The notes under the pieces: model-generated | What the model was told of the DNA's origin: nothing | Databases searched by the model: none | Seen by the model: the letters and a program-made list of their open reading frames with translations, nothing else | Program-made: the position numbers and the translations under genes | Shown here: one piece after another, positions 1 through 35,095 of the stretch | How the letters are laid out: every line of letters starts with the position of its first letter | Position numbering within the stretch: position 1 is the stretch's first letter | Assembly: GCA_045613265.1 (NCBI GenBank) | Contig: JAZLAP010000027.1 | Coordinates: 1-35,095, forward strand | Direction: 5' to 3' | DNA: 35,095 bases | Origin: Eubacteriales bacterium | GTDB taxonomy: Bacteria > Bacillota > Clostridia > Oscillospirales > CAG-272

Positions 1-2805
1 ATACAAGCTCATTGCCCGTGTGGAGAGCTCCCAGTGCTCTGAAAGGAGGGCAGCAAAATCATCCACGTGCCCCCGCTCCAGCTCAAAGCGCATCAGCGCC
101 GCCACCTTGCGTATTTCATCCAACGCATATAAGGATTCCGGATTCGCGCCAACGTATCTTCCGACAACGTCGCGCAAAAGATTGCGTGCAAGACGCCTCT
201 GACCCGTATAGATCAAAATGTGGCGTCGGTTCAGCTCTTCACGCGTTGCCTCGTCAAGCTCCACACGCGTCACCTTGATATTCTGACGGAGTCCCGGCTT
301 TGCCGTGATATATTTCACGCCATCGGTGACACCGCCAACCTGATCCTGCCAACCGCCGCCCGTAGACATGATCTGCTCCATAGCAAGCACGTGTGCATAC
401 AGATCGTCCTCGGTGTAGGCAATTCCCATAAACTCAAATACCGCCTTGACACAAGCCGCAGACAGGATCGAGGACGTACCGAGTCCCGAGCCCTTGGGAA
501 CGTTGGTTACCTCGGAGCGCATGATAAAGCCACCGCCGAGGCGGGTAAGAATACTGTCAAGATCGCTACCGCTTTTGGGCAGTATGCCACACGCCAGAAG
601 GCACGCCTTTTGTAAGGCAAAGGGATCGTACGGGTCGCCCGTTTTCTGCAACGGTTCAATGCGATCGAACTCGCCGTGAACATCCATGTCGCGACTGTCA
701 AAAACGATTTTGTGCTCTGCGATCCGCTCAAGCGAAACCTCAACCGGCTTTTCGCCCTTTAATAGGATAGACGCATTTAAAACCGTACCGCCGTTTTCGT
801 TGCAGTAAGGCGGCGTATCACTCCAACCGCCACCAAAATTCACGCGAAGCGGCAGTTGCACGGTATGCTTGTCCTTTGCAATGCGGCAACGATCGTTATA
901 CTGTAAATCCTCAAGCGTTGCGTTCAGAATGGCACTCGAAATGGTTTTAAAGCAATCCGCAATATAACGGTCTCCCTCTGCACCGCCAAGCGCAATACCA
1001 ATATAATAGTAAAGGCGCATCGTCTCGCTAAAATCCGAACGCTCAAGTCGCTTTGAGAGCCAGTTTTGCTGGATCGGTGTCAGCTGCTTTTTGCCGCCGA
1101 GAAGATGTGCGACCTCTTTGGCCGGCTTCTTCGCTCTTATCGCCTTGACAAGCGCATCCATTTGAACAAGCTCCTGCATGCGTTTATCCCACGCAATGAT
1201 GGCATCGGGATCGGCATCATTGAAGCCGGAACAAAGCGATTTTCGCACGGAGGCCTTCCAAGCGTTCACATCACCGTTCCCGGTAGTCATTCGGTAAAGA
1301 TCAAGTGCCGCCGCCAAAGCCTCGCGTATCGTATCGCAGGCAGGGTAGAGATTTGCCGTCCAGAGAGAATGATCCTCTCCCGACCAAAGATCCGAAACAG
1401 CCAGATGATTGGCCTCCATAAATTCCGGAAGTGTCGTCCCGAGGAAGGAGGCATTGCTCTCCAGTGTCATCTTGGGGTTGTCCGTTGTTCCGTAAATACG
1501 AACCACAAACTTCCCGTCTTTTTGCTTCAAACCGTGTAAAACAATGTTGTCGGGCACAGTTTCGTCATGGATATCAATATACGAAAGCAGAACGTTATTT
1601 CCTACCTTGGCATCATGATGCACATAGGAAACCTCAAGATAGCAGCCGTTGCCGATCATTGCCTTATCCGACAAAACACTGCAATAGCCTGCCGCATCCT
1701 GCCCAATACTACTGTTTACGCGGCGCGACCACGAGAGATCGCGATATCCTTCAATGCCCTCGTTCATCAGCGAAAGTATCTCTTTCGTCGTGCCAAAGTG
1801 TATAAATTTAGCAGGTGCGAGGCGCAAAAGCTTCATGCGATAGGGGCGAAGCGCGTGCCAAACGGCAGTACGCGCCTCTTTAAGTTCTTCGCAAAAACTC
1901 CCCTCCGGCTTTTCATTGTAAAAATCATCCAGCGTGGAATCGATCGCCAGCGGATACAAGAAATCGCCGTAAAGCGAAAGTCTTACCGTCTCATTGACGA
2001 AACGGTCATATTTAGCTTCATCCACAATACCGTCCGTAGCAATCAGATTGTAAAGTGAAGCTAACATTTTTGTGGAAAATACGATTGCACCGGTATCGAT
2101 ATCCACAGCATTATTCTCATTGACAGCTCCTTGACTGCGCAGGGATTCCACCGTCTGCTTGTGCAAAAACTTTGCCACGTTTCCACTCTCGCCATTCAGA
2201 AAGACGCCGTGGTTTTTTCCGGTTTCGACATTCTCCTTGAAAGAAATCGCAGCTGCCCCATTACCCGAATAGTCGATCTGCAGAGGGTTAAAAAGAAGCA
2301 AAACGTCGCCCGACAACAACAGCATTCCCTCACGGATGCGGGCGGGAACCGAGCTCATAGCAATCAAAAACTCATCGAACAGGGTGGATGCGCGTCCGTT
2401 TGGCAATTCGTGGGGAACGGGCGAAAAAAGCTTGCCAATTGCAGAATACTGCGGCACGCGTTTGGAATCGCCGCCCGAGTGAATAACCAAAATACGAAGA
2501 CCTGAAAAATCCGAGCATCCCGTTTCCTCGGCGATATAACGAATGACGCCGAGCGTTGCTCCGCCGCTTCCCACGCGCTTGCCGTCCCTGTCGGGTATTA
2601 CAGCAAACTTCGTTTTTTTCGGCAAAAAGCCCGCGGCTCTTCTTTCCTCGATCTGCGCTCTGAAGCCTTCTGCCTGATAAGCATTCGAAGCCGTCAGAAC
2701 GATGTAATCCCAGCACGTAAACGTCCGGTTCGTTAAAGACCTGTTATAGTCCGCCCACGTATCCAGATAGGATTGAGAAAGAAAAAGCGAAGTCAGATTT
2801 TTCAT
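1..2805 (-). CDS. fkp: Bifunctional L-fucokinase / L-fucose-1-phosphate guanylyltransferase (Fkp-like); C-terminus runs off the left edge
   Basis: Absent from the supplied ORF track because there is no stop in the window. My reverse-strand translation from ATG 2805..2803 (AAGGAGAG 4 nt upstream) stays open to position 1 (935 codons). It reads MKNLTSLFLSQSYLDTWADYNRSL...DGKRVGSGGATLGVIRY (fucose-1-P guanylyltransferase-type N-domain) ... NVPKGSGLGTSSILSAACV (GHMP-kinase phosphate-binding motif) ... LLSEHWELSTRAMSLY at the edge. The plus-strand ORFs listed over 12..2505 are antisense shadows. Confidence 0.85.
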   Translation of the reverse strand, partial: MKNLTSLFLSQSYLDTWADYNRSLTNRTFTCWDYIVLTASNAYQAEGFRAQIEERRAAGFLPKKTKFAVIPDRDGKRVGSGGATLGVIRYIAEETGCSDFSGLRILVIHSGGDSKRVPQYSAIGKLFSPVPHELPNGRASTLFDEFLIAMSSVPARIREGMLLLSGDVLLLFNPLQIDYSGNGAAAISFKENVETGKNHGVFLNGESGNVAKFLHKQTVESLRSQGAVNENNAVDIDTGAIVFSTKMLASLYNLIATDGIVDEAKYDRFVNETVRLSLYGDFLYPLAIDSTLDDFYNEKPEGSFCEELKEARTAVWHALRPYRMKLLRLAPAKFIHFGTTKEILSLMNEGIEGYRDLSWSRRVNSSIGQDAAGYCSVLSDKAMIGNGCYLEVSYVHHDAKVGNNVLLSYIDIHDETVPDNIVLHGLKQKDGKFVVRIYGTTDNPKMTLESNASFLGTTLPEFMEANHLAVSDLWSGEDHSLWTANLYPACDTIREALAAALDLYRMTTGNGDVNAWKASVRKSLCSGFNDADPDAIIAWDKRMQELVQMDALVKAIRAKKPAKEVAHLLGGKKQLTPIQQNWLSKRLERSDFSETMRLYYYIGIALGGAEGDRYIADCFKTISSAILNATLEDLQYNDRCRIAKDKHTVQLPLRVNFGGGWSDTPPYCNENGGTVLNASILLKGEKPVEVSLERIAEHKIVFDSRDMDVHGEFDRIEPLQKTGDPYDPFALQKACLLACGILPKSGSDLDSILTRLGGGFIMRSEVTNVPKGSGLGTSSILSAACVKAVFEFMGIAYTEDDLYAHVLAMEQIMSTGGGWQDQVGGVTDGVKYITAKPGLRQNIKVTRVELDEATREELNRRHILIYTGQRRLARNLLRDVVGRYVGANPESLYALDEIRKVAALMRFELERGHVDDFAALLSEHWELSTRAMSLY

Positions 2806-2836
2806 GAGTCTCTCCTTTTTGTTTATTGATGTAGCA

Positions 2837-4021
2837 TCAGTCTCTGAAATACAGATCCCTCGTGTAAACCTTTTCGATCACATCGGCAATATCCTCGTGA
2901 TAACGATTAGCAATAATCACGTCGGACATGCTCTTGAACGCTTCAATATCACGAATGACACGACTGTTGAAGAAATGTTCCTCTTTCATCGTAGGCTCGT
3001 AGATCACGACCTCTATACCCTTTGCCTTGATGCGCTTCATGACACCCTGAATAGACGACTGGCGGAAGTTATCGCTTCCCGCCTTCATCGTCAGACGGTA
3101 AACGCCGACAATCTTCGGCTTTCTTGCAATGATCTGATCGGCAATGAAATCCTTACGCGTACTGTTCGCCGCAACAATAGCAGAAATAATATTCTGCGGA
3201 ACGTCGTTATAGTTGGCAAGCAACTGCTTTGTATCCTTCGGCAGGCAATATCCGCCGTATCCAAAGGAAGGATTGTTGTAGTGATCGCCAATACGGGGGT
3301 CAAGACCAACACCTTCGATGATGGACTTCGTATCAAGACCACGCACGGCGGCATAGGTATCCAGCTCGTTAAAGAAGCTGACACGCAAAGCAAGGTACGT
3401 ATTGGCAAACAGCTTGACCGCTTCAGCTTCAGTGGGATTCATAAAGCAGACCTTGATATCTTCCTTGATCGCGCCCTCGCAAAGCAACTCCGAGAAACGC
3501 TCTGCCGCCTTGTGAAGACGTGCATTTTTAACGGGCACACCGACAATGATGCGGCTGGGATACAAATTATCGTAAAGCGCCCGACCCTCGCGAAGAAATT
3601 CAGGACTGAACAGAATATTGTCGCAACAGTATTTTTCGCGTACCGATTCGGTAAAACCGACGGGTACCGTAGACTTTACGATCATAACGGCATCGGGATT
3701 AACGGCAATTACCTGCTCGATCACGCTTTCAACCGAAGACGTATCAAAATAATTTTTTGACGGATCGTAGTTGGTGGGAGTAGAAATAACAACAAATTCG
3801 GCTTCACGGTACGCCGATTCACCATCCGTTGTGGCAACAAGCGAAAGCTCCTTCGTTGCCAGGTATTCTTCAATCTCCTTGTCCGCGATCGGCGAACGCT
3901 TGCTGTTGATCAGTTTGACCTTTTCCTCGATAATGTCTACGGCTGTGACGTCATGATTTTGCGACAGCAAAACCGCCATGGAAAGACCGACGTAACCGGT
4001 CCCTGCTACTGCTATTCTCAT
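2837..4021 (-). CDS. ugd: UDP-glucose 6-dehydrogenase
   Basis: 394 aa. The N-terminal Rossmann motif is [33 protein letters not shown] contains the catalytic Cys region typical of UDP-Glc dehydrogenases. RBS AAGGAGAG lies upstream. Confidence 0.9.
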
Positions 4022-4180
4022 ATGAACTCTCCTTTATAAAATAATAATAGATGCCGCGCCCGTCTCCCGTCTCCGGAAGAAAACGCCGATCTTGGAATCG
4101 AGATACAAATATGTATCGAAGCATCGCAGTCCCTACGAGTGTTACTCCATGGCAACCCTTTGCATAAATACAAAACACAA

Positions 4181-5251
4181 TCAGCGGTAAAACTCGTGAT
4201 ACCACTTCGCAAATTTACGAAGTCCTTCACGCAAAGATGTGGACGGCTTAAAGCCGAAATCCCGTTCAAGTGCCGTCGTATCCGCATACGTGATCGGTAC
4301 ATCTCCGGGTTGCATCGGCACAAGCTCTTTATGAGCTTCAAAATCGTAATCCGCAGGAAGCACACCGGCAGAAATCAACTCCTGCTGCAGAATATCGACA
4401 AAATCCAGAAGGTTCTCGGGATTACTGTTTCCGATATTATACACACGGTACGGAGGGATCGGCAGACCGTCGCTTCCAATCTCTTTTTCGGGTGCACAGG
4501 TCATCACGCGCTTCACGCCCTCGACAATATCGTCAACAAACGTAAAGTCACGTTTACAATTTCCATAATTAAAGATGCGGATCGTTTCGCCCTTCAACAA
4601 TTTGTTCGTGAAGCTGAAATACGCCATATCGGGACGGCCGGCAGGTCCGTATACCGTAAAAAAGCGTAACCCCGTGGATGGAATATTATACAGTTTTGCA
4701 TAAGAATGTGCCAAAAGCTCATTCGATTTTTTCGTTGCGGCATACAGGCTGACGGGATGATCCACTTTATCGTCGGTAGAATACGGGATCTTGGTATTCG
4801 ATCCATATACACTCGACGAGCTGGCATACACCAGATGCTTGACGGGATAATGGCGGCAAGCCTCCAGAATGTTGAAAAAACCGATCAGATTAGACTCGAT
4901 ATACACGTCGGGATTCTCAATAGAATAGCGCACGCCTGCCTGTGCGGCGAGATTCACCACAACGTCAAAGCCCTGCTCTGCAAAAAGCGTTTCAATAAGC
5001 GCCTTGTCGGCGAGATTCCCTTTCACAAAATGCCACGTGCTTTCGGGATGTATAGCGGCAAGAGCCTCAATTTCACGAAGACGGTATTCCTTGATGGAAA
5101 CGTCATAGTAATCATTCACGTTGTCCAATCCCACAATATTGACCGAGGGAAGTGTCCGCAAAAGCTCCATTACAAGGTTGCTGCCGATAAAGCCGGCGGC
5201 ACCCGTAACCAGCACCTTTTTTCCGTTCAGATCCACGTTTGGTGTCAACAT
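4181..5251 (-). CDS. UDP-glucuronate 4-epimerase (SDR-type NAD-dependent epimerase; makes UDP-GalA)
   Basis: 356 aa. Motifs: VLVTGAAGFIGSNL, NLAAQAGVRYSIENP, YASSSSVYG, YAATKKSNELLAHSY (YxxxK) and LRFFTVYGPAGRPDMA. This motif set is characteristic of Cap1J/GlaKP-type UDP-GlcA 4-epimerases, and the gene is adjacent to ugd. Confidence 0.8.
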   Translation of the reverse strand: MLTPNVDLNGKKVLVTGAAGFIGSNLVMELLRTLPSVNIVGLDNVNDYYDVSIKEYRLREIEALAAIHPESTWHFVKGNLADKALIETLFAEQGFDVVVNLAAQAGVRYSIENPDVYIESNLIGFFNILEACRHYPVKHLVYASSSSVYGSNTKIPYSTDDKVDHPVSLYAATKKSNELLAHSYAKLYNIPSTGLRFFTVYGPAGRPDMAYFSFTNKLLKGETIRIFNYGNCKRDFTFVDDIVEGVKRVMTCAPEKEIGSDGLPIPPYRVYNIGNSNPENLLDFVDILQQELISAGVLPADYDFEAHKELVPMQPGDVPITYADTTALERDFGFKPSTSLREGLRKFAKWYHEFYR

Positions 5252-5979
5252 ATTCCCATATACTCCTCTTTTACCTTTTCATAGCTCGCAAGGTTGCCAA
5301 TATCGTACCGTTTACCCGGCATTTTCATTGCATATACGACCGTTTGCTTACATAGCCATGCAATATAAGAACCGGGAGCATCGGTACCGCAACCGGCAAG
5401 AATGCCCTTCTCAACGAGCTTAGCATCCTCGCGTGTATAATAATAAAACGGCGGACAACACCAGTGCGTTGCCGGCGTCGGTGATTTTTCGGTCATCTCA
5501 AGTATTCTGTCGTCTTCATCCACCGTCACAACACCGCACTTCAACAGTTTTTCTTCGTTTGGCTCATAATAGCGCATGATGCACGAGCTTTGCTTTGTCT
5601 TTGCATAACGAATAAACGCCGTCAGTGAAAAATCGAGAAGATTGTCGCCTGCGATCACAAGCATATCATCGTCAATATCGAGCGCATCGATCGCGAATTG
5701 AATATCTTTTACTGCACCAAGGCGCGTTTCGTTGGTACTCGTTCCGTCATCAACGACCGTGATGTTTTGCGCTTTCGTCCTTGCCCATTCCTCAAAATGT
5801 ACTGCGAATCGGTGATTGGAGATCACAACGTATTCATCCACCGCGCCAAGCGTATCAATGTCGTCGATCAACCAGTCAAGAATGGTTTTATCGCCAACCG
5901 TCAAAAGCGGCTTCGGAAAATTCTCGGTTAAAGGATATAACCGTGTGGCATATCCCGCCGCCAGTATCATACATTTCAT
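5245..5979 (-). CDS. Sugar-1-phosphate nucleotidyltransferase (short NTP-transferase family)
   Basis: 244 aa. MKCMILAAGYATRLYPLTENFPKPLL is the G-x-G-T-R-L-type signature. It overlaps the downstream epimerase start by 7 nt and starts 12 nt after the upstream kinase stop. The sugar and nucleotide specificity cannot be read from the sequence. Confidence 0.75.
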   Translation of the reverse strand: MKCMILAAGYATRLYPLTENFPKPLLTVGDKTILDWLIDDIDTLGAVDEYVVISNHRFAVHFEEWARTKAQNITVVDDGTSTNETRLGAVKDIQFAIDALDIDDDMLVIAGDNLLDFSLTAFIRYAKTKQSSCIMRYYEPNEEKLLKCGVVTVDEDDRILEMTEKSPTPATHWCCPPFYYYTREDAKLVEKGILAGCGTDAPGSYIAWLCKQTVVYAMKMPGKRYDIGNLASYEKVKEEYMGIC

Positions 5980-5991
5980 TTCGTTTTCTCC

Positions 5992-7179
5992 TTAAAGCTT
6001 CACGCCGTCTGCACTTTCGCATACATGTACCGAATATTTCCCCTCGAGTACAGGAAATGCCTTCAAATATTCGCGCGTAACCACCTCGGCAATCGACTCC
6101 TCAAAGGAAGGATCGATGAGCGCCATGCAGCAACCCTTAAATCCGGCACCGGAAAAACGTCCGCCGTAAATACCGTCGGTGCGTGTCATGATATCGTAAA
6201 GCGTTTTTAATTCGGGAGAGCCGGTCTCCCAGTTTTCGATGGACGATTTGCCGCTTTCGAAGGAAAGCCTGCCAAATGTCTCAATATCGCCGCGGCGCCA
6301 CGCCTCGGCTCCCGCCTCAACGCGAGCGAACTCGGTATACCAATGCTCGGCACGCTTCATAAAATTCTCGGGGAGCATCGCCTTATAGCGATCGTAAATT
6401 TCGCGCGGAACCTCGCGCATATTAGTCTCGGCAAATTTACCGTACTCAAGACCACCGTACGCCTTCAACGCATACGCCGCACTGCGGCATTCATCAACGC
6501 GCATGTTGAACGCAGAGCCTGCAAGCGTACGCTCGATGCCCGAAAAGAAGATAGCAATTTTATACGGCTTCATCATAGGATGCGTGGGAATCAGCTCGTA
6601 GCTGTCGTCACGCGTGTCCAGATACAAAAGATGATCCTTTCGCGAATATACCTCGCAGGACTGGTCAAGCTTACCGCAGGAAACGCCCACATACTTGTTT
6701 TCCGATTCGAGCGCCGTTAGTATCAGCTCATTTTCGGAAAGCGTGATCTTATTCACCTTGCAGAGCGCCGACAAAAAGCAAATGATTACCGCCGCCGACG
6801 AGGAAAGACCGCCGATCGGCAGACTGCCCTCGATCACGCCGCAAAGCCCGACGTGAAGCGGATGACGCCGTGCAAGCGCAATCGTCGCGCCGCGAAGATA
6901 ATCCGCCCAATCGTTTTCCTTTTCCTTGGGTGTCGAAGAAATATGCCACTGCGCCCGCTTGTCAAACTGCAAGGAAGACATCTCGATCACACCGTTCTGC
7001 TTCGGACGATAAGCGATGGATATTCCCTTGTCGATCGCAAATCCCGTAATTTTACCAAGGTTATGATCCGAATGTGCCCCCAGAGGACAAATCCGATACG
7101 GGCAAAAGGCGATTCCCTCAGGCTCCTTCTGATATATTTCCGAAAATCTTTCTACTGCATTCATCAAAACTTTCTCCAA
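5992..7179 (-). CDS. GHMP-family anomeric sugar kinase (galactokinase superfamily; galacturonokinase-like signature)
   Basis: 395 aa. PYRICPLGAHSDHNLG replaces the classical galactokinase GRVNLIGEHTDY signature. PIGGLSSSAAVIICF is GHMP motif II and GGRFSGAGFKGCCMALID is motif III. RBS GGAGAAAG lies upstream. Confidence 0.75.
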   Translation of the reverse strand: MEKVLMNAVERFSEIYQKEPEGIAFCPYRICPLGAHSDHNLGKITGFAIDKGISIAYRPKQNGVIEMSSLQFDKRAQWHISSTPKEKENDWADYLRGATIALARRHPLHVGLCGVIEGSLPIGGLSSSAAVIICFLSALCKVNKITLSENELILTALESENKYVGVSCGKLDQSCEVYSRKDHLLYLDTRDDSYELIPTHPMMKPYKIAIFFSGIERTLAGSAFNMRVDECRSAAYALKAYGGLEYGKFAETNMREVPREIYDRYKAMLPENFMKRAEHWYTEFARVEAGAEAWRRGDIETFGRLSFESGKSSIENWETGSPELKTLYDIMTRTDGIYGGRFSGAGFKGCCMALIDPSFEESIAEVVTREYLKAFPVLEGKYSVHVCESADGVKL

Positions 7180-7188
7180 ATTGTTTTG

Positions 7189-8655
7189 TCAAGAGTGCTT
7201 TCTCTTAATTTTATTCAAATAAGGTTTCAACATTGGAAGAATATTCTTGCGGATCGACGGGAATACCAGCAGCACGACACCGTACACACAGGCGCATATC
7301 ACAATACTGAGCAAATTGAACCACAAGCCCTTATGCAAAGAAATGAATCCGATCGCGCAAACCGACATCACCGCCGTCGCCACCCAAGCGGGTAGCAACT
7401 TGCCAATCGTTTTAAAGCAAGAAATGCGACATATTTTCCATACGACGATAGAATGTACCAACATGCCTACAATTCTGACCAAAGCCCTGACATAAGACAG
7501 CGTAGCAAAATCCTGTCGCACACTGAAATACACCGCCGGCAGAATGGCAATCAACTGTATAATCTGGACGATTGCGGATATCTTTGGTTTTCCTTTCGCC
7601 ACCAGAACAGAACCATTATACGAATTAAAGAGAATGGCAATTGCGCTGATAAGACTCCAGATGCCCATCAGCAGCGCGCCCTCACTCCAACCATCTCCAA
7701 GCGCGATGGTGCAAAGCGTATCCTGATAGAGGAACATTCCGACTCCCATTGGAATCAGTAACAACCCCGACCAGAAGCTGATTCGGTAAAAGGTTTCGTT
7801 GAACTGCTTGTCATCATCCTGCATACGCGAAAGCGAGGAAAGCATAACCGGAACGATGGCAGCAGAAATGACACCGATGATCTGGTTCGTCATATTCATA
7901 CTGGTCTTATAGATACCGAGATAGTCATCCGAAAGAACCTTTCCCACAATAAAGATATCGCCCCAGTTAATGAGCCAGACGAGAAAGGATTCCAGCATCG
8001 ACCACATACTGAAGGAAAGCATGGTCTTGAGTCTTGCAAAATCGAAATAAAAACGAGGCTTCCATTTCAGCAACAACACCATAGCAATCACATTCGCTAC
8101 GTTGCTTGCGATGGTTCCCACAATCAACGCCCAATAGCTCCGTGTAAACAGGGCTACGGGAATCGTAACAGCAAAGGGAACAACAAGCGTAATCATACGT
8201 ACAACAAACAACGTCTTGAAATCCATTCGACGCTTGAGACGTGCCGCCTGAATACTGGAAAAGGCGTGCAAAGGCAGATTGGCACAAGCCACGATAATGG
8301 CAAGGCTCTTCCCTTCACAACCAACCAAGACTGCAATAGGGGCTGCGTAAATGCAGACCAAAAGCCAAATAACGAGCGAAAAGACAAGGTTTGCCCAGAA
8401 CGCCACGTTAGTCAGCCTATCGATCTCGCCGCCCTCGTCCACCTCGTGCTGTACAATATATTTTTGAAATCCCGCATCGGCAAAAAGTTCGCAAAAGCTG
8501 ATCACCATATTGACCGATGCCACGATACCGAATATCGACGGTGCTAATATTCGGGCAAGAATCATGCTACTAACAGGCATAGCAAGCTTCGCCAAAATTT
8601 CGGTCAACGTCGACCACTTCGCAGCACGGGCAATCGTATTACTTTGCACGTTCAT
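7189..8655 (-). CDS. wzx: Polysaccharide flippase Wzx (MOP/PST family)
   Basis: Polytopic membrane protein beginning MNVQSNTIARAAKWSTLTEILAKLAMPVSSMILARIL. The track ORF extends to 8694. I place the start at ATG 8655 because it has a GGGGGA RBS and forms an ATGA overlap with the wzy stop (8652-8655). Confidence 0.8.
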   Translation of the reverse strand: MNVQSNTIARAAKWSTLTEILAKLAMPVSSMILARILAPSIFGIVASVNMVISFCELFADAGFQKYIVQHEVDEGGEIDRLTNVAFWANLVFSLVIWLLVCIYAAPIAVLVGCEGKSLAIIVACANLPLHAFSSIQAARLKRRMDFKTLFVVRMITLVVPFAVTIPVALFTRSYWALIVGTIASNVANVIAMVLLLKWKPRFYFDFARLKTMLSFSMWSMLESFLVWLINWGDIFIVGKVLSDDYLGIYKTSMNMTNQIIGVISAAIVPVMLSSLSRMQDDDKQFNETFYRISFWSGLLLIPMGVGMFLYQDTLCTIALGDGWSEGALLMGIWSLISAIAILFNSYNGSVLVAKGKPKISAIVQIIQLIAILPAVYFSVRQDFATLSYVRALVRIVGMLVHSIVVWKICRISCFKTIGKLLPAWVATAVMSVCAIGFISLHKGLWFNLLSIVICACVYGVVLLVFPSIRKNILPMLKPYLNKIKRKHS

Positions 8656-9938
8656 AACCGTCCCCCGTTTAGGCTTATCGCCCCATCGCCGCAAGCACCG
8701 ATGCCCAAATGCTCTTCTTTGTCATTCTCTTGTCGTATGGCAACAAAAGAAATCAATGTCAAAAGAAGCATAATATAGCGGTCGTAGTAAGTAATAACGC
8801 CAATGTCGCAAACAAGGATAGCGACCAGGAGCATAATGACAAGCGAGCTCCCCAAACGATCATTTTTTCTGCGTTTGAATGCCGTGGTGGCAATCATTAC
8901 GTGTAATGCGTAAAACGCTACGAAGCCAAGAATGCCGTTGTTCATCAAAAGCTCCACAAAATTATTATGCGTGTACACACCAAAAACATAATGCGAATAG
9001 AAAAATCCGTTTCCGATAAAAGGACTGTCCGCAAATTTCTGCAATCCCACCTCAAAGAAAAGTGCGCGGTTCTGGTCGCCAATATTGGTATCAGAGGCTC
9101 CTTGAAACAAATTGAACATTTCGCCAAACCGTTCGTTTATAACCGAGAAGGCGGGAACCTGCATAATAATAACGATGATCGCAGCAAACGCCGCCCCAAT
9201 CAAAAAAAGTCGTAAAAGACCGCCTTTAAAGCGCAGCAAAAGCAAAGCAAGCGTCAACAACGCCGCCAGAATCACCAGTATTGCCTTGCGGGAGCCGGTA
9301 AACATAACAACGGGCACACATATGACGATAGCAGCAATATACAAAATACGCATAAGCTTGGAAAGCTTTTTGTTTGTCATCAGCTCAAAAAAGGACAGAA
9401 TGACAGGAAATGCACAGTAAAGTCCCAACATATTCTGGTTGCCAAGCTCGTCCTCCAATCGCTCGGTAGACTCTATCAGATTCTCGATCCCGTATTCCTG
9501 ATACACCGTAAAAGCAAGCAGAATACCCGCCAGGATCATTGCCTGAAAAATGTGACGTACGTCGTTCATATCACGAACGGTATTCATAATCAGAATCAAT
9601 ATGATAGCCGTCGTCCAGAAACGATATAAGTACATATTTTTCACACTTGCCGTTGTAGGAGAATACAAGAAAGAAAAAGACAGAACAAGCCCAAAAAAGA
9701 GCATAACGATGACGAACCAGTTGACACGGAATCGCCAACGCACCAACAGATTAAAGCCGCACATACCAAGACAAAAATAGAGTCCGAGCGAAGCCAAAGA
9801 GCTATTCGAAATCGTCGAAGCTTCAAACAACACCGCCAGCACGATATAAACAGCAATCGAAAAAATTGCAAGACCGTGCAAAGTTATGGTAATCTTGCGC
9901 TCCCAAAAAGGATGCGCAAGGTTATTTTGTGTATTCAT
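8652..9938 (-). CDS. wzy: O-antigen/EPS repeat-unit polymerase (Wzy / O-antigen ligase-like family)
   Basis: 428 aa with about 10 or more hydrophobic segments. It carries TGSRKAILV and the HNNFVELLMNNGILG loop/helix typical of Wzy_C-type proteins. RBS AGGTGGAG lies upstream. Confidence 0.75.
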   Translation of the reverse strand: MNTQNNLAHPFWERKITITLHGLAIFSIAVYIVLAVLFEASTISNSSLASLGLYFCLGMCGFNLLVRWRFRVNWFVIVMLFFGLVLSFSFLYSPTTASVKNMYLYRFWTTAIILILIMNTVRDMNDVRHIFQAMILAGILLAFTVYQEYGIENLIESTERLEDELGNQNMLGLYCAFPVILSFFELMTNKKLSKLMRILYIAAIVICVPVVMFTGSRKAILVILAALLTLALLLLRFKGGLLRLFLIGAAFAAIIVIIMQVPAFSVINERFGEMFNLFQGASDTNIGDQNRALFFEVGLQKFADSPFIGNGFFYSHYVFGVYTHNNFVELLMNNGILGFVAFYALHVMIATTAFKRRKNDRLGSSLVIMLLVAILVCDIGVITYYDRYIMLLLTLISFVAIRQENDKEEHLGIGACGDGAISLNGGRL

Positions 9939-9961
9939 TCTATCATTTCTCCACCTTTGAC

Positions 9962-11035
9962 TTACACGTTCTTTTTCTTCGCAGCCACTTCTTTAATGTA
10001 ATCCACCCACATGTCAATAATACGGTTAAATTCCAACCTGTCGTTGATCTTATACGCCTCTTCGGAGAAGCGGCGGCGCAAGTCTGCATCCTCCGCCAAT
10101 TTGCACAGAGCATTCAAAAAAGCATCCTCATCTCCCACGGGAGTGAGAAATCCGCTCTTACCGTCCTCGATCAAATACGCCGCACCGCCGCCATCGCAAT
10201 CGGTAGCAACAGAGGGCAATCCGCTCGCCATCGCCTCAATAAGAGAATTGGGCATTCCCTCAAAATTTGAAGGAAGCACGTAAATTTTTGCCAGCTTCAG
10301 ATAGTCCAGCACATTTTGCTTGCCAGTAAACACAACGCGGTCAGACAAGCCGTTTTCGGCAACGTATGCCCTAAACTTCGCCTCATCGGGGCCGTCGCCG
10401 ACAAGATACAAACGGTAGTCGTGCTTCTCGGCAAAGCGCTTGAAGGCGCGCAGCAACATGGAAATATTCTTCTGATGATCGTCAAGGCGCGCCGTCAGCA
10501 CCAGATTGTTTTCAGCATCCTCGCGATATAAGTTTTCGTACTTGTTTTCAATAAAATTGGGGATCACCTTGGCACGGCTTTGAATCTTCTTACCAAAGTA
10601 CGCGGCGATCCGATCAGTCTGGAACACAAATCCTGCGGCCTTCGGATACAAAAGTTTCCTTGCTAAGCGAAATTTTTTCGACGGCGGATAGTAACGCGGC
10701 GAATTGCGCTCGCACGCAATAACAGGCACCTTTCGTCCAACCGAACAAAGTGTAAAAACGCTGTTAAATATCCCGAAGCAAACGATCGCATCAATCTTTT
10801 CTTCCTTTGCCGTCTTTCTGATCTTTTTATTGATTTCTATCATATGACGAAGAGTACCCGATCCATTGAATAACGGTAGTTGCTTCACATAATCAAATTC
10901 GGGGTAGGTTTCACTGCAATACACCAAAAAGACCACCAACTCATGCCCTTCTCTATGCAAAGCACTGATAAGATGTCGCGCAATTTTTTCTGCACCGCTA
11001 AAATGCAACTTTCCGATAACAAATCCAATCTTCAT
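9962..11035 (-). CDS. Glycosyltransferase, GT4 (GT-B fold)
   Basis: 357 aa. N-terminus MKIGFVIGKLHFSGAEKIARHL. C-terminal half has PSNFEGMPNSLIEAMASGLPSVATDCDGG, the E-x7-E-like retaining GT4 motif. Confidence 0.85.
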   Translation of the reverse strand: MKIGFVIGKLHFSGAEKIARHLISALHREGHELVVFLVYCSETYPEFDYVKQLPLFNGSGTLRHMIEINKKIRKTAKEEKIDAIVCFGIFNSVFTLCSVGRKVPVIACERNSPRYYPPSKKFRLARKLLYPKAAGFVFQTDRIAAYFGKKIQSRAKVIPNFIENKYENLYREDAENNLVLTARLDDHQKNISMLLRAFKRFAEKHDYRLYLVGDGPDEAKFRAYVAENGLSDRVVFTGKQNVLDYLKLAKIYVLPSNFEGMPNSLIEAMASGLPSVATDCDGGGAAYLIEDGKSGFLTPVGDEDAFLNALCKLAEDADLRRRFSEEAYKINDRLEFNRIIDMWVDYIKEVAAKKKNV

Positions 11036-11052
11036 AACAGTTTAATCCTATA

Positions 11053-11859
11053 TTATTTTCTCTTAGGGAATACCGTGCGCCAGCACTGGCAAACGAAACT
11101 TGCCGTCTTTTTTCCCCACGGCGGAGCCATAAAGCAAAACACGGCTTTGTAAAAAGGGTTCGCGGTAGAACGCTTCTTGAAAAGCTGCTTCAACGTTCTG
11201 TTTTTTGTCGCGTGATCGCCTGTCGTCTCCTCGTTCACTTCATATTGCAGAGAAGATACGCAAAGAATCTTCATTTTCCGCTTTCGCCATGCGCGAATCG
11301 TCCATTCATAATCGCTTCCGTAATGCGGAAGCAGGATGGGATGGAAGCCACCGATCCGTTTCATATCCGATGCGCGAAGAAAAATACTTCTGGTCGAGGC
11401 GCAGTTTCCAAGACTCTCGCCCTCGTTCCCCAACTTTCCGCCACCTTTCAGAAAATCAAAGGTGACCGCGCCGTCAACTTGCTTCCCGGTCTGCTTGCTG
11501 ATGCCGCATCCTGTCAGAATCGTATGCGGATTCTTTTCCAGTATGGCAAGCGCACGCGCGACGTAATCGTCGGGAAACGCCGTATCATCATTTGCAATAA
11601 ATATGTAGTCGGAATCGTCAACATTCGTTTTTACATACTTATACGCCTCATGAAGCGCGCCACCCCACCATAGATTTCCGTTTCCCTGTATGATCTCGGC
11701 ATTGGGAAGCAGACTCTTAACCATCTCCGAGGTTCCGTCTGTGCTTCCGTCATCCACGAGCAAAAGCCTCCACTCCTTCTCGCTCTGCGAAAGAAGTCTC
11801 TTTACAAACGCCTCAGTAATGGCATATCGATTGTGAACGGCAGTTATTACATAAAGCAT
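11053..11859 (-). CDS. Glycosyltransferase, GT2 (GT-A fold)
   Basis: 268 aa. Motifs: VITAVHNRYAITEAFVKRLL, LLLVDDGSTDGT and FIANDDT (DxD-like). Confidence 0.85.
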   Translation of the reverse strand: MLYVITAVHNRYAITEAFVKRLLSQSEKEWRLLLVDDGSTDGTSEMVKSLLPNAEIIQGNGNLWWGGALHEAYKYVKTNVDDSDYIFIANDDTAFPDDYVARALAILEKNPHTILTGCGISKQTGKQVDGAVTFDFLKGGGKLGNEGESLGNCASTRSIFLRASDMKRIGGFHPILLPHYGSDYEWTIRAWRKRKMKILCVSSLQYEVNEETTGDHATKNRTLKQLFKKRSTANPFYKAVFCFMAPPWGKKTASFVCQCWRTVFPKRK

Positions 11860-12011
11860 ATTTTGTTAATAGCATAGCTATCGTTCCGCACATGGGAACG
11901 AAAACTATATTTTCCCTTCTGATTTTTTACATCCGACAGAATCACAAAAGCAGGCGACTGTTATCCTCGCTTTTTCAACATCGGATATGCAAACGACTCC
12001 GTTACCGTTAT

Positions 12012-13127
12012 TCAGCGCTGAAAGCAATCGGTCGCCTCACCGCACAGAATATCTGCGATCCGCTTGCAGGCGAAGCCATCGCCGTAAGGATTTTCTGCAT
12101 GTGCCATCGCGGCATATGCCTTTTCGTCTTCAAGAAGCAACTTGAAGTTGTTATAAATGGTTTCTTCCTCTGTGCCGACAAGCTTCAGCGTTCCCGCGGC
12201 GATACCTTCAGGACGCTCTGTCGTATCGCGCATCACGAGAACCGGTTTTCCGAGCGAGGGTGCCTCCTCCTGAATGCCGCCCGAATCGGTCAGGATCATG
12301 TACGAACGTGCCATAATATTATGGCAATCAAAAACCTCGATCGGATCAATGATGTGAATCCTATCACAACCGCCAAGCTCCTCGCTTGCGGCCTTTCGCA
12401 CGACGGGATTCATGTGAATGGGATACAGCGCTTTAACGTCGGGATGCTCCTCAAGAACTCTGCGGATCGCACGGAACATATTATGCATCGGCTCGCCCAG
12501 ATTTTCACGTCTGTGTGCAGTAATGAAGATCAACCGTCCGCCCTTTGCCCATTCCAGCTCCGGATGCGTATAGTCGTCTCGCACCGTAGTCTTCAATGCA
12601 TCGATCGCGGTATTACCCGTGACCCAGATCGTATCAACCGCCTTGCCTTCCTTGACCAGATTATCCTTCGCTTTTTCCGTAGGAGCAAAATTGTACTGCG
12701 AAATAATCGAAACAGCTTGTCGGTTGAATTCTTCGGGATACGGAGAATAAACGTTATAGGTACGAAGTCCCGCCTCCACATGACCGATCGGAATCTGCAT
12801 ATAGAAGCAAGCCAATGCCGTCACAAACGTTGTTGACGTATCACCGTGAACAAGAACCACATCGGGCTTTTCCTTTTCCAATATGTCACGGATGCCGAGC
12901 AGAATATTGGTCGTTATATCAAACAAGGTCTGCTTATCCTTCATAATCGACAGATCATAATCCGGCGTAACGTGAAAGGTCTCAAGAACCTGATCGAGCA
13001 TCTGACGGTGCTGACCGGTCACACAGACCACCGCTTGCAGGCCGCTCCGCGTTTTCAGCTCATTGACAAGAGGGCACATTTTGATCGCTTCCGGTCGTGT
13101 ACCGAAAACCAACATTACTTTTTTCAT
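12012..13127 (-). CDS. wecB: UDP-N-acetylglucosamine 2-epimerase (non-hydrolysing)
   Basis: 371 aa. Motifs: MKKVMLVFGTRPEAIKMCPL, VLVHGDTSTTF and LTDSGGIQEEAPSLGKPVLVMRDTTERPE. RBS GGAGAG lies upstream. Confidence 0.92.
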   Translation of the reverse strand: MKKVMLVFGTRPEAIKMCPLVNELKTRSGLQAVVCVTGQHRQMLDQVLETFHVTPDYDLSIMKDKQTLFDITTNILLGIRDILEKEKPDVVLVHGDTSTTFVTALACFYMQIPIGHVEAGLRTYNVYSPYPEEFNRQAVSIISQYNFAPTEKAKDNLVKEGKAVDTIWVTGNTAIDALKTTVRDDYTHPELEWAKGGRLIFITAHRRENLGEPMHNMFRAIRRVLEEHPDVKALYPIHMNPVVRKAASEELGGCDRIHIIDPIEVFDCHNIMARSYMILTDSGGIQEEAPSLGKPVLVMRDTTERPEGIAAGTLKLVGTEEETIYNNFKLLLEDEKAYAAMAHAENPYGDGFACKRIADILCGEATDCFQR

Positions 13128-13158
13128 ATTGCTCTCCTTCCGTTCCCATCAAAACAAA

Positions 13159-14379
13159 TCAAATATGATAGACGCCGGGAAGCGGACAGATGTTATGACA
13201 ATCCAGGACGATCTTTCCGTTCAGCTTTTCCATGCTTTCGCGGATCTCACTGTGCTTGACCATGATAACGACGAGGTCAACGTCCGCAAGGAATTCGTCA
13301 AGATCATGATACTGGTTAGCAACAACGTCGGATGTGATGAAAGGATCATATACCTTAAGCGGCTCTGCCAAATGGCGTGCCTGGCTCTCAAGCAACTGAA
13401 GTGTGGGGGATTCGCGCATATCGTCGACGTTTTCCTTGTAGGTCAAGCCGTAAAGTCCGACACGCTTGCAGTCGGTCAGACCGTTTTCCTTCATAATATC
13501 GTGAATACGATTCAGCACAAAGCCCGGCATGCCGTCATTCGTCTTCATGGATTCGTTGATGACGTTCGTAAGCGAAGGATAATCGCCGACAAGAAACCAA
13601 GGGTCGACAGAAATACAATGTCCGCCAACACCGGGACCCGGCTGCAGAATGTTGACACGCGGATGCATGTTGCAGATACGGATGATCTCATAAACGTCCA
13701 TGTTATCGTGGCGGCAGATCTTTGCCAGTTCATTGGCAAACGCAATGTTCACGGCACGGAAGGTATTTTCGACAACCTTAGTCATCTCTGCGGTGCGGAT
13801 ATCGGTAACCACGATGTCCCCCTGACAGAAGGAAGCGTATAGATCCTTCACTCTTTCGCCGACAGCCTTTTCGTCTGCGCCGATCGTACGGTTGTTGTGC
13901 AACAATTCATACACCATGTTGCCCGGAATGATTCTTTCGGGAGCGTGAACCAGATGAATATCCTTGCCGATGACAAAACCATTTGCCTCAATAGCAGGGC
14001 GAACATACTTGTCAATGGTGCCGGGCGAAACCGTAGATTCGATCACAACCGTGGCTCCCTTCGGACAGATATTCATAACACTCTTGACGGCAGAAACCAC
14101 ATATCCGGCATCCACTTTTTTGCTGAAGCTGTCGTAAGGCGTCGGAACAGAAACGATATATGTATCGGTCACCTGATACTCCGTCGAAAACTTGATTCCG
14201 GCTTTGACCGCGTCGGCAAACAGGTCGTCAAGTCCATCCTCCTTGAAGGTCGTCTTTCCTGCATTCAGAGTTGCGACAAGCTCTGCATTGTAGTCGGTAC
14301 CAACGATCTCCACCCCGTGGGAAGCCATCATCAGTGCAGTCGGAAGACCAATGTACCCCAATCCAATTACGTTAACCAT
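13159..14379 (-). CDS. wecC: UDP-N-acetyl-D-mannosamine dehydrogenase (makes UDP-ManNAcA)
   Basis: 406 aa. MVNVIGLGYIGLPTALMMA is the Rossmann motif and GPGVGGHCISVDPWF is the catalytic Cys region. It lies immediately upstream of wecB in the transcription direction, the classical pairing. Confidence 0.88.
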   Translation of the reverse strand: MVNVIGLGYIGLPTALMMASHGVEIVGTDYNAELVATLNAGKTTFKEDGLDDLFADAVKAGIKFSTEYQVTDTYIVSVPTPYDSFSKKVDAGYVVSAVKSVMNICPKGATVVIESTVSPGTIDKYVRPAIEANGFVIGKDIHLVHAPERIIPGNMVYELLHNNRTIGADEKAVGERVKDLYASFCQGDIVVTDIRTAEMTKVVENTFRAVNIAFANELAKICRHDNMDVYEIIRICNMHPRVNILQPGPGVGGHCISVDPWFLVGDYPSLTNVINESMKTNDGMPGFVLNRIHDIMKENGLTDCKRVGLYGLTYKENVDDMRESPTLQLLESQARHLAEPLKVYDPFITSDVVANQYHDLDEFLADVDLVVIMVKHSEIRESMEKLNGKIVLDCHNICPLPGVYHI

Positions 14380-14382
14380 TTT

Positions 14383-15597
14383 TTATTTCTCCTTGTTGTT
14401 ATTATGTTTATGATTGAATTTTTCAATAGCATCCTTCAAAGCGTCGGTATATTGCGCGGCGATGTCCACGTAGGAATAATTCTGCGTTACAAAATCGTAG
14501 GAATTGCTCCGCATCCTTTCATATTCCTCGGTCGGCATATCGATAAGCTTCTGTATCTGCAAACGAAAATCCTCCACGCTTCCGCGATCAAAGCAAAAGC
14601 CGTTTCCGTGCGAGTTTCGTTCCTCGTTTACGTGCCCCTTCTCCGAAATGACGGGACAACCGCAGCTCTGTGCATCGTAAAAGCTCATGCTACACTGCTT
14701 GGCAAAAACCGTAACGTCTGCGATCTGGTAGAAGTAGGGGAGATCCAGATAATTCTGAACCGGGTAATAAAAAATGTGATTTTGGCTGGCGTCAAGCTCT
14801 GCCTTCACCTTCGTTTCGTATTCGCCGCTGAAGTCGGCGACCACCACGACCGCCACCTCCCGGTTGCCGGCAAAACGCTCCTTCACGGTTTTAGCGAAAA
14901 GCATGCCATCCTTCGCCTCGGACATCTTACCCGTCGAAGTGATCACAAAGGTATCCGGCGGAAGGCCCTTCTCCTTCAAGAATCTCGCTTTTGCCTCTCT
15001 GTCCACACTGAACAGCAGAATGTCGGTCCCGAAAGAAATGAAGGGAGCCTGATCCTCGGGAACCCCTAAGTGGCTATGAATATAGTCGTCGTTCTGCGTT
15101 TTGATAACGGTATATCCTTCTCGCTTGATCGTGCTCGTATACAATGCTCTGTATGCAATTTCAAACAACTTGGCAAGCTTGTTTTTACTCGCCATGGCAA
15201 GCATATGCGAATCAAAAATCATAGGGTACTTCCGACGCAGCTTTTTCATTAAATACATTGCCGTCAGTGTCTCGATGCAATGCACCATGATCGCATCGGG
15301 CTTGATCTCATCGATCGCTTTGAGCAAATCCTTTCTATAATAATTTAGTCTGCCCATAATGTAACCTTTTGCCTTGATACGAACAATCTTAACGCCGGTT
15401 TCTTTTTCATAACGCGCATCGTCATTTACAAGATTTTCGCCATATTCGCCAAAAGAGTGATAAACAGGATAAATATATTTTGCTTCCGGCGCAATGATAT
15501 AAACCTCGTTCCCTGCTTTGCATTGAAACTTGGCAAGCGGATTGCACTGATATCCGAAGTTGGGATGAAACGTGTCGTCAACGTGCAGAATTTTCAT
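14383..15597 (-). CDS. Glycosyltransferase, GT4-like
   Basis: 404 aa. N-terminus [17 protein letters not shown]. The C-terminal half has a GT-B donor-binding region ([20 protein letters not shown]). It starts with an ATGA overlap on the upstream gene and ends 3 nt before wecC. Confidence 0.75.
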
Positions 15598-16235
15598 TTT
15601 ATATTTTCCACCTTGTTTAAAAATTTTCCGGGAGTGTCAAAAGATTTCGCATATTTCTCAAGCTCTTTTTCCGTCATCTCCCACCACCGGCTTTCGAGAA
15701 GCCTTTCGATTGTCTCATCGTCGAAACGTTTTCGGATGACGCGAGCGGGATTGCCTGCCACGATCGTATACGGCTCTACGTCCTTCGTCACGACGGCGCC
15801 GGCGCCAACAACGGCACCGATTCCCACCGTCACCCCTTGCAGAATGAGGGCGCGGTTTCCGATCCAAACATCATGACCGATTCTGGTTGTTTTGAAGGGG
15901 GAAAACTCTATCTGCGCAAAATTACGCTTTAAAATGTTGCGCCCCTTATTAAAGACAGGAGAAGTGGAAACTGCGGTAAGATCGTGTGCGCCGCCGCCGA
16001 TCGAAACGTTCGATGCGATCGAGCAAAAGCTACCGATCTCGGCGTGAACGACTCCCGCATACGACGAAACGTACGTATATCTGTCGATCCTACTGTAGCG
16101 TACGTTGGCATGGTGTGCGACCGACGAGGTTTTGTCCACCTTCGAATCTACAACCGTCGCCTTGAAGGATATTTTATTGAATAACCGTAATGGATATTGA
16201 AATACTACCCGCAAAAGCTTTTTTATGCGTCCCAT
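15594..16235 (-). CDS. Hexapeptide-repeat (LbH) O-acetyltransferase, XAT/Vat-like
   Basis: 213 aa with left-handed beta-helix repeats ([46 protein letters not shown]). Confidence 0.85.
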
Positions 16236-16287
16236 ATGAAGCTCCTATGCTTGTATTTTTTCTTTCAGCATGCACAACCGCGTTGTA

Positions 16288-17589
16288 TCACGCTTTTATT
16301 GTTTCTGCTTTTTTTGTTCCTGACACACTCAGTGTCTGTTCCATAACATGCTTAATCGTGTCCACGTACATGCTGACACATTTGTCCTTGCAAAGCTCCG
16401 TCGTCACATATTCTCTTCCCTTTTTGCCCATGGAAACCGCTGAATCGCGATTGCCGTAAAGCATCCGAATCGCTTCTTTGAAGGACTCGGTATCGCCCGC
16501 AGCGGCATTGACACCGCACCCCACACGATCTACCATATCGCAAAGCTCACTTTTTCTGTCAAAGCAAGCCAAAACAGGACGGGATGCCGCAAGGATGCTC
16601 CAAGTTTTACTCGGTACGGAACTTTCGCCAATCCCCGGCTTGGATATAATCAATCCTGCATCGCCGAGACTGAACACGTGGCTGATCTCGGCATAATCTT
16701 GGAACGGCAACATAATGACATTGTCGATTTTTTCTGCTTCGATAGCTTGTGCTACACTTTCCTTAGCAGCGCCATCACCAACCAAAACGAAACAAAGATC
16801 GGGGATCTCGTCACGCATTTCCTTAGCAACGTCCAGTAATAGCCGCATATTCTGCGAATGACCGATATTTCCGCTGTAGCAAATGTAATACTTGTCGCGA
16901 TCAAGCCCATACCGATTGAACAAAACATTGTCCTTTCGATCAACAGGGTACACGCTTTCGGTGTTCACCCAGTTGGGAATCACAACGATCTTATCCTCGG
17001 GAACGCCCTTTTCCATGATGTTCTGCTTAAATCCCTCGCTGATCACAATGATCTTATCGGCATTTTTATAGGAATAATTCTCAATTTTCCTGCCGATTTT
17101 CCATAGCAAGGAGCCTTTTTTCGTCATTTTGGCATTGACAAGCGAATCGGGAAAAATATCCTGCAGGTTGTAGATAAAGGGTACCCTTCTTCCATACTTC
17201 TCCGAAAGCTTCTTCGCCACCTTACCGCAAAGCATTCCCTGTGTCGGCGGCGTGCTAACGGCAAAAACCGCATCAATATCCTTGTACTTTTTTGCCAACT
17301 GATACTCACGAAGATTGCACCATAAATAACGCAGGGCGCGAATAATGGGATTTTTTCCTTCGCGCGGAGACGAAAAACGATCCACCGTGACGCGACCGTC
17401 GTACATAGTTTCATGTTTAACCTTACGATACGCAAGAGCCTCTTCCTTCGGGATTCCCCTGGAAGGGGTAGGACAAAGCACGGAGATCTCATGACCTGCC
17501 GCAAGGATGCCCTCGATTAGATCCTTTTCCAAGTGAGTGAAGGCGATCACCTCGGGAATGAAATACGCATTGATGAACAAAATTTTCAT
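16288..17589 (-). CDS. Glycosyltransferase, GT4, WbuB-like
   Basis: 433 aa. The MKILFINAYFIPEVIAFTHLEKDLIEGILAAGHEISVL N-terminus is typical of WbuB-type transferases. The start forms an ATGA overlap with the GNAT stop. Confidence 0.8.
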   Translation of the reverse strand: MKILFINAYFIPEVIAFTHLEKDLIEGILAAGHEISVLCPTPSRGIPKEEALAYRKVKHETMYDGRVTVDRFSSPREGKNPIIRALRYLWCNLREYQLAKKYKDIDAVFAVSTPPTQGMLCGKVAKKLSEKYGRRVPFIYNLQDIFPDSLVNAKMTKKGSLLWKIGRKIENYSYKNADKIIVISEGFKQNIMEKGVPEDKIVVIPNWVNTESVYPVDRKDNVLFNRYGLDRDKYYICYSGNIGHSQNMRLLLDVAKEMRDEIPDLCFVLVGDGAAKESVAQAIEAEKIDNVIMLPFQDYAEISHVFSLGDAGLIISKPGIGESSVPSKTWSILAASRPVLACFDRKSELCDMVDRVGCGVNAAAGDTESFKEAIRMLYGNRDSAVSMGKKGREYVTTELCKDKCVSMYVDTIKHVMEQTLSVSGTKKAETIKA

Positions 17590-18200
17590 TTTACTTCTCC
17601 GACGGTATATCTGTACTCGTTCATTTTGCGTTTCTCTCGCGTCTCGTACTCTCGAACCAATACAAAACCGTTCTTCCGATAAAAATGATTTGCCATATCG
17701 TTGTCCACGGCATCCGTTTCCAAGGTAATGTAAGCATATTCGGCAAAATCCACCTCGTCCTTCAGCGCGCCGATCAAAGCACTTCCTACACCCTTGGATT
17801 TGATCTCGGGGTGAACGCCGATCGACGAAAGCTCCACATACTTTTCATCGCGCTTGGCTTCTCCGGGCTTTAAGAAAGCTCGCATAAGCCGCATAAAAAC
17901 CTTTGGTTTTCTCAAAAAAGCGCCAAGACTGTACCATGCGAATGGAATCAAACGGCACTTGATCATATGCTTGTACAATCCACTCATATTAGATGAGTAC
18001 GCTAAAAAACCAACAACCTTCCCTTCGTCATACGCCACGAGAATATCGGATGCCGTATGCGAAACGTAGGAAGCGTACATCTGCCGCAAAAAGCCCCTTC
18101 CCATAAAGGTCAGAAAAAAACCGGGAAATGTCGCCATATGAATATCGACGATCTGTCTAACTGTGTTCTTGTTTACCTTGCATACTTTTTCGATTGTCAT
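17586..18200 (-). CDS. GNAT-family N-acetyltransferase
   Basis: 204 aa. LSSIGVHPEIKSKGVGSALIGAL is acetyl-CoA binding motif A (Q/R-x-x-G-x-G/A type), followed by FYRKNGF. It sits between the aminotransferase/PGT and the first GT. Confidence 0.8.
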   Translation of the reverse strand: MTIEKVCKVNKNTVRQIVDIHMATFPGFFLTFMGRGFLRQMYASYVSHTASDILVAYDEGKVVGFLAYSSNMSGLYKHMIKCRLIPFAWYSLGAFLRKPKVFMRLMRAFLKPGEAKRDEKYVELSSIGVHPEIKSKGVGSALIGALKDEVDFAEYAYITLETDAVDNDMANHFYRKNGFVLVREYETREKRKMNEYRYTVGEVK

Positions 18201-18210
18201 TCCGATATCC

Positions 18211-18960
18211 TTAACGGCCTCCTGCCATCTCCTTCTCTTCTTGCTTAACCGTTGCCTCGTAGTCTCCCTCGTACTTCTTGCCGAGCACGGCGAAGACCGT
18301 CATAAACATCACCTTGATGTCCTTAAAAAAGCCAAAGTCCTCGATCGCCTTCAGGTTGTAGTACATCTTCGCCGGAAGAATGTCCTCAACATACACCTTG
18401 TCGGTATCCTCAGCGGCATCGAGCAGTTCCGCCTCATCCTTGTAGTAAATGCTCGCAAGACTCGTAACCCCTGCGGGAAGCAACAGCGTGGCCATCATTT
18501 CGGGCGTGTAGGCTTCCACATACTTCAATGCTTCGGGGCGTGTGCCCACAAATGTCATCGTGCCGCGAAACACATCGATCAACTGACTGATCTCATCCAA
18601 ACGGCACTTGCGGACAAGCCTTCCGACACGCGTGACTCTCGCGTCTCCGCTGACGGTTACCTGCGATCCTTTGTCTGCATCCTGCACCATCGAGCGGAAC
18701 TTGAAAATGCGGAATTTTTTGTTATACTGCGTCACGCGTGTTTGGCGATAAAACACAGGTCCCTTGCTATCAATCTTGATCGCGATTGCAAGAATCAAAA
18801 ACAAAGGCGACAGCAAAACGAGCATGACCGCCGAAACCACAATATCAAAAGCTCGCTTAAAAAACAAGCTGATACGTTTTTTCTTCAAAACGGCATAATA
18901 CTTGCGGACCTCCTCGGTCTGCATCTCTACGGGAAGCTCCTCCCATTTTTTCAATTTCAT
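18211..18960 (-). CDS. Small monotopic phosphoglycosyl transferase (bacterial sugar transferase, PglC/WcfS-like priming enzyme)
   Basis: 249 aa. Motifs: KRAFDIVVSAVMLVLLSPLFLILAIAIKIDSKGPVFYRQTRV, FRIFKFRSM and RLDEISQLIDVFRGTMTFVGTRPE (Asp-Glu dyad). The start forms an ATGA overlap with the aminotransferase stop. Confidence 0.85.
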   Translation of the reverse strand: MKLKKWEELPVEMQTEEVRKYYAVLKKKRISLFFKRAFDIVVSAVMLVLLSPLFLILAIAIKIDSKGPVFYRQTRVTQYNKKFRIFKFRSMVQDADKGSQVTVSGDARVTRVGRLVRKCRLDEISQLIDVFRGTMTFVGTRPEALKYVEAYTPEMMATLLLPAGVTSLASIYYKDEAELLDAAEDTDKVYVEDILPAKMYYNLKAIEDFGFFKDIKVMFMTVFAVLGKKYEGDYEATVKQEEKEMAGGR

Positions 18961-20183
18961 CCTATGTACTCTCTCACAATTTCCGTATAGTTGCGGATCA
19001 CGTATTCCACCTCGTCGTCGGTAAGGCAGGTATGCAGCGGAAGCGTGATTTCGTTTGCAAAATGCCGATACGCATTCGGATAATCCTTGATGTCAAAGCC
19101 GAGACTCTTGTACGCCGTATGCATGGGGAGCGGCTTGTAATGCACGTTGCAGGCGATGTCGCGCTCTGCCATCTTGATAATGATCGCGTTCCGATCCTCG
19201 ATCGAGATACCGGGAATGCGGGTAATATACAGATGCCCCGAGGATTCATATGCTGCGGTGTAATGGGGCAGCGTTTCCACTCCAATAGGACAGAGCGCTT
19301 CGTCATATCTGCCGATGATTTCCTTCCGTCTCGACAGCATTGCGGGATAACGGCGAAGCTGTGCGAGTCCAATAGCCGCCGCAACGTCGGTCATGTTGCA
19401 CTTGTACCACGTACCGATGATATCGTATTCCCATGCACCGAGCTGCGTCTTTGCAAGCGCATCCTTGCTCTGTCCGTGCAGAGAAAGAAGCTGAAGACGC
19501 TTGTATATATCGGCGTTGTCGATACCGGGAATATCACGCCAGGTCAAAGCACCGCCCTCGGCGGTCGTCAGATTCTTGACCGCATGGAAGCTGAACGAGG
19601 AAAAATCGGCAAGGCTGCCACACATTTTGCCGTCTCTGCTCGCGCCGAACGCATGAGCGGTATCCGCCAGCACGGCGATTCTGCCGAGTGCGGTCTGTAT
19701 TTCGGAGCTTGGGCGGAAGAGAGCCCGTTTTCTTTCCACGATGGCAAAAATGCGGTCGTAATCGCAGGGAATGCCGGCGAGATCCACAGGAATGATCGCC
19801 TTGGTTTTTTCCGTGATCGCATCCTCGAGCGCATCATAATCCATCTCCAAGGATCCAACCTGCGTATCCACAAGAACGGGTGTCGCCCCTACGTGGCAAA
19901 TGACCGAAGCAGAAGCCGTATACGTGTACGCAGAGGTGATCACCTCGTCGCCTTCTGCAACGCCGAGAACGCGAAGTGCCATCTCGGCACAGGCGGTTTG
20001 TGAATTGAGGCAAACGCATTTTTCGGTACCCACGTACGCCGCGATCTGCGCCTCAAGCTTTTTCGTTTTCGGTCCGGTGGTGATCCAACCCGAACGCAAT
20101 GCCTCAGCAACCTCAAGTACCTCGTCTTCCGAAATATCGGGCGGGGAAAAGGGGATGTTCATCATCTTTTCTCTGTCTGCCAT
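18957..20183 (-). CDS. DegT/DnrJ/EryC1-family PLP-dependent sugar aminotransferase (UDP-4-keto-6-deoxy-HexNAc 4-aminotransferase-like)
   Basis: 408 aa. MNIPFSPPDISEDEVLEVAEALRSGWITTGPKTKKLE is a typical DegT N-terminus, and SFSFHAVKNLTTAEGG contains the PLP lysine. The start could instead be ATG 20162 (MNIPF...). Confidence 0.85.
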   Translation of the reverse strand: MADREKMMNIPFSPPDISEDEVLEVAEALRSGWITTGPKTKKLEAQIAAYVGTEKCVCLNSQTACAEMALRVLGVAEGDEVITSAYTYTASASVICHVGATPVLVDTQVGSLEMDYDALEDAITEKTKAIIPVDLAGIPCDYDRIFAIVERKRALFRPSSEIQTALGRIAVLADTAHAFGASRDGKMCGSLADFSSFSFHAVKNLTTAEGGALTWRDIPGIDNADIYKRLQLLSLHGQSKDALAKTQLGAWEYDIIGTWYKCNMTDVAAAIGLAQLRRYPAMLSRRKEIIGRYDEALCPIGVETLPHYTAAYESSGHLYITRIPGISIEDRNAIIIKMAERDIACNVHYKPLPMHTAYKSLGFDIKDYPNAYRHFANEITLPLHTCLTDDEVEYVIRNYTEIVREYIG

Positions 20184-20309
20184 TTTGTCCTACAACCTTC
20201 CAAGCATCAATAAAATTTTCATGGGAGCCGATCCGGTCTGTAGAAAAAAGCCTCCGACTCCCATCTAATTTTCAATCTTTACACACTTTAGCAAACGCAT
20301 GCTGATAAG

Positions 20310-20338
20310 ATTATACCACTATATTACATACTTGTCAA
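20310..20338 (-). promoter_or_regulatory. Sigma-A type promoter of the polysaccharide operon
   Basis: The minus strand reads TTGACA (20338..20333), a 17-nt spacer, then TATAAT (20315..20310). An AT-rich tract lies upstream. The predicted leader to ATG 20183 is about 120 nt. Confidence 0.65.
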
Positions 20339-20523
20339 GAGTTTCGCAGGTTTTAATTCATCTTTGTTGTAACTTCTGCAAAAAAATTGTACATTTGTTC
20401 GTCAAAAATCCTTAACATATTGTCTATAAATTTACGCGCCTGCCAATTTTTTTGGTACTTTTGACGCAACTCCGAAACAATTTCAAAGGCAAACACAGCA
20501 ACGCATGCAGCCGCAAAACGCAG

Positions 20524-20553
20524 AAAAGGAGCAGAGACTTCTCTGCTCCTTTT
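20524..20553 (-). terminator. Rho-independent terminator after the radical SAM gene
   Basis: AAAAGGAGCAGAG-ACTT-CTCTGCTCCTTTT is a perfect 13-bp stem with a 4-nt loop and U-runs on both strands. It lies 64 nt beyond the stop at 20617. Confidence 0.75.
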
Positions 20554-20616
20554 GAACCTTGAAAATATGGATATTTTTTACCTTTTAAGGAAAGTCGAAC
20601 CTTGCCCGCTTGCTTT

Positions 20617-21720
20617 TCAGGAAAGCTCATTCAGCAAAATATCAATAGCGCGCAGGTTATACCCTACCTCATCCTCCGGACAATCGAGTCGCCCGTTCCG
20701 ATACAGGACGAAACGGAAGTAAGCGGTTGCCTTGAAGATGATCTTCTGCAGCTTGCACCACGAATCGTCCTTCTTCATCGGATCGCCCGTCGCCTCGTAA
20801 TTGGCACCGTAACAATTCTGACAAATGCGAAGTGCCGCACAATCGCAGCAGGGAGACGGAAAATCCTCCCGAAACAATTCGTCACGAAATTCAAGCGAAC
20901 GTGCTGCCGCCGCCCGTTCCTCGCCGAGCGTGACCGGCATGAAAAATTGACACGGGTAGGCGATACCGTCCACATCGTAAGAAAACATCTCTTCTCCCGC
21001 ACCGCATTGACGAAAAGACTGATCGGGTGCCGCAGAAGCGATCATCTGGATGGGAACGTTCAGAAGCTGACAGGGTGCAATATCGGGATGCGCCAGATAA
21101 TAGTCGATCAGCTTCATCAGCTCCCGTTCAAGAATCGCCTCGTTTTCGGGATTCGACCAATCGATGTCGTACGCCAGATTGCAGGTAAAGCGATAACCGT
21201 TCTCGTGCATAAAAATAATGCCGTCCGAAAGATCGGGAAGCGTTTCGGCAGACACCGTCATCTTCATCGCCTGCGTCGGCCAGGTTTTTGCAAAAAAATC
21301 GACGTCGATCCGATCAAAGCTGTTGCTGCGATTCGTATCGTGCATCTTTTTGTTGCCGTCGAGCGACAATCCGCAAACAAAAATATCGGCGTGCGTTCTC
21401 AGCCATTCCTTGACCTCGCCGTGCACCATCGTACCGTTTGTGGTTGCCATAAAGACCATCATTTTTTCGGGATAAGTCGTTCTGGCATAGTACACGCTCT
21501 CGCGGATCAGATCGAATTTCAAAAACGGCTCTCCGCCGAAAAAATCAATTTCGTACTCGTCGAAGTTTTCGTCGTCATCCAATGCCTCGTCAAGAATCTT
21601 CTTAACGAGAGGAAAATCCATTTCACGCTTCGACTTGTTGTTCTCATAACAATACGAGCAACGCAGGTTGCACGCCTGCGTTACCGTAAGTGTTATGATC
21701 TTTCTTCTTTGATCCGCCAT
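20617..21720 (-). CDS. Radical SAM / SPASM-domain peptide-modifying enzyme (no N-terminal RRE-sized extension)
   Basis: 367 aa. CNLRCSYC (CX3CX2C) sits at residues 17-24 and is followed by FFGGEPF. The C-terminal Cys set is QCGAGEEMFSYDVDGIAYPC (CX12GX4C), then PCCDCAALRICQNC (CX2CX5CX2C), then SWC, which is a full SPASM pattern. The ATG is 2 nt after the stop of the Cys-rich peptide gene. Confidence 0.9.
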   Translation of the reverse strand: MADQRRKIITLTVTQACNLRCSYCYENNKSKREMDFPLVKKILDEALDDDENFDEYEIDFFGGEPFLKFDLIRESVYYARTTYPEKMMVFMATTNGTMVHGEVKEWLRTHADIFVCGLSLDGNKKMHDTNRSNSFDRIDVDFFAKTWPTQAMKMTVSAETLPDLSDGIIFMHENGYRFTCNLAYDIDWSNPENEAILERELMKLIDYYLAHPDIAPCQLLNVPIQMIASAAPDQSFRQCGAGEEMFSYDVDGIAYPCQFFMPVTLGEERAAAARSLEFRDELFREDFPSPCCDCAALRICQNCYGANYEATGDPMKKDDSWCKLQKIIFKATAYFRFVLYRNGRLDCPEDEVGYNLRAIDILLNELS

Positions 21721-21722
21721 TC

Positions 21723-21905
21723 TCAGAAAAGTGCCGAGCAGGTGGATTTACATGCCGCCTGGCAGGTGGAGCCGCAATGACCGCTGCAGTTGCTGCCGCA
21801 GTCCTTCTTCGTGTGTACGTTCTTGTCGAGCGCCTTCGGCGTTACATCGTGCTCGAGAAGCGCGTCCTTCAGAATCGCCTTATCCTTCGTAGACAAAACA
21901 AACAT
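21723..21905 (-). CDS. RiPP precursor peptide, 60 aa, six Cys at strict CX3 spacing (SCIFF-like / CXXX-repeat)
   Basis: The peptide is MFVLSTKDKAILKDALLEHDVTPKALDKNVHTKKDCGSNCSGHCGSTCQAACKSTCSALF. GAAGGAG RBS lies 8 nt upstream of ATG 21905. The track ORF start at 21959 lies inside the -10 box, so I reject the 78-aa version. Confidence 0.8.
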   Translation of the reverse strand: MFVLSTKDKAILKDALLEHDVTPKALDKNVHTKKDCGSNCSGHCGSTCQAACKSTCSALF

Positions 21906-21957
21906 GATCTTCACTCCTTCGTTTTTGTTCCGTATCGTAACGGATTCTACCGCTTGC

Positions 21958-21986
21958 ATTATAGCACCATCCAGAGGCTATGTCAA
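21958..21986 (-). promoter_or_regulatory. Sigma-A type promoter of the peptide/rSAM operon
   Basis: The minus strand reads TTGACA (21986..21981), a 17-nt spacer ending in TGc (extended -10), then TATAAT (21963..21958). Confidence 0.7.
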
Positions 21987-22070
21987 TACGTTTCATACAA
22001 ATCTTTGCGTAACAGGCGCAAAACTTTCTTTACATCACACAATTTTCACACGCTTTTCACATCGGAATCG

Positions 22071-22099
22071 TTTACATTCTGTTCATACTGTGGTATAAT
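22071..22099 (+). promoter_or_regulatory. Sigma-A type promoter for the membrane-protein pair
   Basis: TTTACA (22071-22076), a 17-nt spacer ending in TGg (extended -10), then TATAAT (22094-22099). Confidence 0.6.
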
Positions 22100-22172
22100 A
22101 GCGAAGTAAAAACGCATGGTATTCCTTTTTGCCGGATTCCGACATTAAAACCAAAGGAAAGCGAGTGATACG

Positions 22173-23003
22173 GTGTCATTCCTTGAGCAACTGATCAATA
22201 TCCTTCGTTACAAAACAGCCGAGGTGCCAAAAATGGGCTCTGCCTTTCACCTTCTGTTCTGTGCACTTGCCATTGCTTTATCGCTGGCACTCGCCGTGAG
22301 GCAAAGGAGCGCGAGCGACAAAACCTTCAGGCGAATCGTTGGCGTGGCATGGTGTGTAATGGTCGTCCTTGAAATCTACCGTGAGATCGTCTATTCCTTT
22401 TCGATTGGTGAGAACGGCATTGTCTACGACTACGCATGGTGGCAATTCCCCTTCCAGCTCTGCGCCACGCCGCTTTACGTATACCCGCTCATCTTCCTTC
22501 TGAAGGACTGCAGGCTTCGCACCGCTGCCGTTACCTACGTCGCAACCTTCGCCATGTTCGGCGGTCTTTCCGTCATGATCTATCCCGGAGATGTTTTGAC
22601 ATATATACTTGGCATCAACATACAGTCGATGATCCATCACGGCCTTCAGGTCGTTATCGGCATCTATTGCGCAGTCTATTACCGTAAGCGCTTCACGCAC
22701 AAAAGCTTTCTTTCCGCCATCGGTGTTTTTGCGGTGCTGGTATCTGTCGCTATGATACTGAATATCGTAAGCCATCACTTGTTTCTCCACTTTGGCTCGG
22801 ACGAAATTATGAATCTTTTCTTCATCAGTCCGTACCATCCGTGTACGCTTCCTATTCTTTCCACGGTGTATACGATGGTACCCTATCCCGCTTTCCTCGC
22901 CATTTACATTGTCGGCTTTTCCCTGATCGCCGCCATATTCTTCTACCTCTACAGGGGGCTCGCGGCAGTGGCACGCAAGAGAAAGGCTTCCTGTCATGCG
23001 TAA
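22173..23003 (+). CDS. Integral membrane protein, YwaF / TMEM164-like family
   Basis: 276 aa with a GTG start and about 7-8 hydrophobic helices. WWQFPFQLCATPLY resembles the conserved P-L-x-L-C motif of the YwaF family as I remember it. The family assignment is from memory, not a search. Confidence 0.6.
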   Translation: MSFLEQLINILRYKTAEVPKMGSAFHLLFCALAIALSLALAVRQRSASDKTFRRIVGVAWCVMVVLEIYREIVYSFSIGENGIVYDYAWWQFPFQLCATPLYVYPLIFLLKDCRLRTAAVTYVATFAMFGGLSVMIYPGDVLTYILGINIQSMIHHGLQVVIGIYCAVYYRKRFTHKSFLSAIGVFAVLVSVAMILNIVSHHLFLHFGSDEIMNLFFISPYHPCTLPILSTVYTMVPYPAFLAIYIVGFSLIAAIFFYLYRGLAAVARKRKASCHA

Positions 23004-23721
23004 CAATTCACAGGCTCATACCGTCAGCTCTGCCGCCTTTTCTGCGGCAGAGCTTGTCTTTCTTCTTGCCATTCAACTGACACACGGAACAGAAAACCGC
23101 ATTCTCTGTGTCCTGTCGATCCTGCTTGCATTCGCCTTTTCCTGTATATTTGGCAACCGATCGCGCGATGGCTTGCTGATTTCCTTCGCGCTTGCCTTCA
23201 CGCTCGTCGCCGATGCGATCCTGCAATTCACCGATCCGATCCGGCGTCTTCCCGCCATGCTTTTCTTTGCGGTAACGCAGCTCTTATACGCCTTTTATCT
23301 GTTTTCGAAGCTCACGAAGCGGCAGCGTACACGCCAACTCATTCTTTACGTTACGCTTGTAACAGCTGCGCTTATTTTGACCGCTGCCGTCCTCAAAAGC
23401 AATACCGATGCCCTCAGTATGATCTCGCTCTTCTACTACGCAACACTTGTCGCAAATATCTTCTCTGCCTTTACTTCACGGCATTCGCTGATATTTGCAT
23501 GCGGTCTCGTATTCTTCATCCTGTGTGATACGCTTGTCGGACTTGACGTCATGATGCAGGCATATGTCCCGCTTCCGCCCGACAGCCTCCTTTATCGGCT
23601 CACGCACACTTACATCAACCTCATCTGGCTCTTTTACGTCCCCGCGCAAACGCTTATCGCGCTCTCCGCCGCAGAACGGCGTGCTCCATCCCGTGAAATA
23701 GCACCAAAATGCAAGTTTTGA
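22996..23721 (+). CDS. Integral membrane protein, YhhN (lysoplasmalogenase / TMEM86-like) family
   Basis: 241 aa and polytopic. It has two copies of the YhhN-type acidic motif (ALAFTLVADAILQF and GLVFFILCDTLVGL). The ATG overlaps the upstream gene by 8 nt. Confidence 0.6.
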   Translation: MRNNSQAHTVSSAAFSAAELVFLLAIQLTHGTENRILCVLSILLAFAFSCIFGNRSRDGLLISFALAFTLVADAILQFTDPIRRLPAMLFFAVTQLLYAFYLFSKLTKRQRTRQLILYVTLVTAALILTAAVLKSNTDALSMISLFYYATLVANIFSAFTSRHSLIFACGLVFFILCDTLVGLDVMMQAYVPLPPDSLLYRLTHTYINLIWLFYVPAQTLIALSAAERRAPSREIAPKCKF

Positions 23722-23813
23722 TTCGCAATGTTGCAAAATTCAGAAAAACTTGCTTTTATATCATTTTTCTTTCGCAAAAACTGAAATTTTCAAAAAAAAT
23801 ACTTCAATAGCGG

Positions 23814-23842
23814 TTGACAAACAGAGTCGAAGTGTGTATAAT
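23814..23842 (+). promoter_or_regulatory. Sigma-A type promoter of gdhA
   Basis: TTGACA (23814-23819), a 17-nt spacer, then TATAAT (23837-23842), preceded by an A/T-rich tract. Confidence 0.7.
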
Positions 23843-23912
23843 ATTATCATATTAAATAAAACGAAAAGCGTTTTGCCGACATTCGGTACGCTTTCCGCAT
23901 ACGGAGGTAAGT

Positions 23913-25265
23913 ATGAGCTTTAAAAATCCCGCACTCAACGAGCTTATGGCGCGCGTAGAAAAGCGCAATCCCAACGAGCCCGAATTTCACCAGACCGTCA
24001 AAGAGGTTCTGGAGTCGATCGAGCCTGTCATCGAACAGCGTCCCGACTACATCACGAGCGGTGTTCTCGAAAGAATGGTAGAGCCCGAAAGAATCATTAA
24101 GTTCCGCGTTCCGTGGGTGGACGACAAGGGCGTCGTTCAGGTCAACCGCGGCTTCCGTGTTCAGTTCAACTCGGCAATCGGTCCGTACAAGGGCGGTCTC
24201 CGCTTCCACCCCTCGGTCAACGAAAGCATTATGAAGTTCCTCGGCTTTGAGCAGACCTTCAAAAACTCGCTCACCTCGCTCCCCATGGGTGGCGGTAAGG
24301 GCGGTTCCGACTTTGATCCGCAGGGCAAGTCGGATGCAGAGGTCATGCGCTTCTGCCAGAGCTTCATGACCGAGCTTTCGAAGTACATCGGTGCAGACAC
24401 CGACGTACCCGCAGGCGATATCGGTGTCGGTGCACGCGAGATCGGCTATATGTTCGGTCAGTACAAGCGTCTCCGCAACGAGTTTACGGGCGTTCTTACC
24501 GGCAAGGGCATTACATACGGCGGCTCACTCATCCGTCCCGAGGCTACCGGCTACGGCGCCGTTTACTACACGGTCGAAATGCTGAAGCACTTCAAGGACG
24601 ACATCAAGGGCAAGACCTTTGCCATCTCGGGCTTCGGTAACGTTGCGTGGGGTACGGTCAAGAAGGTTACCGAGCTTGGCGGTAAAGTCGTTACCATCTC
24701 GGGTCCCGACGGTTATATCTACGACAAGGACGGCATCGTAACCGAGGAGAAGATCAACTACCTTCTCGAGATGCGCGCATCCTGCCGCAACCGTGTTGAG
24801 GATTACGCAGACAAATTCGGCGTTCCCTTCTTCAAGGGTGAAAAGCCCTGGGGTGTCAAGGCAGACATCATTATGCCCTGTGCAACCCAGAACGAGGTTG
24901 ACATGAAGGAAGCCGAAATGATCGTCAAGAACGGCATCAAGTACTACGTTGAGGTCTCGAACATGCCGACCACCAACGAAGCCATCGCTTACCTCAAGAA
25001 GAACGGCGTGATCGTCGCTCCCTCGAAGGCGGTCAACGCAGGCGGCGTTGCTACGAGCGGTCTCGAAATGAGCCAGAACACGATGCGCTATTCATGGTCC
25101 GCAGCAGAGGTCGATGCCAAGCTTAAGGACATCATGAAGAACATCTTCGAGGCTTCGGTCAAGGCTGCCAAGATGTACGGTCTCGGCGACGATCTCGTTG
25201 CCGGCGCAAACATCGCAGGCTTCATCAAGGTCGCAGACGCAATGCTCGCGCAGGGCGTTTGCTAA
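23913..25265 (+). CDS. gdhA: NADP-specific glutamate dehydrogenase
   Basis: 450 aa. Motifs: RVPWVDDKGVVQVNRGFRVQFNSAIGPYKGGLRFHPSV, LPMGGGKGGSDFDPKG-like (here LPMGGGKGGSDFDPQG) and GFGNVAWG. RBS GGAGGT lies upstream. Confidence 0.95.
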   Translation: MSFKNPALNELMARVEKRNPNEPEFHQTVKEVLESIEPVIEQRPDYITSGVLERMVEPERIIKFRVPWVDDKGVVQVNRGFRVQFNSAIGPYKGGLRFHPSVNESIMKFLGFEQTFKNSLTSLPMGGGKGGSDFDPQGKSDAEVMRFCQSFMTELSKYIGADTDVPAGDIGVGAREIGYMFGQYKRLRNEFTGVLTGKGITYGGSLIRPEATGYGAVYYTVEMLKHFKDDIKGKTFAISGFGNVAWGTVKKVTELGGKVVTISGPDGYIYDKDGIVTEEKINYLLEMRASCRNRVEDYADKFGVPFFKGEKPWGVKADIIMPCATQNEVDMKEAEMIVKNGIKYYVEVSNMPTTNEAIAYLKKNGVIVAPSKAVNAGGVATSGLEMSQNTMRYSWSAAEVDAKLKDIMKNIFEASVKAAKMYGLGDDLVAGANIAGFIKVADAMLAQGVC

Positions 25266-25276
25266 AACACAATAAC

Positions 25277-25317
25277 AAAGCGGAATGTAAACGTTGCTTT
25301 ACATTCCGCTTTGTTTT
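25277..25317 (+). terminator. Rho-independent terminator of gdhA
   Basis: AAAGCGGAATGTAAA-CGTTGC-TTTACATTCCGCTTT is a perfect 15-bp stem followed by GTTTT. Confidence 0.8.
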
Positions 25318-25359
25318 ATACGCTATAGCTTTGTTTTCTTGAAAATTCCCAAAAAGCTC

Positions 25360-25388
25360 TTGACAAGAAAGCATGTCTGTGCTATACT
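25360..25388 (+). promoter_or_regulatory. Sigma-A type promoter of the GntR-ABC operon
   Basis: TTGACA (25360-25365), a 17-nt spacer ending in TGc, then TATACT (25383-25388). Confidence 0.65.
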
Positions 25389-25415
25389 AAGTGTGCTACT
25401 TCGAATAGCACACTT
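25389..25415. promoter_or_regulatory. Perfect 10-bp inverted repeat, candidate operator for the YtrA-type GntR
   Basis: AAGTGTGCTA-CTTCGAA-TAGCACACTT starts immediately after the -10 box and spans the predicted transcription start. The GT..AC-containing half-sites fit GntR-type operators. Confidence 0.55.
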
Positions 25416-25464
25416 TTTCGTTCTGCAGGCGAAAAAGGGAATCACACAGTCGGCATGAAAGGCG

Positions 25465-25848
25465 GTGACGCGCGTGTTTTATATTGATCCGACGGTAAAA
25501 ACGCCGATATACGAGCAGATACGCTCCGAGATCCTCGGCATGGTCTCGCGCGGCGAGCTGACTGTGGGAGACAAGCTACCGTCGATCCGCACACTGTCCG
25601 CCGAGATCGGCATCAATGTCAATACCGTCAAAAAGGTTTTTGCGCTTCTCGAAGCCGACGGTGTGATCGAAACCGTCACGGGAAGCGGCAGCTATATTGC
25701 CGCCACCGCGCACCGTAACGAGCAGCTTCTCGCGCGTGCAAGAGAGGAGCTTCGGATCGCGGCAATGCACGCAAGAAATGCAGGGCTTTCGCTCGACGAG
25801 GCAATGTATACGATTGAAACAACCTATAAGGAGGACAAGAAAACGTGA
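25465..25848 (+). CDS. GntR-family transcriptional regulator, YtrA subfamily (short, no large effector domain)
   Basis: 127 aa. PIYEQIRSEILGMVSRGELTVGDKLPSIRTLSAEIGINVNTVKKVFALLEADGVIE is the winged-HTH region. GTG 25474 is an alternative start with better spacing from AAAGGCGG. Confidence 0.85.
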   Translation: MTRVFYIDPTVKTPIYEQIRSEILGMVSRGELTVGDKLPSIRTLSAEIGINVNTVKKVFALLEADGVIETVTGSGSYIAATAHRNEQLLARAREELRIAAMHARNAGLSLDEAMYTIETTYKEDKKT

Positions 25849-26759
25849 TCTCCATCAAAAATCTGTCGAAGTCCTTCGACGAAAAAACCGTGCTTTCCGA
25901 TATCTCGCTTGATATCCGCGACGGCTCGCTCTTCGGGCTGATCGGCTGCAACGGTGCGGGAAAGACTACGCTTCTTAACGTGATCTCAGGCTTTTACACA
26001 CCGTCCTGCGGCAGTGTATCGGTCAGCACCGGAAGCGGTGCCTGCAATCCCTACGACAACCCCGAGGTAAAAAAGGAATTATTCTATCTTACCGACGATA
26101 TGTATTTTATGCCGCACGCCACATTAAGTGACATGCGCGACTACTATGCAGGCTTTTATCCCACGTATAGCGATAAAAGCTTTGCCGCTCTCTGTGACCT
26201 GTTTGCGCTATCGACCGACAAGCCGCTCCACACCTTTTCAAAGGGCATGAAGCGGCAGGCATCGCTCTGCATCGCGCTCGCGAGCGGTGCAAGAACGCTT
26301 CTCCTCGACGAGACCTTTGACGGACTCGACCCCGATAAGCGCCGCACCGTCCGCAGTCTGCTCGGCGAATATATGTTGGAAAAGAATGCAACGGTCGTGC
26401 TTTCCTCGCATAACCTATTCGAGCTGGAAAGCATCTGCGATACGATAGGCATGTTGAACGGTACGCGTCTTGCCTTCCACGGCGATGTCGAGGAAATGAA
26501 ATCGCGCATCTTCGGCTATACCGCCATTATTGCAGGCAACTGCCCCGCAAGCGTATTTGACGGACTCCGCGTGCGTTCGCTCACGCAGGACGGCAGCATG
26601 CTTACCTTTCTCAGTGAGGAAAACGAGGAAACCCTGCGAAAGCGTATTGAAGCGCACGCCACTCTGCGCAAAATGGAAGCGCGCCGTCTGAATCTGGAAG
26701 AAATCTTCGATTACGAAATGGAGGGACAAAGCCGTGAGATCACGCACATCTTCTCATGA
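25845..26759 (+). CDS. ABC transporter ATP-binding protein
   Basis: 304 aa with Walker A GCNGAGKTT, signature-like FSKGMKRQ and Walker B LLLDETFDGLD. The GTG start forms a GTGA overlap with the GntR stop. RBS AAGGAGGA lies upstream. Confidence 0.9.
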   Translation: MISIKNLSKSFDEKTVLSDISLDIRDGSLFGLIGCNGAGKTTLLNVISGFYTPSCGSVSVSTGSGACNPYDNPEVKKELFYLTDDMYFMPHATLSDMRDYYAGFYPTYSDKSFAALCDLFALSTDKPLHTFSKGMKRQASLCIALASGARTLLLDETFDGLDPDKRRTVRSLLGEYMLEKNATVVLSSHNLFELESICDTIGMLNGTRLAFHGDVEEMKSRIFGYTAIIAGNCPASVFDGLRVRSLTQDGSMLTFLSEENEETLRKRIEAHATLRKMEARRLNLEEIFDYEMEGQSREITHIFS

Positions 26760-28905
26760 AACGGTTATGCACACGCTAAAAACCACGTGGCAAGGCTACG
26801 GAAAGGGGATGATCCTGCTCGCCATCGCCTTTTTCATCGCCGTTGCGGGTACGGGCTTCTGGAGATGCCTTCCTTTCTTTCTCTCTTCCGAGGTTACGCG
26901 CTACGCCTACATCCTGATGGACGGCTTGGTCGCCTTCGTGCTTCCCGTCCTACTCCCCGTGATCGGTGCCGCCGTTGCCCTTTCGCTCTTTTCCTTTCTG
27001 TTTTCGAAGCGCAAAGCCATGCATGTCACGCTGTTCGGCGGCGACCGCATACTGCTTTTCTGTGTTCGCTTCCTGTTCGGTGCTCTGTCGCTCACCGCAA
27101 TGCTGTTCCTTTCGCTTCTCGCCTCTTACCTGATTTCAAGCTTCGCCTTCGGCTTCACCGCCATCGCCGCCCGAAATTACGTTTATACTTTCCTCGCGCT
27201 CACAGAAACCTTTCTGCTTCCTTATACACTGACAGCCCTCTTCGCCATGCTTTCGGGGCGCCTTTCCGAGGCGTGTGTCAGCTCGCTTATCGCCCTTTTA
27301 TTGCCCGAGGGACTGACTTTGCTCGTGCGTAATTTCGCTTCAAACTTCCTGTTTGGCGCATTGACAAACGGCGAGTTCTTTGCCGAAACGGCATTCACGA
27401 CGCAAAGCAGCGTATCCTTTGTAAAGCCCTTCGGCTATACCGACTTATTGCCTCGGTTTTACGTCTGCTATAACAAAAATATCACGGCGGAGGAGATCGC
27501 CGCGAATTATCCCGTTTTCTACGCAAAGATCATCCAGTACGCAGTCATCATTGCCCTTTTTTCGGTCGCGGCAGGCCTGCTCTTCAAAAATCAACCGATG
27601 GAGCACATTGAAAAAAGAAATGTGCGCCCCTACGTGTCGTATACGGTTGCGGGATTATCGGCGGCAGTGCTTGCCTCCTTCCTTGCATGGATCCCAAATC
27701 GTGTCGTCGCGGTCATCGCAGTCATTTTCGCCTTTCTCGTCCTATTCTTTTTCTTCCTCTCCTTTTACAAAAAGGGTTTCTCCGGCTTCCAAGCCTCCTG
27801 CAAGGTCGCCCTTCCCGCAAGCGGCGCACTTCTTATCATCATGACGACCTTTCTCTGCGGCTTTTTCGGATTTTCGTCGCGTACGCTTCACTGGTCGGAA
27901 ATCGAATCGGTTTCCATCGAATACGTTGGCATGTCATATCACCCGACGGAATATAGCATAGGCGGATATGGAGCCTCCTACACCGTTTATCCGCGCGTGC
28001 AAGGCAAGCTTATTGAGATCACAAACCCGAACAATGCATGGAAGGTGACCGAGATACACAACGCTATTATCGCCGACGGATACTGTGCAAAAACCAACAC
28101 CGTTCCCGAAAATGCGAGCGACACCGTCGTGGGTGCAAACATCACGATTCGCTATACATTGAAGGATGGCTCCAAGCTGATCCGTACCTACCCGAACCTC
28201 AAGCTATCAACGCTTGCGCTTTTGCCCGAGCTTGACGAAAAGGCAGACTACCAAGCCGCGATCCTCGCGCTCTACACGCCGTCGGACGAACTTCCCGAGG
28301 GTACGGACGGCGGTATCGAGATCCGATCCGAAAACCACTTCTATATTTCGGGCAACACGGGCGACAATCTCGTTAAGGTGACACTGAACGACACCGATAT
28401 GCGGACACTTCTTGCCGCTATCCGTAACGATAAAAAAAACGAAAAGGCTGCTAAACGTTACTTCCCCGAGGAGGACTGCCTCGGCATCCTCTATTTTCCC
28501 GATCCCGGCTACACAAGCATCTTGCACGATGAAACCATGACGCGCGCCTATATCTACGCCGGCGATGTAAACACGATCAATTTCTTGCGCGAAAAAGAAA
28601 TGTATGACGTCTTCACGAGAGGCTACACCGTCAAAGAATGCACGGTATACGAAATGCCGCTCGTCATGAACGAGGATCGCTTTGACCCCGTCTATTCACG
28701 CGTATTCCAGCTGACCGATATAATCGTCGTTCCCACCGAAATGACAGAAAACCCGATCGCACTCAGCGACGCGGAGCTTTCCCGCGTATTGGACAATGCG
28801 CGCGCCGTTTACTTCGTCAAGGATCACGGATACCTTTTGCAGCTTCGCATCACCGACGCCGACGGCAACTGGCTTACCGTCTATAAATTCTCTCCGAAGG
28901 AATAA
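26734..28905 (+). CDS. Large polytopic membrane protein with a roughly 330-aa C-terminal extracytoplasmic domain (putative transporter partner, function unknown)
   Basis: 723 aa. There are about 9-10 hydrophobic helices in the first 390 or so residues, followed by a hydrophilic domain with no motif I recognise. GTG 26734 is preceded by GGAGGG at 8 nt and overlaps the ATPase gene by 26 nt. Confidence 0.7.
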   Translation: MRSRTSSHETVMHTLKTTWQGYGKGMILLAIAFFIAVAGTGFWRCLPFFLSSEVTRYAYILMDGLVAFVLPVLLPVIGAAVALSLFSFLFSKRKAMHVTLFGGDRILLFCVRFLFGALSLTAMLFLSLLASYLISSFAFGFTAIAARNYVYTFLALTETFLLPYTLTALFAMLSGRLSEACVSSLIALLLPEGLTLLVRNFASNFLFGALTNGEFFAETAFTTQSSVSFVKPFGYTDLLPRFYVCYNKNITAEEIAANYPVFYAKIIQYAVIIALFSVAAGLLFKNQPMEHIEKRNVRPYVSYTVAGLSAAVLASFLAWIPNRVVAVIAVIFAFLVLFFFFLSFYKKGFSGFQASCKVALPASGALLIIMTTFLCGFFGFSSRTLHWSEIESVSIEYVGMSYHPTEYSIGGYGASYTVYPRVQGKLIEITNPNNAWKVTEIHNAIIADGYCAKTNTVPENASDTVVGANITIRYTLKDGSKLIRTYPNLKLSTLALLPELDEKADYQAAILALYTPSDELPEGTDGGIEIRSENHFYISGNTGDNLVKVTLNDTDMRTLLAAIRNDKKNEKAAKRYFPEEDCLGILYFPDPGYTSILHDETMTRAYIYAGDVNTINFLREKEMYDVFTRGYTVKECTVYEMPLVMNEDRFDPVYSRVFQLTDIIVVPTEMTENPIALSDAELSRVLDNARAVYFVKDHGYLLQLRITDADGNWLTVYKFSPKE

Positions 28906-28908
28906 AGC

Positions 28909-28947
28909 AAGGGAGACGGCTGCATGCGTGCTGCCGTCTCCCTTTTT
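28909..28947. terminator. Hairpin terminator between convergent genes
   Basis: AAGGGAGACGGC-(12-nt loop)-GCCGTCTCCCTT followed by TTT on the plus strand. It sits between the stop at 28905 (+) and the stop at 28955 (-). Confidence 0.7.
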
Positions 28948-28954
28948 CTCCATT

Positions 28955-31021
28955 TTATATGCTTTTGATTCGTTTTCCCTTGTAATATACCGCAACCGAC
29001 GAATCGGGAACGCCGTTTTTGTCGGTTACCGTAACCGACAAAACGTCACCGTTCTTCACTTCTGCCGTCACCGTTCTGCCGCCCCTTGCCGCAAGACGGA
29101 AGGAAACGTCCGCTCCGTCGGAAAATGCGGGAAGAAGCGTGATCCTGTCGCCGTCACTTTGTAAAAGCATCTCGTTCGCGGCAGAAAGGAACATGCCTGC
29201 CGCCGTACTAAACCACGGACGGTAATGCAGACTCTCCTCATTCATTTCAAACATCTCGTTGAACGCGCCGACCGAATGATACGCCTGGCGCAGAGCGACG
29301 TATGCCTTTTCACTATCACCAATACGCGCATACGCCTCTGCCTTCCACGCAGCATACCACGGATTGATCCCCTTGCCGCCACAATCATACATGTTCCCGA
29401 ACGCTCCGCCGTTTTCCTCAAAATCCATCCACGCCGCCGCGCGCTTCTCGTCCGAAGCATCCGTCACGCGGAAGGGGTAAACACAAGAATAGACGGCAAT
29501 ACTGCGATCCTTGCAGCCCGGATACGGAATATACCTACCGTCCGACACGGGAAGGCTTTCGCGTAGCCTCCTTGCCGTTTCAGCGCATTCGTCGCGGTAC
29601 TCCCGATCGGTTTCGAGAATGTCCGCGGCACGCACCAACACCTCCAACGTGTTAATGACACCACAAGTAGACATAAAAGCATTCTCAATCGATGAGCCAA
29701 GCCGTTCAAGATCGGTACACTTACCGAGATACACCCGCGCACCGTCTCTGTACAGCATGTGCCTCGTATAGAATTTTGCAGCGGCGCGAATCATGGGGAA
29801 ATTCAGACGAAGCGACTCTATATCTCCCGTGTATTCATAATAATCAAAGGCACCAATCGCCACCATTGCCATATGAAACACATGCTCGTACCAATGTCCG
29901 GGAGGCGCAAGCTCGTTTCCGTATTCGCCACTCTCCCATGAGAAATGTACGGCGTCACGCTTTGCGTGATCGTGACGGGATATTCCCGCCTCGTAACACA
30001 GTCGACGACGGTATTCCGGCACGCGCACGGCAAGCTCGCTATGACACGAGCCGATGAGTCCAAGGAAGGAATAATACTCGTCGAAGCCGAAATAACGCGC
30101 ATCCCAATGCACGTTGCTGATGCCGACAGGAATTGAATAATGCTTCGTCGTGTAACAGCGAAGCGCATACAGAGCGCTCTTGTAGATCGCGTTAAGGCGA
30201 TCGTCACCCGTCCGCACGTAGCCCTTCTGCATATAGGCATCGGCAAGCGCCGCATTTTCGGAAAATAGTCTGTCAAATCCCTTTCTTCGAATATCGGCAA
30301 GATAAGAGCGAACGACGGCGCGTGCATCCTCGCACATAAGATCGTCTTCAATGCAGTAGTAGAAGGCAACCCTCTCACCCGCCTCGACTTCAAAGGTGAG
30401 ATTTGCCATCCCACCATGCGTATAGGTCACGGTAACGGGACGGTCAACGTAATAGGCGATATGCCCCTTATAAATGTCCTGACCGAGGTAAGTAAAATCA
30501 AACCAAAGCGCATCTCTCTCCTTATGATGTCTCTCCGTAAGATAGGGACGGAATTCCGCCATATAATCGGGAACAATACCCACCGTATAGGAAAAGCGCC
30601 GCTTACCCGTAAAACCGTCAAAGCACTTTTCAAGTGCGTAAATACAGGCATCGTACGGCACGAACGCGCGGCTCTCGACCGTCACGCCGTCCGCATAAGT
30701 AACGCACGAGGAAACACTCGCGCTTTCCTCTGTGAGTGTCTGTGTAAAGCTTGCGATCCCACTTCCCGCAGAAAAGGTGAACGCCGCAAGCGGAACCAGA
30801 TCTGCATGCTTCTCACGGCGTACGGGAAGCCGCCGCCCTGCGCGATATACCGTGCCGCTCGGTGCCTCAACCCTGACACCCTCGGTCTGCCCCCGCTCTC
30901 GGTACGCCTTGCGGCTAAAAGAAAGCGTGCCCTCACAGTCGAGGTAAAGCGCAATATCGCCGTTACCGAGCAGAGGCGGAAAATAATCGCTCCGCGATTC
31001 ATTCGAACAATAGGTTGCCAT
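28955..31021 (-). CDS. Cytoplasmic (alpha/alpha)6-barrel glycoside hydrolase/phosphorylase, GH65-like (family not resolved)
   Basis: I place the start at ATG 31021 (AGGAGA RBS 6 nt upstream, 688 aa) rather than the track start at 31129. NVHWDARYFGFDEY and FSWESGEYGNELAPP resemble GH65-type catalytic-region motifs. The C-terminal RPWFSTAAGMFLSAANEMLLQS...ITLLPAF is typical of six-hairpin glycosidases. There is no signal peptide. Confidence 0.6.
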   Translation of the reverse strand: MATYCSNESRSDYFPPLLGNGDIALYLDCEGTLSFSRKAYRERGQTEGVRVEAPSGTVYRAGRRLPVRREKHADLVPLAAFTFSAGSGIASFTQTLTEESASVSSCVTYADGVTVESRAFVPYDACIYALEKCFDGFTGKRRFSYTVGIVPDYMAEFRPYLTERHHKERDALWFDFTYLGQDIYKGHIAYYVDRPVTVTYTHGGMANLTFEVEAGERVAFYYCIEDDLMCEDARAVVRSYLADIRRKGFDRLFSENAALADAYMQKGYVRTGDDRLNAIYKSALYALRCYTTKHYSIPVGISNVHWDARYFGFDEYYSFLGLIGSCHSELAVRVPEYRRRLCYEAGISRHDHAKRDAVHFSWESGEYGNELAPPGHWYEHVFHMAMVAIGAFDYYEYTGDIESLRLNFPMIRAAAKFYTRHMLYRDGARVYLGKCTDLERLGSSIENAFMSTCGVINTLEVLVRAADILETDREYRDECAETARRLRESLPVSDGRYIPYPGCKDRSIAVYSCVYPFRVTDASDEKRAAAWMDFEENGGAFGNMYDCGGKGINPWYAAWKAEAYARIGDSEKAYVALRQAYHSVGAFNEMFEMNEESLHYRPWFSTAAGMFLSAANEMLLQSDGDRITLLPAFSDGADVSFRLAARGGRTVTAEVKNGDVLSVTVTDKNGVPDSSVAVYYKGKRIKSI

Positions 31022-31085
31022 ATCGTTTCTCCTGTCAATGTACTTTACTTTATTGTAACAGAAAAGCATTTTACTGTATATGTAA

Positions 31086-31120
31086 AAAATTCGCATGCAC
31101 AGTTCAAAATTCCGCATACC
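31086..31120. promoter_or_regulatory. Imperfect direct repeat, candidate AraC-family binding sites
   Basis: AAAATTCGCATGCAC (31086-31100) and AAAATTCCGCATACC (31106-31120) start 20 nt apart. They lie directly upstream of the -35 of the AraC gene promoter, in the divergent intergenic region. Confidence 0.4.
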
Positions 31121-31122
31121 GA

Positions 31123-31152
31123 TTGACAACGCAGATGCGCGTTTGCTATAAT
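31123..31152 (+). promoter_or_regulatory. Sigma-A type promoter of the AraC-family gene
   Basis: TTGACA (31123-31128), an 18-nt spacer, then TATAAT (31147-31152). AAGGAGGGG RBS precedes ATG 31194. Confidence 0.6.
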
Positions 31153-31193
31153 ATTGGCGTTAGCATAAAGCGATCTGCCAAGGAGGGGAAAGC

Positions 31194-31994
31194 ATGATCC
31201 GATACTACGCCGACAGTACGCGCGAAATCTCGGTGACCGAATTTGGACACACCCGGCATTTAAAAGAAAAAACCGTACCTATGCGTACGCGCAGCGACTA
31301 TATCCTGCACCTCGTCGTGTCGGGCGAACTGCGCTTTATGGGACAAAAGAGTCTCACGGGCGGACACGCACTCCTGATCGTCAAGGGCTGCCGCCACGCC
31401 TTTACGGTACACCCGCCGTACGAGCACTATTGGATCGCCTTTTGCGGCGGCGGCGTACCGTCCCTTCTCCGTAGCTTCAACATTGATCCCGAGATGCACG
31501 AATGCTTCGTGTGTCGGGATTTTGATCGCATTCTCGCTTTTTTTGAAAAGGCATTTCTCGCCGCCACGGATGCAAGTGATGACGGTTCTGCACTCTCTGC
31601 GCTCCTTTCACTTCTTCCGCTTTTGTCGACACAGGTTCGCATTCACACTCCACAGACCGAGGATGCCGTGGCGGCCGCAGAGTTGTTCATTCGCCGCAAT
31701 ATTCACCGCGCGATCGCAGTGGGAGAGATCGCCGATTGCGTTCACCTATCAGCAAAGCATCTCTGCCGACTCTTTATCAAGGCGCACGGCGTTTCCTTGA
31801 AGCAATTCGTTCTCCGAATCAAAATGGATCATGCCACCGATCTTCTGGCAAATACCGACCTTTATATCAAGGAGGTTGCCGCAAGTGTCGGCTTCCCATC
31901 TCAGCTTGCCTTTTCTGCGGCATACCGCAAGGCACGCGGTATGTCTCCGACCGAAGCGCGGAATTTGGCAAGAAAGTCCGGCAAACGAACGTAA
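31194..31994 (+). CDS. AraC-family transcriptional regulator (cupin-like sensor plus HTH)
   Basis: 266 aa. The N-terminal region is cupin-like (DYILHLVVSGELRF). The C-terminal region IADCVHLSAKHLCRLFIKAHGVSLKQFVLRIKMDHATDLLANTDLYIKEVAASVGFPSQLAFSAAYRKARGMSPTE is the double HTH. Confidence 0.88.
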   Translation: MIRYYADSTREISVTEFGHTRHLKEKTVPMRTRSDYILHLVVSGELRFMGQKSLTGGHALLIVKGCRHAFTVHPPYEHYWIAFCGGGVPSLLRSFNIDPEMHECFVCRDFDRILAFFEKAFLAATDASDDGSALSALLSLLPLLSTQVRIHTPQTEDAVAAAELFIRRNIHRAIAVGEIADCVHLSAKHLCRLFIKAHGVSLKQFVLRIKMDHATDLLANTDLYIKEVAASVGFPSQLAFSAAYRKARGMSPTEARNLARKSGKRT

Positions 31995-32070
31995 AGGACA
32001 TTTTTCTGCAAGGGAAGGAACGTTTGCTCATAAGCGCAAAGGCATGTGCCTCGACATTCCTTAATATTAA

Positions 32071-32114
32071 AAAGCCGAAGGGGTGCAAACGTTTGTTTGC
32101 ATCCCCTCGGCTTT
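32071..32114. terminator. Bidirectional terminator between convergent AraC and rsgA genes
   Basis: AAAGCCGAAGGGGTGCAAAC-GTTT-GTTTGCATCCCCTCGGCTTT forms a 20-position stem with one mismatch and one G-U pair. T-rich runs flank it on both strands. Confidence 0.75.
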
Positions 32115-32226
32115 ACGTTCTTTCATTTTCATTTGAGAAGTCTGTAACGCTTTTTGATTTCCTAAAAATTCGAGAAAAACACATAGCATAAGAAGCCCGT
32201 ACAAGATACGGCAGCCTCTTCTCCAT

Positions 32227-33141
32227 TCACTTCTTATACGGATTTTTCGCCTTAATGGCGGTATACATTTCGATGTAACTCTCATGCCGTGACAGAGCGA
32301 TCTCTCCGTTTGCCACCGCCTGCTTCAAAGAACACTCGGCTTCCTTCGTGTGCGTGCAGTCGGCATAACGGCAGACACCGCGATACCGCGCAAAGTCGGG
32401 AAAGGTGTCAAACAACGCATCGAGCGGAAAGAAGTCGAAGCGCGTAAAATCAATAAGGCTGAAGCCCGGCGTATCGGCAATAAAGCCACCGTTCTGCGGG
32501 AACAGCTCGACCTTGCGCGTTGTATGCTTGCCGCGCTCGATCCGCTCGCTGATGCCGCCCGTTGCCAGTGAAAGCGACGGAAACAGCGCGTTAAGAAGCG
32601 TTGACTTTCCGACGCCGGACGCGCCGGCAAAGGCGAGAGATGCCCCCGAGGAAAGCTCCTTATTCACGTATTCAGAAAGGATCTCCACTCCGTTCCCCGT
32701 CTCGGACGAAACCAAAAACGCATCGTATCCTGACCTTCTGTACAATTGTACAAGCCCATCTGCCCCCTCAGCATCAAGATCTGCCTTGGTAAAAACCATC
32801 ACGGGACGAATACCGTTATACGCAAGGATCGCCGTCATTTTATCGAGCGTTGTAAGCACGGGTGCGGGACTCCTTGCCGCCGCCACCACAAGCATCACGT
32901 CAACATTGGCGATCGGCGGACGGATCAGGCGGTTTTTCTGCGGCAGGATCTCAGAGATCACAAGCTCACCCTCGCCCTCGCCGAGCGACAAAATCACGTC
33001 ATCTCCCACCGTCACACGGTTATCGTCACGCTTCAATACGCCTTTGGCGCGACAGGTATACTCCTCACCGTTCGATGTCATTACGCCGTACAAACCGCCG
33101 ACACCGTGCAAAACCTTTGCCTTAATTTCCGTCACCGACAT
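32227..33141 (-). CDS. rsgA: Ribosome small-subunit-dependent GTPase A (RsgA/YjeQ/CpgA)
   Basis: 304 aa with an OB-fold N-terminus, circularly permuted GTPase motifs (FTKADL ... GASGVGKSTLLNAL) and Zn-finger Cys/His (CRYADCTHTKEAEC). GTG 33135 is a possible alternative start with better spacing from GAGGG. Confidence 0.9.
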   Translation of the reverse strand: MSVTEIKAKVLHGVGGLYGVMTSNGEEYTCRAKGVLKRDDNRVTVGDDVILSLGEGEGELVISEILPQKNRLIRPPIANVDVMLVVAAARSPAPVLTTLDKMTAILAYNGIRPVMVFTKADLDAEGADGLVQLYRRSGYDAFLVSSETGNGVEILSEYVNKELSSGASLAFAGASGVGKSTLLNALFPSLSLATGGISERIERGKHTTRKVELFPQNGGFIADTPGFSLIDFTRFDFFPLDALFDTFPDFARYRGVCRYADCTHTKEAECSLKQAVANGEIALSRHESYIEMYTAIKAKNPYKK

Positions 33142-34759
33142 ACCCTCTGCTGATATAAAGCGTCACAGCTCCCGTCACACCGACCGAAACAGCATCTCCG
33201 GTCAGAACCGTTGCTGAAACGACGTGTCCCTTTGCCACAGATCCGGAGTCGACGAACGCAAGCTTGTAGTAAACCCCCATGCCGTCAAGAAGCGCCTGCG
33301 CTTCCTCGCGTGTCAGTCCCGCAACCTCAGGCATCGGAAGTGTCACGGATTTTCCCGACGAAACCGTTAAGGTCACGATTCCCCCCGGTGCGATCACACT
33401 GTCCGCGGAGAAGAGCGAGATCAGCTTTCCCGCCTCTACCGTTTCCGACGCAGCATAGATCACCGTGACCGTCATGCCGCGCCCTTCCAGATAGGATACG
33501 GCATCCGCAGAAGACTGCGGAAGCCGCGAAAGCTCCAGCGGCTCGCGTCCAAGGCTGACGACGATGCTTGCCTCGATCATGCCTGCATAACGCTCACCTG
33601 CGCGTGGCGACTGCGAGATCACGCACCCCTTTGCCACACTGTCGCTATACGCATACGTTACGTTTTCAATGACAACACGATCACCATAATTCAATCCGGC
33701 ATCGTAGTACACTGCGTAAAGATCCGGCATCAGTACCGTTTCGCTACCCTTGCCTTTGCTCGAAACCATCAGAAACACCACAAGCACTGCCACCGCCGTC
33801 ATTGCGGCAAACGCCCCGACAAGGATCGGAAAAGCAAGCGAGCGCTTTGCCGTCGAACGGCGAATACCTGTCTGCGTGGATGTACTGCCCGAAAAATCCG
33901 AAAATACGTAGGACGGATTCTTGGAAAGCTTGTCTACCGCCTTCAGCATTTCCTCGGCACTGTAAAATCTTCGATCCGCATTCTTCTGCATGGCGGTCAT
34001 AATGATCTGCTCAAGTCCTACGGGGAGCGAGGGATACAGCGTGCGCGGAGGAGGCGGCGTGTCGGTCACCTGACGGAGAGCGATTTCCGACGGTGTTTCT
34101 CCGGTAAAGGGCAAGCATCCCGTCGCCATCTCATACAAAAGCACGCCGAGCGAATACACGTCACTGCGCGCATCCACAACACCGCCCGACGCCTGCTCGG
34201 GACTGATGTAGTGAGCAGTGCCCACGGCGTGGCGATCGCTCTCAAAGGCATCGGCCTCGGGAAGCTTGGCAATGCCGAAATCCATCACCTTGATCCTTCC
34301 CGTTTTCGTCACAATAATATTCTGCGGCTTAATGTCGCGGTGGACGATACCCGCTGCGTGTGCATGCGACAGCGCCGTCAGAATCTGACGCGCACAACTG
34401 ATGATCTCATTCGTCGGAATACGCGTTCTGCGTGAGAGATGATTGCGCATAAAATCCCGAAGCGTCGTGCCGTCCACGTACTCCATCACGAGATATCGCA
34501 TATTTTCCACTGCACCGGCTCCGTATAAGCGGACGATGTTTTCGTGCGACAGAGCGGAAATTGCCTTCGCCTCGGTCATAAAGCTCAGGTTTTCCTCCTT
34601 CTCCGCTCCTGCAGTGTCAAAGAGCTTCACCGCAACCTCGCTTCCCGTTTCGGAATCGTAAGCACGGAACACTGCTCCCGAAGCTCCGCTGCCAAGAAAA
34701 TCAAGCAGCTTGTAGCGACCGTCAAGAATGCGGCCAACATCCTGTTTAAAATCTCTCAT
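33122..34759 (-). CDS. prkC: Ser/Thr protein kinase with extracellular PASTA repeats (PrkC-like)
   Basis: I chose ATG 34759 (MRDFKQ...) as the start because it is 9 nt from GGAGAGG; the track ORF extends to 34819. Motifs: GSGASGAVFRAYD...VAVK, HRDIKPQNI and DFGIAK. There is one TM helix (LAFPILVGAFAAMTAVAVLVVFLMV) followed by repeated PASTA-like modules. It overlaps the rsgA start by 20 nt. Confidence 0.9.
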   Translation of the reverse strand: MRDFKQDVGRILDGRYKLLDFLGSGASGAVFRAYDSETGSEVAVKLFDTAGAEKEENLSFMTEAKAISALSHENIVRLYGAGAVENMRYLVMEYVDGTTLRDFMRNHLSRRTRIPTNEIISCARQILTALSHAHAAGIVHRDIKPQNIIVTKTGRIKVMDFGIAKLPEADAFESDRHAVGTAHYISPEQASGGVVDARSDVYSLGVLLYEMATGCLPFTGETPSEIALRQVTDTPPPPRTLYPSLPVGLEQIIMTAMQKNADRRFYSAEEMLKAVDKLSKNPSYVFSDFSGSTSTQTGIRRSTAKRSLAFPILVGAFAAMTAVAVLVVFLMVSSKGKGSETVLMPDLYAVYYDAGLNYGDRVVIENVTYAYSDSVAKGCVISQSPRAGERYAGMIEASIVVSLGREPLELSRLPQSSADAVSYLEGRGMTVTVIYAASETVEAGKLISLFSADSVIAPGGIVTLTVSSGKSVTLPMPEVAGLTREEAQALLDGMGVYYKLAFVDSGSVAKGHVVSATVLTGDAVSVGVTGAVTLYISRGYVGDGN

Positions 34760-34778
34760 ATGATCCATCCTCTCCGCA

Positions 34779-35095
34779 TTAATCATAATACAATACCACT
34801 GCCGTGGCATTATCATCACCGTATTCGGCTACGGCTAACGAAACAAGAGCTTGCGCGGCGACATCGGGTGCATTCTGCGCACGCAAAAGCTTCGCCATTT
34901 CAGCAGAAGAAAGATTGCCGTGCACCCCATCCGATGTCAGAAGACAAACGTCTCCCGATGCAAACGGAAACGCCGCTATGTCCGGCTCGGCATCCGCGGC
35001 ACTCCCCACTGCCCGTGAAAGACAGTGCGACCGCACGCCTTCAACCGCCCTTACCGTGTGGTCCTTCGTCAAAAGCCTGAGCCGATTCGCATGCA
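34779..35095 (-). CDS. PP2C-family Ser/Thr phosphatase (Stp/PrpC-like), N-terminus off the right edge
   Basis: The frame is open to the window edge (...HANRLRLLTKDHTVRAVEG...LLTSDGVHGNLS...GDDNATAVVLYYD). The DG and DN motifs are typical of the PP2C C-terminal half. It lies directly upstream of prkC, as in the conserved Firmicute operon. Confidence 0.8.
   Translation of the reverse strand, partial: HANRLRLLTKDHTVRAVEGVRSHCLSRAVGSAADAEPDIAAFPFASGDVCLLTSDGVHGNLSSAEMAKLLRAQNAPDVAAQALVSLAVAEYGDDNATAVVLYYD

What the first reader, a model, noticed from the sequence alone, without database searches (positions are those of the whole stretch)
20524..21986. Self-contained two-gene RiPP module: a (C-X3)x6 peptide plus an RRE-less radical SAM/SPASM enzyme
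Seen in sequence: ORF 21905..21723 encodes a 35-aa Cys-free leader (MFVLSTKDKAILKDALLEHDVTPKALDKNVHTKKD). The core that follows is CGSNCSGHCGSTCQAACKSTC-SALF, with Cys at residues 36, 40, 44, 48, 52 and 56, exactly every fourth residue. The gene has a full-consensus promoter (TTGACA-N17 with TGn-TATAAT) and a GAAGGAG RBS. Its stop lies 2 nt from the ATG of a 367-aa protein. That protein has CX3CX2C at residues 17-24 and a complete C-terminal SPASM Cys set, and a strong hairpin terminator follows. Established knowledge: rSAM/SPASM enzymes next to Cys-rich peptides install Cys-to-carbon thioethers (sactipeptides, ranthipeptides). The QAACKSTC stretch resembles the SCIFF core as I remember it (..CQSACKTSC..). 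The characterised SCIFF maturases (CteB, Tte1186) are about 450 aa and carry an N-terminal RRE-like leader-binding domain. Inference: the enzyme here starts directly with the rSAM motif, so it has no room for an RRE. The leader is much longer than in SCIFF and the Cys spacing is perfectly periodic. No protease, exporter or immunity gene is in the operon. This therefore looks like a divergent, chemically uncharacterised branch of the Cys-rich rSAM peptide systems whose product, crosslink topology and role are unknown. Caveat: I recall a purely bioinformatic TIGRFAMs family named for radical SAM maturases with CXXX-repeat targets. This pair may belong to it, and I cannot test membership here.
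Basis: partly seen in the sequence, partly recalled or inferred. Interest (0 to 1): 0.8.

Follow-up and report, generated by a model that had tools for sequence, protein, structure and literature searches.

The report
Cys-every-fourth peptide with radical SAM maturase
A small self-contained two-gene operon encodes a 60-residue peptide with a cysteine at every fourth position and a compact radical SAM/SPASM enzyme that most likely cross-links it; it belongs to a large, unnamed and chemically uncharacterised family of gut-anaerobe peptide-modification cassettes related to known thioether-forming systems.

Summary
The pair is real. In about 58 of 62 complete related loci, from at least seven phyla, an "MF-x-L" leader / CX3-repeat peptide (4-18 Cys) lies beside the enzyme.

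The enzyme has no RRE: β1 starts at residue 6 (AF2 pLDDT 92.7) and there is no PqqD-like hit.

It fails every curated membership test:
- PapB: 151 vs 340 bits
- TIGR04115 CXXX-repeat maturase: 130 vs 350
- SCIFF maturase: 88 vs 425
- Peptide against TIGR04117: 17 vs 50; no SCIFF peptide hit

None of 45 diverse family members does better. This is therefore an unnamed sister family, with at least 150 representatives at the 50%-identity level.

The most likely mechanism is iterative Cys-to-carbon thioether formation. Supporting evidence is the closest relatives and folds (PapB, CteB), seven invariant SPASM Cys as in CteB/QhpD, and a repeat-unit substrate. This remains inference, and the acceptor and regiochemistry are unknown.

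In this branch no protease, exporter or third gene is conserved.

It is a good genome-mining lead and a new variant of a known kind, not a new category.

The parts
21958..21986 (-). Sigma-70-type promoter, TTGACA-N17-TATAAT with an extended -10 TG
   Evidence: 12 of 12 hexamer matches with TG present. The sequence is read directly.
21914..21920 (-). Ribosome-binding site GAAGGAG, 8 nt upstream of the peptide ATG
   Evidence: Read directly from the sequence.
21801..21905 (-). Leader region of the precursor peptide (residues 1-35, Cys-free). It starts with the family-wide MF-x-L motif, followed by a helix-like stretch with spaced hydrophobic residues.
   Evidence: Across 32 family peptides, M1 is present in 31/32, F2 in 28/32 and L/I/V4 in 29/32.
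21726..21800 (-). Core region (residues 36-60), CGSNCSGHCGSTCQAACKSTCSALF: six Cys in exact CX3 register plus a SALF tail. The stop codon is at 21723-21725.
   Evidence: Family repeat statistics: a Cys-Cys spacing of 4 in 152 of 204 intervals, position +2 is 50% Gly, position +3 is 53% Thr/Ser. The core is under purifying selection.
20617..21720 (-). 367-aa radical SAM/SPASM peptide maturase with no RRE. Its start lies 2 nt after the peptide stop and has no Shine-Dalgarno of its own.
   Evidence: Pfam Radical_SAM and Fer4_12. Best NCBIfam hits are PapB and TIGR04115, both below cut-off. AF2 pLDDT is 92.7, with β1 at residues 6-14. Foldseek finds CteB, anSME and ChlB.
21649..21672 (-). Codons 17-24, C-x3-C-x2-C: the radical SAM [4Fe-4S]/SAM-binding motif
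   Evidence: Invariant in 45/45 family members.
20755..21006 (-). SPASM region, codons 239-322, with seven invariant Cys (C239, C257, C291, C294, C300, C303, C322)
   Evidence: each is Cys in 44-45 of 45 members, while C217 is Cys in only 32/45. The C-x2-C-x5-C-x2-C-[YF]-G-x-N-Y signature is shared with a bona fide TIGR04115 enzyme.
20524..20553 (-). Intrinsic terminator hairpin (13-bp stem, 4-nt loop), 64 nt after the enzyme stop
   Evidence: sequence.

Best explanation
This is a stand-alone, strongly promoted two-gene RiPP operon.

The 60-aa product is a precursor peptide. It has a leader with a conserved N-terminal MF-x-L motif and a 25-aa core made of six C-x-x-x units. The 367-aa radical SAM/SPASM enzyme is translated by coupling to the peptide ORF and is its dedicated maturase.

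Most likely mechanism, by analogy with PapB, CteB and Tte1186:
1. The enzyme docks the leader without an RRE domain.
2. A substrate Cys thiolate binds the open coordination site of auxiliary cluster I.
3. SAM is cleaved at the C17/C21/C24 cluster, and the 5'-deoxyadenosyl radical abstracts an H atom from a nearby residue.
4. An intramolecular S-C thioether forms.
5. This repeats for each CX3 unit, giving a row of small in-line rings (up to six, -2 Da each).

The acceptor carbon is unknown: Cα (sactionine) or Cβ/Cγ (ranthionine). My best guess is a residue within the same or the adjacent repeat, because repeat number varies freely (4-18) in the family. Leader removal, export and biological role are also unknown. 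This branch has no dedicated protease or exporter, as in SCIFF cassettes.

Shown: the gene pair, the signals, pairing across phyla, architecture, family placement, and absence of an RRE.
Inferred: the substrate relationship (very likely), thioether chemistry (likely), and in-line topology (a guess).
For: Pairing. An MF-x-L-leader / Cys-repeat peptide lies directly beside the enzyme gene in about 58 of 62 complete loci. These come from Clostridia, Bacilli, Erysipelotrichaceae, Spirochaetes, Coriobacteriia, Bacteroidales, Anaerolineae and others. DNA similarity between the window and its closest relatives is confined to the cassette (20653-21828), so the two genes travel as a unit.

Enzyme kinship.
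- The best full-length NCBIfam alignments are to thioether-related maturases: PapB (151.5 bits, 5-329/330) and TIGR04115 (129.9 bits, 2-359/359). CcpM, nif11, SCIFF and QhpD maturases follow.
- The best PDB sequence and fold match is CteB.
- Of the six CteB catalytic-site proximity residues (PMC10288494), F152, T186 and S210 are identical here (F61, T93, S119) and F112 is Tyr (Y25). This is read from the alignment.

Auxiliary clusters. Seven SPASM Cys are invariant and an eighth is dispensable. QhpD, CteB and Tte1186 also have seven (PMC10352776). PapB and Tte1186 have an open site on auxiliary cluster 1 that binds the substrate Cys/SeCys directly (PMC10177961).

Substrate logic. Cys is the only invariant core residue, and repeat number varies from 4 to 18. 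This fits an iterative, unit-by-unit modification like PapB on the six CX3D units of PapA (PMC9413430).

No RRE. β1 begins at residue 6 in a confident model, and Pfam finds only Radical_SAM and Fer4_12 at E<=1.
Against: - No chemistry has been measured for this family, or as far as I could find for any CXXX-repeat rSAM system.
- The window core has no Asp/Glu, so PapB's carboxylate-acceptor rule (PMC12373016) cannot apply.
- No non-Cys position in the repeat is conserved in type. Position +3 is T/S in only 53% of units and is often Gly or Ala. A single side-chain acceptor is therefore not evident, and Cα linkage or an entirely different reaction remains possible.
- anSME, which oxidises rather than cross-links Cys, is nearly as good a structural match and has the same RRE-less size.
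- Pfam's SPASM model did not report a hit. The SPASM assignment rests on the motif, the fold and the NCBIfam alignments.
- I could not inspect model coordinates to confirm which Cys ligate which cluster.
Confidence: 0.55

Rival explanations
1. The enzyme modifies each Cys on its own rather than cross-linking it. One example is anSME-like oxidation of Cys to formylglycine. Another would be a different per-residue conversion at every fourth position.
For: anSME has the same RRE-less core + SPASM architecture and size. It is a strong fold match (E 5e-15, TM about 0.67) and is detected by sequence (TIGR03942, 63.9 bits; PDB 4k36/4k37). Cys is the only invariant core residue.
Against: The sequence match to anSME covers only the N-terminal rSAM half and lies far below cut-off (63.9 vs 349). 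Full-length matches go to the PapB and TIGR04115 maturases. The family conserves seven, not eight, SPASM Cys, whereas anSME ligates both auxiliary clusters fully (established knowledge). The anSME target motif C/S-x-P/A-x-R is absent from the core.
Confidence: 0.12
2. The cysteines stay as free thiols and serve as metal or Fe-S ligands, making a metallothionein-like or cluster-binding peptide. The rSAM enzyme then modifies other residues (for example epimerisation or C-C/C-O links), or the mature function is metal binding.
For: A CX3 period would put all thiols on one face of a helix. The repeats are rich in Gly, Ser, Thr, Lys and Asp, as in metal-binding peptides. No exporter or protease is present in this branch, which is compatible with an intracellular role. 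In the close clade the core is more conserved than the leader.
Against: The closest characterised enzymes use the substrate Cys as the thioether donor. The core has no aromatic or otherwise conserved non-Cys residues that could be the real target. rSAM epimerases such as EpeE are poor matches (TM 0.38).
Confidence: 0.1
3. It is simply an ordinary member of an already named system (SCIFF/ScfB, the TIGR04115 CXXX-repeat system, or the PapB/freyrasin family) and nothing more.
For: All three enzyme models are hit with significant E-values. The peptide weakly echoes TIGR04117/04114/04118. The SPASM signature C-x2-C-x5-C-x2-C-[YF]-G-x-N-Y is shared with a true TIGR04115 enzyme.
Against: Every curated cut-off is missed by a factor of more than two, both for the window proteins and for 45 diverse family enzymes and 32 peptides. 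Identity to a true TIGR04115 enzyme is 28%, and that enzyme is 728 aa with a differently organised peptide. There is no SCIFF peptide hit. There is no CX3D/E motif in the core.
Confidence: 0.05
4. The small ORF is a chance ORF and the enzyme is an orphan rSAM protein acting elsewhere.
For: No peptide homologue carries a curated name, and the ORF is only 60 codons long.
Against: The ORF has a perfect promoter and RBS and is coupled to the enzyme ORF. It is conserved with the same leader motif and Cys register in about 58 of 62 loci. Its core carries a purifying-selection signature. No such Cys run occurred in 200 shuffles.
Confidence: 0.01

Closest known systems
PapB / freyrasin (PapA) ranthipeptide system, NCBIfam NF047865
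   Same: This is the best-scoring curated model, aligned end to end (151.5 bits, model positions 5-329 of 330). Both are compact rSAM/SPASM enzymes, and both substrates are built of repeated short Cys-containing units modified iteratively. PapB makes six Cys-Asp S-Cβ links in CX3D units (PMC9413430). PapB has an open site on auxiliary cluster 1 (PMC10177961).
   Different: The score is less than half the cut-off (340). The window core has no Asp/Glu acceptor, whereas PapB needs a carboxylate C-terminal to the Cys (PMC12373016). Here the residue at i+4 is the next Cys. The leader is different (MF-x-L type). The window enzyme also has about 50 extra C-terminal residues forming two helices (319-341 and 349-364).
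TIGRFAMs/NCBIfam CXXX-repeat system: maturase TIGR04115 with target peptides TIGR04114 / TIGR04117 / TIGR04118
   Same: The target type is the same, tandem C-x-x-x repeats. The enzyme aligns over the whole 359-position model. It shares the C-x2-C-x5-C-x2-C-[YF]-G-x-N-Y SPASM signature and the C322-K motif with a bona fide member. Both are known only from bioinformatics.
   Different: Scores are 129.9 vs a cut-off of 350 for the enzyme and 17 vs 50 for the peptide. None of 45 family enzymes does better than E=1.3e-47. The annotated A. prevotii member is 28% identical and 728 aa long, with an extra C-terminal half. Its peptide has four Cys in the middle and no MF-x-L leader, and it sits next to an ABC transporter.
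SCIFF / ScfB system (CteA-CteB, Tte1186a-Tte1186), TIGR03973 / TIGR03974
   Same: Both are two-gene cassettes with no protease or exporter. Both have a Cys-rich core and a rSAM/SPASM thioether synthase. CteB is the best solved-structure match. Both have a seven-Cys SPASM.
   Different: The maturase scores 88.5 vs 425 bits, and the alignment starts at model position 97. The roughly 95-aa N-terminal RRE-like domain is therefore missing. The peptide gives no SCIFF hit. SCIFF Cys are not periodic. This cassette shows no conserved synteny.
Anaerobic sulfatase-maturating enzyme (anSME), TIGR03942
   Same: It has the same size and the same RRE-less rSAM + SPASM architecture, acts on Cys in a peptide, and is a strong fold match.
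   Different: The sequence match covers only the N-terminal half (63.9 vs 349 bits). anSME has eight rather than seven SPASM Cys (established knowledge; for this family). anSME acts on one Cys or Ser in a folded sulfatase motif, not on a dedicated adjacent repeat peptide.
ChlB multiple-cyclophane synthase (PDB 9gm3/9gmc)
   Same: It is a 375-aa rSAM/SPASM RiPP enzyme of similar fold (TM 0.69) that was crystallised with the leader of its substrate. That is a precedent for leader recognition by a compact enzyme of this size. That ChlB lacks an RRE is my own recollection, not tested here.
   Different: Identity is 17-18%. ChlB forms C-C cyclophane links on aromatic residues, which are absent from this core.

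Membership tests
Radical SAM / SPASM superfamily | C-x3-C-x2-C SAM-cluster motif and a Radical_SAM domain hit above the gathering score | tested here: met
   C17/C21/C24. PF04055 scores 39.3 vs 29.5 and PF13353 scores 44.1 vs 22.
Radical SAM / SPASM superfamily | C-terminal SPASM Cys set (C-x9-15-G-x4-C ... C-x2-C-x5-C-x2/3-C ... C) binding two auxiliary clusters | tested here: met
   The motif is present, and its seven Cys are Cys in 44-45 of 45 members. The fold matches the SPASM enzymes CteB, anSME and ChlB. Caveat: the Pfam SPASM HMM itself gave no hit at E<=1, and the clusters themselves cannot be observed in silico.
SCIFF system (TIGR03973 peptide, TIGR03974 maturase) | Peptide matches the six-Cys-in-45 model | tested here: not met
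   The window peptide has no hit at E<=1. Only 1 of 32 family peptides hits, at E=0.23.
SCIFF system (TIGR03973 peptide, TIGR03974 maturase) | Maturase reaches the 425-bit cut-off and carries the N-terminal RRE-like domain | tested here: not met
   The score is 88.5 bits, and query residues 7-326 align to model positions 97-439 of 451. β1 starts at residue 6.
CXXX-repeat target system (TIGR04115 maturase) | Maturase reaches the 350-bit cut-off | tested here: not met
   The score is 129.9 bits. The best of 45 family members has E=1.3e-47. Identity to an annotated member is 28%.
CXXX-repeat target system (TIGR04115 maturase) | Adjacent peptide with tandem C-x-x-x repeats | tested here: met
   Six Cys in exact register in the window. 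The same holds across the family.
CXXX-repeat target system (TIGR04114 / TIGR04117 / TIGR04118 peptides) | Peptide reaches a curated cut-off of one of the target-peptide models | tested here: not met
   TIGR04117 scores 17 bits vs 50. Across 32 peptides the best E-values are 1.1e-4, 3.8e-4 and 7.4e-4.
PapB-family ranthipeptide maturase (NF047865) | Maturase reaches the 340-bit cut-off | tested here: not met
   The score is 151.5 bits. The best of 45 family members has E=1.4e-49.
PapB-family ranthipeptide maturase (NF047865) | Substrate carries Cys-x3-Asp/Glu units, with a carboxylate acceptor C-terminal to the Cys | tested here: not met
   The window core CGSNCSGHCGSTCQAACKSTCSALF has no Asp or Glu. 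The requirement is stated in PMC9413430 and PMC12373016.
Sactipeptide / ranthipeptide RiPP classes | Cys sulfur linked to a Cα (sacti-) or a non-α carbon (ranthi-) of another residue in the mature peptide | not testable with these tools
   This needs HR-MS/MS and NMR of the modified peptide. Only indirect support exists here.
RRE-dependent RiPP maturases | A PqqD-like RiPP recognition element, fused or encoded nearby | tested here: not met
   There is no PqqD/RRE Pfam hit at E<=1. The AF2 model shows no N-terminal domain. No conserved third gene exists in the Firmicute branch. RRE-Finder and HHpred were not available.
Anaerobic sulfatase maturase (TIGR03942) | Reaches the 349-bit cut-off, and the target has a C/S-x-P/A-x-R motif | tested here: not met
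   The score is 63.9 bits, covering residues 12-134 only. The motif is absent from the peptide.

The most novel reading that the evidence does not exclude
The family makes a RiPP scaffold not yet described: a continuous ladder in which every fourth-residue Cys is tied to a carbon about one turn away. The ladder would have 6 rungs here and up to 18 in spirochaete homologues, giving a rigid polycyclic rod. An RRE-less enzyme would install it by reading a conserved N-terminal MF-x-L leader. Because no acceptor residue type is conserved, the chemistry would have to differ from PapB (Asp/Glu Cβ/Cγ), CteB (Thr Cγ) and NxxcB (Asn Cβ). Candidates include serial Cα links to Gly/Ser/Thr, or Cys-to-Cys carbon links. 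This would define a new RiPP subclass that is widespread in gut anaerobes.
Probability: 0.3. Interest if true: 0.7.

Novelty: new variant of a known kind. Interest (0 to 1): 0.5.

Why it matters
Radical SAM/SPASM cassettes with CXXX-repeat peptides have been flagged bioinformatically for over a decade. I found no published chemistry for any of them in the held library.

This window belongs to a distinct, unnamed sister family that is large and spread across gut, rumen and sediment anaerobes of several phyla. In its Firmicute form the cassette is minimal: one peptide, one 367-aa enzyme and no partner proteins. That makes it an unusually easy system to reconstitute.

Solving it would give three results:
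- What an rSAM enzyme does with a cysteine at every fourth position.
- How a compact maturase recognises its leader without an RRE.
- A curated model to name hundreds of proteins now labelled only "radical SAM protein".

PapB-type enzymes are already used for enzymatic peptide macrocyclisation, so a relative with a different acceptor rule could also be useful as a tool.

Tried and rejected
- **Membership of SCIFF, TIGR04115 and PapB families.** Tested with NCBIfam for the window proteins and for 45 enzymes and 32 peptides of the family. All are far below cut-off.
- **A hidden exporter or protease in the window.** The two ~723-aa ORFs are not C39/ABC exporters: one is GH95-like and the other has no Pfam hit. 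The flanking genes are an EPS/capsule operon with its own promoter, TMEM164- and YhhN-family membrane proteins, and gdhA. None is syntenic with the cassette in relatives.
- **A conserved third gene.** ORF clustering over 66 loci found none in the Firmicute branch. Extras occur only in the Bacteroidales branch.
- **Mobile-element carriage.** The plasmid collection gave three records, at 27.7-35.8% identity, the best being a Phocaeicola plasmid at 35.8%. The phage collection gave three at 25-35%. In IMG/VR only L069 (36%) is in family range, and the remainder are other rSAM families. I found no obvious peptide next to L069.
- **RNA elements.** Rfam found nothing in the window.
- **Alternative 78-aa start at 21959 and the 392-aa antisense ORF 20602..21780(+).** Rejected as a start overlapping the -10 box and a shadow ORF, respectively.
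- **Literature on CXXX-repeat rSAM chemistry, CcpM, CefB and AC3_0185.** Nothing relevant was found. The Haft & Basu 2011 paper is not held.
- **Structure prediction with the broader alignment A2.** A1 was used instead.
- **Peptide-enzyme complex prediction.** Not attempted, because fused or non-window sequences are not accepted.
Full report
**1. Observation**

- On the minus strand there is a 12/12 sigma-70 promoter with an extended -10 TG at 21986..21958.
- A GAAGGAG ribosome-binding site lies at 21920..21914.
- A 60-codon ORF runs 21905..21723 and encodes MFVLSTKDKAILKDALLEHDVTPKALDKNVHTKKD-CGSNCSGHCGSTCQAACKSTCSALF. Cys fall at 36, 40, 44, 48, 52 and 56.
- Its stop is followed after two bases by the ATG of a 367-codon ORF (21720..20617). 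No separate Shine-Dalgarno precedes that ATG, which suggests translational coupling and an excess of peptide over enzyme.
- A 13-bp-stem terminator lies at 20553..20524.
- The enzyme has C17-x3-C21-x2-C24 and a SPASM-type Cys set: C239-x12-G-x4-C257, C291-x2-C294-x5-C300-x2-C303, and C322.

The periodicity is not chance. The probability is 2.8e-5 for six Cys placed in 25 positions. No such run appeared in 200 six-frame shuffles of the window. The longer 78-codon reading is rejected because its ATG overlaps the -10 box.

**2. The pair is real and conserved**

The enzyme has more than 895 relatives at E<=1e-10 among 90%-identity clusters. Nearly all are 360-375 aa, and where they carry a name it is only "radical SAM protein" or "4Fe-4S cluster-binding domain-containing protein". 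An exhaustive profile search finds at least 150 representatives at the 50%-identity level scoring 281 bits or more.

A scan of one genome per species returned 66 loci. They come from Clostridia, Bacilli, Erysipelotrichaceae, Acholeplasmataceae, Spirochaetes, Coriobacteriia, Bacteroidales, Anaerolineae and a Rhodospirillaceae MAG. Most are from gut, rumen or faecal samples.
- In 51 loci a small ORF with a run of C-x3-C-x3-C lies upstream of the enzyme, in nearly all of them within about 300 bp.
- In at least eight more, a similar peptide lies just downstream or has a mixed CX2/CX3 spacing.
- That gives about 58 of the 62 loci with a complete enzyme gene.

The peptides share an N-terminal M-F-x-[LIV] motif: M1 31/32, F2 28/32, L/I/V4 29/32. 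Their cores hold 4 to 18 Cys. Of 204 Cys-Cys intervals, 152 are exactly four residues. Within the repeat, position +2 is Gly in 50% of units and position +3 is Thr or Ser in 53%.

Between the window and its closest relatives, synonymous codon changes in the core are about as frequent as non-synonymous ones. The leader diverges much faster. So the ORF is a protein-coding gene under selection. Unusually for a RiPP, the core is the more conserved part within this clade.

**3. Context**

Nucleotide similarity between the window and its relatives stops at the cassette edges, 20653-21828. The flanking genes differ between genomes.

In the window the neighbours are:
- An EPS/capsule operon downstream with its own perfect promoter, encoding a PseC-like aminotransferase, a sugar-phosphate transferase, a GNAT and a WcaI-like glycosyltransferase.
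- Divergent TMEM164-family and YhhN-family membrane proteins.
- gdhA.
- A GntR / ABC ATPase / unknown 723-aa gene set.

No C39 peptidase, ABC bacteriocin exporter, protease or RRE protein is present. Clustering of all neighbouring ORFs shows no conserved third gene in the Firmicute branch. The Bacteroidales branch is richer. It has one or two ~175-aa proteins directly downstream (15 loci), an M42 aminopeptidase (8 loci), a second 425-aa rSAM/SPASM enzyme with an ~80-aa N-terminal extension, and integrases. Matches in the plasmid, phage and IMG/VR collections are few (six records in the plasmid and phage sets) or weak (27-36% identity at best; most IMG/VR matches are other rSAM families at 24-31%). 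Rfam finds nothing in the window.

**4. The enzyme**

Pfam reports only Radical_SAM and Fer4_12. The AlphaFold2 model is confident, with pLDDT 92.7 and pTM 0.89. Its first β-strand is at residues 6-14, so there is no N-terminal domain. After the SPASM region come two helices, at 319-341 and 349-364. Foldseek against the PDB gives CteB first (E 5e-18), then anSME and ChlB. CteB is also the best match by sequence.

It is not distinctive, however. The two closest curated models, PapB (330 positions) and TIGR04115 (359 positions), also start at the rSAM motif.

Seven SPASM-region Cys are invariant across 45 diverse members, while C217 is Cys in only 32. QhpD, CteB and Tte1186 are also seven-Cys enzymes (PMC10352776). 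PapB and Tte1186 have an open site on auxiliary cluster 1 to which the substrate Cys/SeCys binds (PMC10177961).

I mapped the six CteB catalytic-site proximity residues of PMC10288494 through the alignment. This gives Y25, F61, T93, S119, Q258 and F259, against F112, F152, T186, S210, H363 and Q364 in CteB. Three are identical and one is conservative.

**5. Membership tests**

| Model | Score (bits) | Cut-off (bits) |
|---|---|---|
| PapB, NF047865 | 151.5 | 340 |
| TIGR04115 | 129.9 | 350 |
| CcpM | 118 | 500 |
| SCIFF maturase, TIGR03974 | 88.5 | 425 |
| anSME | 63.9 | 349 |
| Peptide vs TIGR04117 | 17 | 50 |

The SCIFF maturase alignment starts at model position 97. The peptide has no SCIFF hit.

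The same holds for the whole family. Among 45 enzymes the best E-values are 1.4e-49 (PapB) and 1.3e-47 (TIGR04115). Among 32 peptides there are only sub-threshold echoes of TIGR04117, TIGR04114 and TIGR04118.

A bona fide annotated TIGR04115 enzyme, on Anaerococcus prevotii plasmid pAPRE01, is 28% identical over the shared 370 residues. It shares the C-x2-C-x5-C-x2-C-[YF]-G-x-N-Y signature. It is 728 aa long, and its peptide carries four CX3-spaced Cys in the middle with no MF-x-L leader.

So the cassette works like the CXXX-repeat and PapB systems but is a member of neither. It belongs to an unnamed sister family.

**6. Mechanism**

I commit to iterative thioether formation, with confidence about 0.55 for the chemistry and about 0.9 for the precursor-maturase relationship. 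The proposed steps are:
1. The leader docks without an RRE.
2. A substrate Cys binds auxiliary cluster 1.
3. The 5'-deoxyadenosyl radical abstracts an H atom from a nearby residue.
4. An S-C bond forms, once per CX3 unit.

The free variation in repeat number (4-18) argues for local, in-line rings rather than a nested hairpin. The acceptor cannot be read from sequence. The window core has no Asp or Glu, which excludes PapB's carboxylate rule (PMC12373016). No non-Cys repeat position is conserved in type. That leaves Cα linkage, Thr/Ser linkage where available, or unprecedented Cys-to-Cys carbon links.

The rivals are per-residue Cys conversion in the anSME manner (0.12), Cys as metal ligands with a different modification (0.10), ordinary membership of a named family (0.05) and a spurious ORF (0.01).

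**7. Novelty and score**

Searches of the held literature found no chemical characterisation of any CXXX-repeat rSAM system. Subscription-only papers are not covered.

The kind is known: a Cys-rich peptide with a rSAM/SPASM maturase, CXXX-repeat targets and SCIFF-like two-gene economy. The particular enzyme family, the leader type and the strict CX3 core without acidic acceptors are a new variant.

A specialist would see a solid genome-mining lead with an easy experimental path, rather than a surprise. Interest is 0.5.

Noticed in passing
L041-L058 and L064 (for example L042:3356-7640, L044:1500-6096): The Bacteroidales branch of the family has larger clusters. The gene order is M42-family aminopeptidase, then a second 425-aa rSAM/SPASM enzyme with an ~80-aa N-terminal extension, then the CX3 peptide, then the family enzyme, then one or two ~175-aa proteins. 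The ~175-aa proteins have no NCBIfam hit and only a weak GNAT-like Pfam hit. Tyrosine integrases are often nearby.
   Followed up: partly
L016:1258-1596 and L017:4723-5061: Spirochaete homologues encode 112-aa precursors with 18 Cys in almost unbroken CX3 register (…CKTSCKTTCKGGCHATCKTTC…). This is the longest ladder seen.
   Followed up: no
L013:5997-6437, L014:7105-7281, L026:7082-7306, L028:4486-4692, L030:6996-7301, L031:7099-7365: In several loci the MF-x-L / Cys-repeat peptide lies downstream of the enzyme instead of upstream. L013 and L041 carry two different peptides. Gene order is therefore not fixed in the family.
   Followed up: partly
window 21726-21905 (-), compared with L001, L002, L003, L004 and L038: Within the window's clade the core is much more conserved than the leader, which is the reverse of the usual RiPP pattern. 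In the core, synonymous changes are about as frequent as non-synonymous ones, and the C-terminal S-x-L-F tail is kept. In the leader, 19-27 codons carry non-synonymous changes against 5-8 synonymous.
   Followed up: partly
window 21657-21685 (-): An 11-bp-stem hairpin lies inside the first 65 nt of the enzyme ORF, across the codons just before the CX3CX2C motif. It has no T-tract after it. It could lower enzyme translation relative to the peptide, or it could be chance.
   Followed up: no
window 20310-20338 (-) and 22071-22099 (+): A second perfect 12/12 promoter with TG lies 186 nt downstream of the cassette terminator and heads the EPS/capsule operon. An 11/12 promoter on the plus strand serves the divergent TMEM164-family gene. 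A small bidirectional hairpin (22003-22023) sits between the divergent promoters.
   Followed up: no
window 25465-28905 (+): A GntR regulator, an ABC ATPase and a 723-aa protein with no Pfam hit form a YtrA-like set about 4 kb from the cassette on the other strand. It is not syntenic with the cassette in relatives, so I did not treat it as an exporter for the peptide.
   Followed up: partly
L067 (NC_013164.1, 1-5334): On Anaerococcus prevotii plasmid pAPRE01 a bona fide TIGR04115 enzyme is 728 aa long. Its C-terminal half weakly repeats the barrel/SPASM half. It sits between a 56-aa CX3 peptide and a 41-aa ORF, followed by an ABC transporter and a class III lanthionine synthetase LanKC.
   Followed up: partly
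L069-L148 (IMG/VR viral contigs): 288 stretches in viral contigs encode rSAM/SPASM relatives of the query, but at 24-31% identity, so they belong to other families. Only L069 reaches 36%, and I found no obvious Cys-repeat peptide next to it.
   Followed up: partly
P0067 (599 aa): One family member is called as a 599-aa protein that also carries type IV coupling-protein domains (PF10412, PF02534, PF12696). This is either a gene-call fusion or a cassette adjoining a conjugative element. Serine recombinases and XRE-type regulators also recur near Firmicute loci.
   Followed up: no
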